Shown: positions 1-64,000 of the stretch, piece after piece
Position numbering within the stretch: the first letter of the stretch is position 1
Layout of the letters: each line of letters begins with the position of its first letter
From: an uncultured Planctomycetaceae bacterium
Lineage (GTDB): Bacteria; Planctomycetota; Planctomycetia; Pirellulales; PALSA-1355
DNA length: 64,000 nt
Reading direction: 5' to 3'
NCBI GenBank assembly: GCA_963779015.1
Contig: CAVZWY010000029.1
Location: forward strand, 35,153 to 99,152
Notes under the pieces: model-generated
Seen by the model: only the letters and a program-made list of their open reading frames with translations
What the model was told of the DNA's origin: nothing
The model's database searches: none
Made by a program: the position numbers and the translations under genes

Positions 1-190
1 CGCCGAGAAAGATCGGGCCCGCGAGCTGAAGATTCGTGAGATCTATCTGCGCGTCTATTCCCGCGAGCCACAACCGGATGAAACCTCGGTGGCGATCGAG
101 CATTTGTCGAAAGCCAAAGACGAAAAGGCCGCCTATGAAGACATCCTCTGGGCGCTGGTCAACACCAAGGAGTTTTTGTTCAACCACTAG
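1..190 (+). CDS. 3' end of DUF1549/DUF1553 (PSD1-type) planctomycete protein, partial
   Basis: Frame 2 reads ...IREIYLRVYSREPQPDE...AYEDILWALVNTKEFLFNH*; the WALxNxxEFxFNH C-terminus is characteristic of DUF1553 proteins. Confidence 0.85.
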   Translation, partial: AEKDRARELKIREIYLRVYSREPQPDETSVAIEHLSKAKDEKAAYEDILWALVNTKEFLFNH

Positions 191-219
191 GTCCCAACGA
201 TAGACAAGAGGGACTTGCT

Positions 220-245
220 GGGTGGCACTGGCATCTTGCCAGTGC
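220..245. repeat. REP-like palindrome (family A)
   Basis: gggtggcactggcatcttgccagtgc has an internal hairpin gcactggca-tct-tgccagtgc; an exact reverse-complement copy lies at 22661-22686. Confidence 0.75.
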
Positions 246-400
246 CGCCAAGAACGCGCTGCCAACCTCCCCGCCCACCTGATTCCCTCCGACCAGAACG
301 CCAACTAGGATAGAAGTCGCGCTCGCCGCCTTGCCGCTCGAAGCCACGCCTTCGGGCGCGGCCGAACCCAGGCAACCCACCCGCCCACGACCCTCCGCAG

Positions 401-3400
401 GTGTCCCACGTGAATGCGTCGCCATTGCACCTTGTGCGTCTACCGGCCGCCATCCTGTGGCTGGCCATTGGCACCTCCGCATTGCTCGCCGACGACGAGC
501 AGCCGATTGCCATTGCCGCGGTGCGGCACGAAGGCCCGGTCGACTTCGAAAAAGAGGTCCTGCCGATCTTCACCAAGAACTGCACGGCCTGCCACAACGC
601 CAGCGCCGCCGAAGGCGACCTGGTGCTGGAGACGCCGCGGACGATCCTCAAAGGCGGCTTCTCCGGTCCGGCGGTCGTGCCGGGCAACAGCGGCGAAAGC
701 CTGCTGATGAAGGCCGCCGCGCATCTCGAAGAGCCCTACATGCCGCCGGCCGACAACAGCGTTGAAGCAGTCAACCTCACCGGCGACCAACTCGGCCTGA
801 TCAAGCTATGGATCGATCAAGGCGCCACCGGCGAAGTCAGCGGCGCCGCGTCGATCGCGTGGCAGTCGTTGCCCCACGGCATGAACCCAATTTACGCCGT
901 GGCCATGAGTCCCGACGGACAAATCGCCGCCTGCAGCCGCGCCAATCAAATCTTCATTTACAATCTGGCCAGCGGCGCGCTGCTGGCGCGACTCACCGAT
1001 CCGGCCTTGGTCGAGTCGGGTCTGTACAAGCAGCAAGGTGTTGCGCACCTCGACCTGGTGCAAGCTCTGGCCTTCAGCCCCGACGGTGATTTGCTGGCCT
1101 CGGGCGGGTATCGCGAGGTAAAGCTCTGGCGCCGCCCGCACGGCGTCCGCCGCGCCGATTTGCCCGCCACTGCCTCCGCCGTGCAGGCGATTTCCGTCAG
1201 TCCCGATGGCAAGTGGGCGGCCGTGGGTGAGGCCTCTGGCGAAATCAAGCTGTGGGATCTGGCCACGCTCAAGGATCCCAAAGCGCTGGCCGGACATACG
1301 GCCGCCGTGAGCGATTTGGAGTTTCTGCCCGACGGCTTGAAGCTGGTCTCCGCGTCCCAGGACAAGACGGTCCGTTTGTGGAACGTCGCCGATGGCGCTG
1401 CAGTGACACAATTGGAAACGCCCGCGGCGGTCAACGCCCTGGCCGTCATTGCCGACGGAACCCAAGTGGCCACCGGCGGCGCCGACAACATCATTCGCTT
1501 GTGGTCGCTGCCCGCCGAGGCCGGCGCGGCCATTGCGGCGGTCAAGGACATTCTGGGCCATGTCGGCCCCGTCACGGCGCTAACTGCTTCTGCAAGCGAC
1601 AAAGGCCAGCTCATCTCGGGTAGCGGAGACGGCACCATTCGCATCTGGAACCTGGCCGACGGCAAGGAACTTCGCCAAAGCAACCACGGCGCGGCCGTGA
1701 CGGCGCTTGCCGTGCGACCCGACGGCAAGCAACTCGCTTCGGCTGGGGCCGACAACTTGATCAAACTTTGGAACGCCGCCGACGGCCAGCCGTGGGCCGC
1801 GTCGGACAAGCAGCCCATCGCCCCCATGAAGGGCGACGCGCAGGCGCAATTCCAAGTGGCACGGCTCACGCAATCGCAGGCGCTGGCCACCGCCAAGCTG
1901 GCCGACGACAAGAAAGCACTGGCCGATGCCGAGGCGGCGATCATCAGCGCCTCGCAAAAAGTCACCGCCACGCAGTCCGCCCAGGCCGAGGCCGCCAAGG
2001 CGCTCAACGAAAAGCGCGAGGCCGCCAAAGCGCCCACGGCGGCCAAGGAAGCCGCCGACAAGGAGTTGGCCGCGATCAAAGAAGCGCTCACCGCGGCCAA
2101 CGACGCGGCGGCCAAAGCCAAAGCCGCCGCGGAAAAAGACACTGCCAACGCGGAACTGGCCAAGGCCAACGAAGAAGCCGCCAAGGCAGCGCAAGCAGCG
2201 GACGCCAAGGTTAAAGAAATCGAAAAGAAGGTTGCCGATGCGGCGGCGGCACTGGCCAAGGCCAGCCAGGAAGTCACCACGGCCGAGTCGGGCAACACGG
2301 CCGCCGAGCAAGCCGCTCAGGCAGCAGTGGCTTCCGTCAAAGGCGCTGTCAACGCGGTTCCAGGGGCCGAGCAGTCCGTGAAGAACGCCGAAGCGGCGCT
2401 GGCCCAGGCAAACACCAACCTGGAGACTGCCAAACAAACTGACGCCGCGGCAGACAAACCGGTGCGCGCTTTGGCTTATTCGGCGGATGGCACGCAACTG
2501 GCCAGTGCCAGTGACAACGGACTGGTGCGCGTCTGGGCCGGCGACAACGGTTTACCAGCCGACACCTTCGCTGGGCATCAATCCCCGGCGCTGGCCGTCG
2601 CGTTCCTGCCCGATGGGGCCGTGCTCTCTGGCGGCGCCGACAACGCCGTCTTTGTGTGGAATGCTGGCCCGCAGTGGACGCTGCAGCGCACGATCGGAAG
2701 CGCCGGCGACGCTTCCACGTTCGTCGACCGCGTCACGGCGCTCGCTTTCAGCCACGACGGCACGCGTCTGGCCGCCGGAGGCGGAGAGCCGTCGCGCAGC
2801 GGCCAATTGAAGATCTTCAACGTGGCCGACGGAGCACTCGCTTTGGAAGTACCCGACGCTCACAGCGACACGATCTTCAGCCTGGCATTCTCGCCCGATG
2901 ACCAACACCTGGCCTCGTCGGCGGCCGATCGCTTCGTCAAGGTGTTCAACGCAACCCGTGGGGCCCACGAGAAATCGTTCGAAGGCCACACGCACCACGT
3001 GTTGGGCGTGGCCTGGCAGTGGGATGGCAAGGTGCTGGCCAGTTGCGGCGCCGACAACGTGATCAAAGTCTGGGATTTCATCACCGGCGACCAGCGCCGC
3101 ACCGTGCCCGGCTTCGGCAAGGAGATCACCTCGATCGCCTTCGTCGGCATGACGCCGCGCGTGCTGGCCAGCTCGGGCGACAACACGGTGCGCCTGGTCA
3201 ACGTGGACAACGGCAAGATCGAACGCAACTATGCCGGCCCCACCGATTTCATGTACGCCACCGGCGTCAGCGCCGACGGTAAACGCCTGATCTCCGGGGG
3301 CCAGGCAAGCTCACTGTTCGAATGGCTGGTCGACGACGGCCAACTGCTGCGCACGCTGGCGGCGCCCAAGCCGGAAGAGAACCAGCCGCAAACCGCGCAG

Positions 3401-3415
3401 GCCAGCGGTGGGTGA
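401..3415 (+). CDS. Planctomycete cytochrome c domain + WD40-repeat protein with central Ala/Lys coiled coil
   Basis: Signal-like N-terminus, VDFEKEVLPIF..CTACH heme motif and distal MPP, many GH...WD/WN repeats, ~200-aa AK-rich helical insert. Confidence 0.85.
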   Translation: MSHVNASPLHLVRLPAAILWLAIGTSALLADDEQPIAIAAVRHEGPVDFEKEVLPIFTKNCTACHNASAAEGDLVLETPRTILKGGFSGPAVVPGNSGESLLMKAAAHLEEPYMPPADNSVEAVNLTGDQLGLIKLWIDQGATGEVSGAASIAWQSLPHGMNPIYAVAMSPDGQIAACSRANQIFIYNLASGALLARLTDPALVESGLYKQQGVAHLDLVQALAFSPDGDLLASGGYREVKLWRRPHGVRRADLPATASAVQAISVSPDGKWAAVGEASGEIKLWDLATLKDPKALAGHTAAVSDLEFLPDGLKLVSASQDKTVRLWNVADGAAVTQLETPAAVNALAVIADGTQVATGGADNIIRLWSLPAEAGAAIAAVKDILGHVGPVTALTASASDKGQLISGSGDGTIRIWNLADGKELRQSNHGAAVTALAVRPDGKQLASAGADNLIKLWNAADGQPWAASDKQPIAPMKGDAQAQFQVARLTQSQALATAKLADDKKALADAEAAIISASQKVTATQSAQAEAAKALNEKREAAKAPTAAKEAADKELAAIKEALTAANDAAAKAKAAAEKDTANAELAKANEEAAKAAQAADAKVKEIEKKVADAAAALAKASQEVTTAESGNTAAEQAAQAAVASVKGAVNAVPGAEQSVKNAEAALAQANTNLETAKQTDAAADKPVRALAYSADGTQLASASDNGLVRVWAGDNGLPADTFAGHQSPALAVAFLPDGAVLSGGADNAVFVWNAGPQWTLQRTIGSAGDASTFVDRVTALAFSHDGTRLAAGGGEPSRSGQLKIFNVADGALALEVPDAHSDTIFSLAFSPDDQHLASSAADRFVKVFNATRGAHEKSFEGHTHHVLGVAWQWDGKVLASCGADNVIKVWDFITGDQRRTVPGFGKEITSIAFVGMTPRVLASSGDNTVRLVNVDNGKIERNYAGPTDFMYATGVSADGKRLISGGQASSLFEWLVDDGQLLRTLAAPKPEENQPQTAQASGG

Positions 3416-3460
3416 TTGTCGCTCTCCCGCACGGAGCCAGGGGAGACGTGCGGGCGTGCC

Positions 3461-4726
3461 TCACGCTTGTCCCATGAGCGTCAATCGCAGCAAATTCAGC
3501 GCTGCTTTGCCCGCTCTTGGCACCCAGATCGACGGATGCCCTAGCAGCGACGTTGCCTTGACGGTTACTTTGTCCGGCCCGGCCAGGGCGAAGTGGAATG
3601 GCACGTCGTGGTCGCGTTTGCCGTCGACCTCCTCGGGAAACGGGCCGACAACCAAGGCATAGTCGGCGTCCGATTGCTCGCGCACATGCGCGGCGAGCGC
3701 TTCGGCCACTTCGCGCGACGCCGGGCCAAACTGTCCAACCAGGTCGAGCGACGTACCCAAAGATTGCACGAGCATGGAAGGACTGTGCAGGACCTGCCCG
3801 CCCAAGAAATGATGTTTGCCGCCCGCGGCGCGGCTCAGCCACTTTGCCAATGCGCCGGCGGTGCCCACTTCCGCGGTGACCAGGGTACGCCCCGTTTGCT
3901 CCAACAACTGCACCACGGCGTCTTCCAGCTCGTCGTCTTCCTCGCCAAACACCAGCGAGCCCAGGCACTCGCGGATCGTGGCCACGGTCGGCTCCATGCC
4001 GAGGAAGCAATCCTCGGGCGTGGCGCCCATGGCCGTGATGCGCAGCGTGATCGTGGCGGCGTGTACCGTGATGCCGACCGACGGCTGCCGCCCGCGACGA
4101 ATCAAGTCGGGCAGCATCTGCTCCAGGTGGCTTTCGCCCGCGCCAAAGCATTTGATCCTCCGGTGGCGAATGACCCGCGCGGCGCCGGAGAGCGAGGTCA
4201 CGGCCGGTACGATCGTATGGGCGAACATCTCGAACATTTCGGCCGGCACGCCCGGCAAGGCAAACACGTGGCACACGCCGCCGCCGGTGCGCGGCACCTC
4301 CATCCAGATGCCCGGCGCCGTGCCGTTCTTGTTGTAAATGATGCGGCTGCCCGCGGGAAACATGGCCTGCACGCGATTCGACTCCGGCATGTCGCGCTTG
4401 AACCGCGCAAACAGTCCGGCAATGTAGTCGAGCGATGCCTGATCGAGTTCCAACGGCACGCCGGCCACCGCGGCCAGCGCCTCGCGCGTTAGATCGTCGG
4501 CTGTCGGTCCCAAACCGCCGGTGGCCACCACCACGTCGGCCCGGTCGATCGCCGTGCGAAACACAGCCGCGTTGGCGGCCAGGTCGTCGGCCACCGTGGT
4601 GTGATACATCACGCGCACGCCCAATTCGCCCAGTCGTTCGCTGAGCCACTGGCTGTTGGTGTCCAGGCGCTGACCGCTGGTCAGTTCGTCGCCAATCGAG
4701 ACCACTTCGGCAATCAGATCGGGCAT
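3461..4726 (-). CDS. cinA: CinA-family protein (COG1058 pyrophosphatase domain + PncC-like domain)
   Basis: EVVSIGDEL..G...DTNSQWL and TGGLGPTADDLT motifs; start at MPDLIAE. Confidence 0.85.
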   Translation of the reverse strand: MPDLIAEVVSIGDELTSGQRLDTNSQWLSERLGELGVRVMYHTTVADDLAANAAVFRTAIDRADVVVATGGLGPTADDLTREALAAVAGVPLELDQASLDYIAGLFARFKRDMPESNRVQAMFPAGSRIIYNKNGTAPGIWMEVPRTGGGVCHVFALPGVPAEMFEMFAHTIVPAVTSLSGAARVIRHRRIKCFGAGESHLEQMLPDLIRRGRQPSVGITVHAATITLRITAMGATPEDCFLGMEPTVATIRECLGSLVFGEEDDELEDAVVQLLEQTGRTLVTAEVGTAGALAKWLSRAAGGKHHFLGGQVLHSPSMLVQSLGTSLDLVGQFGPASREVAEALAAHVREQSDADYALVVGPFPEEVDGKRDHDVPFHFALAGPDKVTVKATSLLGHPSIWVPRAGKAALNLLRLTLMGQA

Positions 4727-5019
4727 GGCAGGTGTCCAGAAGAAGTTGCGGTTCTTTGGCCGCCATTGTGCCATGCCGCGGCAAGCAGGCCAATTGGCGC
4801 CAACAACCGCCAACCGCTCGCTGAACTTGCAAGAAATCAGCACCAATCAATCCCCGTGCCCCGATCCTCACGAGCACCGCCGCTCGATGGGCAACGCGGC
4901 TGAACTCTTGCGAGTTCAGCTACCGGCGCGGATGCGGCGTGTGTTGTGCCGGTCGTGAGGTTCATGTCGGGATCCTTGCCCGAGGCTGCTATACTTTGGT
5001 CACAAGGGGGAGCCGATCG

Positions 5020-7562
5020 ATGACACGCGTCGAACTGCCCGTCGAGGGCATGACCTGCAACAACTGCGTCCGCCACGTCACCGAGGCGCTGGAAGCGGTG
5101 CCAGGCGTCGAGCACGCCGAAGTGAGCCTCGAAGAAAAGCGTGCCACGGTCGACGTGAACGATGGAGTGGCCAGCCGCGACCAACTGGCGGCTGCCGTGC
5201 AAAAGGCCGGCTATCGCGTGCCCGAGCCGGTGCAAATCGGCATGCCCGCCGCCCAGCACGCTACCGGCCATCAACACCCCGGCGAACATCAGGGTTCCAG
5301 CGCGCCCGCGGCAGAGCAGGGGGGTGACGCCGCGGAGAAGGACGAAACGCTGCTGCTCGACATCGAGGGCATGAGCTGTGCCAGTTGCGTCTCGCGGATT
5401 GAAACGGCGCTGGCGCGCGTGCCCGGCGTCAAAGCCGCGCGAGCCAACCTGGCCACCAACCAGGCCGCGGTCGAAGTGGAACACGGCCATGCCCACGTGG
5501 AACACCTCGTTTCGGCAGTGAAGCGGGCCGGTTACAAGGCCAGCATGCCGTCGGAGGACGAACATGCGCACCACTCGGCCATGGTTGGCGAGCACGAATT
5601 GATGCTCTGGCGGCGGCGGTTGATCACCGGCGCCGTGCTGCTGACGCCGCTGATCGTGCCGCACCTCCTGGGCCTGCTGGGCATCGAGGCGCTGCAAGGC
5701 GCATGGGTCGGCTGGGTGCAACTGGCCTGCGCCACGGTGCTGCAGGTTTACGTGGGCTGGCCGTTCTATGTCGGCGCATGGCGGCGGGCGATCCACTTTT
5801 CCACCAACATGGACACGCTGGTGGCCATTGGCACGTTGGCGGCCTATGGCGCCGGCATCTATGGAATGTTTGCGCCGGAGCACGCTGCCTCCAGCACGTC
5901 CGACCACACGATGAGCCTGATGGACGCCGGGATGATCCTGACGTTTATCACGCTGGGTAAATACCTGGAGGCACGGGCCAAAGGGCGGGCTTCGGCCGCG
6001 ATTCGCAAGTTGCTCGACTTGGCGCCCCCCGCGGCGAACGTCGAGCGCGACGGCCGCGTGGTCACCATTCCGCCCGCCGAAGTCGCAATCGGAGAGACCA
6101 TGGTCGTGCGGCCCGGCGAAAAGGTGCCGCTCGATGCCGAAGTGCTCTCGGGCAACTCGAGCATGGACGAATCCTGGCTGACGGGCGAGTCGATCCCGGT
6201 CGAGAAAGGCCCCGGCGACAAGGTACTGGCCGGCACCATCAACGGACAGGGTTCTCTCACCGCGCGTGTGACCCAAACCGTGGGCAAGACGGCGCGTAGC
6301 GCAAGTGGTCGAGTTGGTGCGGCGTGCTCAGGAGTCGAAGACCGAGGTGCAGCGTCTGGCCGATCAGGTTGTTTCGTGGTTCGTCCCCGCGGTGCTGGGC
6401 ATTGCCGCGGTGACGTTTCTAGTGTGGGGCTTTGCAGCCGGCGCCTGGCTGACCGGACTGGCAGCCACGGTTGCCGTGCTGGTGGTGGCGTGTCCTTGTG
6501 CCTTGGGACTGGCCACTCCCACCGCCATTCTCGTGGCCAGCGGCCGTGGAGCGGAGCAGGGCATTCTTATCAAGGAAGCCCACGCGCTGGAGATTGCCGG
6601 GCGAGTGACCACGGTCGTATTGGACAAAACGGGCACCGTGACGCTCGGCAAGCCGCAAGTCACAGCCGTTCTACCCACCGACGGCGTCTCCGAAGACGAA
6701 CTTTTGGCCACGGCCGCGGCGGCGGAACAGCACAGTCAACATCCGTTGGGCAAGCCGATCGTGCAGGCGGCCGAACAGCGCAAGCTCAAACTGCCGCCGG
6801 CCGATTCGCTCGAGGTCGTGCCCGGCCAAGGCGTGACGGCGCACGGACCCAAGGGCGACGTATTGGTGGGCAACGAGCGGCTATTGAACGACCGCCACAT
6901 TGATTTCAGTGTCCACCGGGACGAAATCAACAAGTTGCGCGCCGAAGGCCAGGCGCCGCTGTTGGTCGCCGCGGGTCGGAAATACCTCGGCCTGATTGCC
7001 GTGGCGGATCCCATCGCGCCCCATAGCCGCGACGCGATCGAGCAACTCCACGCGCTGGGGTTGCGGGTTCAACTGCTCTCCGGCGACCACCGCGCGATCG
7101 CCGAACGCGTGGCGCGCGAAGTCGGCATCGACGCCGTCACCGCCGAAGTGCTGCCCGGCGAAAAGCAAAACGTCATCAACCAACTCCGCGCAAGGACAGA
7201 CGGTCGCCATGGTGGGCGACGGCATCAACGACGCTCCGGCGCTGGCCGCGGCCGACCTGGGAATCGCCATCGGTTCGGGCTCGGACATCGCCATGGAGAC
7301 CGCCGATATCGTCATTGTGGGTAACGACTTACGCGGAGCGTCCCGCACGGTGGGATTGGCCCGGGCGACGCTGCGCACGATCAAGCAGAACCTGGCGTGG
7401 GCCTTTGTCTACAACGTGATGTTGATCCCGGTGGCCGCGGGCGTGCTGATGCCGATCATCGGCTTTCGCTTGCCGGGCGTGGCGGCCGCCGCCGCGATGG
7501 CGCTGTCGAGCGTGTCGGTCGTCAGCAACAGTCTTTTGTTGCGCGTCCGGAAGTTGCAGTGA
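5020..7562 (+). CDS. copA: Copper-translocating P1B-type ATPase (two apparent frameshifts near 6297 and 7190)
   Basis: HMA domains GMTCNNC and [31 protein letters not shown] and YN..M..SS spread over three frames. Confidence 0.9.
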
Positions 7563-7602
7563 AGCGCCGAGGCCGTTGAATCGGCTCGATCGCGCCACGA
7601 AC

Positions 7603-8185
7603 TGAACTACTACCGGCTGAAGCCGGTAGGTTCGAGGAGAATCGTGGCTACGGACTGAAGTCCTGCGCTCACGATTTGGTAATGCGGAAATTGTCGCCGC
7701 CATCGTCAGGCTCAGTGCCTTGTTGTTGGCGGATATATTCTTGGATCACCTCGTCAGTCACGTTGCCGCTGGATGCCACAAAGTAGCCGCGGGCCCACAA
7801 ATGCCGACCCCAGAACTCTTTTTGCAGATGCTTGAACTCCATCAGCAACTTCCGCGAGCTTTTGCCCTTGATGTACTGCATGGCCTTGCTTGGCGACAGA
7901 TTCGGCGGACAGGACAGCAGCACATGCACATGGTCGCGAGACACCGAGCCCTCCAAAATCTCGATTTCGTTGGTTCTACACACTTCTCGCACCAGTTCCC
8001 GCAGCCGCATTCCGACCGCATCGGCCAAAATGGGCTTCCGATACTTGGTGATCCACACAAAATGGTACTTCAGGTCGAAACGGCTATGCGAACTCGTGCG
8101 GTACTTTTCCATCCCCAAATTCTAGCAAACGAAGAACCTAAAGGTTTCGCCTGAAGGCGAGGGTTTTAGACCCATCGCAAGGACA
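7603..8185 (-). mobile_element. IS200/IS605-family element (tnpA only)
   Basis: Y1 transposase flanked by subterminal hairpins (ctaccggc-tgaa-gccggtag ~7610-7629; tcgcc-tgaa-ggcga ~8147-8160); on the minus strand TTTAT precedes the left end and TTCA closes the right end; boundaries approximate. Confidence 0.8.
7669..8112 (-). CDS. tnpA: IS200/IS605-family Y1 (HUH) transposase
   Basis: YHFVWITKYRK, DHVH (HUH), KGKSS, LWARGYF and IQEYI motifs. Confidence 0.95.
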   Translation of the reverse strand: MEKYRTSSHSRFDLKYHFVWITKYRKPILADAVGMRLRELVREVCRTNEIEILEGSVSRDHVHVLLSCPPNLSPSKAMQYIKGKSSRKLLMEFKHLQKEFWGRHLWARGYFVASSGNVTDEVIQEYIRQQQGTEPDDGGDNFRITKS

Positions 8186-8225
8186 ATAAATTTTGGTCTC
8201 CGTCAAGAAAACTGCACAACTGTAC

Positions 8226-8253
8226 TTGTCATATCGTGCGCGGTTCGTACATT
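8226..8253 (+). promoter_or_regulatory. Putative sigma70 promoter of the Lys-rich micropeptide gene
   Basis: TTGTCA-N16-TACATT. Confidence 0.5.
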
Positions 8254-8370
8254 GATACCTCAACCAAACGAGTTGGTTTGGTTCCATCGCAATGGCAGCT
8301 CGGTTCGGCCGTCCCCAGCTCGGCTCCGAGGGATGCCGTTGCAGGTAACACCATGTTAGGAGGACGTATC

Positions 8371-8436
8371 ATGGCCAAGAAGAAAAAGAAGGCTGCGAAG
8401 AAGGCCCCCAAGAAGAAGGCCAAGAAGAAGAAGTAG
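8371..8436 (+). CDS. 21-aa lysine-rich basic micropeptide MAKKKKKAAKKAPKKKAKKKK
   Basis: Strong RBS AGGAGG 7 nt before ATG, AAG-dominated codons, own promoter and terminator. Confidence 0.75.
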   Translation: MAKKKKKAAKKAPKKKAKKKK

Positions 8437-8506
8437 CAGCGCAGCCGGTAGAACTTCTCGGCGAAAATCATTCACCGCGAAGTTGACCCACGAAACCCGA
8501 CGAGAA

Positions 8507-8543
8507 AGGGGCATCCAAAAAGTTTGGGTGCCCCTATCGTTTT
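8507..8543. terminator. Intrinsic terminator between the micropeptide gene and convergent rnc (probably bidirectional)
   Basis: aggggcatccaaa / tttgggtgcccct stem followed by atcgtttt. Confidence 0.7.
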
Positions 8544-8596
8544 GCGCTGGAGAGATTCGCGCCGAGCACTCGAGCGCCTATTTCTTTCCCTCACGC

Positions 8597-9337
8597 TCAG
8601 TCGCTGGGAAACGGCACTGGCTCGTCGTTCATCTGCGCCAGTGCGTTGCGGGCGGCACGCTGTTCGGCTTCTTTCTTGTTGCGTCCCCAGGCAGCGCCGA
8701 AGCGCAAATCACCGACCTGCGCCGCGATCTTGAAGCACTTGCTGTGGTCCGGTCCTTTTTCGTCCAACAGCAGGTAGGCCGGCGTCGAACCGTTTTCGCG
8801 CTGCGACATTTGCTGCAACAGCGATTTGTAGTTGCCGCCCAACTCGCCCGCGGCGGCCAGTTCGATTTCCGGCTCCATGAACCGCTGGATAAAGTCGCGG
8901 GCCGCCGGGTCGCCGCCGTCGAGATAGATGGCCGCGGCCAGCGATTCAAACACGTCGGCCAGCACCGAGGGCGGAACCGTGGGGTGCATGGTCATGCCCT
9001 TGCCCAGAATCAGGAACTCCTGCATGCCAAGCGCTTCGCTGATCTTGGCGCAGGTCTGGCGGCTGACGACCACGCTTTTGATCTTGGTCAGGTCCCCTTC
9101 CAGGTACTCGGGGTACGAGACGTAGAGGAGTTCGCAGACGACGGCCCCCAGAATGGCGTCGCCGAGGAACTCCAGCCGCTCGTTCGAGGCCAGCCGGTGC
9201 TGGGCGCCCGAGGCATGGGTCAGCGCGGCGCTCAGTAGCGTTTTGTCCCGGAACGTATAGCCAATGCGACGCTCACAACGGGCCAATTCCGGCAGTTGCT
9301 CGTCCAGCGGCGCAGCAAAACGGGCCGTATCGGACAT
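8597..9337 (-). CDS. rnc: Ribonuclease III
   Basis: NERLEFLGDAILG signature, DVFESL, C-terminal dsRBD (GPDH..F..G.NKKEAEQ.AA). Confidence 0.97.
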   Translation of the reverse strand: MSDTARFAAPLDEQLPELARCERRIGYTFRDKTLLSAALTHASGAQHRLASNERLEFLGDAILGAVVCELLYVSYPEYLEGDLTKIKSVVVSRQTCAKISEALGMQEFLILGKGMTMHPTVPPSVLADVFESLAAAIYLDGGDPAARDFIQRFMEPEIELAAAGELGGNYKSLLQQMSQRENGSTPAYLLLDEKGPDHSKCFKIAAQVGDLRFGAAWGRNKKEAEQRAARNALAQMNDEPVPFPSD

Positions 9338-9646
9338 GAATCGGAGTCCCTCGGAACCTGACGGGGGTGGGTGCCGTCAATTTCACGTAACCCTAACCAA
9401 GCAAATGGCTTTTGTCAATCTCGGCCGATCGCCCCTCGGCATTGGAAACGGCTAGAATTCTATTGCCGTGAGCCCGGCCCTTCCCAAGAATAGTGGGGGC
9501 CCCGCCAGACCCGATATTGCCGCCTGAAACCTCCCTGCGATGAACCCGAAATGTATGGTTTGCGTAGGGGATTAAGAGTTGCACTCATTCCAGCGGTCGT
9601 TACACAGAAACAGCAAGTCAGCTAACTCGTTCCAAGGAGGACTGCC

Positions 9647-11179
9647 ATGTCCGTCGCCCCGTTACGAAAACATCCCCGCATCGCGGTGGCCGCGGCCCTG
9701 TTGATTGCCCTCGGCTCGGTGGCCGCGCTCGAGCGCACCGGCGCCATTGGCCAAGAACCGGCCATGGCGCCCAATCCCGCGGCGATTCAACATGCCAATA
9801 TGTTGTCCGAGGCGTTCAATCACGCCGCCGAAGTGGCGATGCCCAGCGTCGTCACCATCTATAGCAAGACCAAATCGCAACCGGTCTCGGGCGTACACCC
9901 GGGCAACGGCCGCAATCCTTTCAAAGGTACGCCGTTCGAGGAATTCTTCGAGGGTCGTGACTTCGAACAGTTCGGCCAGCAAATGCCCAACCATCCCCGC
10001 CAGGGAATGGGCTCCGGCGTGATTATCGATCGCTCGGGCATCGTGCTGACCAACAACCACGTGGTGGAAGGCGCCGACGAGGTCATCGTCCATTTGGCCG
10101 ATGGCCGCAATTTCGAAGCCGAGAACATCAAAACCGACTCGCAGACCGATCTGGCCGTTTTGCAGATCAAGGGGGCGGGTACGCTGCCGGCCGCCACACT
10201 GGGCGATTCGGACAAGCTGCGCATCGGCGACTGGGTGATGGCTATCGGCAACCCGTTCGAACTCGAACAGACGGTTAGCGCCGGCATCATCAGCGGCAAG
10301 GGGCGCGAGCTTCCTTCTTCCGCCCGCCAGGTTCGTACTCGCTTCCTGCAAACCGATGCGGCCATCAATCCGGGCAACTCCGGCGGTCCGCTCGTCGACT
10401 TGCACGGACACGTGATTGGTATCAACACGGCGATTGCCACCAACACGGGCACCTACTCGGGCATTGGCTTTGCCGTTCCGGTAAACGTCGCCAAGTGGGT
10501 CACCAACCAGTTGATCAACTCCGGCAAGGTCGAACGGGCCTGGCTGGGTGTCGGCATCCGTCCGATCTCGCCCGAGATGGCTCAGGCCTTCGGTGCTCAC
10601 CCCGGTTCGGGTGCGCTCGTCACCGACGTCGGCAAGAACACTCCGGCGGCGGAAGCGGGCTTCAAGCCTGGCGACATCGTGATGAAGTTCTCGGGCACCG
10701 ACGTGGCCGATCCGGCCGAGTTGCAACGTCTGGTCGAGCGTGTGCCGATCGGCAGCAAGCAATCGGTCGAAGTGTTGCGTGACGGCAAGACCATGACGCT
10801 CACCGTCGCTCCCAAGGCGCTGCCCGACGAGTTGGTATTCGCCTCGCAGCGCAGCCCACGCGACGAGCCTACGGCGATCACGCCGGAGGCCTTCGAGGAC
10901 AACGACCTGGGATTGGAAGTTTCCGACCTGACCGCCGAAAAGGCATCGGCCGCGGGCTTGAAGCCCAACGAAGGTGTGCTGATTACCGCGGTGAGTCCGG
11001 ATAGTCCGGCGTTTGAGAGGGGCCTGCACGAAGGGATGGTCATCCTCAAAGTCGGCAAGAAAGACGTCAAGAGCGTGGAAGAGTTCAAGGCCGCTCTAAA
11101 GGGCCAATCGCTCGAGCAGGGTATCCTGCTCTACGTTCACGCTCGCAACGGTAACGACTTCGTGTTGCTGAAGGATTAG
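9647..11179 (+). CDS. degP: Do/DegP (HtrA) serine protease with two PDZ domains
   Basis: Signal peptide, TNNHVV, DLAVL, TDAAINPGNSGGPL, two PDZ-like domains; RBS aggagg. Confidence 0.93.
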   Translation: MSVAPLRKHPRIAVAAALLIALGSVAALERTGAIGQEPAMAPNPAAIQHANMLSEAFNHAAEVAMPSVVTIYSKTKSQPVSGVHPGNGRNPFKGTPFEEFFEGRDFEQFGQQMPNHPRQGMGSGVIIDRSGIVLTNNHVVEGADEVIVHLADGRNFEAENIKTDSQTDLAVLQIKGAGTLPAATLGDSDKLRIGDWVMAIGNPFELEQTVSAGIISGKGRELPSSARQVRTRFLQTDAAINPGNSGGPLVDLHGHVIGINTAIATNTGTYSGIGFAVPVNVAKWVTNQLINSGKVERAWLGVGIRPISPEMAQAFGAHPGSGALVTDVGKNTPAAEAGFKPGDIVMKFSGTDVADPAELQRLVERVPIGSKQSVEVLRDGKTMTLTVAPKALPDELVFASQRSPRDEPTAITPEAFEDNDLGLEVSDLTAEKASAAGLKPNEGVLITAVSPDSPAFERGLHEGMVILKVGKKDVKSVEEFKAALKGQSLEQGILLYVHARNGNDFVLLKD

Positions 11180-11287
11180 CCTCTCACGGGCCATCGGCCC
11201 TGGGAGAGCGGCCTGCACAAAAGCCACCCAAGGAGTTGCCAAAAACGCCGCGGTTTGTTGCATGCTCGGCGTCTGGTAGCAAGGCCA

Positions 11288-11320
11288 GGGGCGTCCGGTC
11301 GAACCGGGCGCCCCTTTTTT
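11288..11320 (+). terminator. Intrinsic terminator downstream of degP
   Basis: ggggcgtccggt-cga-accgggcgcccc followed by T6. Confidence 0.85.
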
Positions 11321-11495
11321 GCGCCGAAAGAGGGAATTGCCCCTCGATCGAGTGAACACTTGACCGCGCCCCGCGGTACCCGAACAATTCCCATGGGCCG
11401 ACCTCCTCCCTCGCCGATTTCGCGGCGATGTACGTATCGCATGCAACCGCGCATGGGCACCGTGGCCAACACGCGTCTCTCGAAGAGTTGCGAGC

Positions 11496-12866
11496 ATGAT
11501 GGCGGATCAACCACGCATCGCGATTGGAACCACGCAGGCCAAGGCCGACGGGACCGCTTTGTTGTGGGCCTTGATGGACGTGTTGGAAACCAACGGCGTC
11601 CGCGTGCAAGAGTTTCTTTCGCGTGCCTGTTTTCCACTTCATGACGGCGCCACGGCGATTACGGGTCAATCGCCGCGCCACTTGGACAGTTGGCTAATGT
11701 GTCCCGAAGTCTGCCGCAGCCTGTTTCTGCGCGGCACGCGCTGGTGCGACCTGGCTATCGTCGAGGGATGTTTCGACTTCCATGGCTCGTCCGGCGAAAA
11801 AGGGGGCAGCCTGGCCACGCTGTGCGATTGGCTCGACCTGCCGCGGCTGGCGACCGTCGACGTCCGGCTACTAGGCGGCTGCTGCCTGCCCGAGCGACCG
11901 GCCGGCGTGGAAGGCCTGTTGCTCGACGGCGTGCGCGACGTAAGCGAGGCCTGCCGCTGGCAAACTCATTTCGAGGCCCATTGGAACGTGCCCGTGTTGG
12001 GTTGGCTGCCCGCGGTTGCAGAGCTTCGCGAGTTGATCCAACATCTGCCGCCGGGGCGACACCCGTGCGTGGAGCTTTGCCATGCTTTGGGACAGCAGCT
12101 CGCGAGCAGGCTGAAATGGGACGCACTATGCCGTTTTGCCGTAAACCGCCCAAGCAAAGCCGAAGCTTCGGTCGAATGTCCTTTGCCTGCCTGTCGGACC
12201 CAATCGCTCAACCGTCCGTTGCAGGTGGCCGTGGCATGCGACGAGGCTTTTGGCGGCTACTTTCCCGATACGCTGGAACTTCTGGAGGCGCGCGGCGCGC
12301 GAGTTTGTGATTTCTCACCGTTGCGCGACGACCGCCTGCCGCCCGGCACCGACGTCGTGTACGTCGGTTGCGGCCATCCCGAGTTGTTCGCCGAAGCGCT
12401 GGCCGGCAACGATTGCATGATGCTCTCGCTCAAGAGCCATCTCTGCTCGGGCCGGCGCATTTATGCCGAGTGCGGCGGGCTGGCCTATCTGGCCCACGAA
12501 CTCGAAATGCCCGACGGCACGCACTGGCCGATGGTCGGCGCGTTGAACGTCACGGCCTGCTATCACGACACCCCGACGCCGCCGGAAGCAACCGAACTGA
12601 CGCTGCTGGCCGACACCTGGCTGGGCCAGTCGCCGCAGCACTGGCGCGGGTATCTCAATCCCCACTGGACCATCGCTCCGCACACGACCAGCGAGCGCTC
12701 GGTTGCGGAAAGCGGTCACGAGCTCGACGTGATCCACCGGCACCAGGCCATCGGCAGCCGGATGTACGTCGACTTTGCCGCGCGGCAGGACTTGCTCGAC
12801 CGGTTCTTCGAGCCGCATCACCAGCCGCCCCCCGACGCGAACCTCGGCGGCTGCCGGCGACTCTAA
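11496..12866 (+). CDS. Cobyrinate a,c-diamide synthase (CobB/CbiA)-like protein with degenerate motifs
   Basis: [32 protein letters not shown] and YAECGGL.YL match the CbiA/GATase layout; P-loop GKT absent. Confidence 0.75.
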
Positions 12867-12997
12867 CTATCCGCAGGCGCTCCTGCCAGGCGTTCCACCG
12901 CTAGTAAGCCAGCGCCTTGCTTGGCATACTGGTGCGATTCGACAGCGACGATCCTTTTCAACTGGCAGGTCTTTTCACTTGGCGTGCGCGGGCGATC

Positions 12998-13710
12998 ATG
13001 GCACTTCTGGGCGTCAATATCGATCACGTGGCCACGGTGCGTCAGGCCCGCCGCACCAACGAGCCCGATCCGGTTTGGGCGGCCACGCTGGCCGAACTGG
13101 GCGGCGCCGACGGCATCACGATCCATCTCCGCGAAGACCGCCGCCACATCCAGGACCGCGATCTGCGCGTGCTGCGGGAAACGGTCACCGTGAAATTGAA
13201 TCTCGAACTGGCTTCCGCGCCGAGATCGTGGCCATCGCCTGCCAGTACAAACCGCACCAGGCCACGCTGGTGCCGGAGAAGCGAGAGGAAGTGACCACCG
13301 AGGGCGGGCTCGACGTGCTGGCCAATCGCCAGCGCGTCGCCGATGCGATCGAGCAACTGCGCGATGCTGGCATCTCGATCAGCCTGTTTCTCGATCCCGA
13401 CGAACGTCAGATCACCGCCGCCGCCGAACTGGGCGCCGAAGCGGTGGAACTCCACACCGGCGAATATGCTCTGGCCGTCGGCGAGGAAAAACAGGCAGCC
13501 GAATTGGCCAAGCTGACCGCTGCCGCCAAGCAAGTCCGCGACGCCGGGCTGATCCTGCACGCGGGCCACGGACTCACCTATCGCAACGTCAAACCCGTGG
13601 CGGCCATCCCCGCCATGACCGAGCTGAACATCGGCCACAGCATCGTTGCCCGAGCACTGATGGTTGGCTTCGAACAGGCGGTGCGCGAGATGAAACGTTT
13701 GGTGTCGTAG
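12998..13710 (+). CDS. pdxJ: Pyridoxine 5'-phosphate synthase (apparent frameshift ~13218)
   Basis: [57 protein letters not shown]. Confidence 0.95.
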
Positions 13711-13840
13711 CTGAATTCGCACGTATTTAGCCCGCGACATGCGCACATTGACCTGCCACCCCTGATTGCCACCCCACCGCGCACTTCGCTATGATGCGGC
13801 CTGACCCGGTACCCAGTGCAATTCGATCGAGCTTGTTGCC

Positions 13841-14728
13841 ATGACTACCAAAGGCGAAGAGTTTTCCGGTTTGAGCGTTGCGCTCGTCACTCCATTTCGT
13901 GACGGCGCCGTCGACTACGATACGCTGCGCGCGCAGGTCGATTTCCAGGTCGACGCCGGCACGGTTTGCGTCTGTCCGGTGGGCACGACCGGTGAATCGC
14001 CGACGCTGTCGCACGACGAGCACGAACGGGTGATCGCCTCGGTGGTGGAATTCGCCGCCGGCCGCGTCAAAGTAATGCCCGGCACCGGCTCCAACAGCAC
14101 GTCCGAAGCGTTGCGGCTGACCAAGTTCGCCAAGCAAGCTGGCGCCGATGCGGCGTTGGTGGTCGCTCCTTATTACAACAAGCCCACGCAAGAGGGCTTC
14201 TACCAGCACTTTCGCGCATTGGCCGAGACGGTCGACATTCCTATTTGCGTGTACAACATCCCTGGGCGCACGGGCAAGAACATCGAGCCGGAGACGATCG
14301 CCCGCCTGGGCGAGTTGCCCAGCATCACGATGGTCAAGGAGGCCACCGGCTCGATGGATCAGGCGTCGCAAGTGATGGCGCTGTCGAATCTGACCGTGCT
14401 ATCCGGCGACGACAGCCTCACGCTGCCGTTGCTGGCGATCGGCGCCCGCGGCGTGATTTCGGTGGTGGGCAACATCATTCCTCAGGACATGATCGCGCTG
14501 GTCACCGCCTTTCAGAGCGGCAATCAGGCTGACGCGCTCAACTGGCATCGCAAGCTGTTCCCGCTGTGCCGGGATATGCTAGGGCTGGCCACCAATCCCA
14601 TTCCCGTCAAAGCCGCCATGCAGATGCTGGGGCGCGACACGGGCGAGCTTCGCATGCCGATGACGCCTCTGGACGGCCCCAGCGAAGCCAAGCTCCGCAA
14701 GACGCTGGGGCACTATGGGTTGCTGTAG
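13841..14728 (+). CDS. dapA: 4-hydroxy-tetrahydrodipicolinate synthase
   Basis: [23 protein letters not shown], Schiff-base KEA, SGDD, NPIPVK. Confidence 0.96.
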
Positions 14729-15023
14729 CTGACCGCGGTGCCGGGAAACCCCGCCAAATTCGCTCAGCCGTTGAAAAGCGGTCCAGTTGTAGCCGTTGCG
14801 CCGGTCGTCAGCGGACAATTTTCTCGGCCGTGGCACGGCGAACAAATCGCGAAAGCACGCGATTTTGAGAGGGGTTTTTTGATTTCGATACGACTTGTGG
14901 GCGTGCACCCGCATTGCGCGGCTCTGCGAAGTGCCATCCGCCAACTGGGCGTTGTTGACGTATGGTTCAAGTTGCGTGGGAACTCGCGACGCGGTTTGCA
15001 GATTTCCGGGACGCAGGTTTGCG

Positions 15024-15970
15024 ATGATTGTGCCAGAGTCTTGGTGGCTGCTGCTTATCGGCATCACGCTGCTGACGTCCGCCGCCGTGTTCGGATATCG
15101 GTTTGGCCGCGCGCGGTCTCGCCGCGTAGGGGCCGAGCGTTCCGGCCAGCGCACCGAGATCCAACGGGCGCTGTCGGTCATCGAAGACTTGAATGGCATT
15201 GCCGCGCGGCTGCGCAAGGCAATCTCGCAGCATGGCGGCGCCACGCGGCGCTTCACGTCCAGACTGACGCGCTGCGCAGCGCGCCGGACTTCTCGCATCA
15301 CGATCTGTGCGACCGCGCCGAGGAAATGCTCAAACACGCCAACCGGCTGACGGGCGAAATCTCGTTTGCCTACGCCAGTCTGCTGCAACAGATGACGCAA
15401 CTTTCCGCCTTCACCGAGCTGCGTGCCGACCCGCTCACCGGCGCGGCCAATCGGCAGGCGCTCGACGAAGCGCTCGGCGAAATTCTCGCCGGACTTTCGC
15501 GGCATTCGACGCCCACGACGCTGGCCTTTGTCGACATCGACTTCTTCACGCAACTCAACGACTCGCGCAGCAGGCTGCAGGGCGACCGCGTGCTGGTGGC
15601 GCTGGTCGAACTGTTGCGAACGCAGATTCGCCCTTGCGATTTGCTGGCCCGCTACGGCGGCGAAAAGTTCGTGATCGTGATGCCCCAGACCGATCTATCC
15701 GTGGGAGCCGACCTGGTTGAAACCATGCGCCGCGCCATCCAGTCGAAGCTGCCGGTGACGGTGAGCGCGGGTCTGGCCGCTTCGGCCCATGGAGACACGT
15801 GCGGCACGCTGTTCAACCGGGCCGAAAGCGCGGTGGCCAAGGCCAAAGGCGCCGGCCGCAACTGCGTCTACCTTCACGAAGGCACGCTGGGACGCATCGT
15901 GGGATTCGAGGCCAGGCCGGCGGCGTTTGCAGCCACAACGGCTCTGTCAAGAATTTCTCTGTTCGCGTGA
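15024..15970 (+). CDS. Membrane-anchored GGDEF-domain protein with degenerate GGEKF site (apparent frameshift ~15275)
   Basis: N-terminal TM (WWLLLIGITLL..) in one frame; DPLTG..NR, DID, RYGGEKF, TVSAG and AK..GRN in the next. Confidence 0.8.
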
Positions 15971-16248
15971 ACTACCAAGGATTCGCATGCGTCCCAACAA
16001 TGCCAGACATCGCAATACGGCTGGCTTGCGCGCTTTGAACACCGTTTGCCTTGGCGACGATTCGCACGCTACAATCCCCAGTCCGCACTCGATTCGTGCC
16101 GCACGCCCCGCCCAAGGGATTGTGTGGACAGGATTTCCGCTGAGTGAAATGGCGCAACTAGTGCGGCTTTTGGCCGCTTGAGCGTCGTCGGTCATGGCCG
16201 CCGGCCCCAAGGGGACCGCGTGGCCGACGGCGTGATGACGGAATGACT

Positions 16249-17487
16249 ATGCCGCTTACTTATGACGACGTTGTCGAAGCGCAGCAGCGCATCGCCAGTG
16301 GCATTTACGAGTCGCCGTGCCCCGCGTCGATTCCTCTCTCGGAGCTGGCCGGCTGCCAGGTTTTTTGCAAGCTGGACTACCTGCAACGGACCGGCAGCTT
16401 CAAGGAGCGCGGCGCGCGCAATGCTTTGCTGCTGCTGCCCGCGGCGCAGCGATCGCGCGGAGTCATTTCCGCGTCGGCCGGCAACCATGCCCTGGGCCTG
16501 GCCTATCACGGCAAGCTGCTGAGTATTGGCGTCACGGTTGTCATGCCCAAGTACGCGCCGCTCATCAAGCAAAGCACCTGCCGCCGCTTCGGCGCGCAGG
16601 TCATCCTCTTTGGCGAAACATTCCAAGAGGCGTTTGACCGGGCCCACGAACTGGCTTGCGAGCGGCAACTGCACTACATCCACGGCTTCGACGACCCAGC
16701 GATCATTGCCGGCCAGGGAACGGTCGGGCTGGAGATTCTGGAGCAGGTGCCCGACGTCGAAGCGATCGTCGTGCCGGTGGGCGGTGGCGGACTGCTGGCG
16801 GGCATCGCGCTGGCCGTGAACCATCTGCGCCCCGAGGTACGACTGTTCGGCGTCGAGGCACAACGCGCGCCCGGCTTCGTCGCGGCGCAATCGGCCGGTC
16901 ATCCGGTGCGCGTGCCGGTCGAACCCACGCTGGCCGACGGACTGGCGGTGTCCAAGGTGGGCGAGTTGGCCTTTTCGCTCGCCGCGCCGCGCGTCGAGCG
17001 CGTGGTTACCGTCGACGAGGAATCGATTGCGCTATCGATGCTGCGACTGGTCGAGTTGGAAAAAAGCGTCGTCGAAGGCGCCGGCGCCACCACGCTGGCC
17101 GCCTGCATGGCTGGCAAGCTGCCCGAGATCGCCGCACTGCGCACCGTCTTGGTGCTCTCTGGCGGCAACGTGGATCCGTCGGTCCTGGGACGCGTGATTG
17201 ACATTGGGCGGGTGGCCGACGGCCGCCTCTGCCGCTTCACCGCCGTGGTGAGCGACCGTCCGGGCGGACTGGCCCGCTTGACGCAAGTCATCGCCGACGC
17301 CGGCGCAAGCATTCAAGACATCCTGCACGATCGGGCTTTTGCCGGACCCGACGTCGGGCTGGCCCACGTGCTCTGCACGGTTGAAACGGAAGACCGCCAA
17401 CACATGGAACGCGTGTTCGCGCGACTTTCCGCTGCCGGCATTCGCGTACTGAGCGATTTCGATCAGCAGGAGGGACCCGGAGCATGA
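16249..17487 (+). CDS. ilvA: Threonine ammonia-lyase with C-terminal ACT domain
   Basis: QRTGSFKERGA (PLP Lys), SAGNHA, PVGGGGL, SGGN, DRPGGL. Confidence 0.92.
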   Translation: MPLTYDDVVEAQQRIASGIYESPCPASIPLSELAGCQVFCKLDYLQRTGSFKERGARNALLLLPAAQRSRGVISASAGNHALGLAYHGKLLSIGVTVVMPKYAPLIKQSTCRRFGAQVILFGETFQEAFDRAHELACERQLHYIHGFDDPAIIAGQGTVGLEILEQVPDVEAIVVPVGGGGLLAGIALAVNHLRPEVRLFGVEAQRAPGFVAAQSAGHPVRVPVEPTLADGLAVSKVGELAFSLAAPRVERVVTVDEESIALSMLRLVELEKSVVEGAGATTLAACMAGKLPEIAALRTVLVLSGGNVDPSVLGRVIDIGRVADGRLCRFTAVVSDRPGGLARLTQVIADAGASIQDILHDRAFAGPDVGLAHVLCTVETEDRQHMERVFARLSAAGIRVLSDFDQQEGPGA

Positions 17488-18152
17488 CCGCCAGCGTATC
17501 CGATCGAGCGCAGGTACTGCAGCAAACGGCCGACCACGTGCGCCGATTGTTGAGCGACGATGCCTCGGGCCACGATTGGTGGCACATCGACCGGGTCAGG
17601 CAATTGGCGCTGCACATCGGCCGGAGCGAACAGGCCGATTTGTACGTCGTGGAACTGGCGGCGCTGTTGCACGACATTGCCGATTGGAAGTTTCACGACG
17701 GCGACCTTGCCGTTGGTCCGCGGCGAGCCGCCGATTGGCTGGCCGGATTGGGCGTCGATCGGGCCACGATCGACCAGGTGGCCGAGATTATCGCCCAGGT
17801 GTCATACAAAGGGGCCGGTGTCGCCACGCCGATGAAAACGCTGGAGGGCGCCGCCGTACAAGACGCTGACCGGCTCGACGCGCTGGGCGCGATCGGCATT
17901 GCCCGCACGTTTGCCTATGGCGGACATGCCGGCCAGCCGATGCACGACCCGACGCTGGCGCCGCGGCCGCACGATTCGTTCGCAGCGTATAAGAGCGCCA
18001 AGAGCACGACGATCAATCACTTTTACGAGAAGTTGCTGCTGTTGAAGGATCGCCTGCAAACGCCCACCGGCCGACGCCTGGCCGCCGAGCGGCATGCGTT
18101 CGTGCAGCAATTTCTCGATCGGTTTCACTTGGAATGGCGAGGAGAGGCTTAA
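17484..18152 (+). CDS. HD-domain phosphohydrolase (YedJ-like)
   Basis: GHDWWHI.RV, LLHDIAD, QDADRLDALGAIG, HFYEKLL. Confidence 0.9.
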   Translation: MTASVSDRAQVLQQTADHVRRLLSDDASGHDWWHIDRVRQLALHIGRSEQADLYVVELAALLHDIADWKFHDGDLAVGPRRAADWLAGLGVDRATIDQVAEIIAQVSYKGAGVATPMKTLEGAAVQDADRLDALGAIGIARTFAYGGHAGQPMHDPTLAPRPHDSFAAYKSAKSTTINHFYEKLLLLKDRLQTPTGRRLAAERHAFVQQFLDRFHLEWRGEA

Positions 18153-18162
18153 GCGCGACACA

Positions 18163-18747
18163 ATGAGCGAGTTTCACGGAATCATTTTCGATTGCGACGG
18201 CACGTTGGCCGACACGATGCCCAGCCACTACGAAGCCTGGATGACGATCCTCGCCCGCTATGAACTGGCGATGACGGAAGACCGCTTTTACGCGCTGGGG
18301 GGCTGGCCCACGCGCAAAGTGGCCGAACTGTTGGCGTGCGAGGCCGGCCGCACGATCGACATCGACCAACTGGCCGAGGAAAAGGAATTGCTGTTCGAGC
18401 AGTTCGTGCACCTGGTGCAGCCCATTGGGCCGGTGTTTGATGTGGTGCAAGCCCACCGCGGCAAGCTGCCGATTGCCGTGGCCACCGGCGCCGTGCGTCC
18501 GATCTGCGAACGCATTCTGCGGCAAATCGAACTTCACGACGCGTTCGACGCCATCGTGAGCGCCGACGACGTCGAGCACCACAAGCCCGCGCCTGACATT
18601 TTTCTGGAAGCGGCCCGTCGCCTGGGCGTCGATCCGAAGCGCTGCTGCGTTTATGAAGATACCGACCCAGGCATTGAAGCGGCCCGGCGAGCCGGCATGG
18701 AGCCGATCGACGTCCGCAAGTTTCATACCCCCCGCCGCGTCACCTGA
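18163..18747 (+). CDS. HAD-family phosphatase (YqaB/beta-PGM-like)
   Basis: FDCDGTLADT, KPAPDIF, ED...GIEAA..AGM. Confidence 0.9.
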   Translation: MSEFHGIIFDCDGTLADTMPSHYEAWMTILARYELAMTEDRFYALGGWPTRKVAELLACEAGRTIDIDQLAEEKELLFEQFVHLVQPIGPVFDVVQAHRGKLPIAVATGAVRPICERILRQIELHDAFDAIVSADDVEHHKPAPDIFLEAARRLGVDPKRCCVYEDTDPGIEAARRAGMEPIDVRKFHTPRRVT

Positions 18748-18782
18748 CGCAATGGTCGCATTCACGAACGGAGCACGATCCG

Positions 18783-19346
18783 ATGATCGATTTTGGCGCC
18801 ACATTCTCCGCGGGACTTGCTTATCAGGACTTTCTGCAGCAGCACGGCACCGACGAGCATCGCCGTCGCTGGCAGGGCATGTACGACCGCGTGCAACTCA
18901 CCGCTGCCCAGCGCGATCTGCTGGCTTCCTTTCAGCGCGAGATGAAAGTCCTTTGCTTCGCCGGCGCGTGGTGCGGCGATTGCGTGAACCAGTGCCCCAT
19001 ATTCGAGCACTTCGCGCAGGCCAACCCTAAGATCGCGGTGCGCTATTTCGATCGCGACACGCATCCCGACCTGGGAGCGGAGCTGAAGGTGTGCGGCGGC
19101 GCCCGCGTGCCGGTGGTGGTGGTTCTCAGTGAAGACGACGCCGAGGTCACCCGCTTCGGCGACCGCACGCTCGCGCACTATCGCAAACTGGCCGCCGATC
19201 AATTAGGGCCATCCTGCCCCACGGGCCTGGTCCCGCCCGAACAAGAGTTGATCAACACGGTCACGCAAGAATGGCTCGACATCTTCGAGCGGGCGCAGCT
19301 TATTTTGCGCACCGACGCCCGGCTGCGGGAAAAGCACGGGGACTGA
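18783..19346 (+). CDS. Thioredoxin-family protein
   Basis: GAWCGDC motif and RVP cis-Pro loop. Confidence 0.85.
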   Translation: MIDFGATFSAGLAYQDFLQQHGTDEHRRRWQGMYDRVQLTAAQRDLLASFQREMKVLCFAGAWCGDCVNQCPIFEHFAQANPKIAVRYFDRDTHPDLGAELKVCGGARVPVVVVLSEDDAEVTRFGDRTLAHYRKLAADQLGPSCPTGLVPPEQELINTVTQEWLDIFERAQLILRTDARLREKHGD

Positions 19347-19438
19347 CGCGGGGGGAGACCGGCATCCCGCCGGTGCCACGCTTGCTATATCGACGGCGTC
19401 GAATAGTCTTGGACTGAAGGTCCAATCCATTGAACCTT

Positions 19439-19642
19439 GGGCTGAAGGCCCAAACCATACCAGCCAGGGGCAATTGCCTGGTTTGGGCACGTCGCGCCTG
19501 ATGCGAGCCCTGAAGGGGTGATCGATGGACTCGTGTGCGCGGCGTTGCTGTTGTGTGCCGCCCCGATGGGGATTGGACGAATCTGGATACCGACGATTCC
19601 AGGGGCGATGCCCCCGTCTGGTATAGGTCGGGCCGTTGGCCC
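19439..19642. repeat. Long imperfect inverted repeat (REPIN/MITE-like) between convergent genes
   Basis: gggctgaaggcccaaaccataccagccaggggca pairs imperfectly with tgcccccgtctggtataggtcgggccgttggccc; internal short hairpins. Confidence 0.6.
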
Positions 19643-19707
19643 TCGATTGGCACTGTCACTCGCCGCGAACTCGAGAACACGATGCTGGATCGCGCGCTAC
19701 TGCCGCA

Positions 19708-20578
19708 TTAGTAAAGCGCCGTCGACAGTCGCCGGCGATATTCGCTTACCAACGGGGAATCGTCGGGCAGCAGGCGGAACACGTCGACCATCAATTCTCG
19801 GGCGCGATCTTTCGTTTCCTTGTCGTGCGCTTGCACTACTTCCAGTGCTGTCTCCAGGGCTTCCTGCTGCTCGCCCGCGGCGGCCAGGCCTTCGGCCAAC
19901 TCGATCTTGGCGCCGAGATCCTTCTCGTTCGCCGCGACTTTGGAACGCAGCGCCTCCAAGTCGCGCGGCGCGTGCTCGGCGGCCATTACGTGCAGCCGGG
20001 CTTTGATCTTTTCGGCTTCTTCTTCCAGGAAGCCGCGCTCTTCCAACTCGGCGATGATCGCGCGACTTTCGTCCGCGCGGTCCTGATCCAACAACAACTC
20101 GGCCAGTCCGATTTGCGCCGAACAGATTCGGATCCAACGCGGCCGCTTCACGATACTTCGCCTCGGCGGCCTTGGCGTCGCTGGCCGCTAACGCCCGCGC
20201 TTCCATTCCCAGCGCCTCGGCCGGCGAAGGCAACATCCGGTCGATCCATTGCCGCAACTGGCCCTCGTCGCGCAGCCCCACGAAGAAGTCCAGCAGGTTG
20301 CCGTCACGCAGGGCATACACGGCCGGAATCGATTGCACGCCAAAGCCGGCGGCGATGTTCGGCAGCTTTTCCGTCTCGGCTTTCACCAGCAGGAACTTGC
20401 CGTCGTAGTCTTTGGCGAGCTTTTCCAGAATCGGCCCCAGCAACCGACAGGGCTGGCACCACTCGGCCCAAAAGTCGATCACGACCAGCACCTGCCGCGA
20501 GCGCTCGACGACCTCTTGTTGAAACGTGGCTTCCTCGGCGTCGAGGATCCAAGGCGACTTGTCGTGCGACTCGGTCAT
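19708..20578 (-). CDS. cnoX: CnoX/YbbN chaperedoxin (thioredoxin + TPR), apparent frameshift ~20115
   Basis: DFWAEWCQPC, VQSIPAV, TPR region ending YRRRLSTALY. Confidence 0.88.
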
Positions 20579-20587
20579 GGTGTTTTC

Positions 20588-22465
20588 CTATCCCCCCAAA
20601 CTCTGACGAATGACCTCGAACATGCCCGGGCCATTATTGATGAAAATAAAGGTCACCCCCATCAGCGACTCGCCGGCGATCAGCCCGCTCGACACCGGCA
20701 CGGTGTACTTGGCGTCGATCCGCGGTTGCGACTTGCCAAGCAGCCAGGCCGCCAGCGCGCCAATGAACATGGATACCGAATTGTACGCAGGAATTACGCC
20801 CGCAATACCCAGCGCGGTGGAAGAGGGGATCCATTTGCGATAGCGCGGCGGCGAAAACTCCTCGGCCAGCGCCAGCAATATGCCGATCAACCCGCCCACG
20901 GCCATGGCCGGCACGGCCCCGCGGGGCAGGTTGCTGAGTCCCTCGGCCAGCAGTTCCGCCACACCGGCCCAGACTTGCGCGGCCGGCGCCGGCAATTCCT
21001 TGGTGCCCAACTTTTCCGGGTCCGACACGACCAGCATGTATGCCGGCACGCACACCAACGTTCCGGCCAGCACGCCGAACAACTGCGAAATCGTTTGCTT
21101 GCGCGGATTGCCGCCCAATAGATAGCCGCACTTCAAGTCCATCAGCAAGTCGGCCGAGTGGGCCGCCGCGCCCGAGGTGATCGAGGCGGTCATCAGGTTG
21201 GTGGTCAGGTTCGTCGGCGCCAGCCAGCCGTAGAGCAACTGCGTGATCTTGCCCATGGCGCCGATGGGCGTGATGTTCGTCTCGCCGGTGGCCCGTGCGG
21301 CGACGATCGACAGCACGAAGGTGAACAGCACGGCGATCACTCCCATCCACCAGGAGATGCCGAAATACAACTCGCCCAGCACGACGCACGACGTGCCGGC
21401 GACGAGCGTGCCCGCCGCAAACCACCAGCCGGGCACTTCGATGCGTTTGAGCGGATCGTCGGCGGCGCGGCCGTGTACGATGGAAGCCATGCTGCCGAAT
21501 GCCCTCAACAGAGTGCGCCAGCGAATGGCAAACGAAGTGAGCGAGGCCGCCACCATCAACGCAGTGGCGGGCCACAGCGTCCAGGTGTTCACGCCTGTGC
21601 GACTGTAGCCTTCGGGCTGGACGATCCCGCGGTCGATCAGTTCTGGTCCGATGATGCCAAAATACACCACCGCGCCCAACAGCAGCGAGCAGCAGACTCG
21701 CATGCCCATCAGCGCGCCCACGCCAACCATGATCAGCGAGCCCTCGAAGCCGAAGCTCGTGGTGTCCAACCATTTCTTGCCACGTTCGCCGGGCCACAGC
21801 GGGATTGTCTCGAGCACGAGCCCCAACTCGACGAACATCTTGACCACACCGCCCACGACCGCGCCGGCAAACAGCGAGTAGGCCTTGTCCAGCGCTTCTT
21901 TGCCGGTGGTGTGAATCGACCTGAGTGTTTCGGCCGCGGCCATTCCACTGGGAAACGGCAACTTGTCGACGTTGACCATCTGCCGCTTGAGCGGAATCGC
22001 CATGAAGACGCCCAACACCGACAGCGACGCCAACCACGTCATGATCTGCCACGCGCTTAGCTCAAGTCCCGTGGCCAGATACAACGCCGGAATCGCCGAC
22101 ACCAGACCCGCCGAGGCCATGTAGGCCGCCGCGGTCGAGGCACTCGACATCGTGTAGTTTTCGAGGATCGTGAACGGATCGTTGCGAATCCGGGCTGACA
22201 CGATTTCCAGCGAACGATACACGGCAAATGCGATGATCGAGGCGGTGATCATCACGTCCAGGCCCCAACCCGTCTTCAAGCCCACGTACAGGTTCGACAC
22301 CGACATGATGCCGCCGATGAGCATGCCGGTGACGATTGAACGCACGGAAAGCTGCCGCACGGAATCGCCCTGGTAGACATTCGCCAGCCACTCGCGCGCG
22401 TCGCGTTCGTACTCGTCGAGCGGCGGTTCGTCGGGCAATTCAGTAAGATCGGGTTCGATCGTCAT
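20588..22465 (-). CDS. OPT-family oligopeptide transporter
   Basis: NLYVGLKTG, ILENY, LPFPSG, GETNITPIGAMGK, DLKCGYLLG..PRKQ, SGLIAGES; many TM helices. Confidence 0.9.
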   Translation of the reverse strand: MTIEPDLTELPDEPPLDEYERDAREWLANVYQGDSVRQLSVRSIVTGMLIGGIMSVSNLYVGLKTGWGLDVMITASIIAFAVYRSLEIVSARIRNDPFTILENYTMSSASTAAAYMASAGLVSAIPALYLATGLELSAWQIMTWLASLSVLGVFMAIPLKRQMVNVDKLPFPSGMAAAETLRSIHTTGKEALDKAYSLFAGAVVGGVVKMFVELGLVLETIPLWPGERGKKWLDTTSFGFEGSLIMVGVGALMGMRVCCSLLLGAVVYFGIIGPELIDRGIVQPEGYSRTGVNTWTLWPATALMVAASLTSFAIRWRTLLRAFGSMASIVHGRAADDPLKRIEVPGWWFAAGTLVAGTSCVVLGELYFGISWWMGVIAVLFTFVLSIVAARATGETNITPIGAMGKITQLLYGWLAPTNLTTNLMTASITSGAAAHSADLLMDLKCGYLLGGNPRKQTISQLFGVLAGTLVCVPAYMLVVSDPEKLGTKELPAPAAQVWAGVAELLAEGLSNLPRGAVPAMAVGGLIGILLALAEEFSPPRYRKWIPSSTALGIAGVIPAYNSVSMFIGALAAWLLGKSQPRIDAKYTVPVSSGLIAGESLMGVTFIFINNGPGMFEVIRQSLGG

Positions 22466-22575
22466 GACGGGGCAGACCTCCGTGTCGTAGCGGGATAGGC
22501 GTATCGGGTGGCAGTTGATGCTTGCCGACCGGCGTTTACATTGGTAATGGCACTTCTGGACAAGCTGATGCGTTA

Positions 22576-22653
22576 CACGAACCCGAAGCGCGCGCGAGGG
22601 TGCTGCAACCGTTTGTCTTGATTCATTCCCTCGCTGGCGCTTTCGGGTTAGTG
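22576..22653. repeat. REP-like doublet (family B)
   Basis: aacccgaagcgcgcgcgaggg ... ccctcgctggcgctttcgggtt inverted arms. Confidence 0.65.
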
Positions 22654-22660
22654 CGGCGAA

Positions 22661-22686
22661 GCACTGGCAAGATGCCAGTGCCACCC
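22661..22686. repeat. REP-like palindrome (family A), second copy
   Basis: Exact reverse complement of 220-245. Confidence 0.75.
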
Positions 22687-23126
22687 ACGAGGGCGATCGC
22701 GGGGTGGCGATTCGCCCAGCAAGTCCCGCAATTCCTTGCGGCGACGGGCGTGATCTGCCTCAAATGTTGCCGGATCCATGATTGCCGCGCTCACCCGATG
22801 CGGAAAGTTTCCCAAGAGTCCCATGCCGCGCAGGCCGCGAGAAATCGTCGGCGGGTCGCATGCGGCATGACGTAACCTCTGGGCGAGACTGGTTTTTTCG
22901 GAATAATCGGTCAGCAGCCCGGCGACAAAACCATCGATGCGTTCGCGCTGGCGATTGGGTGGCGGGATGGTCGATACTAATATGGAAGTTAGAGCACGTC
23001 GCGCCAAGGTCGAGCCCGCGATGCCTTGCCCGAAGCGACTTTGTTGCGCAGCGGCTCTCCATTTCCGGCTATTTGCGTCTTGAGTCTCTCACCTCCCCGG
23101 AGCTGGTCAAGGACGATCCAACACGC

Positions 23127-23789
23127 ATGAGCACCGTCGCCGAGCTTCCCTCTCCGTTGCCCGAGCCCGTCGAATTCGCCAATCGCTTGACGCATGGTCT
23201 GGGGCTGGCGCTGGCCATTGTCGGCACGGGCGTGCTGATCAATGAGATGGCCCGCTACGGCGACGCGTTGCAGATCATCGGCGTATGTGTCTACGGCGCG
23301 ACGTTGATTTCGGTCTACGCCGCCTCGACGCTGTCGCACACGTTCGAGCAACCGCGCCTGCGGCACACGTTCCGCACGATCGACCAGGTTTGCATCTTCT
23401 TGCTGATTGCCGGCACGTTCACGCCGATCTCGCTGACATATTTTCGCCACGGCTGGTGGTGGGCGCTGTTCATCTCGGTGTGGGCCGTATCGTTGTTCGG
23501 CATCCTGGCGAAGATCTTCTACACCAAGCTGCACAACGTGGCCCTGTCGGCCTATGTGCTCAACGGCTGGCTGCCGATTCTGGCCATCAAGCCGATCGTG
23601 GAAACGGCGCCTTCTGGCGCGCTCTTGTGGATGCTCTACGGCGGGCTGTTCTACACGGCCGGCACCTACTTCTTGATGCGCGACAACCGCGTGCCGATCT
23701 TCCACGCGGTGTGGCATGTGTTCGTGATCGGCGGCAGCGCGTGTCACTACTACGCGATGTACCGCTTCTGCGTGCCGTGGCCGGCGTAG
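23127..23789 (+). CDS. Hemolysin III / PAQR family membrane protein
   Basis: E..N.LTHG, STLSH, D...IFLLIAGTFTP, GGLFYT.G, HAVWH.FV..G...H. Confidence 0.9.
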   Translation: MSTVAELPSPLPEPVEFANRLTHGLGLALAIVGTGVLINEMARYGDALQIIGVCVYGATLISVYAASTLSHTFEQPRLRHTFRTIDQVCIFLLIAGTFTPISLTYFRHGWWWALFISVWAVSLFGILAKIFYTKLHNVALSAYVLNGWLPILAIKPIVETAPSGALLWMLYGGLFYTAGTYFLMRDNRVPIFHAVWHVFVIGGSACHYYAMYRFCVPWPA

Positions 23790-24099
23790 GGGAGTTTCTG
23801 AGGGAGTCTTTTACAACCTGTTTCAGAACAGGAATCGGGTGCCACTGCTTTCTTGTCAAGCAGTGCAAACCCAACGACAGGCACTGCTAGGCGAGCTAGC
23901 AGTGGCACCCGGCGCGTGTCACTACTACGCGATGTACCGCTTCTGCGTGCCGTGGCCGGCGTAGTTCCGGTTTCTGAAGGAATCTGGGGCGAACCACAAA
24001 GTGAGGACGCAGAGGGGAGAAACGCTGGGTGCCACTGCTTGCTTGTCAAGCAGTGCAATCCTGGGACACACACTGCTAGGTGAGCTAGCTGGCGCTCGG
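23737..24099 (+). repeat. Tandem duplication of the last 53 bp of the hemolysin III gene plus a REP doublet (family C)
   Basis: 23737-23789 is identical to 23912-23964; each is followed by gggtgccactgct..cttgtcaagcagtgc...cactgctagg.gagctagc (23836-23911, 24027-24099). Confidence 0.85.
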
Positions 24100-24547
24100 C
24101 ATAGCGGGGTTTCTGCCGGTATCTTTTGTCGAACCGCAGTGGCCGCAAAGGACGCAGAGGGGAGAGAATGCGTCCGCAGATTTCGCAGATGGCTCAGATG
24201 AAGAGGGAGACATCTGCGGCTGGCGGCTTGTTGGTCGGTCGTTGAATGAACCACAACGACACGACGACACTACGGCATGACAAAGATTGATTTCCGCGAA
24301 GGTCACGAAGTACACTGAGGGAACAACGGCACATGTTTCCTCACGCTGGGCCAACTCTCTGAGTTCTCGGTGACCTCGGTGGCTTCTCAGAATACCTAGC
24401 AGCAGACAGCTCTCCCGATCGCCGGTTTTCTGGTCCGGCACGTTGCCAATTCCTTGCCAGCGGGCGGTTGTCCGCTTATGCTGGCGGCTGCGTGGCCTTG
24501 CACGCACGCCCTCCTGTTTGTTCCCTCCTGGCAAAGGTTTCACGCAC

Positions 24548-25707
24548 ATGATTCGCATCGGCCTGTTGATGATGTTCTGCGTTCTGGCTTCCGGCGTGTT
24601 GGTCGATACTTCACGCGCTCGCGCGGGGGACAAGTGCCTGGTTTATATCGGCACATACACTGGCCCCAAGAGCAAGGGCATCTACGTCTCGGAACTTGAC
24701 CTGGCTACCGGCAAGCTCTCGCCGCCCGAGTTGGCCGTCGAGGTGAAGAACGCTTCGTTCCTGGCCGTGCATCCCGACAAGAAGCATCTCTACTCGGTCA
24801 GCGAGATCAGCGATCTGAACGGCAAGCGGACTGGCGGCGTCAGCGGTTTTGCCATCGATCCGGACGCCGGCAAGCTGACGCTCATCAACCAGCAATCGTC
24901 CGAAGGCGCCGGACCGTGCCATCTGATTGTCGACAAGTCGGGCCAGACGGTGTTGGTGGCCAACTATGGTAGCGGCAGCGTGGCGGCCTTGCCCGTCGAT
25001 GGCGAAGGACGGCTCAGTCCGGCGGCCACGGCCATCCAGCATCAAGGCAGCAGCGTGAACAAATCGCGGCAGGAGAGCCCGCACGCTCACTCGATCAATG
25101 TGGATCCGGCCAATCGTTTTGCCGTGGCCGCCGACCTGGGCTTGGACAAGGTGCTGGTCTATCGGCTCGACCCGGCCACCGGCAAACTCGTGCCGCACCT
25201 GCCGCCGTCGGTTTCGGTCGCTCCCGGCTCCGGTCCGCGGCACTTCGCCTTTCACCCCAGCGCCAAGTTCGCCTACGTCATCAACGAAATCCTCTGCACC
25301 GTGACCGCGTTCCAATACGATCCCGAGTTGGGACTGCTCACCGAAGTGCAAACGATCACCACGTTGCCCAACGGCGAATCGGTCAAGCCGGAGTACAGCA
25401 CGGCGGAAGTGCAGGTGCATCCCTCGGGCAAGTTCCTGTATGGTTCGAATCGCGGGCACGACAGCATCACGGTGTTCGCCATCGACCCCAAGACCGGCAA
25501 GCTCACGTTCGTGGAAAACGAATCCACGCAAGGCAAAACCCCGCGCGGCTTCGGCATCGACCCCACCGGGCAGTATTTGATCGCCGGCAATCAAGGCTCC
25601 GACACATTCGTCGTGTTTCGCATCGACCAGAAAACCGGCAAGCTGGAGCCGACCGGGCAGAAGTTCGAGTTGGCGCGCCGGTGTGCTTCAAGTTCTTGGA
25701 GAAGTGA
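24548..25707 (+). CDS. pgl: 6-phosphogluconolactonase-family beta-propeller lactonase, secreted (apparent frameshift ~25673)
   Basis: YIGTYT, GPCHL, ANYGSG, HAHSI, GSGPRH, SNRGHDSI, TPRGF; the true end PVCFKFLEK* is in a shifted frame. Confidence 0.88.
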
Positions 25708-25772
25708 GGGGCGTTGGGATCGGTGTCCCCCGGCGGAGCCGTGGGCTGACCATTGGCGAACAGACGCGCCGC

Positions 25773-26591
25773 TCAACCCGCGGTGCGCTTGCGGCGGATG
25801 TCTTCTTGGCGCGACAGGCCCTTGCGGGTCAGCCGTTGCACGACGCGGCGGTGCAGAAAGCGGGGCATGACGCTGCTGAGGCGTGCCAGGAAGCCGCGGC
25901 TCCAGGGAATGACCAGCTCGGTCCGCGGCTTTGCCAGCAACCCGAGCACGGCTTTGGCCACATCGTCGGTCGAGAGGATCTTGGGTCCGGAGAACGTCAA
26001 TGCGGCGCCGGCGTGATCCAATTGATAGTCGACCATCGGCGTGTCGACCGCATCGGGACACAATATCGACACGTGGACGCCGAACGGCTCCAGCTCTTGG
26101 GCCGCGGCGAGTGAGAATCCGCGCACCGCGAACTTGCTGGCCGAATAGACGGCGATACCGGGAATGGGCGCCAGCGCCGCCAGCGAGGCTATGTTGATGA
26201 TATGACCGTGCCGCTGGCGGACCATCACCTCGGCCGCCGCGCGGGTGCCCAGGATCACGCCCTTGGTGTTGACGTCGATCTGCAAGGCGATGCTCTCCGC
26301 CTTCAGCTCATACACCGGCTCGACGCGCAGCACGCCGGCCACGTTCACCAGCGCGTCGAGCTTTTGAAAACGTTCGAGGGCGAAGGCGGCCAACTCGGCC
26401 CAGGCGCGCGGGCTGGCCACGTCCTGTTGCGCGGTGACCACCGTCTCGGCCGGCCAATAGAACTCGGCGGCCTTTTCGCGCAAGCGGACCAGGTCGATGT
26501 CGGTGGCAATGACCGCGTGGCCGGCTCGCTCCAGCAGCGTCACCAGCCGGCATCCGATGCCGCTGGCCGCGCCGGTCACAACGATGTTCAT
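25773..26591 (-). CDS. SDR-family oxidoreductase
   Basis: TGAASGIG, NVAG, YSASK. Confidence 0.9.
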   Translation of the reverse strand: MNIVVTGAASGIGCRLVTLLERAGHAVIATDIDLVRLREKAAEFYWPAETVVTAQQDVASPRAWAELAAFALERFQKLDALVNVAGVLRVEPVYELKAESIALQIDVNTKGVILGTRAAAEVMVRQRHGHIINIASLAALAPIPGIAVYSASKFAVRGFSLAAAQELEPFGVHVSILCPDAVDTPMVDYQLDHAGAALTFSGPKILSTDDVAKAVLGLLAKPRTELVIPWSRGFLARLSSVMPRFLHRRVVQRLTRKGLSRQEDIRRKRTAG

Positions 26592-27984
26592 AGCGCCCGC
26601 TCTCCCGCCGCCGCGACCGTATTGAAGCGCGCTCGGCCGCGCGTTTGTAGCGGTTGGCGCCCTTGCCTGCTGCCCGCTGGGCGCCTCGCTTCCATTCTTT
26701 CTTCAAGTCGTGGTGGTAGAGCTCTGTATCGACTTCCATCGTGTGCCGCTTGCTGGCGATGTAGCCGGCGTTGGACGCGTGCTCCTCCCTGGCCATGACG
26801 CGCTCCATTTCGTCGACCGGCGGCAAGGCGTACTCGCCGTCGAGGTACGCCGCCAGCCAGCGCGTCTGGTATTCGACGAACTTGATGATGCTGGGGATGG
26901 CCTGCGCCAAGCCCACAAAAATCAGGTTGTCGATACCCGGTCGAAACGCTCGCTTGAACAGCGGCAGCGTGTTGTCCGCGGCCGCGAGGAACTGGGGGTC
27001 GAAGAAGGGAAAGGTGATCTTGTAGCCGGTGGCATAGACGATGGCGTCGAATGGCTCGCTGCTGCCGTCCTCGAAGCGGACGCCGTCGCCGGCCAACTCC
27101 GCGATGTTCGGCTTGACGGTAATATCGCCGCTGCCCACGCGGATCAGAAACTCGTTGGAGACCGTGGGATGCGTCTGCCAGACGGAGTGTTGGGGGCGCG
27201 GCAGGCCGTAGTTTTCCATGCGGCCGATCGCCAGGCGAATCAACAGCGATCCGAACAGACGCTGCGGCCACATCGGCAGCCACGGACGCGTGCGAATGAT
27301 GGAATCGAGCGGGCGGCCATACAGATACTTGGGAATGATGTGAGCCCCGCGACGCGTGGAGACGACGAGCCGCCCGGCGACTCCCCGATGACTCAACTCG
27401 CACGCGATGTCCATGGCGCTATTGCCCACGCCCACCACCAGCACGCGCTTGCCGTGCATGTCGTGTGGCGTGAATGAATCGATGTAATGGTGCGAGTGCA
27501 GTTGCACACCGTCGAAGTGTCCGGGGAACGCCGGCTCGGGCCAGCGCGGATCCCAGTGGTGTCCGTTGGCTACGATCAACACGTCGAACTGGTGCGTCTC
27601 GCCGTTGTCTAGCGTGAGCTGCCAGGCGCCGTCGGGCAATCGTTCGGCGTGCTCGACGCCGGTGTTGAAGCGGATCGAGTCGGTGATGCCGAAATGTTCG
27701 GCGTAAGCCTGGAAGTACGCCCGGATCTGCGTGTGGTGCGGAAAGTCGGGGTAGTCGGCGGGGAAGGGAAAGTCGTCGAACTCGATCGAGTACCGCGACG
27801 AGTCGATGTGCAGCGAGCGATAGGCGCTCGACATGCCGTTTTTGTTTCGAAAGACCCAGTTGCCGCCGATCTGGTCGCCCTTTTCGAACGTGGTGTAGGG
27901 AATGCCCCGCTCGCGCAGGGCCTTCATCATCGTGATGCCGCTGATGCCGGCGCCCAGGATACAGATCGAAGGATGTGTTTTCAT
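26588..27984 (-). CDS. Flavin-containing monooxygenase (FMO); probable 3' frameshift near 26660
   Basis: GAGISG, FDGVQLHSHHY (FxGxxxHxxxY), GVGNSA, ATGY; the alternative frame ends with an ATGA overlap onto the SDR start. Confidence 0.88.
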
Positions 27985-28065
27985 CGACGCGTACCGAACC
28001 GTGCCAAGCGAGACGTGATCTATCGATGATACCCGAAACGGCGACGGCGTTGGCAGGCGCCAGCC

Positions 28066-28953
28066 CTATTTTTTCCGGGCTTTGACCGCTGCCTGCAGGG
28101 TGTCCCACTGTTCGCTGGTGACGCGTTCCAAATCGCTGAACATGCCGGCCCCGCGCAGCCAGGCGCCGCCGTCGATGGTGATGCACGTGCCCGTGATATA
28201 GGCCGAGTAGTCCGAGAGCAAATAGGCGGCCAGATTGGCCAACTCCTGGTGTTCGCCATAGCGTCGCAAGGGTATGCGGCCGCTCTTCAATGGATCGTCG
28301 TCGCCCAACTCGGGCGGACGCAGGCGCGACCACGCGCCTTCGGTGGGAAACGAGCCCGGCGCAATCGCATTGAGCCGGATGCCGTATCTGCCCCATTCCA
28401 CGGCCAGCGACTGCACCAGGTTGAGCGCGCCGGCCTTGGCGATGCTCGACGGCAGCACGAAGGCCGACCCGGTCCAGGCGTACGTGGTGCTGATGTTGAG
28501 CACGACGCCGGGCGTCTTGTCGGCGATCCAGCGCTTGCCCAGCGCGAGCGTGCAGTTGTACGTGCCCTTGAGCACGATGTCGACCACGGTGTTGATGGCG
28601 TTGTTGCTCAGTCGCTCGCTGGGACAGACGAAGTTGCCAGCGGCGTTGTTGATCAGACCGTGGATGGCGCCGAACCGGTCGTGCGCGGTCTCGAAGAAGC
28701 CGGCAACTTCCTCTGGCTTTCGCACGTCGCACGGCATGCCCAGCACTTGCCCTCCGTCGGGCTGCGCCATTTCTTTGGCGGCCTGTTCGATCACGTCGCG
28801 TCGGCGTCCGCAAATCGCCAGATTCGCACCCAGGCTTTGCAGGTATTGGCCCATCGCGCGTCCCAGGCCAGTGCCGCCGCCGGTGACAATGATGGTGCGG
28901 CCGGCGAATGTGCCAGGCGGAAGCATGGGCTGAGTGTAGGGCAAGGTACTCAT
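28066..28953 (-). CDS. SDR, 2,4-dienoyl-CoA reductase-like
   Basis: TGGGTGLG, NNAAGNF..P.E.LS, SLAVEWG.YGIR.NAIAPG, DGG.W. Confidence 0.88.
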   Translation of the reverse strand: MSTLPYTQPMLPPGTFAGRTIIVTGGGTGLGRAMGQYLQSLGANLAICGRRRDVIEQAAKEMAQPDGGQVLGMPCDVRKPEEVAGFFETAHDRFGAIHGLINNAAGNFVCPSERLSNNAINTVVDIVLKGTYNCTLALGKRWIADKTPGVVLNISTTYAWTGSAFVLPSSIAKAGALNLVQSLAVEWGRYGIRLNAIAPGSFPTEGAWSRLRPPELGDDDPLKSGRIPLRRYGEHQELANLAAYLLSDYSAYITGTCITIDGGAWLRGAGMFSDLERVTSEQWDTLQAAVKARKK

Positions 28954-29227
28954 GGAACAAACTCCCAATTGCTGGACGAACACACCCGTGCAAATGATAA
29001 CGCCCTCCGGGGGAACCTCCAAACAGAACCAGCCGTGTCGCGACTCGGTGTTGTATCTGGCAACTTTGTGCTTTCATTGGCCGTGGACTCCGCGAAACTG
29101 CGAAGCTACAGTGCCTTTGGCGCCCAATTGCAAAGATTCTGGTTTTGTTTTTGAGAAGATGAGCACGCATTCGTCTAACAGATTAGCCAGTGCCGCGATA
29201 ATCAGACGAGCAGCAGAGAGGCGGCCC

Positions 29228-29749
29228 GTGGGCAACCCGGCTTCACTGGATCGGCTTGTGCTCGATCATTTGCCCGCGGCATTGCGTTTTGCGACCCGGC
29301 TGACCGGCGACGCCGACCGCGGCGAAGACCTGGTGCAGGAATCGCTGCTTCGCGTGGTGCGCCGCTGGGCTTCGTTTCGCGGAGAAGCGGAGTTCCGAAC
29401 CTGGTTGTTCCGCATCGTGATCAATGTATTTCGAGATCGGCTGCGCGTATCGACATTCCCAGCATTGTCTATCGATGAAACCGAGTTGGAGACCGTCGAC
29501 ACGTCCAACCCGGAACCGCCGGCGATGGTCATGGCCGCGGAACTTGAACGGCTGGTCGCGCAAGAGATTTCTCGTTTGCCGCACCGCCAACGCGAGGTCT
29601 TGGTGTTGATCGTCTTCGAAGGCATGTCATCCAGCGAGGTCGCCAAGGTCGTCGGCATCAGCGTCGGCAACGTTCACTCCACGCTGTCCGCGGCAAGATC
29701 GCGACTGAGAGACCGTTTGGCACGTTACGTCGGACCCAACAAAGAGTAA
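29228..29749 (+). CDS. ECF RNA polymerase sigma factor
   Basis: EDLVQE, FRGEAEFRTWLFRIVIN (region 2); LP.RQREVL.L and V.STL..AR.RLR (region 4); start could be ATG 29159. Confidence 0.9.
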   Translation: MGNPASLDRLVLDHLPAALRFATRLTGDADRGEDLVQESLLRVVRRWASFRGEAEFRTWLFRIVINVFRDRLRVSTFPALSIDETELETVDTSNPEPPAMVMAAELERLVAQEISRLPHRQREVLVLIVFEGMSSSEVAKVVGISVGNVHSTLSAARSRLRDRLARYVGPNKE

Positions 29750-29752
29750 ACC

Positions 29753-30977
29753 ATGGCATTCCGCGACTGGAATCCAGGCGATGACTCGCTCGATCGATTG
29801 ATCGCCAATGCGCGATGGGCCGATCCTTCGGCCGAGCAGGTCGAGCGCCTCGGCAAGCGCTGGTCGAGCCTCGTTCGTCGCCGCCGCGCACGCCGCGCTT
29901 GCGGAGGCGCTGGCCGCCGCCGCCGCCGCGATCCTCGTGATCGTGGGGACATTGCAGTGGCGCCATATTGCGCCGTCGCGCCCCCAGGGAGTTGCCAGCA
30001 AACAACGCGCCGCTGCCGAACATAACCCCGCGCTGCCGCTTACCGCGCACGAACCTATCGACAGGCGATCCGAACGGCCGCCAGCCGCGCCAGAGCCAAC
30101 GATGAAGTCCATTCCCACGCGTTCGCAGGCTCCAGCCGATTCGCTTGCGCCGCGCGATCCCAATCTTTACGAGCGGGTGCTACTGGCGGGCGTTTTCACT
30201 CAATCGCAATCCGCCAATCGCGTCGCCGAGAAGAACTCCCAGACACGTGCAACGATCGAAGCTCTAATTACAGCCTTTGCCGATGATGCCGACCCGGACC
30301 TCGGCGATCGGTTGTCTGCCGTGGATCTCGAACGCCAGCAGTTGGAGCCTTTCCTGTGGGATGTCATTTCGCAGTCTGACGCATCGCGCCGTTTGGGAGC
30401 CGCACGTTTGCTCGCGCGAATCGCAACGGCGCGATCGCTGGGGATGCTCGTCGATCTGGTGAACGACCCGGCCACACGCAATGCGGCGCTTCCGGCCGTG
30501 GCGCGATTGTCGAGCGCTGGCGAACTGGCGCAGTTGGTAAGTGTCGAGCCCGATGCCGAACTGCGGCGGAATCTGTTGCAATCGCTGGTCGAGCGTCGCG
30601 ACGATGAAGCGGTCGGCTGGTATCTCAGGTTCGTGAACGCGACAGCATCTCAAAACGATGCGTTGGCCGCCTTGGACCATTGTGCGGATCCCCCGGTCGA
30701 GCTGCTGCTGGGCTATCTCAACAATCCGCGGAGATGGGTGCGGCGTGCCGCGGCCCGCTCGCTCGCTCGACTGCCCGATCCACGAATCGCCGATGAATTG
30801 AGTGGCGCCGTGCTGGAAGGCTTCGGCCGCCAAGAGGCACTGCTGGCGCTGTTGATGAGTTCGAGCCCCGAGGCCGAGCGTGTGCTGGATCAAGCCCGCC
30901 GGAATCTCTACCTGGTGGCGGCGGTGCGCGCCGCGGAAGTAGAGCTTCGTTCCTTAACCGTTCCCGAGCGGAGATAA
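29753..30977 (+). CDS. Putative anti-sigma factor: short N-domain, TM, Pro-rich linker, HEAT-like repeats (apparent frameshift ~29890)
   Basis: Starts 3 nt after the ECF stop; hydrophobic AAAAAAILVIVGTL segment; RRLGAARLLARI and VRRAAARSLARL HEAT-like units. Confidence 0.6.
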
Positions 30978-30982
30978 CTGCG

Positions 30983-32215
30983 ATGAAAGACACCTCACGT
31001 GGGATCGTTGTCTTGTTGGTCATGGTCGCCGGCATGGCGATTGGTAGCCGCGCTCTGGGTCAGCGAGCCGGTGGCGAGGCCAAAGCGGAAATGATCACCA
31101 AGATCTATCCGGTCGTGGATCTCGTTTTGCCTGCTCCGAACTACCCGTACGAAGGAACGTATCTGCCGGGAGTTGAAGACGCGCGCGTTACGTCTCCCAG
31201 CGGCGGACGGAGCGCAACGGGTGGCATGGGTGGGGGCATGGGTGGGGGCATGGGTGGGGGAATGGGTGGGGGAATGGGTGGGGGAATGGGTGGGGGAATG
31301 GGTGGGGGAATGTTCAACGTCGATGATCAACTGGCCCAACGGTCCGCGCCGGCAGCGGCTGGGGGCGGCATCGCGGGAGGCGGCCGAGTCCCAGCCGCTT
31401 CCGCCGGTCCCCGTTGGCAGCCGGTTGCCATGCGGATCGACATGGGTCGTTTGATCGACACGATCACAACCACCGTCGAACCCGACACCTGGGACGAAAT
31501 CGGCGGCCCGGGATCGATTGCTGAGATCGGCGCGGCACTTGCGATTCGTCAGACAGCCGCCGTCCATTCCAAGGTCCAGGAGTTTCTCGACGCGCTACGT
31601 CGTGACAGCGGAACGCTCCGTACCGTGACGATCGACGCGCGTTGGCTTGCGCTCAATCGCGCACAAGTGACACAACTGGCCGCTGGTGCCGGCCAAGACA
31701 CACAAGTCGCCGGTATCCAGTCCGTCGACCGCAAGGCACTGGCCGCGCTGCCTGCCGAGGTCGTGCGCTATGCCGGCCAAATCACGTGCTTCAATCGTCA
31801 AACGGTCCACATCGTCTCGGGTCAAGTTGAAACGGTCATCGCCGGCGGCATCCCGGTCATCGGCAGCGAAGTGGGCTACCAACCGGTGCTACTCAAGCCT
31901 CATGTCGGCGTCCTGCTGCAAGTGACGCCATCCCTGTTGCCGGGAAAGAATGCGGTTCTGTTGGATCTGCAAAGTGCCGTCACGCGGTGGGACGAGCCGG
32001 GACCGCCCGTTGTACTGAACTCCGAGAGTACCACACGGCCCGTCACGCAGATCGACCGCGTAAAAATGGCCGCGCAGGAATTCGCCACCAGCCTGCGGAT
32101 TCCTCTCGATGAGCCGGTCGTGGTGGGAGGCATGACGTTCCCTGACAATCAAGCCGGCACGGAGCGAAGCGAGCTCTACCTCGTGATCGAAGTCCGCTCG
32201 ATACAAGAACCGTGA
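30983..32215 (+). CDS. Secreted secretin-like protein with (MGGG)7 linker
   Basis: Signal peptide; TKIYPVVDL / LIDTITTTVEPDTW...GGPGSI / QT..VH..V..FLDALR N-domain; C-terminal VGVLLQVTP...TSLRIP...VVVGG secretin-like strands. Confidence 0.6.
   Translation: MKDTSRGIVVLLVMVAGMAIGSRALGQRAGGEAKAEMITKIYPVVDLVLPAPNYPYEGTYLPGVEDARVTSPSGGRSATGGMGGGMGGGMGGGMGGGMGGGMGGGMGGGMFNVDDQLAQRSAPAAAGGGIAGGGRVPAASAGPRWQPVAMRIDMGRLIDTITTTVEPDTWDEIGGPGSIAEIGAALAIRQTAAVHSKVQEFLDALRRDSGTLRTVTIDARWLALNRAQVTQLAAGAGQDTQVAGIQSVDRKALAALPAEVVRYAGQITCFNRQTVHIVSGQVETVIAGGIPVIGSEVGYQPVLLKPHVGVLLQVTPSLLPGKNAVLLDLQSAVTRWDEPGPPVVLNSESTTRPVTQIDRVKMAAQEFATSLRIPLDEPVVVGGMTFPDNQAGTERSELYLVIEVRSIQEP
31226..31312 (+). repeat. Coding tandem repeat (ATGGGTGGGGG[C/A]) x7
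   Basis: 12-bp unit encoding MGGG, read directly. Confidence 0.95.
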
Positions 32216-32292
32216 GCAGCGGCAATGTAGGCGATCCGAATTGCAATCGCTTCATGCCGGACATCGTCGTCGAGGCCGCCACGTGCCCGAGC

Positions 32293-33858
32293 CTATTCTC
32301 GACGATAGATAAACCAGTGCAAACCCGACAGCGGAGCGGTGGGATACGTAGCAACAAGCCGGTAGGGATGTTCGGCATCGCCAAACATTACTTGCGAATA
32401 GGGCACCGGGGGCTCGTAGGACTCCTTGTGACAGATAAACCATTGAGGGCCATCCGCCGTCCAAGGCCCTTGGCGAGAAAAGTGGATCGTCTTGCCAGGG
32501 ATGGCCGTGCGGGCGATGTAGTCCGCGGGATACACAATGCGAAAGCTGTTGTCCGCGGAAACGTCGATCACCGGTCCTTCGGTCCGCGCCGCCATGTACC
32601 GCAACGCGCCGCTGGTGTCGCCTCGCCCATGTCGCAGCAGCGTTGCCAAGTGCATGCTGTTGATAGCGCAAAACGCAAGCAAGATCGTGGCCACGGCGGC
32701 GCGTTGCCAGCGCGGCTTTCTGTTCCAGAGCGCGCCCAGCCAGAAGCTCATCAAGAGGAGCAGGAACTCCATGCTGAGAATGAAGTATCGAACGTACAGC
32801 ACGCTGGATCTGGCCATCAATGCCAAACCCACGGGAAACACGATAACGCCGACGAAGAAGACCGCCTGTTCGGGCGATTTGCGATACAGGAGTTGCAGGC
32901 CCGCGTAGCCTAGCGCCGCGGCGGCTAGCGCCCCTATGGCCAATGGTATCCCGGTCAAAGGGGTTCCCAGCGCCCACGCCAAGGCGAACGCATAGTTTTG
33001 AAACAGCGACTTGCTGATGGCGCCCCCGCCGATCGCGAGTTGCCGAAGGTCGACGAGATAGAGCAGCACCAGCACCAGCATCGGCACGCCTTGCATCGCG
33101 ACGAGCGACAGCGCCACGAGTATCGACGGCGTCGGTCGCTCTTCGGTGGATTGCTGGCGGTCGAGTTTCGAAGCGTTAGTGTTCGACGATGCTTCGGCGT
33201 GCTCTGGTGGCGCCAATCTCCCGCGGACGAAACGATCCAACCTCGGGTGTATGAGCCAATAGAACGACGCAACGATCCCCGCGGCCAGAAACGCAATGAA
33301 GATGGGCTGCGAAAGGAGCCCCAAGACGACACTGATGACATAGAGCAGTGCCGATGTCCAAGCGGGGCGCACGAAAAATCGCTCCAGGCTGTGATAACCC
33401 AGCAACGCGAAGAAACAGACCGTCGCGTACCCGCGCGCCTCGGACGAATAGAGGACCATCACGTAAGACACGGCGAACACCAGCATCGCCAACAAACCGG
33501 TCGCCGCATCGCGGCGTGCGCCGATCAAGCCCGCCACGACCACGGTGCCCATTCCCGCCAGGATCGCGGCCGCGCGGTATTCGAACCAATTGCCATCGGG
33601 CCCAACCGTCCAGTACCAAAGCGTATTGAGATAGTGATTGTTGTCATGATGCAGTCCGGTGAGTATTTCGATCGGCGATTGAAGCTGGCTGGCGAGATCG
33701 AGCGTCCAAATTTCGTCCAGCCATGGATCGTTGTGCGCACCGGCAATCCGCAAAGCGCCAGCGGCGATCAGAATGGCCGTGCCGATCGCCCAGTAGCGCC
33801 ACGTCGGGCGAACGCGCTGAGCAACTGCGGGCGACTCCTGAATCGCTGAAATGGCCAT
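32293..33858 (-). CDS. GT-C fold glycosyltransferase (ArnT/PMT, family 39-like)
   Basis: WLDEIWT after TM1, YSSEARGY, ~11 TM segments. Confidence 0.75.
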   Translation of the reverse strand: MAISAIQESPAVAQRVRPTWRYWAIGTAILIAAGALRIAGAHNDPWLDEIWTLDLASQLQSPIEILTGLHHDNNHYLNTLWYWTVGPDGNWFEYRAAAILAGMGTVVVAGLIGARRDAATGLLAMLVFAVSYVMVLYSSEARGYATVCFFALLGYHSLERFFVRPAWTSALLYVISVVLGLLSQPIFIAFLAAGIVASFYWLIHPRLDRFVRGRLAPPEHAEASSNTNASKLDRQQSTEERPTPSILVALSLVAMQGVPMLVLVLLYLVDLRQLAIGGGAISKSLFQNYAFALAWALGTPLTGIPLAIGALAAAALGYAGLQLLYRKSPEQAVFFVGVIVFPVGLALMARSSVLYVRYFILSMEFLLLLMSFWLGALWNRKPRWQRAAVATILLAFCAINSMHLATLLRHGRGDTSGALRYMAARTEGPVIDVSADNSFRIVYPADYIARTAIPGKTIHFSRQGPWTADGPQWFICHKESYEPPVPYSQVMFGDAEHPYRLVATYPTAPLSGLHWFIYRRE

Positions 33859-33982
33859 GAGACCTCGAAGAGATGTTGGAGCAACCGCCGAACGCGCGCG
33901 CGACCGACAGCAATGATTATCGCTCTGTTGCAACGGAGCTTCAAGCAAACTCCGCCACCGCGAGATGGCTGGAAAGCAATGC

Positions 33983-35320
33983 CTATGCGTTTCCCTGTGC
34001 GTCGTCGTCCGCTGCCGTGGGTGATGCCGCGACGTCGTCAGCGCTATCCGATTTGTCGCCCGCCTCGGGCTGTCCGATTCGCCATTGCCGTTCCAGAATC
34101 AACCGCGCGCCGCGGTGAAAGGTCATGTAGAACCAGGCCCATTGCAGCACGACCAGCAGCCGGTTGCGGAATCCGGTCAAGTAATAGATGTGTACGACCA
34201 GCCACAACACCCAGGCGAAGAAGCCCCCCATCTTCAGCCGGCCGACTTCGGCCACGGCACGGCTTCGCCCAATGGTGGCCATTTGTCCCTTGTCGACGAA
34301 GTGGAACGGTGGGCGTGATTTGCCCGCCATGTCGTCGCGAACGATCCGCGCCAGATAGCGCCCCTGCTGCATGGCCACCGGCGCCGTGCCGGGCAACGGC
34401 TCGCCCGTTTGATGCAGAAAGCAAGCCTGGTCGCCGGCCACGAAGACGTGGCGGTGGCCCGGCACGCTCAGATCCGCTTCAACGAGGACGCGTCCCTTTT
34501 TGTCGACCGGCATGCCCGACGCTTGCCCCAGCGAAGTGGCTTGCACGCCGGCGGCCCACAACACGGTGGCAGCGGCAACCCGTTTGTCGCCGGCGTTGAA
34601 TCCATCGGCATCGATCCGCGTCACGGCGCTGTTGACCCACACTTCCACGCCCAATCGTTTGAGGTCTTGCACGGCGCGCTGCGACAACTCGGGGCTGAAC
34701 GAAGGGAGAATGGTGGGGCCGGCCTCGACCAGGATGACGCGCGACTGCGTCACATCGACGTTGCGGAAGTCCTTCGCCAGCGTGAAGCGGCTCATTTCCG
34801 CGATGGCGCCGGCCAGCTCGACCCCAGTGGGCCCGCCCCCCACGATCGCAAAGGTCAAAAAACGCGAGCGCTGTTGTGGCGAATCGGTGCGCTCCGCTTC
34901 TTCATAGGCGTACAGCACTCGGCGGCGAATCTCCGTGGCCTGCTCCAAGGTCTTAAGGCCCGGCGCATACGGCTCCCACTCGTCGTGGCCGAAATAGCTG
35001 TCTCGCGAACCGCAAGCCACGATCAGGTAGTCGTAGGGCAACTCGGCAAAATCCGCAATGGCCACGTTGCGATCCAAGTCGAGCGACTTGACCACGCCCT
35101 GCAGCACGCGAATGTTGCGGTCGTGGCGCAGCACGCCGCGGATTGGCGCCGCGATGTCGGCCGGGCTCAAGCCGGCCATCGCCACCTGGTAGAGCAGCGG
35201 TTGAAACAGATGGTGGTTCGTGCGGTCCACCAGCGTGACCTGCACGTCGCGAGCTCCACCCAGTCCCTTGGCTGCGTTGAGCCCTGCGAAGCCACCACCG
35301 ATGATCAATACGTGAGGCAT
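33983..35320 (-). CDS. ndh: Type II NADH dehydrogenase family NAD(P)/FAD oxidoreductase
   Basis: GGGFAG, HLFQPLLYQVA, GGGPTGVELAG, WAAGV, A.QQG, DKGQMATIGR. Confidence 0.92.
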   Translation of the reverse strand: MPHVLIIGGGFAGLNAAKGLGGARDVQVTLVDRTNHHLFQPLLYQVAMAGLSPADIAAPIRGVLRHDRNIRVLQGVVKSLDLDRNVAIADFAELPYDYLIVACGSRDSYFGHDEWEPYAPGLKTLEQATEIRRRVLYAYEEAERTDSPQQRSRFLTFAIVGGGPTGVELAGAIAEMSRFTLAKDFRNVDVTQSRVILVEAGPTILPSFSPELSQRAVQDLKRLGVEVWVNSAVTRIDADGFNAGDKRVAAATVLWAAGVQATSLGQASGMPVDKKGRVLVEADLSVPGHRHVFVAGDQACFLHQTGEPLPGTAPVAMQQGRYLARIVRDDMAGKSRPPFHFVDKGQMATIGRSRAVAEVGRLKMGGFFAWVLWLVVHIYYLTGFRNRLLVVLQWAWFYMTFHRGARLILERQWRIGQPEAGDKSDSADDVAASPTAADDDAQGNA

Positions 35321-35379
35321 GGTTGTCGCCGGTTGCTTTCTGTTTGCTTGATTTTCGTGCGCCATTCGCCGAGTTGCTG

Positions 35380-36132
35380 CTATGCGGTTTGACGCACCTC
35401 GGGCGCGTCCGATTCGACTTGCCCCTGGCACTGCAGCAAGAGAGCGACCGTCCAACACAACAGGGCCCAGCTCGCTCCCAACGCCCAGCCGGCAAAAACG
35501 TCGGTGGGCCAGTGAACGCCCAAATAGACACGACTCACCCCCACGGCCAGCGACAGGAAAATCGCCAGGCTCAGGAAGTAGATCTTTAGCACCCGCCGCG
35601 CGCTCACGCGGGCCAACAGCGCCCCGAGCGTCAGATACGTGGCCGTGGCCATCGTCGAGTGTCCGCTGGGAAAGCTCGATGTGTAGACGTACGAACCGTG
35701 CGGCACCAGCTCAGGCCGCGGCCGTTCGTAGGCCCGCTTCAACAGCGACGACATCAGCAGGCCACCGACCACGGCCACCAGCACGAACACCGCCGCGTGC
35801 CGCTTGCCGTACAGCGCCAAAAATCCGGCGGTTGCCGCCGAGACAAACAGCAGCACGCCGACCCCGCCCAGCGCCGTCACATCGCGCCCCAATTCTTCCA
35901 CCCAGCGGGGCCCCAGCGGATCGCCGGGATCGTCGGGACTGCGCAGCGACAGCAGGATGGCACGATCGAGCGCGGCCGTCTCTCCCTCGGTCACTTCATC
36001 GGCCAACTCGACAAAGGACCACAGGCCGGCGCCTACCAACAGCAACAACACCAGCGGGAACAGCTCGATCTTGCCCACCCAGGCGAACATCGCGGACCAT
36101 CGAGTGCGTCTCACGTTGTCAGAGCGTGACAT
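35380..36132 (-). CDS. PAP2-family membrane phosphatase
   Basis: K..YERPRP, SFPSGH, SRVYLGVHWPTDV. Confidence 0.92.
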   Translation of the reverse strand: MSRSDNVRRTRWSAMFAWVGKIELFPLVLLLLVGAGLWSFVELADEVTEGETAALDRAILLSLRSPDDPGDPLGPRWVEELGRDVTALGGVGVLLFVSAATAGFLALYGKRHAAVFVLVAVVGGLLMSSLLKRAYERPRPELVPHGSYVYTSSFPSGHSTMATATYLTLGALLARVSARRVLKIYFLSLAIFLSLAVGVSRVYLGVHWPTDVFAGWALGASWALLCWTVALLLQCQGQVESDAPEVRQTA

Positions 36133-36418
36133 CAAACCGGTTCCCTGACGTATTGGTCGGCTGCTCACCAGCATCCTACTGATTATCGGCAGCACGGCAA
36201 ACCGGCGTCGCAACGTGGAGCCGCCGAAACCTCGCAAGAAGCGTGGCGCTACGTCCCGGCTGGATAACCAAACGACTTGTTGTCTTTAGGGCCGCCGGCC
36301 CGAGAGCCGTCCTACTCCTCACCGTGCCCGCCTCCAAATGTTTCCGATCTTCGCGTTTCGGCGGCTACAATACGTTCACCCAAACCTCCCACCAGGGCAA
36401 ACCACCAGCAGGCTCGCC

Positions 36419-38275
36419 ATGCACGCTCGCCGAATGATTCTCACGCTGCTCGTCACGCTTTGCTTCTCATCAGTCGCCCACAGGCTGCACGTCTCGGCGG
36501 CCGAGTGCCGGCTCAACAACCTGGTTTCCGAACTGCTTGCGGCCGATGATCTCACGGGCTCCGGCCACACACTTGAATTCTCGCGTCCGACCTCCGGCTG
36601 GGTTTTTCTATCGGCCACGTGTCGGGGCCAGGGCGAAATCCGCATCACGCTCGACCAAGACCAGCTTGACCTCGCTCTCCATTCAAGTCGCGGCGCCGAA
36701 CAGCAGCCGCGCGAAGCCATGCGGCTCGTTTCCGCCGGCGAACATACGCTCACGGTCGAATGCGGCGTCGCGGCGCGGGTCGATCATCTCGTTGTCCGAT
36801 CGATTCCCGAACTGATGCACTGCGGCCTCGGATTTGATCCGGCCATCAAGGGCTACGGCCACTACGACCTGGCGTTTCTCCAGCGAGACATTCTGCCCAA
36901 CGTCACCACGCTGGTCGCGCCCCACAACATCGACCTGCCAGCAGACGTTGTCGAAGACTGGCACCGCAGTGGCAAGAAGTTCGTCGCCGAAGTCGGCATC
37001 AACGGCCAGGCCGCGACCGCCGTGGAACATTGCGACTATTGGACCAACTTTCTCGACGCCGCCCCGTTTCTCGACGGCATTCTGATCAACGAGTTCATCG
37101 TCAACGCGCCGTCCGAGCGTTCCGTCGAGTCGCTCAGTCCCGAACGCCGGCAGCGCTTGCGGGACGAGCAAGCCCGCTATCGCGCCTACGAGGCCGCCAT
37201 CCGACGGTTCCACACGCTCGAACGCTATCGTGACAAAATGCTGTATGCCTATGTGGGCGGCAGCGGCCGCACGCTCAATCAGGAAGTGATCGGCCCCACG
37301 TTCGTCCGCGCGCTGATCGACTGCGGCAACCGCATCGCGCTGGAGCGTTATCTTTTCGAGCGCTCCAGCGAGACGGCGTCACGCGAGGCGCTCGACGAGT
37401 TCGTCCGCGGAATCGCGGACTGGGAAACCAAACAACCCAGCGCCAAGGCACAGATGATCATCGCCTTCGGGTTGTTCTCGATGCCTCCGGGCGGCATCAA
37501 CAAGCTGCCCGGCGTCGACTATCACGTGTGGATGGACCAGCAGATGCACGTCGTGGCCAACGATCCCGCACTGGCGGGGATCGCCGGCCTGGAATGGTGG
37601 ACCTCGCTGCAGGCCGACGAGGAAACCGTGCGGTTCGTCGGCAAACTGTACCGCCACTATGCCATCGAGGGCCACACCGAGCTGTTCACGCGCGATCCGC
37701 TGTTCCTGGCCCACCTGGCCAACGCCGATTTTGCCGAGCGGAGCAGCGGCTGGACGTTGCACCCCGCCACGCCCGGCTCGATCCAACCGAAGAGCTTTCC
37801 GCGTTACGGCCGCATCGAAGGCCGCTACATGGGCCTAGGGCGTCCGCCCGATCCCGAGCACATCGGCGATACATTTCTGTGGATGAAACGCAGCGCACAA
37901 GGGCCGAACTCTTTTTTCCAAACGATCAGCGGTCTCACCCCCGGGCGCTTGTATTCGCTGAAGATGTTCACCTGCGACTATCAAGACCTGGTCAACCCTC
38001 GGAAAAAAAACCAAGCCGAATCCAACAAGTTCATGGGCGCCATTGCGATCGACAACGTCGAAATCGATTCGGAAAAATCCTTCAGCGAGATGTACGCCTC
38101 GAGCCCGGAGCCCAAGATCCCCGTCTGGATTACATACCACTGGAAGGTGTTCCGGGCCGCAGGGACAAGCGCCCAGCTCACGGTCAGCGATTGGACCGAC
38201 GACGAGAACCCCGGCGGTCCGTTCGGGCAGGAGCAGACGTTCAATTTCCTGGAGTTGGAGCCGTATTGGGAGTGA
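36419..38275 (+). CDS. Secreted hypothetical protein (possible carbohydrate-active architecture)
   Basis: 619-codon ORF with signal peptide and typical codon bias; LDGILINEF core and C-terminal NADF...GW CBM-like segment. Confidence 0.7.
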   Translation: MHARRMILTLLVTLCFSSVAHRLHVSAAECRLNNLVSELLAADDLTGSGHTLEFSRPTSGWVFLSATCRGQGEIRITLDQDQLDLALHSSRGAEQQPREAMRLVSAGEHTLTVECGVAARVDHLVVRSIPELMHCGLGFDPAIKGYGHYDLAFLQRDILPNVTTLVAPHNIDLPADVVEDWHRSGKKFVAEVGINGQAATAVEHCDYWTNFLDAAPFLDGILINEFIVNAPSERSVESLSPERRQRLRDEQARYRAYEAAIRRFHTLERYRDKMLYAYVGGSGRTLNQEVIGPTFVRALIDCGNRIALERYLFERSSETASREALDEFVRGIADWETKQPSAKAQMIIAFGLFSMPPGGINKLPGVDYHVWMDQQMHVVANDPALAGIAGLEWWTSLQADEETVRFVGKLYRHYAIEGHTELFTRDPLFLAHLANADFAERSSGWTLHPATPGSIQPKSFPRYGRIEGRYMGLGRPPDPEHIGDTFLWMKRSAQGPNSFFQTISGLTPGRLYSLKMFTCDYQDLVNPRKKNQAESNKFMGAIAIDNVEIDSEKSFSEMYASSPEPKIPVWITYHWKVFRAAGTSAQLTVSDWTDDENPGGPFGQEQTFNFLELEPYWE

Positions 38276-38429
38276 AAATAGGGAGGTAGTGAAATTGTCC
38301 GACGGCTCCCAATCAATAACCTATATTCTCACTGACCATCGTTCGCGCAATGCGCAAGAAGAATCACAACTTATGACCGCCGTTTGGATGGCGAATCTCC
38401 GTCATAACCCCATTACTAGGAGGCCTCGG

Positions 38430-39008
38430 ATGAAACTTGCAACTGCTGGTATTTTCTTGCTGACCCAGGTCGCGACGACAGGCGTTGCACTTGCCGCCGA
38501 CACGACAGCTTCGAGCGTGCGCGGCGATCAGTATTATCTGGCCACCGCCAAGACTCACAACATGCACGCCAATGATCATGCTCGGCTGCTGGGCAAGTAC
38601 GCCGCGGCCTCGGATGAGCCGGTGCCTGGCTCGGTGATCAAGGAACACGTGGCCGCCATTCGTGCCAATACCGAATTGGCCAAAGAGTCCTACGACCGGT
38701 TGAGCGCCGCGGCCAAGAAAAATCCGGTCGTCAGCAAGCAGCTTGCCGAGATCAACTCGCGGCTGAGCAAGGTAGACGACTTGGTCGATCAGCTCGAGGC
38801 GCAGTCGAAGCACGAATCGACTGAATCGAAGGATGTGATCGCCATGACCAACGCCCTCTCAAAGGAAATGAAAGCGACCCATTTGGCCAGCAAGGGCATC
38901 GACCAGGCGCTCATCCAGGCCGACGAGAGCAGCGAGCAGGCCGCTCAGTTCGACAACACGCAATCGCCCGACTACTTCTTCACGGGTGAAGGGCACTTCC
39001 TCGACTGA
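38430..39008 (+). CDS. Secreted helical hypothetical protein
   Basis: RBS aggagg, signal peptide MKLATAG...ALA, His-containing helices. Confidence 0.7.
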   Translation: MKLATAGIFLLTQVATTGVALAADTTASSVRGDQYYLATAKTHNMHANDHARLLGKYAAASDEPVPGSVIKEHVAAIRANTELAKESYDRLSAAAKKNPVVSKQLAEINSRLSKVDDLVDQLEAQSKHESTESKDVIAMTNALSKEMKATHLASKGIDQALIQADESSEQAAQFDNTQSPDYFFTGEGHFLD

Positions 39009-39107
39009 GAGTCGCCACGCGGACCCGACCGGCGATAAAACAACGACGCGTCGCGGACCGACGTTGCCATCGGCCCGCGACGCGCCAACCATCCATTTCG
39101 CCCGATC

Positions 39108-39677
39108 TCAATCGGGGTTACGATCGACGTCGACGTTCACGCCCTTGCGATCGACGTCAACGCCGATATCACGGTCCGACGTACGCTGCTGCTCGGTGCG
39201 ATAGCGACGGTGCAAGTCCCCGGTAAATTCGCGGTCGGCGAAGTTCGGCCAGTGGTCCTGATCAAACCCTTGGGCCCCTTCGAGTTGTTGCTGCGTGACG
39301 TTGAGCACGAGCACGTAGTCATCTCGGTCGTCAGGATTTTGGCGACAGTGGAAGGCCGCCCACGGCACGGCAAACATTTTGTCGCCGACACCCAGGAAGC
39401 CGCCATAGGTAACGGCCGCGTAGCGAATCTTGCCGCTATTGGCATCGAGCACGAAATCGTTGATCTCGCCCAGACTCTTGCCCTGCTCGTCTTGAATGTT
39501 CATGCCAATGAGCTGGCTCGCGCGGACTGTTCCGCCGGTCGTTTTGGAATCGACCTTGGCGGCATTCACGCGGTCACTATCGGCGCTCGCGCTGTCCTTC
39601 GTGGGATCCTTCGCGAAACCCGGCGCGGCGGCCAGCAACAGAGCGCACGTTACGACGGTCAATGAATGAAGCCTCAT
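39108..39677 (-). CDS. Secreted PRC-barrel domain protein
   Basis: RASQLIGMNI..G..LG.I.D.V.D...G.IRYA.V..GGFLGVG.K.FAVPW. Confidence 0.88.
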   Translation of the reverse strand: MRLHSLTVVTCALLLAAAPGFAKDPTKDSASADSDRVNAAKVDSKTTGGTVRASQLIGMNIQDEQGKSLGEINDFVLDANSGKIRYAAVTYGGFLGVGDKMFAVPWAAFHCRQNPDDRDDYVLVLNVTQQQLEGAQGFDQDHWPNFADREFTGDLHRRYRTEQQRTSDRDIGVDVDRKGVNVDVDRNPD

Positions 39678-39770
39678 GGCAGTTGCTCCAATAATTTGCT
39701 GACAGGTGAAAACAACGGCTGCATCGCGACCCGCGAACAATCGCGGGCCGCTTTCCCTCCTACGAACGGC

Positions 39771-39974
39771 TCAACTCTTGCAGGAGCCTTCAAACTCGGC
39801 AACCTGCTTCTCCGCCTCCTCTTTGGCGATGCCATAGCGCTGCTGCACTTTGCCGACCAGCTCATCGCGCTTGCCCTCGACTTTGTCGAGATCGTCGTCG
39901 GTGAGATCGCCCCACTTCTGCTTTGCCTGGCCTTTGACTTCCTTCCATTTGCCTTGAATCTGATCCCAATTCAT
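39771..39974 (-). CDS. csbD: CsbD-family stress protein
   Basis: MNWDQIQGKWKEVKGQAKQKWGDLTDDDL...RYG; RBS aggag. Confidence 0.93.
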   Translation of the reverse strand: MNWDQIQGKWKEVKGQAKQKWGDLTDDDLDKVEGKRDELVGKVQQRYGIAKEEAEKQVAEFEGSCKS

Positions 39975-40096
39975 CGCGTGCTCCTGTAATACAAGAAAAG
40001 ACTTGATGTTCCGAACGTCACGTCAAGAGATGGGGGAACCGCTCATTCGCTCCGCCTAGACTCGCCTGTCTACGCGCGGAAACACGATCGAACGTA

Positions 40097-40270
40097 CGAA
40101 AAAGGGACGGAAGTTGCCGCGCTTTGCCGCGTCACCGATCCGAGCCACGATGGTCGAACGTCCCCTCCGGCCGTGGAAGATGCGAAAACACGACTTTCAC
40201 AGGGTTACGGCGTCATGCGACAACCTGACGCACCTCATCTTCGTGCGGCAACATCCGTTCCACTCTTTCG
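40097..40270 (-). ncRNA. Candidate structured leader RNA or sRNA upstream of csbD
   Basis: Outer stem 40104-40120 / 40245-40261 (15/17 complementary) enclosing gaagatg/catcttc and gcgtca/tgacgc stems. Confidence 0.45.
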
Positions 40271-40318
40271 TTGAATGAACGACTCGCTCGCTCACCATTT
40301 CTCTTGCTAATTCCTACT

Positions 40319-40335
40319 TGCACGTTGCGTGCCAA
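40319..40335 (-). promoter_or_regulatory. Sigma54-type -24/-12 promoter for csbD-PRC
   Basis: Minus strand TTGGCACG-CAAC-GTGCA matches TGGCACG-N4-TTGCW. Confidence 0.6.
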
Positions 40336-40392
40336 ATCGCGAGAGCCCGCGGAACGACGCGATCGTCGACGTGCAAGCGGTAGCTCACATGG

Positions 40393-41079
40393 CTACAGCG
40401 CCCGGACGAGATTGGGCTGAGGACAGAAGTGGCAGGAGAAGGACCGCGGTGGCGTCGAACGCAGCAAGCAAGCACCGCGGCGAAGACGGTCGGCGCGCGA
40501 TCGCCACGATTGGGAATTGGCCAACAGCAGAACCTGCTGAATTATGATAGCGTTCGGATCGGTGTCGAATCCGCCGCCCGGCTTCCGTGCATAGACAGTG
40601 ACGGCCGTCCCGTCCGGGAGCGTCGCCGACTGCGATCCATCGGCATTGGTCCTCACGGGCAGGTTCCCCACCAGCGAGTTGAAATTGCTGTCCGCCTGAA
40701 CGACACCGCCGGCTTTGACGTATCGGCCGACTGCATCGGGCACCGGCGTTGCCGCGTATAGCACCTCGTCAATCGTCCCTGGCGACTTTCGAACTTGCTC
40801 CACCGGCGCCATGGCCGCCAAGTTGCCCTGTAGATCGTCGTCTGGGATCATTTTCACCGTCACCGACTCGTCGATTCCGATGATGAAGTAAATGTTCACG
40901 TCGCGCGGACGCTCGGGGACGATGCCCGCCAGCTTCACCTTCAGCGAATGCTCTGGCGGATAGCGATGGACGCCGGTGTCCCTGCTCCACGTGACGATGG
41001 CCTCTTCAGGAACGGGCATTGTCACGGGGCCGTCGCTGGCGTAGTTGCCCTTGGTCAAAATTCCCTTCTCCGCAGCCAT
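40393..41079 (-). CDS. Hypothetical protein (orphan; C-terminus may be frameshifted)
   Basis: 228-aa ORF with plausible globular composition over the first ~185 aa; no motif recognised. Confidence 0.45.
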   Translation of the reverse strand: MAAEKGILTKGNYASDGPVTMPVPEEAIVTWSRDTGVHRYPPEHSLKVKLAGIVPERPRDVNIYFIIGIDESVTVKMIPDDDLQGNLAAMAPVEQVRKSPGTIDEVLYAATPVPDAVGRYVKAGGVVQADSNFNSLVGNLPVRTNADGSQSATLPDGTAVTVYARKPGGGFDTDPNAIIIQQVLLLANSQSWRSRADRLRRGACLLRSTPPRSFSCHFCPQPNLVRAL

Positions 41080-41190
41080 GCGGTCGCCGTATCGCCATTG
41101 AGATGTTCATGTTCATCCATCGTACTAAAGGGCGGAGTTCTCTCACATTCAAGAGCCCCGATGTCTTCCCGCAGATGATTGCAATTGCCG

Positions 41191-41667
41191 TTAGCTTTTC
41201 CCTGAAAGGCCCATGCAGTGCGAGACTCCCTGCCAATGAACGCTGAGTTGGTTAGAAATCAGGGCCGCCTTTTTATGGCGCGCATGTATGCGTGCGACAC
41301 TTCCGTAACTTCGGCCTCTGGAAAAAGGGACTTGGCGCAGTTCCAGAAGCGCTTCTTCGTTCGCTGTGCGTTGCCTTTCGAGCGGCACGATGTCTTCAGG
41401 AGCAAGCGGCAGATCAACGACTAATTTGATTTGGTGACGACCCTTTTCACCGAATAGCCAGAGACATCCTGGTGCTGGTGGATACGTCGGCGGCGATGTC
41501 GCCCATACAAGTGCTTCAACATCTGAACGAGAAATCAGTTCGCGCCGCTGTTTAATCCAATTCAGCTGATAGCCCAGCCAGCCGAAGAGACACCCGGCTG
41601 CGGTCACCACCACGAACAGCGTCCGCGTCGTGAAGTGTAGCCAGCGACGTTTAGAGGCTTCATTCAT
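41191..41667 (-). CDS. Planctomycete membrane-anchored hypothetical protein
   Basis: N-terminal RRWLHFTTRTLFVVVT...GWLGYQLNWI..R and AP..LWLFGE, typical of the planctomycete RFSLRTL family. Confidence 0.65.
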   Translation of the reverse strand: MNEASKRRWLHFTTRTLFVVVTAAGCLFGWLGYQLNWIKQRRELISRSDVEALVWATSPPTYPPAPGCLWLFGEKGRHQIKLVVDLPLAPEDIVPLERQRTANEEALLELRQVPFSRGRSYGSVARIHARHKKAALISNQLSVHWQGVSHCMGLSGKS

Positions 41668-41760
41668 TTATTCAGGACCGTTTCAAGCAACTCGTCGAAG
41701 GACCAAAGGTGCACGGCCGGAACAGTGAATTGTCCTCGCACAGTTAGCTCGGGCCAGGCA

Positions 41761-42121
41761 GGAAGCGTCCGTCAAGTTGCGCACATTTGATTTTGGGTTG
41801 GTCCTGGTCTGGTAAGGTTAGCGGCCCGCGAGACCCATTCCAGAGGTCTCACGCGGCCGCAGTGCTTGGTTCATGCGGCCTCGGCCTGCAACAGCCCGTT
41901 CAGCGTATCCTTCACCGTCTGCCGCACGACTTCACCCACGTGCGAGCGAATCTTCTCCTCCTCAATCCGAATTACGCCATCCAAGTTCCCGTCACTTGCC
42001 AATCCTGCTACATTGTCCATCGGGCAGTCCTTTCGTGCTGGTAGGTTCGTTCAACATAAACAAACTTCTACCAGTACCAGGCCTGCCCCTTCAATTTGTG
42101 CGCAATAATCAGGACGTTATT
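41761..42121 (-). mobile_element. Internally deleted IS256-family element (~360 bp)
   Basis: Imperfect terminal IRs cgtcc-N6-ttgcgcaca at both ends; the remnant ORF 42020->41871 (MDNV...IRIEEEKIRSHVGEVVRQTVKDTLNGLLQAEAA*) resembles an IS256 transposase N-terminus. Confidence 0.7.
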
Positions 42122-42166
42122 CTCGGGCATACGCTGTTTCACAATCCATCTAAAGGAGCTTGCCCC

Positions 42167-42478
42167 ATGTTTTCGACCGAACAACGTCGGGCCATGCTGC
42201 CCTGGACTCCGATGGGCTTCTGCGTGTTCTTATCGCTGGTCACGATCGTTGCCAACTTGGCGCTGTCCGTCGTGAACCACACGGATACCGGAGGATGGGC
42301 TACGGGGTTTCTCTGCTTTTTACCGTTCTGCTTTTTTCTTGTCGGTTTTGCCGCGGCGCGTATGCAGACCGAGATCAACGAGCTGCGACGTCAAATCGCG
42401 CAGTTGCGCCACCGATCGCCCCGCCTAAACTGTCGTGTCGCAGGAATCCCAAACTGCCCCACTTCCCAAGAGGAATAG
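42167..42478 (+). CDS. Small membrane protein (2 TM + coiled coil)
   Basis: RBS aaggag; hydrophobic segments, FLCFLPFCFF, MQTEINELRRQI. Confidence 0.6.
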   Translation: MFSTEQRRAMLPWTPMGFCVFLSLVTIVANLALSVVNHTDTGGWATGFLCFLPFCFFLVGFAAARMQTEINELRRQIAQLRHRSPRLNCRVAGIPNCPTSQEE

Positions 42479-42498
42479 TTCAACAGACTGCTAACCCA

Positions 42499-43056
42499 TT
42501 AGTTCTCGGGTGTACCGTCGCTGTTAGCAGGTGTAGTTTTTGCGGCGGGTTGATTTACGACAACTCTTTCAAGGGAGACCATCGTTCGACCTTCATTCGT
42601 GGAATACGAAATGTCGGTGGGACGATCCCCCTTCGCGTCTGGATCGGCGAAGCAGATTTGCCAAACGCCTTTGGGGTTGAACTTGTAGATTCCTTGCAGT
42701 TTTTTGCCTTTGTGCGGGCCGTCAAGAAACGTCAGCTCGATTTCCTTCGGCGATTTCGAAGGGTCCAGCGTGAACGAGAGCTTCACATCGTCGATCTTCA
42801 TTCCACTCCATCGAATCTCGTTCCCTTTAATCGTCCAACGCCACTGCGACTTGCTGAACGGTGGATTGCTGATCCGCTCCGGCCACCAATCCGAGTAGTA
42901 GATGTCGAATTTCCAATTCCCTTGCAGAGCCTGAACCGCGCCGTTCGCGGGCTTTGCATCAAGGCGGTTCTCGCAGACTATGGCCCATGCGAGCCCCGAA
43001 ACCCAGACAGCCGTCAACAGGTACACGCCGCCGTACCTCAATCGTCGATCGAACAT
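42499..43056 (-). CDS. TIGR03067-domain planctomycete protein
   Basis: LQGNW, FTLDPSKSPKEIEL, GIYK..G.WQICF...RPT. Confidence 0.8.
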   Translation of the reverse strand: MFDRRLRYGGVYLLTAVWVSGLAWAIVCENRLDAKPANGAVQALQGNWKFDIYYSDWWPERISNPPFSKSQWRWTIKGNEIRWSGMKIDDVKLSFTLDPSKSPKEIELTFLDGPHKGKKLQGIYKFNPKGVWQICFADPDAKGDRPTDISYSTNEGRTMVSLERVVVNQPAAKTTPANSDGTPEN

Positions 43057-43423
43057 TGATCGACCCTCTAAATGGTGCAACCATCGAACGGACACCAACG
43101 ATTGTCGAATTATTGAACGCGCGGTTGCGAATCGAGTTGCAGCTTACTGTGGCGACACCGGCGCCCGTATTCTGATCGTCGCTGGCCCACGAATCAAGCG
43201 ATCCAAGGTGCGCCAGTCCGACACACCGATTGCGTTTTGGTCGTTACGGCACGCCGACAAGTTCGACGTTGTCGAAAACCGTTCGTTTGCCGGCAGTCGT
43301 TGCCGCAAGTCGCGAGAGTGACGAATCTTCGGGCAACGAGCCCTGAGAACTCATCTCGTAATTCAAAGTCCCGCATCGCCGTCAAATCGGCGGCTCTTGA
43401 TTCTGCAATATTTGGCAGGCACG

Positions 43424-45004
43424 CTACCTCGACCAAGACCGACGAGCTTCGGGGTGCGCCGTCAGCCAAACATCAGGGAGTAGCGCCCCAGCCGCGGGTG
43501 GCGAATGTCCTGACAACTGGACCAGCAGATCGCGCACATAGGCAAACGGCTCGACCTGATTCGCCTTGGCGCTCGCCAGGACGCTGTAAAGAACCGCCGC
43601 AGCGGTGCCGCCATTGTCGCTGCCCAGGAACAAGTAATTCTTGCGACCAATCGCCACGGGCCGGACCATCCGTTCGCTGAGGTTGTTGTCGATGCTAAGC
43701 GATCCATTCTCGCAGTAGCGGACCAGGCCGTCCCAACGCGGCAGCACGTACTGCAATGCTTGGCCGACCGGGCTCTTGGGCAGCACCGTCTGCTCGGTCG
43801 CTTCCAGCCACTGCCGAAACTCCGCGAGCAAGGGGCACGAATGTTGTTGCCGCAACGCCCATCTCTGGCGATGCCAGACCAACCACGCTTGCTCGCTTTC
43901 GAGTCCGTCGGGACCGACCAACTCCTTGGCGTCGCGTTCGACGCGATACAGCCGCGCAATGTGAGCAAGCGCAGTGTGGGCGACCTCGGGCTGCACGGTG
44001 CGCGCGTCGTAGAACTTCCGTCGGGCGTGCGCCCAGCAGAGCACCTGCTTTACGATGCCGGCAGCATAGATCCCGTCATAGCCGGCAAAGGCATCCGCAT
44101 GGAGGTAGCCCTCGAACGTCGCTAGGAACTCCGCCGGCCCATCGCGTCTACGACTCGTCGTGTAATCGTAAACCGTGTAGGGATTCCGCCAGTCGCCGCA
44201 GTAGACCCAGAATCGCGCCGTTCGCGTCTTGGGCAAGCTGGCGTCGAGCACGGGAACCGGAGTATCGTCCGTGTGGATCGACTCCGATGAGCGAACCCGC
44301 TGGACCATCGCCTGATAGACGGGTTCCAGCACCGCCGCCGTCTGCATCGCCCAGCGGCACAGCGTACTTCGCGATAGTTCCACGCCACTACGGGAGAACA
44401 CGTCTTCAAGTCGGTATAGCGGGAGATGATCGGCGTACTTGCTGACCACGACGCTGCTTAACAAGCCGGGTCCTGGGAGTCCCTTGGCAATTGGCTTGTT
44501 GGGGACGGCAGCAATGGCCACCTGTTCTTGACAGCGGCGGCAGGCGTACTTCCAGCGTCGATGCTCGATGACTTTCAGAACGGCAGGCACAAATTCCAAT
44601 TGCTCGCTCCTTTCGCAGCCGATTCGCTGGCGTGTCTCTCGGCAGCACGGGCACAGCCTTTCAGCGTCGGCAAGATCGTGTTCCACAACTTCGCGAGGGA
44701 GGTGAGTAGGAAGAGGTCCACGACCGCCACCACGGCGGCGATGTTCTTGAACGACGACTGGGGATTCATCGACTGCTTCGTGATTCGCCACATGGTCGAG
44801 CAACTCGTCGGGCTGGAACAGTGGCAGTTGATTCGGGTCGACGCGCTCGGCATGGGGGCCATACTTGCCACGCAGCAGCCGTTCGACGTAATGCTTGACT
44901 TGTTGCAACTCCCGCTGCAACTCGCCAATCGTCGACTGCTGCTCGGCAATGATCTGATGACAGAGCGTCAGGTCGTTCGGGCGTGAGGTGGCATCCGTGC
45001 TCAT
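43424..45004 (-). CDS. tnpC: IS66 transposase TnpC
   Basis: CPCC zinc finger, KYADHLPLYR, HTDDT, CWAHARRKF, IDNN.SER..RPVAIGRKNYLF. Confidence 0.95.
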   Translation of the reverse strand: MSTDATSRPNDLTLCHQIIAEQQSTIGELQRELQQVKHYVERLLRGKYGPHAERVDPNQLPLFQPDELLDHVANHEAVDESPVVVQEHRRRGGGRGPLPTHLPREVVEHDLADAERLCPCCRETRQRIGCERSEQLEFVPAVLKVIEHRRWKYACRRCQEQVAIAAVPNKPIAKGLPGPGLLSSVVVSKYADHLPLYRLEDVFSRSGVELSRSTLCRWAMQTAAVLEPVYQAMVQRVRSSESIHTDDTPVPVLDASLPKTRTARFWVYCGDWRNPYTVYDYTTSRRRDGPAEFLATFEGYLHADAFAGYDGIYAAGIVKQVLCWAHARRKFYDARTVQPEVAHTALAHIARLYRVERDAKELVGPDGLESEQAWLVWHRQRWALRQQHSCPLLAEFRQWLEATEQTVLPKSPVGQALQYVLPRWDGLVRYCENGSLSIDNNLSERMVRPVAIGRKNYLFLGSDNGGTAAAVLYSVLASAKANQVEPFAYVRDLLVQLSGHSPPAAGALLPDVWLTAHPEARRSWSR

Positions 45005-45058
45005 AACCCATAGAACGCGCCCAGCATTGAAAAGGTTCGCTCTGAATGGAAAAACATC

Positions 45059-45415
45059 TCAAGCCGTTTGTCGAAATCTTTTCCGCCTTCGCACACTCGC
45101 CAGTTCGATGCCGCCCAAGAGCAAGCTCAGTTCGGTGGGTGTGAGCGACACGTGCTTGTCATCTTCATGGACGACCGGCAACTCAAAAGTGCCGACTTCG
45201 AGCCGTTTGTACCAAATCGCCAAACCGTCTTCGTCCCACCAGAGCAGCTTGACTCGGTCACGGCGGCGATTGACGAAGATGAACAGCCCGCCCTGGAGCA
45301 CGTCTCTCGCAGCCTGCTGCTCGGCGAGTCGCATCAGGCCGTCGAATCCCTTTCGCATGTCGGTAGCTCCGATGCAGAAGTAGATCGCCATGGTGCCAGG
45401 AGCGAGCGCGAGCAT
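45059..45415 (-). CDS. tnpB: IS66 accessory protein TnpB (Orf2)
   Basis: TDMRKGFDGL, FIFVNRRRDRVKLLWWD.DG....KRLE.G.F. Confidence 0.95.
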   Translation of the reverse strand: MLALAPGTMAIYFCIGATDMRKGFDGLMRLAEQQAARDVLQGGLFIFVNRRRDRVKLLWWDEDGLAIWYKRLEVGTFELPVVHEDDKHVSLTPTELSLLLGGIELASVRRRKRFRQTA

Positions 45416-45756
45416 CAGCTTGCCTTCAGCGAGTGCAGAACGGCGCGAAGTAGCTCAACGTCTACGCCTGGCTCAATACGGAGCGTTGCGCCGTGAATCT
45501 GCAGCGTGATCGGCGAGCCCCTCAGGCTAGCGACTGATACTGGTACGAACGCGGGCGTCGGATCTTTCACCGACCGTGCCGGGATCCTCGTTGGCTTGAC
45601 GCCGAGCGTTCGCTTCCACAAATGAAACTGCGATTCCGTGAGGTTTCGATCGTTGCAGAACGCCCGTATCTTCTGTCCGCTCTCCTTCCAGTCGGCTATC
45701 TGCTGTCGCCAGTACTCTGAAGACTCGGCCCGGCTCCGACGTTGACGCTTAACCAT
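45415..45756 (-). CDS. tnpA: IS66 TnpA (HTH)
   Basis: W...I..W..SG....AFC....L....F..W, FVPV; TGATG overlap with tnpB. Confidence 0.88.
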   Translation of the reverse strand: MVKRQRRSRAESSEYWRQQIADWKESGQKIRAFCNDRNLTESQFHLWKRTLGVKPTRIPARSVKDPTPAFVPVSVASLRGSPITLQIHGATLRIEPGVDVELLRAVLHSLKAS

Positions 45757-45867
45757 CGCTCGCACTCCCGAGGTCGGGGATTGAAAACCTCAGGCTAGCA
45801 GGTGCGTCAAGATGTGGTTCGTGTGACGGTTACTGAATTATAGTACCGCCCTCAAGGGAACGGCCTG

Positions 45868-47172
45868 CTAGACCTCGGCCAATCGTTCGTCGGCGTCGCC
45901 GAACGATTTGAGCCGCACGCCGGCGTGGTCCATCAACGACAGGTAGAGGCTGCACATCTTGCGGCTGGGCTGGTCGCGATAGTCGAGCACGCGGCCCGTT
46001 TCCAGTCTTCCGCCGCCGCGACCCACGACAACCACGGGCAGTTTGGTGGCGTCGTGGCTGCCCGTGAGCATGCTCGAGCAGAACAAGAGCAGCGAATTGT
46101 CGAGCGCCGTTCGCTCACCTTCCTGGATCGCGTCGAGCTTGCGGGCGATGTAGCCGACTTGCTCGAGGAAGAACTGGTTTACTTTCAGCCAGTCGTCCGT
46201 GTCCGAGTGCGAGAGCAAATGGTGGATCATGTAATCCACGCCCAGGTTGGGAAAACGCAGCGAGCTGTGATCGTTGTTCAACTTCAGCGTGCAGACGCGC
46301 GTGGTGTCGGTCTGGAAACCAAGCACGAGGATATCGCACATCAGCCGCATGTGCTCGCCGATGTCCTGCGGAATGCCGTCGGCCGGACGCGGCATGTCGG
46401 GCGCGGACAAGGTAGGCCGCCAGCCCTGCATTTCGCCCCGTTTGCCGGCACGTTCAATGCGTTGTTCCACTTCGCGCACCGAGTCGAGATATTCGTCCAG
46501 CTTGCGCTGGTCGGACTGGCTGATCTGGCCGCGGATGTCCCGGGCGTCGTCCAGCACCGCATCGAGCACGCTTTGGTCGCCGCGCTGCACCTCATCCTTG
46601 AACAACCGGTCGAATGCCAACGCCGGATACAACTCGAGCGGCGTGGGCGTGGTCGGCGAGCTCCAAGAAATGTGCGAGCTGTAGAGCATCGAATAGTTCT
46701 TGTGAACCGAAGGATTCGACTTTTCGCAACCCAGCACGAGGCTGGGCACCTTCGTGGACTTGCCCCGCTGTTGGGCGATCACCTGATCGATGCTCGTGCC
46801 AGAGCGAATCTCTCCGCCGGAGGCCAACGGCGCGCCGGACAGCAGGTTGCCGGTTTGCGAGCTGTGGATGTTGCCTTTGAGCGCCTCGGCGTTGTGCAGC
46901 CCCTGGACGACCAGCAACTTCTCGCGAAAGTCGTTCAGCGGCGCCAGCACTTTGCCCAGCTCCATGTCGCGCCCCTGGCCCTTGGCCCACCACTCGCGCG
47001 TGTGGAAACCGTTGCCGGAAAACAGCGCGGCGAAGCGTACCGGAGCCTGGCTGGCTGCGTCATCGCCGGTCGTCTCGTCGCCCCAAACCGGCAGCGATTC
47101 GAGCCACGGCAGCGCCATGCTCACGCCCACGCCGCGTAAGAATGTCCGTCGGCAAAAGTGATGGTTCGTCAT
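45868..47172 (-). CDS. DUF1552-domain protein (Tat-like RR)
   Basis: RRTFLRGVG..MALPWLESL, SIDQ.IA, ISW, FDRLF, D..KLDEYL.SVRE.E.RI. Confidence 0.9.
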   Translation of the reverse strand: MTNHHFCRRTFLRGVGVSMALPWLESLPVWGDETTGDDAASQAPVRFAALFSGNGFHTREWWAKGQGRDMELGKVLAPLNDFREKLLVVQGLHNAEALKGNIHSSQTGNLLSGAPLASGGEIRSGTSIDQVIAQQRGKSTKVPSLVLGCEKSNPSVHKNYSMLYSSHISWSSPTTPTPLELYPALAFDRLFKDEVQRGDQSVLDAVLDDARDIRGQISQSDQRKLDEYLDSVREVEQRIERAGKRGEMQGWRPTLSAPDMPRPADGIPQDIGEHMRLMCDILVLGFQTDTTRVCTLKLNNDHSSLRFPNLGVDYMIHHLLSHSDTDDWLKVNQFFLEQVGYIARKLDAIQEGERTALDNSLLLFCSSMLTGSHDATKLPVVVVGRGGGRLETGRVLDYRDQPSRKMCSLYLSLMDHAGVRLKSFGDADERLAEV

Positions 47173-47254
47173 CGGTCTTCCTCGCGATTGTTGGCTCGTG
47201 CCGTCCGGTTCATTATGTCCGCGCCGAGCGTGGTTGGAAATACGGAGTGGGGGG

Positions 47255-50200
47255 CTAGTGGGTTTGAGCGACTTCGGCGTCCCTTCCGCGAATCTCGCGG
47301 AATTGTCGGCTGCGCACGATCGATTCAACCGCCGACGAGAACCGATATTCATTGGCTTCCAATTCGCGCCGCATCGTCTTTAGCAGCGGCTGATCCGAAA
47401 GTTGCACGCCGCGTCCCAGCGCAAAGCCGAGCAGTTTGCGGCAGAACTGATCGAGGAATGCATCGCGGCGCTGCGTGAGCAGATAGTCGCGCAAGCCCGA
47501 CATGCCGTTCAGTTCGGTGCCGTCGTTGAGCTTCGTATGCGTGTCGATCGGCCGGCCTGCCAGATCCTTCTCGCGGTGACGCCCGATCGTGTCGAAGGCT
47601 TCCAGCGAAAAGCCCAAGGGATCGATGCGGACATGGCAACCGGCACAGCGGGCGTCGCTGGCGTGTTTTTCCACCAGTTGCCGCACCGTGAGATCCTGGA
47701 TCGCGGTCTCGTCCTCGGGCAGCGTCGGCACGTCCTTGGGCGGCTTGGGCAATTTTTCGCCGAGCAGCACTTCCGATACCCAATTGCCGCGGAGCGTGGG
47801 GCTGGTGCGCGACGCGCCGGAGTGCTTGGCCAAGGTCGCCGCCAGACCAAGAATCCCGCCACGGCCGTACTGGCTCACTCCGTCCACCCGGCGCCACTCG
47901 GGGCCAGTCACGCCGGGAATCCCGTAGAACGCGGCCAGCGGCTCGTTGAGCAGCGCGTGGTCCGCGTCGAGTACGCTGAGCACCGACGCATCGCGTTGGA
48001 ACAGATCGGTGAAAAAGCGGATCGACTCTTCGTACATATCGGCGCGCAACGTGGCAAACTCGGGAAAGTGGCTTTCGCTCTTTTCGTCCAGCGTGTCGAA
48101 CTCATAGATGTGCAGCCATTGCGCGGCAAACTGGACCGCCATTCGGCGAATGCGCTCATCGCCGAGCATGCGTCGAGCTTGCGCGACGAGCACCTGGGGA
48201 TCTTGCAGTTTGCCCGTTGCCGCCATCGAGCGAAGCTGCTCATCGGCGCGCTCGACCAGAGAAAGTAGCTCAGACGGTTCGCCATGGCCCAATCGGATAC
48301 CGGGCCGGGCGCGCTGCCAGGGGCGCCTGTTCAACGCGATACAAGAATGCCGGCGCGACGAAGATGCGCGCCAAGGTGAAGCGAAACGCTTCTTCGTGCG
48401 ATAGCTCTTCGGCGCGCAACTGCCGATACAAGGCGCGCAGCTCCTCGCTCTCCGCTTCGGTCAATGGCCGGCGATACGCTCGCTCGGCGAACTCGAGCAG
48501 TGCGTCGAGCTGGCGCGGTTCGGCGTCGAGCAAGTCCTGCCGATGCGCCGCCGCCGCATCGTGAATCGGCTTGCGATACGGCTCGAACAGGCCGGGGTCG
48601 CTGTCTTGCGACGCGTACTCCAGCAGTTGGGCGAACGCGTCCACCAGCACCAGCGCGTCGTGGCTGACGAAGTGCAACTCGGCCCACAGCCGGTCGATCC
48701 GAGCCGTTTCCGCTTCGTCGAGCATCAACCGACGCAATGGTTCATCCTCGCGATGGAACAGCGTCAGAGTAATCACCTCGTCAACCGGCACGATTTGCAT
48801 GTAGCACAATGCCCGGGGAAACCAGCGGCGAAAGTCGTCGAAGGCTTGTTGAAAACGCCGGTGGGCCGCACTCCCGTCGTTGGCGACAACTTGCAAATCG
48901 GTGCGCAATTCGACGAGCGACTGCGGCTTGTCGGCTTGCACGGCCAGTTGCACGCTGCCGTCGGCGCCGGAGCGCGGATCGAGCCGGCCGGTGGTGACGA
49001 ACTCGGCGTCGACCACCAAGTCGGCCGGCAGGCGGACTTCGACAACCGACGGCGCCGCGACGCACAAGCTGGCCGCGTCGACGGCCGCGCCGACCGGATC
49101 GTGGCCGAACAGCGCTGGATCGACGCCCCAGACCTCTTGTGCAGCATTGTCGCTTGGCGCGTCATCGTCCGAGTTCGTTGCGGTTGCCGGACGAAACGTT
49201 GCGAACAGGGGACCGCTCAACGAGGTGAGTTGGCGATAGAGCTCTTTGTCGAAGTCCGGCAGCGTGTCCGGCGGACCCTCGGTGAGCAGTTCTTCCAGGG
49301 ACTGCGCCAGTTGCTTTCGCTCGTCGGCCGAGGCAGCCGTTTGCCAGCGGGCCAAGAGCGATCCGGCGGGAATTGTCGCCCCGCGATCGTTGGCTTGCAC
49401 GGGCTCGGTGTAGAAATGCCACACGCCATCATTGCCAAAGCGATCGGCGTGCGGGTTGCCGGCCAGCACATCCGGGCTGACGTCCGCAGTCAGGCTCCAG
49501 GCCTTGTCGCCGTCGCCCGCAGCCGTGATCGTGAACTCAATGTCCGTCAAGTCGCACGAATGATTTGCTTCCCTTGGACCGATCACCAGCGAAATCAAAT
49601 CGCCTTGCTGCACGGCGAGCGACTCGACCGGCGGAATCGGCACGGCGGCCCCTCCGGTGGCTTCACCTCGCGCGATCATTTGCCGAGTGGGGCCGCGGCG
49701 CAACTCGACCGCCCACGTCACGCCATTGCCGCACTCTGGATGGGCACGCATCACGGCGCCCTCGACGCGCACCACGCCGGATATCGGACTGCGCCAGCCA
49801 ACCGCGGCGGAAAGCGTGGGCGACGGGTGTACCGTCACTCCGTGCGGCTTCATGTTGCCCGGAATCCGCACGTGCTCGTCCGACGAATTGGCAAACAGGC
49901 TTGGAGTGGCGGTGGTCCCCCAGCCTTTGACAAAGTCGTGGCCGCCGGCTTCTTCGAGCTTTTGCGTGAACAGATCGAGCTTGGGATCCGCCACGCTGCC
50001 GATGCCGAGAAAATCCAGCCAGGCGGTGAGCGTGGGCTCGTCGACGCCATGCTTTGCAGCCAGCGCGGCCACGCTGATGCTCTCGGTCGAACGCGCGGCT
50101 TCATCGGCGGCAGCCAGCGACGCGGCGGTCGCTGCAAAGATATCGCCACGGTGCGCGACGAGTTGCCGCGCCAACTCTCGCACGTCGCACAGCAAAAGAT

Positions 50201-51408
50201 CGGGGCGTCCCGGCGTTACCAAGCGGGGCTGATGCCAGAGGACGGTGTCGCCCGTCGGGCCGTCACCGGCCTCGCCCGCCACCAGATAGAGCGTCACTTC
50301 GTTGCCGCTGGCCGGCGCGGGGATTTTCATGCGCACTTCTTGCACGGCGGCAAGCGGATTGACCGGCGCCATCCAGTCCTTCATGTGACCGACGGCCTGA
50401 AATTTGGTGAGCACTTCTTGCCAGCGCAACTTCCGCCTGGATCGCAGCCTCCTCGCCGGGCTGTGCGTCGCGCCACGACTGCTGCACTCGGGCAATAAGT
50501 TGTGATGGCCGCGGATCGTTGAGCACTTGCCACAGCGAGGTCGCGTACTTCGCGCTCAGTCCGTGTTCGCGGGCCACGTCCGCCGGCGCCTTGTCTCCGG
50601 CGGCCAGCGCATCGCGCTCGGTGAGTAGCGCCGCAAGGTACGCTTGCAACGGCAGCCGGCCACCTTTGTTCGACTCCCAGTGCAAACCCTGCAAGTCGAA
50701 AGAACTGGAGCCGCGCTCGTCGGTGTAGCGGCTGTACGCATGACGAATGCGCGCCAAAATGGCGTCGGTCCAGTCGCGCCGCGAAGTGCTCGGCGAAAAG
50801 CGGAAACCGTCGGGCAGCAGCACGGCATGCGCTGCCAGATCCTTGTCGGCGTCGAAATACTTGGTCAACAGCGAGGGAGACATCGCCATGGCCGCGCCGG
50901 TGTTCGTGAAGCCTTCGCCGGCGGCGCTGTCGGCCGGAAACTCGCGCGCCGGCTGCAGCGGCACACCGGTGAGGTCCTGCACCGTGTACGTATATTGCGC
51001 GTTATTGAGTCGCCGCAGCACGACCGGGCCGGGATCGCCGGCATTGGCGGCCGCTTCGGCGTGCAAATAACGATCGATCCAGCCACGTAGATTCCCGCGC
51101 TCGGCGTCCGAAGGCTGCTCGGCGTCGTCCGGCGGCATCTCGCCGTTGTCGAGCATTTCCGCGACCTTGAGCCACGTGTTCGTGCCACGGCGCACTTCGG
51201 CAAGACTTGCAAATTGTTCGAGGTCGAGCTCCCCCTCCTGAGCCTCGGTGGAATGACAGTCGAGACAGAACTGCTTCACTAGCGGCAGTGTCTGCTCACG
51301 ATAGTCGCGCTCGATCTGGGCAAACGAGTCGTCCACGGCGTCGGCAGCCAGGCATTGGGCACCGGCTGGCAAGGCCAACAAAAGCGAAGCGGCAAACATT
51401 TTGCGCAT
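47255..51408 (-). CDS. Planctomycete cytochrome c + DUF1587/1595/1592/1588/1585 protein (apparent frameshifts ~50425 and ~48255-48325)
   Basis: CLDCH..MPP, LRRLNNAQY, RAYRRP, P.FLYRVE, RLSYFLWSS, RGGILG, TSPTLRG.W, CAGCH..IDPLGF.LE.FD.IGR. Confidence 0.88.
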
Positions 51409-51461
51409 GACATTGGCTCGATCTGGGCGGGACAGTGTAGGGTGGGATCGTGGCGGGAATC

Positions 51462-51746
51462 TCATATCAGAATATCATGCACGACGTTGCCATGCACGTC
51501 CGTCAGTCGGTAGTTGCGGCCGCTGTGGCGGAATGTCAGTTTTTTGTGGTCCAAGCCCATCAGGTGCAGGATCGTGGCGTGGAAGTCGTGGACGTACACC
51601 GGGTTGTTGGCCACACGAATGCCATATTCATCGGTCTCGCCATGAACGACCCCTCGCTTGACTCCCGCGCCGGCAAGGCATGGATGGAATGTCTTGTCGC
51701 GTGGCGGGAGGACGTTGGATTGGACGCACGGCCTGGCAATCCGCAC
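51462..51746 (-). pseudogene. DUF1501 C-terminal remnant
   Basis: LAGAGVKRG..HGETDE.G......VHDFHATILHLMGLDH.KLTFRHSGR..RLTDVHG.VV..I is the DUF1501 C-terminus; only ~70 aa are present. Confidence 0.8.
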
Positions 51747-51753
51747 CGTTTGT

Positions 51754-52440
51754 TTATCGAACGACGTTCAATCGTGCTCGGTGGCTATTGATGTGGGATT
51801 TGAGTAACTGACTGGCCGAGGCTACGTCCCCGGCGGCAAGCAAATCGACAATCTGCTGATGATCGCGCAGGCCTCCTTGCCATTCCGCTTTCTTCACGCT
51901 TTCACGGAATCGCTGGAAGAAAACCACGAGCAGGTCTCCGAACGCGATCAACGGCGACAATCCGCTGGCCGCGATCAATTCGCGATGAAACTCAATGTCC
52001 AGTTGCACGAACTTTGGCAATGATTTCGCCTGCTTCAGCGCCTCGTTGATCTTGATCAGTCGGGCATACACCGAGGCGTCCCGTTGCACGCGTTCGGCAA
52101 CAAATGGCAGCACGCCGACTTCGAGCACGATTCGCGAGTCGATCAGCTCCGTGGGGGAAACGTCGTGGAGCGCCGGGTGGAATCCCAAGTGCTCGGTGAC
52201 CCGTTGCATATTCATCCGCCCGACGGTGAGTCCACGGCCCGGCCTGGCTTCCACGATGCCCAAGAACTCCAGGGCCTTCGTGGCTTCGCGAAGACTCAGC
52301 CGGTTGACTCCGAACTGGGCGGCCAACTCGGTCTCGGTGGGCAGGCGGTCGCCGGGCTGCAGATTTTCATCGCGGATGAACGTCTTGAGCCGCGAGGCCA
52401 CGACGTCGCGAATCTTGCTTCTCTGGACGGTTTTCAGCAT
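51754..52440 (-). CDS. FadR/GntR-family transcriptional regulator
   Basis: GDRLPTETELA..FGVNR.SLREA...L...G......GRG; FCD domain D..FH, DH. Confidence 0.93.
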   Translation of the reverse strand: MLKTVQRSKIRDVVASRLKTFIRDENLQPGDRLPTETELAAQFGVNRLSLREATKALEFLGIVEARPGRGLTVGRMNMQRVTEHLGFHPALHDVSPTELIDSRIVLEVGVLPFVAERVQRDASVYARLIKINEALKQAKSLPKFVQLDIEFHRELIAASGLSPLIAFGDLLVVFFQRFRESVKKAEWQGGLRDHQQIVDLLAAGDVASASQLLKSHINSHRARLNVVR

Positions 52441-52503
52441 AGGTAGCTCGGTGGAATCGTTTGCGAAATGCGTGCAGGGTTTCGAGGCGGGGACCTCCTG
52501 CTA

Positions 52504-52518
52504 GATTATCTGACAATC
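52504..52518. promoter_or_regulatory. Putative FadR-type operator overlapping the gntR promoter
   Basis: Near-palindrome GATTATC-T-GACAATC inside minus-strand TTGACG-N16-TAATCT. Confidence 0.55.
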
Positions 52519-52681
52519 GACGGCCGTCAAGACCCGTGATCGGCAACGGCCCCGCACGCACGCTGGCGGCGATTCCCGCCAAAGTTCGGATTTCACGTAC
52601 CTATTGCCCAATCCCCTCGATAAACTCTCTCAGTCGTGCCCAATTCCATTTCGAACGTATGAGTGACCCGCTCAACGCAAA

Positions 52682-53484
52682 ATGCACCCGGACGCATACA
52701 CCTCGCTGGCGGCGATGGAGCAGGTGGGTTGGTACTACCAGGCGAGGGCTCGCTGTTTGACACGCCTGGTCGAGCGATATGTTGCCCCCAATGGCCGTCA
52801 GCTTGACATTCTCGACGTCGGCTGCGGCACGGGCGGAACTTCGGCCGCGCTGCGGCCGTTTGGACGGGTCGTCGGTCTGGAACCCTCGCCGCTGGCAATC
52901 GAACTACTGAAAGCGAGTCATCCCGACATCGAGGTGGTGCCCGGCGCGGTGGCCGACCTCGGGTCACTATTCGCTGCCGAGCAATTCGACCTTGCCACGA
53001 TCATGGGCGTGCTCTATCACCGCAACGTCGCGGATCCGGGCGAGGCGCTGGCCAACGCGGGCGCGTGCTGCGGCCCGGCGGCTGGCTGATTTGGAACGAA
53101 GGCGTGTATCCGATACTGGTGCGCACGCACGACGAGTTTGTCGAAGCCGGTCGACGCTTCCGTCCACGCGAAATGCGCGCGCTGCTGAGAGGCGCTGGTT
53201 TTCGAGTACATTTTGCCTCGCACTTGCTGGGCTGGGCGTTTCCGATCGCGCCTGGCGCTGGCCTTGTCGCATCGTGCCCGACAGTCCCTGCTCGGCCCGC
53301 GCAGGTACGAAGCCCACAAGTCCGACGACCGGCGCTGCCAGGCGTGGTCAACGCGGCATTGCGGGAGCTTACTTACTTGGAATGGGCCGGCTCGCGATGG
53401 CACATCAAAGCTCCGCTGGGAGTGGCGTATCTGGCAATCGCCCAGAAGCCGCTGGAATCCGCGGGCGAACCTCGCGTCGGTTGA
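52682..53484 (+). CDS. Class I SAM-dependent methyltransferase (several apparent frameshifts)
   Basis: ILDVGCGTGG, FDL.....VLYH, then LRPGGWL and HDE in the next frame. Confidence 0.8.
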
Positions 53485-53589
53485 AATGCACGTCGTCACG
53501 CCGTGCGGTCCGGCTGGTATCGCCTGGGACGGTGGAATAGAATTCCGTTAGATATTGTTCGCCGTTCGTCCTTCTGGGGAGTTTGCGCG

Positions 53590-54789
53590 ATGGCTACGGA
53601 ATTGGTTGAAGCGGGTGCCGATGGGACGATTCCTGGCACAGGATTCACGAAAGCCCATCAGCTCTTTCGCGAGTCGGTGCGCCGCTTCATCGACCAGGAA
53701 ATCAATCCCTACGTCGACGAATGGGAACGCGATAAGATGTTCCCCGCGCACGAGGTCTTCAAGAAGGCGGGCGATCTCGGTTTGCTCGGCTTGTCCTACC
53801 CGGAAGAGTACGGCGGCGCCGGCGCGGACTATTGGTACAACATGGCGCTTTCCGAGGAGTTGGCGCACGTCAGTTGCGGCGCGATTCCGATGGCCTTGGG
53901 CGTGCAGTGCGACATGGCCACACCGGCTCTGAATACGTACGGCTCGCACGAACTCAAGAAACAATTCCTCGAACCGGCCATTCGCGGCGACGCCGTGTGC
54001 AGCGTGGCGGTCACTGAGCCCGAAGCCGGCAGTGACGTCGCGGGCATTCGCACCAAGGCCGAACGACAGGGCGGCGAATACGTCATCAACGGCAGCAAGC
54101 TCTATATCACCAACGGTGCGCAAGCCGATTGGATTTGCCTGCTCGCGCGGACGTCGTCGGGCACGGGCTATAAAGGCATGTCGCTGATCGTCGTGCCTAC
54201 CGACGTGAAGGGATTCGTGGTCGCCAAGAAGCTGGAAAAGATGGGCAACTGGGCCAGTGATACCGCCGAATTGGTTTTCGACAACGTGCGCGTGCCGGTA
54301 TCCAACTGTATCGGCGAAGAAGGCATGGGCTTCATCTATCAGATGCAGCAGTTCCAGAACGAACGCCTGGTCAGCTCGCTGGGGGCAGCCGCGGCCGCCG
54401 AGAAGATCCTGAAAATGACCATCGAGTACTGCCGCGGACGCAAGACCTTCGGCAAGCCGCTGATCGAGAATCAGTGGATCTACTTCAAGCTCACCGAGTT
54501 GATTTCCGAAGTCGAGTTTCTCCGGCAGATGTGTTATCACTGCGGCCGGTTGATGGACCGGGGGCAGGACTACACGCGTGAAGCCTCGATGGCCAAGCTC
54601 AAGGCCGGACGGCTGGCGCGGAAAGTGGCCGACACCTGCCTGCAATTCCACGGCGGCATGGGCTACATGGAAGAGTATCCAATGGCCCGCTACTACCGCG
54701 ATTCGCGCTTGTGGTCGATTGGCGCCGGCGCCGACGAGATCATGCTGGGCATTATCGCCAAGTACGAAGGCATCGCGCCGGGCCGATAG
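53590..54789 (+). CDS. Acyl-CoA dehydrogenase
   Basis: PEEYGG, VTEPEAGSDV, NGSKLYITNG, FQNERL, QFHGGMGY, IGAGADEIM. Confidence 0.95.
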   Translation: MATELVEAGADGTIPGTGFTKAHQLFRESVRRFIDQEINPYVDEWERDKMFPAHEVFKKAGDLGLLGLSYPEEYGGAGADYWYNMALSEELAHVSCGAIPMALGVQCDMATPALNTYGSHELKKQFLEPAIRGDAVCSVAVTEPEAGSDVAGIRTKAERQGGEYVINGSKLYITNGAQADWICLLARTSSGTGYKGMSLIVVPTDVKGFVVAKKLEKMGNWASDTAELVFDNVRVPVSNCIGEEGMGFIYQMQQFQNERLVSSLGAAAAAEKILKMTIEYCRGRKTFGKPLIENQWIYFKLTELISEVEFLRQMCYHCGRLMDRGQDYTREASMAKLKAGRLARKVADTCLQFHGGMGYMEEYPMARYYRDSRLWSIGAGADEIMLGIIAKYEGIAPGR

Positions 54790-54816
54790 TTGCGGCATGC
54801 CGCAGGCTCGCAGGCC

Positions 54817-57800
54817 CTAGGTCCAGTCGGCATGAGGTGACTGGACGGGACGTTCGGCTGCGGAATTGTCGTTGTCGCCGTTCGACTTGGCCGCGGTCGA
54901 CGACAAGCCGCCCTGGGCCGCACCACTTGCGACGGGAGTTTCCACCGGAGATTCCCACTCGACGTCTTCTTCCGGAGCATGTGCTCCGCCGCCGGTCATC
55001 AGCGTGTAGACGTAGTACATCGTCGGCGTGAGGAACAACACCAGCACGGTCGAAGCCAGCAGTCCGAAGCAGAGGCTGGTGGCCATCGGGATGACGATTT
55101 GCGCTTGGAACGACCGTTCGAGCAAGATCGGCAGCAAACCGGCCACGGTGGTGACGCTCGTTAGCATCACGGGCCGCAGCCGCTGCGCCGGCATCGACCA
55201 GCGCATCTTTGATCGACAGGCCGTCGGAGACGCGATGGTTGATAAAGTCGATCAACACGATCGAGTCGTTGACCACCACGCCGGTCAGCGCCACCAAACC
55301 GAACAAACTGAACATGGTGAGCTCCATGCCCATCAGAAAGTGGCCCCAAATGGCGCCGATGATGCCGAAAGGAATGATGGCCATGACCAACATAGGTTGC
55401 AGATACGAGCGAAACTCCACCGTCAAAAGCACGAACATGGCGACCATGGCGATCATCAGCCCGATGCGCAAGCTCTCCATCGATTCGGTGGTGCGTTCCT
55501 GCTGTCCTTCCCACAGCACGTGAACCGCGGGATACTTTTCCAGCAACCCGGGCATGAAGCTCGTGCGCAGGTCCTGCACGATGTTGTAGGCGTTGCCGGT
55601 CGTTTCATCGATGTCGGCCGTGATGGCGATGGCCCGCAACTGGTCGATGCGATTGATTTCGGCATAGCCCCGGGCCACGGTGACGTCGGCCATCTCGGTG
55701 ATCGGCCGTTCGCCGCCGCCGGCGGTACGAATGCGAATCTCCTCGAAGTCGGCCAGCGAACGGCGATCTTCCTGGGGATAGCGAACCATCAGCTTCACTT
55801 CGTGGCGGCCGCGCTGCAGCCGCATCACCTCTTCGCCGTAATACGATGCCCGCACCGTCTCGGCCAAATCGGCCAAGGGGATACCCATGGCCATGGCGTT
55901 TTGTTTGACCTTCAATTGAAACTCCCATTTGCCGGGACGCGAATCGTCGGCAATGTCAAACACCGAAGAGTAGTCCGACAAACGGGCCTTGGTTTCCTCG
56001 ACGGCGCTTTCGAGATGTTCCATGTGCTCGGCATCCGCCAGCAGCCGAAACTCGATGGGACGTCCGCCCGGGCCGAAGTCCGGAATCTGGAACGTCACGC
56101 TCTCGGCGCCGGGAAAGCCACCGGATGTTTTCCGCCATTGGGCAATAATCTCTCGGCTGTGGAGGTCGCGCTTGTCGGTTTCGACCAGTTCGACATTGAC
56201 GCCGCCCACGTGGCTCCCGGTGGAACGGGTGTCAGGTCCCATCGCTCCCGGCGCACTAATCTGACCGACGACGCGATGCACATAGCGCACGATCGGCGTT
56301 CCATGCGACTGTTGGTATTGGTCGTTGATCGCCATGATCGCCTTTTCGATCCGCGCCGTGGCGGCATCGGTCACGGCGGCCGGAGTGCCATCGGGATAAA
56401 CAATCCGGGCGATGATCTGCTTGCTGTCGATCGATGGAAATACGTTGAATGGCACCTTGCCCGAGGCCACCAAACCGAGCGAAACGAACAGAATGGCAAC
56501 GGCCACCGAGATCGTGATGGCGGTGTGGTCGATCGTCCAGCGTACGGCCGGACGATAATAGTCGTTGATGACCTTGGAAAGTCCGCGGTTCGACTGCACA
56601 TTGATCCAGGCAAATAGATCTCCCAAGCGGCGCAACGGATAGCTGAAATGGGTCCAGAGGAACGCCAGTCCGAATATCACGCTGCCGAACGTCGCCGACA
56701 CCGCCGGCGACATCACCCCCCGCCAACGCCGAGTCTTGCCCAGCAGCGACTCGGTGTCGGGCGGATGCCCAAGATGGCACGGCAGTACGAGCGTCGCCTC
56801 GGCGAGCGAAATGAGCAGCGCCGAAATCACCGCGGGCGGCATCACGCCGATGAACTTGCCCATGACACCCGCTACGTATGCCAGCGGCACGAAGGCAATC
56901 ACGGTCGTGAATACGGCGGAGAAAATACTGGGCACCACCTCGGCAGTTCCGTCAATCGCGGCGCGGAAGAAGCTTTTGCCGGCTTGCCGATGCGAATAGA
57001 TGTTTTCGCCAACCACGATGGCGTCGTCCACGAGGATGCCCAGCACCATCAGAAAAGCGAAACTGGAAAGCATGTTGAGCGTGTGGCCCGAAAGATACAA
57101 CACGGCGCACGTGCCCAGAATCGAGATGGGGATGCCCAGCGCCACCCAGAAGGCCAACCGCAACTCGAGGAACACGGCCAACAACAGGAAGACCAACAAC
57201 AGCCCTTGAATTCCGTTCTTGAGCAACATGTCGAGTCGGTCGCGCACCTCGATCGACTGGTCACCCCAGGTCACGAGCTGGTAGCCAGGCGGCAACTCGG
57301 TCGTCGCGACATAGCGTTTCACGTCGGCGACCATCGCCAGCAAGTCCTCGGTCTCGGTCCGCTCGACCGAAATGGCCAGGCCAGGGCGTCCGTTGATGCG
57401 GCTGATCGAGGTGACCGAATCGTCGAACTCGTCGCGCACCGTGCCCAAGTCGCCTACCCGCAACACCACGCCACCGGGAGAGGTCACCAGCGGGATGTCG
57501 AGAATATGCTCGCCAACGGAGCGCTTGTTTTTGCCCCGCAACAGCACTTCTTGCGAATCGGTGCGCATCGTGCCGCCGGGAATCTCCACGTTTTGGCGGC
57601 GTACGATCAGGGCCACCTGCTGCAGGGTCAGTCCATACTTGCGTAGCGTTTCTTCGGGAATTTCAATGTCGATTTGATACTCGCGCGCCCCGACGATGCT
57701 GGCCTGCGAGACGGCCGGCTGGTGCAGCAGGTCATCGCGCACGTGTTCCGCAATGTCGCGCAAGCGCAGGTCCGACTCCGGATCATCGCTTTGGGGCCCG

Positions 57801-58231
57801 AAAATGCCGACGCTGATCACGGGCTGGCGCATCGTGATCTGCTTGACTTCGCGTTCTTCGGCCAGTTCGGGAAAGCTGGGAATGCGATCCACCTCGGAGC
57901 GCACTTCGTTGAGCGTCTTTTGCACGTCTTCGATGTCGGCTTCCAGCTCGATGACGACGAAGCCCGCTCCTTCCTGAGCGATCGAAACCTGCTGTTTGAT
58001 GCCCTCGATCGGGCGCACGGCCTCTTCGATCTTTTGGCAGATGCCTTCCTCCACCTCGTCCGGGCTGGCGCCGGGATAAGGAACGCTGACGAGAATGATT
58101 TCCAGATCGAAGTCCGGAAACACTTCGCGTCGCATCCGCGTGAGGCAGAACAGGCCCACGATGATCGCCGAGACCATGAGGGTGTTCATGGCCGGTGAGT
58201 TGCGGACCGCCCATTGAATAACCGACTTCAT
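54817..58231 (-). CDS. RND efflux permease (AcrB family; apparent frameshift ~55186)
   Basis: GILVDDAIVVGENI, GVVVNDSIV; RLRPVMLTSVTT..GL.P in the shifted frame. Confidence 0.92.
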
Positions 58232-59649
58232 GGGGCGGCCTGCTCCAAAACGGCCATGCCGTCGACGGCCACGGCCAAGGGCGTGCTCACCAACTTCATC
58301 CCCGGCTGCAACCCCGACTCGTCGGCATAGACCAGCACGAGATCATCGGTGGCGTCGGCCACGCGCACTTTGCGAATGACCAGCTTGCCATTGGCAACCT
58401 GCCAGACTCGATTGCCCGGCTGAAGCGATCGATGCGGAATCTCCAACAGCGTCATCCGCGGCTGCGCGTGCACATTCACCGCAACGTACATGCCACGGAC
58501 CAAGGCCGGAGGTCCGACGGACGAAAAGGCCGGATCCTTGCTCCCTTCAACTCGCAGCACTTCGCGCGGTTTTGCCACCAGCACCCGGCAGGGCACGGTT
58601 CGAGTCCGTTCATCCAGTCCGATGCCATCGAACCGGGACAAGATACCCTCCCACGTATAGCGGCGACCGCCCAGTTCGTAGCCGATCGTTACCGGCGCGC
58701 GCGGGATCTGATAGTCGCGCGTGATGCTGCCGGCGTCCCCCTCGGGCATTTCGTTCGACTGGGCCCACAACCAGTACAGGTCTTCCATCCGCAGATTGCA
58801 CTTTACTTCAACCGCCGAGGTATCCTCGATCTTCACCAGCGAAGTGCCCTTTTGGACGTACGAATCTTCTTCGATCATTTCGCGAATGATGACGCCGTCG
58901 ATCGGGGCTACGACCTTCGTGCGGGCCAGGTCGAGCTGGGACTTTTCGAGCTGCGACTGCCAAAGGTCGTGGGCGTTCACCAGCCGGTTGCGCCGCGTGT
59001 TCAGCAATTGCAACTGGTTTTCCAGTTGGATCACCGAGTTGAGCGCCGACAACTCGTCGCGTTTGGTCTGCTCCAGTTCGGAATCCGAGATGATCTTTCG
59101 GCTGGCCAATTGCTCTTGCCGTTGCAAGTCCCTGCGCTGCAAGGTGTGCTGCTGTTTGGCCACTCCAACCAGGGCCTTGGTGTTGGAAACCTCGACGTCC
59201 AATTCTTCGATCTGCACGGCGGCCTGCGACAGTTCGCGGCGCAGCCGTTCCACGTCCAACTCGTAGTCGCGCGGATCGATCTCGACGAGCGGCGTGCCCG
59301 CAGTAACGTACGTGCCGGCGCGGCATTTTGCGGAGCGCTTGGCGATGCGGCCGGTAACTTCGGCAGCCAGGTCGATTTCGCGATGCGGCACGACCAGGCC
59401 ATCGACCGTGATCTCGAGCCCGCCGGAATGCGGCTGTACGACAACGGTTTCGACCATGGGCGCCACGGCTTGGACGCGCTGGTTTTGCGGCGCAGCCTTC
59501 GTGCTGCGCAACACCGCAAAAGCAACCAGCCCCAGGATGAGAATACCGATCGGCGCACCGATCCGCGCGGCCTCGACCAACAGCGAACTGCTGTCGGTTC
59601 GCGCGGATTTCTCAGTGCGAGATAGAGGAGCAGCCAAGTCTTGCTTCAT
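58228..59649 (-). CDS. RND periplasmic adaptor (membrane fusion protein)
   Basis: TM anchor, AEVTGRI, long coiled coil, APIDGVI, RTRT, GMYV; ATGA overlap with the permease. Confidence 0.9.
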   Translation of the reverse strand: MKQDLAAPLSRTEKSARTDSSSLLVEAARIGAPIGILILGLVAFAVLRSTKAAPQNQRVQAVAPMVETVVVQPHSGGLEITVDGLVVPHREIDLAAEVTGRIAKRSAKCRAGTYVTAGTPLVEIDPRDYELDVERLRRELSQAAVQIEELDVEVSNTKALVGVAKQQHTLQRRDLQRQEQLASRKIISDSELEQTKRDELSALNSVIQLENQLQLLNTRRNRLVNAHDLWQSQLEKSQLDLARTKVVAPIDGVIIREMIEEDSYVQKGTSLVKIEDTSAVEVKCNLRMEDLYWLWAQSNEMPEGDAGSITRDYQIPRAPVTIGYELGGRRYTWEGILSRFDGIGLDERTRTVPCRVLVAKPREVLRVEGSKDPAFSSVGPPALVRGMYVAVNVHAQPRMTLLEIPHRSLQPGNRVWQVANGKLVIRKVRVADATDDLVLVYADESGLQPGMKLVSTPLAVAVDGMAVLEQAAP

Positions 59650-60006
59650 GATCCGAAGTATCGTGCAAGGGCGCAGTCAGAAACGGGCAAACGGCATTGA
59701 GCGGTTCGCCACGTGGGGCCGAAACTTGGCCGGGCAAGCTTCGGGGGGGCATACCGCCTATTATTGCTCGGCTGCCCATATTTTGCACGCCCAAACTCCT
59801 CGCTAATATTCCGCGTCCGTTGGCGGCGGCAGCGCGAACCGGGAATCAAAACAACCGATCCCAACCGCCTTTTTGGCATATCCGCTGGACACTTTGCGGC
59901 GCAGCAGGTTCGGACGAGCGCAAGAATCCACCGCTACCCCGTAGTACCCAGCGGGAGCACGGTTTGTGTCGTTCGCACTGGCGATATGCCCGGCAGAAGT
60001 CGACCG

Positions 60007-60312
60007 TCAGGGCGCCGGCGTGGCTTCGCTTGCCGACAGCAAGCCGTCGCCATCTTCGTCCAGACGGCGGAAGTCGTCCGCCGGACCGAGAAACTCGCGA
60101 TTCGAGACGTCGCCGTCTCGGTTGCGGTCCATCGCCAAAAACCACTCGGGGCCGGAGGAGGGCGGGGCAGCCACGGTCAATACCGACTGCGGACGCCCGC
60201 GGCTGGCAACCGCCCGGAGCTGGTAGGGAATGCGGGTCAGATCGAGGTGCTCGTCAACAACGCAGTTTTCGGCTTCGATCCGACCCCAAGCGCCGCGCAA
60301 CGAAATGCTCAC
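60007..60312 (-). CDS. Small EF-hand protein
   Basis: GPEWFLAMDRNRDGDVSNREF and LDEDGDGLLSASEA (two EF loops); GTG start overlaps the upstream TGA (GTGA). Confidence 0.65.
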   Translation of the reverse strand: MSISLRGAWGRIEAENCVVDEHLDLTRIPYQLRAVASRGRPQSVLTVAAPPSSGPEWFLAMDRNRDGDVSNREFLGPADDFRRLDEDGDGLLSASEATPAP

Positions 60313-61148
60313 GACGCGTGGGCCGAGGAAAGCAGCGGCTGGGGGCGTGGGGCCGCTGGCTGTTCGCCATATTGCCAAAGCACGCCGCGGCTGCCTTCGC
60401 ATTGGAAGCATATCAGCCGCGACCCGCGAAAGTGATTGAGCAAGCGGACCGTCTCCGGCAAGCGGCTGGCGACGCCATCAGGCCCCATCAACGGATCGTC
60501 AATCCGCGCGGGCCAGTGCTGTTCTTCAAAGGCCGCCAGGACCGACTCCTGGTCGAACGAGGGCACCGTGAAACGTTTCACGACGGTCTGGCCGATCCGC
60601 AGCTCATGCCGATCACGGTCCCAATGCGGCGCGGGTGGGTCGGGTGACGTCATTTGCTCGTGAAGCGAACGCTCAACCGCGGAAAAGTCGATCCGTGGCC
60701 CACGCGAACCAGCCTGGCCGCGGACTTCGCGCGCCAACGTTGCTCCGGCCGGCGTCAGCACGAAGCAAGATCGCTTGCCGAACACAACGCGCTCGCGCGT
60801 GCGGAAGGCGCGCGTTGCCTCGCTGCTGGCATCGATCTCGATCGCGTGCTCGATCAATCCGCGCGCGTGAAGCCAACGGAGATCATTGTTCGAGAGCTTG
60901 AGCCGCCGCAAGCTCGACAGTTCGACGGCAAAATCCCAGGGCGTGGCTTGCAGATCCTGGGCATAGTCGAGCCCTTCGAGCAAACTGGCAAGTGCAGCCC
61001 CGATCGGTCCATCGAGCGTGACGCCCAATACCGCGGGCGTGCTCGATAGTTCGGAAGTGGGTGGGTTATCGAAGCCGATTTCCGCCGGAGGGCGTTCGGT
61101 ATTTTCCGCTGGAGGGTATTCGATCGTCGGCATTTTCAAGGTGGCCAT
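60309..61148 (-). CDS. Uncharacterised putative winged-helix regulator, paralog 1
   Basis: RBS ggag; WDFAVE..DLRWL...G.IEH..E..CFVLT..G and PHWD...ELR....VKRF..P..QE.VL.AFEE..WP.RIDDPL. Confidence 0.75.
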   Translation of the reverse strand: MATLKMPTIEYPPAENTERPPAEIGFDNPPTSELSSTPAVLGVTLDGPIGAALASLLEGLDYAQDLQATPWDFAVELSSLRRLKLSNNDLRWLHARGLIEHAIEIDASSEATRAFRTRERVVFGKRSCFVLTPAGATLAREVRGQAGSRGPRIDFSAVERSLHEQMTSPDPPAPHWDRDRHELRIGQTVVKRFTVPSFDQESVLAAFEEQHWPARIDDPLMGPDGVASRLPETVRLLNHFRGSRLICFQCEGSRGVLWQYGEQPAAPRPQPLLSSAHAS

Positions 61149-61237
61149 GGCTATGTCTCCGCGTCGAGAGAATCATCAAAGTCGGCGCCATCATGGTTGT
61201 CTTCTCCCTGCCGTTCTCTGTCCGCCAAAGGGCCGCC

Positions 61238-61276
61238 AAAAAAAAGCCCGTGCTCTCCGTCAATGGTGAGCCGGGC
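61238..61276 (-). terminator. Leader terminator (attenuator) upstream of paralog 1
   Basis: Minus strand GCCCGGCTC..GAGCACGGGC followed by T8. Confidence 0.75.
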
Positions 61277-61314
61277 ATACATACCCTGCGTCTCGGCTAA
61301 TCCTAAGCGGACTA

Positions 61315-61342
61315 AGCATACCGATTTAGCGGGGTTTGTCAA
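61315..61342 (-). promoter_or_regulatory. Sigma70 promoter for paralog 1
   Basis: Minus strand TTGACA-N16-TATGCT. Confidence 0.7.
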
Positions 61343-61504
61343 CCATGCTGGTGTTAGTGATTGGTGCGATTCATGCGCGAAACCAATTCGGGCAATCTGC
61401 TCCTCGGGCGCACTCGACACGGCCGCCGGCTCGACTATGATCTTGAGAGGCCACTGCACATTGATACTCACTCTGCCCAACTCACCTCGACGACTACTTG
61501 CCCC

Positions 61505-62245
61505 ATGCCGAGGACTGGTACCGACTTGCTGTGCCCGCCGGAACCGCAGAGCCAGAGCGAGGCGGCGGCGATTTCGCGGGCGGATGTCCGACCCCACATG
61601 AGCGAAGCATTGGCTTTGCTCTTGCAAGCGCATGACTATGCGCTGGAGCTCGGACAGGACAGTTGGGATATGGCCGTCGAACTGGAGATACTTCGGTCGG
61701 CCAAACTGAGCAACAGCGACTTGCGCTGGCTGTTGGCCAAGGGATATATCGACCACGCCGTCGAGGCTACCGGAGCGGAGGACGCCGCGCGACACTTTCG
61801 CCGCTCTTTGCTATTGAAGTTTTCCGCTCCGACCTGCGTGGTACTGACTCGCTCGGGCGTGGCCGTTGCCCGCGAGGCATTGACGTCGGACCAATCCAAC
61901 GTCGCGGGCGGGCCGCAAGTCAGCATCTGCCAACTGTCGCCGGCGGACGAATTGACGGAGCGACCCAAGTGGGACGAGCAGCGGCGGCAATTGCGCGTGG
62001 GCCGCGCACTGGTGAAGGAGTTCAAGCTACCCTCGCCGAATCAGGAAACGGTGCTGATGGCGTTCGAGGAAGAAGGCTGGCCCCCGAGGATCGACGACCC
62101 GTTGCCACCGGTGGCGCAGCTCGATCCGAGACGTCGGTTGCACGATACGATCAAGGCGCTCAATCGCAAGCAGAAGCACGGCTTGATCCGATTTCGCGGC
62201 GACGGCAGCGGCGAGGGGATTCGCTGGGAACCGTTGAATTCCTAG
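61505..62245 (+). CDS. Uncharacterised putative winged-helix regulator, paralog 2 (start uncertain)
   Basis: Same motif series as 60309-61148, plus RRLHDTIKALNR...IRFRGDGSGEGIRW. Confidence 0.75.
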   Translation: MPRTGTDLLCPPEPQSQSEAAAISRADVRPHMSEALALLLQAHDYALELGQDSWDMAVELEILRSAKLSNSDLRWLLAKGYIDHAVEATGAEDAARHFRRSLLLKFSAPTCVVLTRSGVAVAREALTSDQSNVAGGPQVSICQLSPADELTERPKWDEQRRQLRVGRALVKEFKLPSPNQETVLMAFEEEGWPPRIDDPLPPVAQLDPRRRLHDTIKALNRKQKHGLIRFRGDGSGEGIRWEPLNS

Positions 62246-62528
62246 CCGTTTGGATCCACGCCGGCAGTTGGCGGACACTGCCGTCAAACGCTTTTCGATC
62301 GCGAAATCTGGCCGCCAGGGTTGCGTCTCGCTCCGGAGCGTGCCCCCAGCATTCCCCTCCATTCACCTTGGCGACGAAATCGTCGCGACTATGCTTTTGA
62401 TTTGTGACTCGCCGCTGCAAGTTCGTAGCGAGCGGTTCGATATGCGGGCCGGGAGTCGGGGTCTGGAAGGCGCGGTTGGGGCAGCCGTGTTGCCACGCAT
62501 GCGCGCCTTCCATGTCTAGGTCAAAAGC

Positions 62529-63388
62529 ATGTCACACTTCGAGCCTCGCGGGCTCGGCTGGCTCCCCAGCCTGCCAGATTTCCGCGATTTTGCAGCCGAC
62601 GCGGCTCCTGCCGACGCGTGGCTCGAACAATTCGCGCCGCGGGCGCGGCACCGCCGCCCAGGTCGACCAACGTCGATTTGCGCGATTATTTCGTCGATGT
62701 CGACGACCAATTGAGTTTGCACTCGTCCGCGGCGCACGCTTGTGCCGGATTGGTCGAATACTTCGAGCGGCGCGCGAACGGGCGGCTGCTGCGTCCCTCG
62801 CGGCTTTTTCTCTACCAAAACACGCTACGCCTGGCCGGAACGCAGCAGGTCAGCGTTGCTGTCGATTTGCGCACTACACTGAAAGCAATGGTTCGTTGCG
62901 GACTTCCGCCGGAGCGTTATTGGCCGTACGAAACCGATCGTTTGCCACTACAACCCGACCCGTTCTTGTACTCATTTCCCGAGCCGTGCCGTTCCGTGCG
63001 TTATGTCCGTTTGGATCGGCGTGGAGCGAGCGGGGTGCAGACGCTCCAGATCGTCAAGGCATTTATCGCCGCGGGCTTTCCCTCGGCATTTGGATTTCCA
63101 GTTCCGAATTCGTTGTCGCTCAATCCGGATATTCCCTATCGCCCCACCTTCGATTCGTTGATCGGCGGACAGGCCGTCATTGCCGTCGGCTACGACGACC
63201 GCTGGTTGCGCGGGTCGCGCGGCGCGTTGCTGGTGCGAAGCTCATGGGGAAACGCATTTGGCGAGAACGGATACGCGTGGCTGCCCTACGCTTACGTAGA
63301 AGAACAATTGGCAGTCGATTTCTGGACGTTGTTCCATCCCGATTGGATCACGTCCGGCGAATTCGACCTGCCTGAAGTACCTGAGTGA
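62529..63388 (+). CDS. C1A papain-fold peptidase homolog with substituted catalytic residues (apparent frameshift ~62645)
   Basis: GWLP.LPDFRD propeptide, VDLR, DQ, SRLFLY, WPY, VGYDD, SWG..FGE.GY.WLPY.Y; C->S, H->Q, N->S. Confidence 0.85.
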
Positions 63389-63410
63389 ACCCTGAGTGAG
63401 CCTTGAGTGA
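63382..63410 (+). repeat. Three TGAGTGA direct repeats with 11-bp period
   Basis: 63382-63388, 63393-63399, 63404-63410. Confidence 0.7.
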
Positions 63411-63582
63411 GCACCGTGACTCGGCCTAGTCGTGTAAACCCCGCGAACCCGAATCGAGCTGCGTGAGCATTCACGACAGCGTCCATACAGCTCCCATACA
63501 GGAGCCGTTGTGGGTTCCCGCGAGCGACTAGAATGACGCTTCACGGTTCGCGATTGTGTCCGAGTCAAAAGGGGAAATAGCC

Positions 63583-64000
63583 ATGGTCAGCCGTACACCG
63601 TCCGATGGAAACGCCTCCGCCGGCCAGCAATCCGCCGCCGCGACGCGCGACGTGTTTCGCGTTTTGTTCCGCCACAAACGGAAAATGCTAGTGTTTTTCT
63701 GCACCACCATGGGTTTGGTCGTGCTGGGATTGATCTTCTTCCCAAGAACCTACACGTCGGACGCGCGCTTGTTCGTTCGTCTGGGAAAAGAGAGCATCGC
63801 GTTGGATCCCACGGCCACGGTCACGCAGACCGTCGCCGTGCAGGATACGCGCGAAAACGAAATCAACTCGGAAGTCGAAATCCTCCGCAGTCGCGCCCTG
63901 ATGGAAGATGTCGTCACGAAACTTGGACCGGACGAGATCCTCTACGGAGGCTCGGGCGGCGGAGCCAGCAGTAAGCTGTGGAGCGCGCTGACGGCGCCGG
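63583..64000 (+). CDS. GumC/Wzc-like polysaccharide co-polymerase, 5' part
   Basis: RBS aagggg; RDVFRVLFRHK + TM, Y.S.ARLFV, EINSEVEILRSR.L.EDVV..LG. Confidence 0.85.
   Translation, partial: MVSRTPSDGNASAGQQSAAATRDVFRVLFRHKRKMLVFFCTTMGLVVLGLIFFPRTYTSDARLFVRLGKESIALDPTATVTQTVAVQDTRENEINSEVEILRSRALMEDVVTKLGPDEILYGGSGGGASSKLWSALTAP

Follow-up and report, generated by a model that had tools for sequence, protein, structure and literature searches.

Could a pair of proteins that match no domain family control the production of surface polysaccharides in a planctomycete? The question is raised by two divergent genes in the window, that is, the whole 64,000-nucleotide stretch of DNA analysed here, in which one of them (paralogue 2) heads a Wzx/Wzy-type exopolysaccharide locus. 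Transcription control has been little charted in the Planctomycetota, whose attachment and biofilm life rest on surface polysaccharides. Our answer, to which we give about an even chance, is that the two genes encode a DNA-binding regulator of the polysaccharide locus and its diverged partner.

The gene pair and its family

The two genes and their domains are located as follows.

60309-61148, minus strand: paralogue 1 (279 aa, subfamily B), identified from its ORF, 42% identity, clade placement, dN/dS and charges
about 60696-61004, minus strand: N-domain of paralogue 1
about 60354-60629, minus strand: C-domain of paralogue 1
61414-61441, plus strand: promoter-like site of paralogue 2, TCGACA-16-TATGAT, conserved in the homologous loci L003-L006
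61505-62245, plus strand: paralogue 2 (246 aa, subfamily A), in an ORF open from 61361
about 61592-61897, plus strand: N-domain winged helix of paralogue 2
about 61961-62233, plus strand: OmpR-like C-domain of paralogue 2

An earlier note on this DNA had described a divergent pair of paralogues, and the pair is confirmed: both ORFs are present, the strings quoted in the note occur in the translations, and the two proteins share 42% identity over 217 residues with a BLASTP E-value of 7e-48, which is far past chance. The full ORF of paralogue 2 spans 61361-62245 on the plus strand (294 aa). The most likely start is the ATG at 61505, since the homologues begin there and the longer ORF takes in the conserved promoter-like site (61414-61441).

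Both paralogues are cytoplasmic proteins. Neither has a match in Pfam or NCBIfam at E<=1, the full-length family alignment, run as a profile against PDB sequences, gave no match at E<=10, and PADLOC and PHROGs returned zero matches. Within the reach of full-text searches of the literature, no paper on a two-winged-helix family of this kind was found. Judged from their sequences, the two proteins belong to an unnamed, Planctomycetota-wide family of about 250 residues, of which they are the only copies in this genome (6.64 Mb). In a quick IQ-TREE tree, subfamilies A and B form two old clades, with paralogue 2 placed in A and paralogue 1 in B. By this clade placement, the gene pair comes from two old subfamilies and is the product of neither a recent nor a local duplication.

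In addition, the family includes fused forms. For example, P0125 is a natural single chain with the order N-C-N-C, and P0123, P0124 and P0126 carry two C-domains each. The earlier note had suggested that the two paralogues may form an activator/antagonist pair or a heterodimer; with two units fused naturally in one chain, joint action of two units becomes plausible. The search for longer fused forms also gave two proteins in which the C-domain occurs alone behind unrelated N-terminal regions, and found no fusion to a receiver or papain-like domain, which is weak evidence.

Two predicted winged-helix domains

The earlier note had further claimed that the pair lacks a receiver domain, that the N-domain resembles a second wHTH and that the C-terminus is OmpR-like. 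The first two claims are supported. No Response_reg match was obtained, and in the AlphaFold model of the full protein (pLDDT 85.9) the N-domain is predicted with high confidence as a winged helix, in which helices 30-49 and 116-131 flank an H-H-H-strand-strand core. In the structure search it matches MarR/PadR-type chains, with Z of 8-8.9. The MarR-type HMMs of Pfam and NCBIfam match neither paralogue at E<=1, and the N-domain of paralogue 2 is acidic, with a net charge of -4.

The third claim stands for the predicted fold alone. The model of the C-domain (pLDDT 94.4) contains a beta platform, alpha1, a recognition helix and a C-terminal beta hairpin. In two structure searches the first 22 matches are without exception OmpR/PhoB effector domains (Z 4.6-7.1, covering 82-91 of 97 residues), with VanR as the best (Z 7.1), PhoB on pho-box DNA at Z 6.7 over 89 aligned residues, and the receiver-less ToxR, TcpP and AfsR chains also among the matches at Z 4.3-4.9; all these values are below 8, the range where, according to the tool's warning, a match can mean a common arrangement only. 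Foldseek against PDB gave no match at E<=0.001 for either the full model or the C-domain model. Membership of Trans_reg_C was not detected: a PF00486 search of the whole genome matched seven other genes and neither paralogue, and the C-domain profile (88-row alignment), compared with the six OmpR-type C-domains of the same genome in a thin template alignment, reached an hhalign probability of 0.1%. Helix alpha2 of the HTH is also absent from the predicted model, where residues 49-58 of the domain (DDPLPPVAQLDP), which follow strand 46-48 and precede helix 59-71, are modelled as a loop. The invariant surface loop WPxRIDDPLPP, the most conserved stretch of the protein, stands in place of this first HTH helix.

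The C-domain of paralogue 2 has a net charge of +5 and a pI of 10.2. Its helix and wing, which alone also sum to +5, are strongly basic and nearly invariant in the family. In a library clustered at 50% identity, the C-domain profile matched 5063 representatives, and since the domain is absent from Pfam and NCBIfam, this number points to a large annotation blind spot. Taxa and architectures were covered for the best 150 of these matches.

Two winged helices are also found in RepE, which tops the Foldseek list with either model, the full one or that of the C-domain. The pair could accordingly be read as replication initiators of the Rep type or as partition proteins, encoded by a mobile element. 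We regard this as extremely unlikely. The RepE matches are weak (E 6.4e-3 with an rmsd of 15.8 Å for the full model, E 0.47 for the C-domain model), and Rep chains do not exceed a VIA Z of 4.4. Moreover, the family shows chromosomal polysaccharide synteny across 80 loci, and no phage or defence family is matched.

The diverged paralogue and its leader

The upstream region of paralogue 1 and the genes downstream of it contain the following features.

61315-61342, minus strand: promoter-like site of the paralogue 1 leader, TTGACA-16-TATGCT
61149-61311, minus strand: conserved 164-nt leader of paralogue 1, supported by alignment and covariance model
61296-61308, minus strand: 5' hairpin of the leader, with AGGA in its loop
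61246-61276, minus strand: terminator-like hairpin of the leader (-19.5 kcal/mol), followed by U8 at 61238-61245
61156-61171, minus strand: weak hairpin of the leader, pairing the GGAGA Shine-Dalgarno-like site
58228-59649, minus strand: membrane-fusion protein gene, downstream of paralogue 1 on the same strand, with synteny in L003-L005
54752-58231, minus strand: RND pump gene, downstream of paralogue 1 on the same strand, with synteny in L003-L005; an apparent frameshift lies at about 55,180

Could paralogue 1 be a decaying copy without function? For the same genome pair (L003-L004), its dN/dS is 0.33 versus 0.137 for paralogue 2, that is, it evolves about 2.4 times faster. The recognition helix and wing, which the earlier note had called eroded, do depart from the family consensus: the GDGSGEG wing motif is eroded and the basic charge of the C-domain is gone (net charge -2, against +5 in paralogue 2). 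However, the dN/dS is well below 1, the ORF is intact in all six genomes carrying it, conservation extends over the N-domain and the first half of the C-domain, and it is strong in the leader and promoter. Decay is therefore very unlikely. Paralogue 1 probably modulates paralogue 2 as its partner, or is a regulator whose specificity has changed, and no separate papain-like partner goes with it in this lineage.

The leader runs from the promoter through about 70 nt to a strong hairpin with U8, and then through about 80 nt to the start codon. At the promoter-like site, TTGAC and three of the six bases of TATGCT are invariant across six aligned loci. Between the window and L003/L004 the leader keeps 83-86% identity, while the adjacent gene has dS of 1.3-1.4, which means that its synonymous sites are saturated. 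As in intrinsic-terminator leaders, a GC-rich hairpin and a U tract lie between promoter and start codon and show compensatory changes: 8 of the 12 pairs in the two hairpin helices have changed on both sides, and 91% of the cells are paired, versus 36-53% with a slid partner, in an alignment that was fitted to the model. The covariance model R1 has a single match in this genome, and elsewhere it matches upstream of subfamily B genes. A simple terminator scanner did not list the hairpin, and Rfam gave no match on 60900-61700 beyond three chance-level rows (E 1.7-5.2). A leader peptide was ruled out, as the reading frames of the orthologues are offset from one another by indels whose lengths are not divisible by three. 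The leader is a candidate new cis-regulatory RNA, and its predicted terminator may gate the expression of paralogue 1. Two GGA motifs are present, one in the hairpin loop and the other at the ribosome-binding site, and the genome has nine CsrA-family genes. That CsrA would bind this leader is only an idea.

The polysaccharide locus, its possible control and known systems

Downstream of paralogue 2, the following features were identified.

62343-62395, plus strand: conserved promoter region before the papain-like gene, a candidate operator, conserved in subfamily A loci
62529-63388, plus strand: papain-like (C1) protein gene, in two frames owing to a 1-nt deletion near 62628-62632 relative to L003
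63556-64000, plus strand: 5' part of the polysaccharide co-polymerase (chain-length determinant) gene, with which the exopolysaccharide cluster opens before running past the window

The genes downstream in this genome encode the co-polymerase (PCP), a BY-kinase-like ATPase, a priming sugar transferase, a deacetylase and a FemAB-like GNAT protein, and the same run also holds Wzy_C, GT2, GT4 and WecG. This neighbourhood is a family trait. At least one polysaccharide gene lies within about 5 kb in 49 of 80 loci, and a polysaccharide gene, a papain-like gene or both are present in 64 of 80. The papain-like gene follows the family gene in 41 of the 79 cases with enough downstream DNA, and the other 38 have none within 2 kb downstream on the same strand.

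The profile of this neighbour family matches a papain-family bacterial cysteine protease, PDB 3ois (E 3e-34, 212 profile positions), which is deposited as 'Cysteine protease'. PF00112 matches 37 of the 41 members at E<=0.01; the copy in the window scores 17.8 bits, below the cut-off of 20.7. The column of the catalytic Cys contains no Cys in any of the 41 members (37 Ser, 3 Gly, 1 Ala), and that of the catalytic His contains His in only 3 and Gln in 34. Since the Cys-His dyad is lost, the neighbour is a pseudo-peptidase or has a different chemistry. A complex prediction for paralogue 2 with the papain-like protein gave a score of 0.01 and a mark of 0.32, with a partner alignment lacking the conserved N-terminal 30 residues; this outcome bears on binding in neither direction.

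The promoter region before the papain-like gene contains, at 62343-62371, three C-tracts (CCCC/CCCC/CACC) with a phasing of about 10 bp, which run into TTGG, and TATGCT follows at 62390-62395. The C-tract pattern occurs once in the window versus 0.23 expected, and 17 of 100 shuffles reach one occurrence. Taken alone the pattern is thus insignificant there, and its support comes from its conservation in subfamily A loci. Genome-wide, the loose triple C-tract pattern has 25 matches and is not enriched, with 3 in a 1.5-Mb sample versus 6-9 in shuffles. K-mer enrichment over 86 upstream regions gave no family-wide operator, only words that derive from the leader and were double-counted at loci with divergent pairs.

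In our preferred reading, paralogue 2, as the conserved member, would bind DNA through its basic C-domain and act as a pair of units joined through the N-domain. It may control the promoter of the downstream operon, which comprises the dead papain-like protein and the Wzx/Wzy-type pathway, with the phased C-tracts abutting the -35 region as the candidate binding site and the papain-like protein as a candidate co-regulator or sensor.

The same proteins might, however, not bind DNA at all. Their winged helices could be protein-protein modules of a post-translational adaptor, which, jointly with the dead papain-like protein, would tune assembly of the polysaccharide at the PCP/BY-kinase or at the priming transferase. 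Many winged-helix domains do bind proteins, and ScpB, cullin/APC and Stn1 chains appear lower in the C-domain list at Z 3.6-4.2, also in the range where a match can mean a common arrangement only. The HTH without alpha2 in the model, the surface loop as the top-conserved stretch, the acidic N-domain and the tight link of the family to a pseudo-enzyme would suit such a role too. A single-domain response regulator is described in PMC12802240 that turns on exopolysaccharide synthesis through contact with the initiating phosphoglycosyl transferase, to which it binds; this gives a precedent for post-translational control of exopolysaccharide pathways. However, DNA-binding effector domains consistently lead the structural matches and cover the whole domain, the helix and wing vary hardly at all and carry a strong basic charge, and a gene with its own promoter at the head of a locus is in the typical position of a regulator. 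We consequently hold the adaptor to be unlikely.

Alternatively, the family could act as the receptor of a small signalling molecule, for example c-di-GMP, which would switch its activity, whether DNA binding or other. In L038, L061 and L073, a PAS-GGDEF gene separates the family gene from the papain-like one. A PAS-GGDEF gene also adjoins the family gene in L033, L066 and L070, and is found about 2.1 kb upstream on the opposite strand in L037. HDOD genes are near in other loci, and Arg/Asp-rich motifs are invariant. The PAS-GGDEF association is nevertheless limited to 7 of 80 loci, and no known c-di-GMP-binding domain or motif was matched, so that a receptor of this kind seems quite improbable.

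The regulatory reading of the pair can be extended: the family could form a class, not described before, of master regulators for the exopolysaccharide loci of planctomycetes. In that case, pairs of the alpha2-less OmpR-like domain, as a homodimer, an A+B heterodimer or a fused chain, would sit on phased C-tract repeats at the -35 region and be set by the dead papain-like sensor, and subfamily B would be gated by the new terminator leader, possibly read by CsrA. This full scheme is put forward tentatively, as rather doubtful. If the family binds DNA, it offers a handle on the switching of polysaccharide production in these bacteria, and the C-domain shows how far the OmpR/PhoB fold can drift, with one HTH helix gone and the role kept. 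If it is a regulator, its pairing with a papain-like protein without the dyad would add a new case in which a pseudo-enzyme has been put to regulatory use.

Compared with known systems, the C-domain shares topology and size with OmpR/PhoB effector domains, namely the N-terminal beta platform, alpha1, a short strand, the basic recognition-type helix and the beta-hairpin wing. However, it has no sequence or profile similarity to them, the 10-residue Pro-rich invariant loop takes the place of alpha2 and of the long alpha2-alpha3 loop, and its partner is a MarR-shaped domain, not a receiver, a membrane anchor or a BTAD/STAND module. OmpR/PhoB effector domains bind in tandem to direct repeats, typically ones close to the -35 region, and the tandem C-domains on one chain resemble this arrangement.

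The N-domain resembles MarR/PadR regulators in having a winged-helix core between long N- and C-terminal helices, and paralogue 1 lies upstream of an RND pump, a position that many MarR regulators share. It differs from them in the lack of an HMM match, in a long insert in the wing, in the second, different winged domain that comes after and, for paralogue 2, in being acidic, against typical DNA-binding MarR domains. The neighbour protein is homologous in sequence to papain family C1 but is without the Cys-His dyad. The leader of paralogue 1 has no Rfam family or established antiterminator fold, unlike attenuators and CsrA-controlled leaders, with which it shares the order of promoter, hairpin and U8 as well as the GGA motifs; CsrA controls the leaders of polysaccharide operons such as pga.

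The divergent gene pair and its family

The two divergent ORFs described in an earlier note are both present in the window, and the paralogy proposed for them is borne out by BLASTP (42% identity over 217 residues, E 7e-48). They are the only family copies in the 6.64-Mb, 52-contig source genome.

60309-61148, - strand: paralogue 1, ORF of 279 aa
61361-62245, + strand: paralogue 2, ORF of 294 aa; 246 aa from the likely start, ATG 61505
61414-61441, + strand: promoter-like site for paralogue 2 (TCGACA-16-TATGAT), inside the longer ORF and conserved in related loci

Since homologues of paralogue 2 start at the position of its Met49 and the conserved promoter-like site falls inside the longer ORF, ATG 61505 is the likely start.

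Neither protein was matched at E<=1 in Pfam or NCBIfam, PADLOC and PHROGs gave zero matches for either, and a family profile retrieved nothing from the PDB sequences at E<=10. A word-indexed search found 660 relatives at E<=0.001. The 120 listed among them have no Pfam domain and bear 'hypothetical protein' as their sole source name, and most of them come from Planctomycetota, Pirellulales included; in the ESM Atlas, too, the neighbours are unnamed Planctomycetota clusters. Relatives are encoded by 179 stretches in contigs taken at one genome per species, from which 80 related loci (L003, L022 etc.) were retained. In a 50%-identity clustered library, the profile of the second domain alone (C-domain) matched 5063 representatives at E<=0.001, of which 3490 were at E<=1e-10. 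The family gene of L050, a MAG whose record is titled Chloracidobacterium sp. (Acidobacteriota), groups within the Planctomycetota sequences, where L058 is its sister (support 99); either binning error or gene transfer would account for this.

Predicted folds, charge and fused forms

The full-length AlphaFold2 model (76-row alignment, pLDDT 85.9) consists of two domains with a low-confidence linker between them. In the N-domain, residues 30-131 are modelled as a winged helix with long N- and C-terminal flanking helices, whose best structural matches are MarR/PadR/ArsR-type chains (Z 8-8.9, rmsd 2.1-2.7 A, 77-83 residues aligned). A Rep-like identity of the family proteins is hardly credible. 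The C-domain, modelled separately (88-row alignment, pLDDT 94.4), is composed of three strands, a helix, a short strand, a 10-residue loop, a helix and a beta hairpin. Among 48,161 representative chains, its first 22 matches are all OmpR/PhoB-type effector domains (Z 4.6-6.7, 82-91 of 97 residues aligned), and such domains again fill the first 22 rows of a second search, including VanR (Z 7.1) and PhoB on pho-box DNA (Z 6.7). All these Z values are below 8, a range flagged by the tool as possibly a mere common arrangement, and Foldseek found no match at E<=0.001 for the full-length or the C-domain model; the weight of the predicted C-domain fold rests on the uniform list and the coverage of the full domain. 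The guess of winged-helix folds thus appears right for both domains as modelled. However, the proposed likeness to Trans_reg_C did not extend to membership: PF00486 misses both proteins, matching seven other genes of the source genome, and hhalign of the C-domain alignment against six PF00486 domains of the same genome gave a probability of 0.1%, that is, no sequence-level link.

The C-domain model is without the HTH helix alpha2, and a nearly invariant WPxRIDDPLPP stretch stands in its place. The second helix, RRRLHDTIKALNRKQK in paralogue 2, is nearly invariant family-wide, and its segment has a median net charge of +4 (88 sequences), with the paralogue 1 group at the low end. Paralogue 2 pairs an acidic N-domain (net -4, pI 5.5) with a basic C-domain (net +5, pI 10.2; helix and wing +5), whereas the charges are reversed in paralogue 1 (N-domain +2, C-domain -2). 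The missing helix speaks for, and the basic charge of helix and wing against, the alternative that the family proteins are non-DNA-binding adaptors, which we consider unlikely, though the likeliest of the rival readings.

Fused forms were found among the best 150 of the 5063 C-domain matches. The metagenomic protein P0125 (476 aa) combines two family units, with 46% and 34% identity to paralogue 2, in a complete N-C-N-C tandem, and three other metagenomic proteins (P0123, P0124 and P0126) contain two C-domains per chain. In two longer proteins a single C-domain follows unrelated N-terminal regions. These architectures show the C-domain to be a mobile module, and the fused forms make it plausible that two family units act together; they are also the sole support for the possible heterodimer suggested in the earlier note.

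The polysaccharide locus and its papain-like protein

Downstream of paralogue 2, and reaching beyond the window, lie genes for a papain-like protein, a polysaccharide co-polymerase, a BY-kinase-like ATPase and a priming sugar transferase, and further on for a polysaccharide deacetylase, a FemAB-like GNAT, a Wzy_C protein, GT2, GT4, WecG and a PAS protein. This is a Wzx/Wzy-type exopolysaccharide locus, and no narrower label is given because all scores of XrtA/PEP-CTERM-specific models against it were under the cut-offs.

The 80 related loci contain 89 family genes. A papain-like gene follows within 2 kb on the same strand for 41 of the 79 family genes with at least 1500 bp downstream, and a co-polymerase gene lies within 1 kb after 19 of 42 papain-like genes. 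Based on the clustering of all ORFs and Pfam scans on representatives, the recurrent neighbours are Wza-type exporters, GT4, deacetylase, Wzy_C, co-polymerase, BY-kinase, Bac_transf, flippase and epimerase. One or more such polysaccharide neighbours occur in 49/80 loci, and either one of them or a papain-like gene in 64/80; the remaining 16, some of them short, have neither. We also found an ORF of >1200 aa, without Pfam match at E<=1e-4, after the papain-like gene in L016, L022 and L074, and directly after the family gene in L021, a locus without a papain-like gene; it stands where co-polymerase genes would be.

In seven of the 80 loci a PAS-GGDEF diguanylate cyclase gene is in or adjoining the module, either between the family gene and the papain-like gene (L038, L061, L073) or nearby (L033, L066, L070, L037). 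HDOD-domain genes also occur near the family gene in other loci. Such neighbours hint at a link to c-di-GMP signalling. A family of small-signal receptors, e.g. for c-di-GMP, would be compatible with the other readings, and we regard it as rather improbable.

62529-62714 and 62618-63388, + strand: papain-like gene, start ATG 62529, split over two frames

Relative to L003, whose ORF is continuous, the frame is split by a 1-nt deletion near 62628-62632. The RND pump gene (ORF 54752-58231, - strand) also shifts frame, at about 55,170-55,190: after ...ALVDAG its ORF ends in a nonsense tail rich in Arg, and a typical RND C-terminus (...RLRPVMLTSVTTVAGLLPILLERSFQAQ...) is encoded in another frame. 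This change may be a genuine frameshift or come from an indel in the assembly; the occurrence of two such shifts in a span of 8 kb suggests assembly indel errors.

The papain-like alignment comprises 41 sequences, namely the window copy and 40 of the 44 copies from the loci; those of L079, of L082 (identical to L081) and, inadvertently, of L010 were left out, as was L022:2205-2954, the first of two in its locus and with an in-frame stop. The profile finds PDB 3ois (E 3e-34), a structure deposited as a cysteine protease, and PF00112 is matched at E<=0.01 by 37/41 members. At the catalytic Cys position 37 sequences have Ser, 3 have Gly, 1 has Ala and Cys is absent; the His column holds 34 Gln, 3 His, 2 Arg, 1 Ile and 1 Thr, and the Asn column 24 Asn and 13 Ser. 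With the Cys and His columns so changed, the protein is, to judge by these residues, a pseudo-peptidase or of other chemistry.

Age of the pair, leader and proposed regulation

In a quick IQ-TREE tree of 91 rows, paralogue 2 is placed in a 15-row clade (subfamily A, support 99), while paralogue 1 and five orthologues form a 6-row clade (support 99) nested in a 16-row clade (subfamily B, support 96). The other subfamily B genes head their own papain-like and polysaccharide modules in other genomes, and A and B genes are on separate contigs in several genomes. The pair is old, as far as the tree tells. Its divergent arrangement recurs in L003-L006 and L009 and, in variant form, in L078; tandem pairs of family genes occur in L022, L025 and L026. 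A membrane-fusion protein gene and the RND pump gene follow paralogue 1 on the same strand, an order common to L003-L005. Two EF-hand motifs (EF-hand_5, E 1.9e-7) are encoded in a putative ORF of 134 aa (60007-60411, - strand) that shares about 100 nt with the 3' end of paralogue 1 and has no counterpart in the 80 related loci.

For L003-L004, the least saturated pair (dS about 0.6), dN/dS is 0.33 for paralogue 1 versus 0.137 for paralogue 2. The recognition-type helix and wing vary freely among paralogue 1 orthologues, whereas they are almost fixed in paralogue 2. Paralogue 1 orthologues are nevertheless intact in 6/6 genomes, and a decaying copy is very improbable. A 164-nt leader precedes paralogue 1.

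61342-61315, - strand: promoter-like site, TTGACA-16-TATGCT
61296-61308, - strand: small hairpin with AGGA in the loop
61246-61276, - strand: hairpin of -19.5 kcal/mol, then U8 (61238-61245)
61156-61171, - strand: weak hairpin pairing GGAGA ahead of the start codon

Leader identity is 83-86% to L003/L004 and 69-70% to L005/L006, comparisons over which the adjacent gene has reached saturation at its synonymous sites. A six-sequence covariance model of the leader has a single match in the source genome, and also matches in L077, L035, L023 and twice in L026, just upstream of subfamily B genes on the same strand. In the alignment fitted to this model, 91% of cells are paired, compared with 36-53% with partners slid, and 18/31 pairs have changed on both sides. 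No Rfam family was matched. A conserved leader peptide is excluded by non-triplet indels. A simple terminator scanner did not list the strong hairpin, probably due to its bulge. We read the leader as putatively attenuator-type; CsrA involvement is no more than an idea. The source genome has nine CsrA-family genes over the Pfam cut-off (e.g. C9:15338-15493), an unusually large set for one genome.

62343-62395, + strand: C-tract promoter region before the papain-like gene, common to subfamily A loci

Here, three C-tracts phased about 10 bp apart lead into TTGG, with TATGCT 18 nt on. The exact core TCCCC-N6-CACCTTG occurs in L003, L005, L006, L008, L011 and L014, and variants in L007, L009, L010 and L013; none was seen in L015, and the sequences of L004 and L012 stop short of the region. 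The pattern by itself is not significant within the window, and its loose form shows no genome-wide enrichment. On the basis of conservation, the phased C-tracts are a candidate operator.

The best-supported reading, which has about an even chance of being right, is that paralogue 2 would regulate the adjacent polysaccharide operon as a DNA-binding protein, two units acting as a pair and contacting DNA with the basic OmpR-like C-domain, and that the papain-like pseudo-enzyme would be a co-regulator. Paralogue 1, a diverged subfamily B member, may modulate paralogue 2 or have changed target, and would itself be gated by the leader. The analysis establishes the paralogy, the folds, how widely the family is distributed, the synteny, the loss of the papain-like active site and the conservation of the leader, from which DNA binding, the operator, dimerisation and the role of paralogue 1 are inferred.

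A search of full-text literature, seen as listings and the starts of abstracts, turned up nothing published about the family. OmpR-type regulators lacking a receiver are already a known kind, as are MarR-type domains, and the receiver-less ToxR, TcpP and AfsR are among the C-domain structural matches (Z 4.3-4.9). What is new compared with these is the predicted alpha2-less C-domain and its fusion to a MarR-shaped domain, together with the family's association with polysaccharide loci that include a pseudo-papain partner, and the leader.
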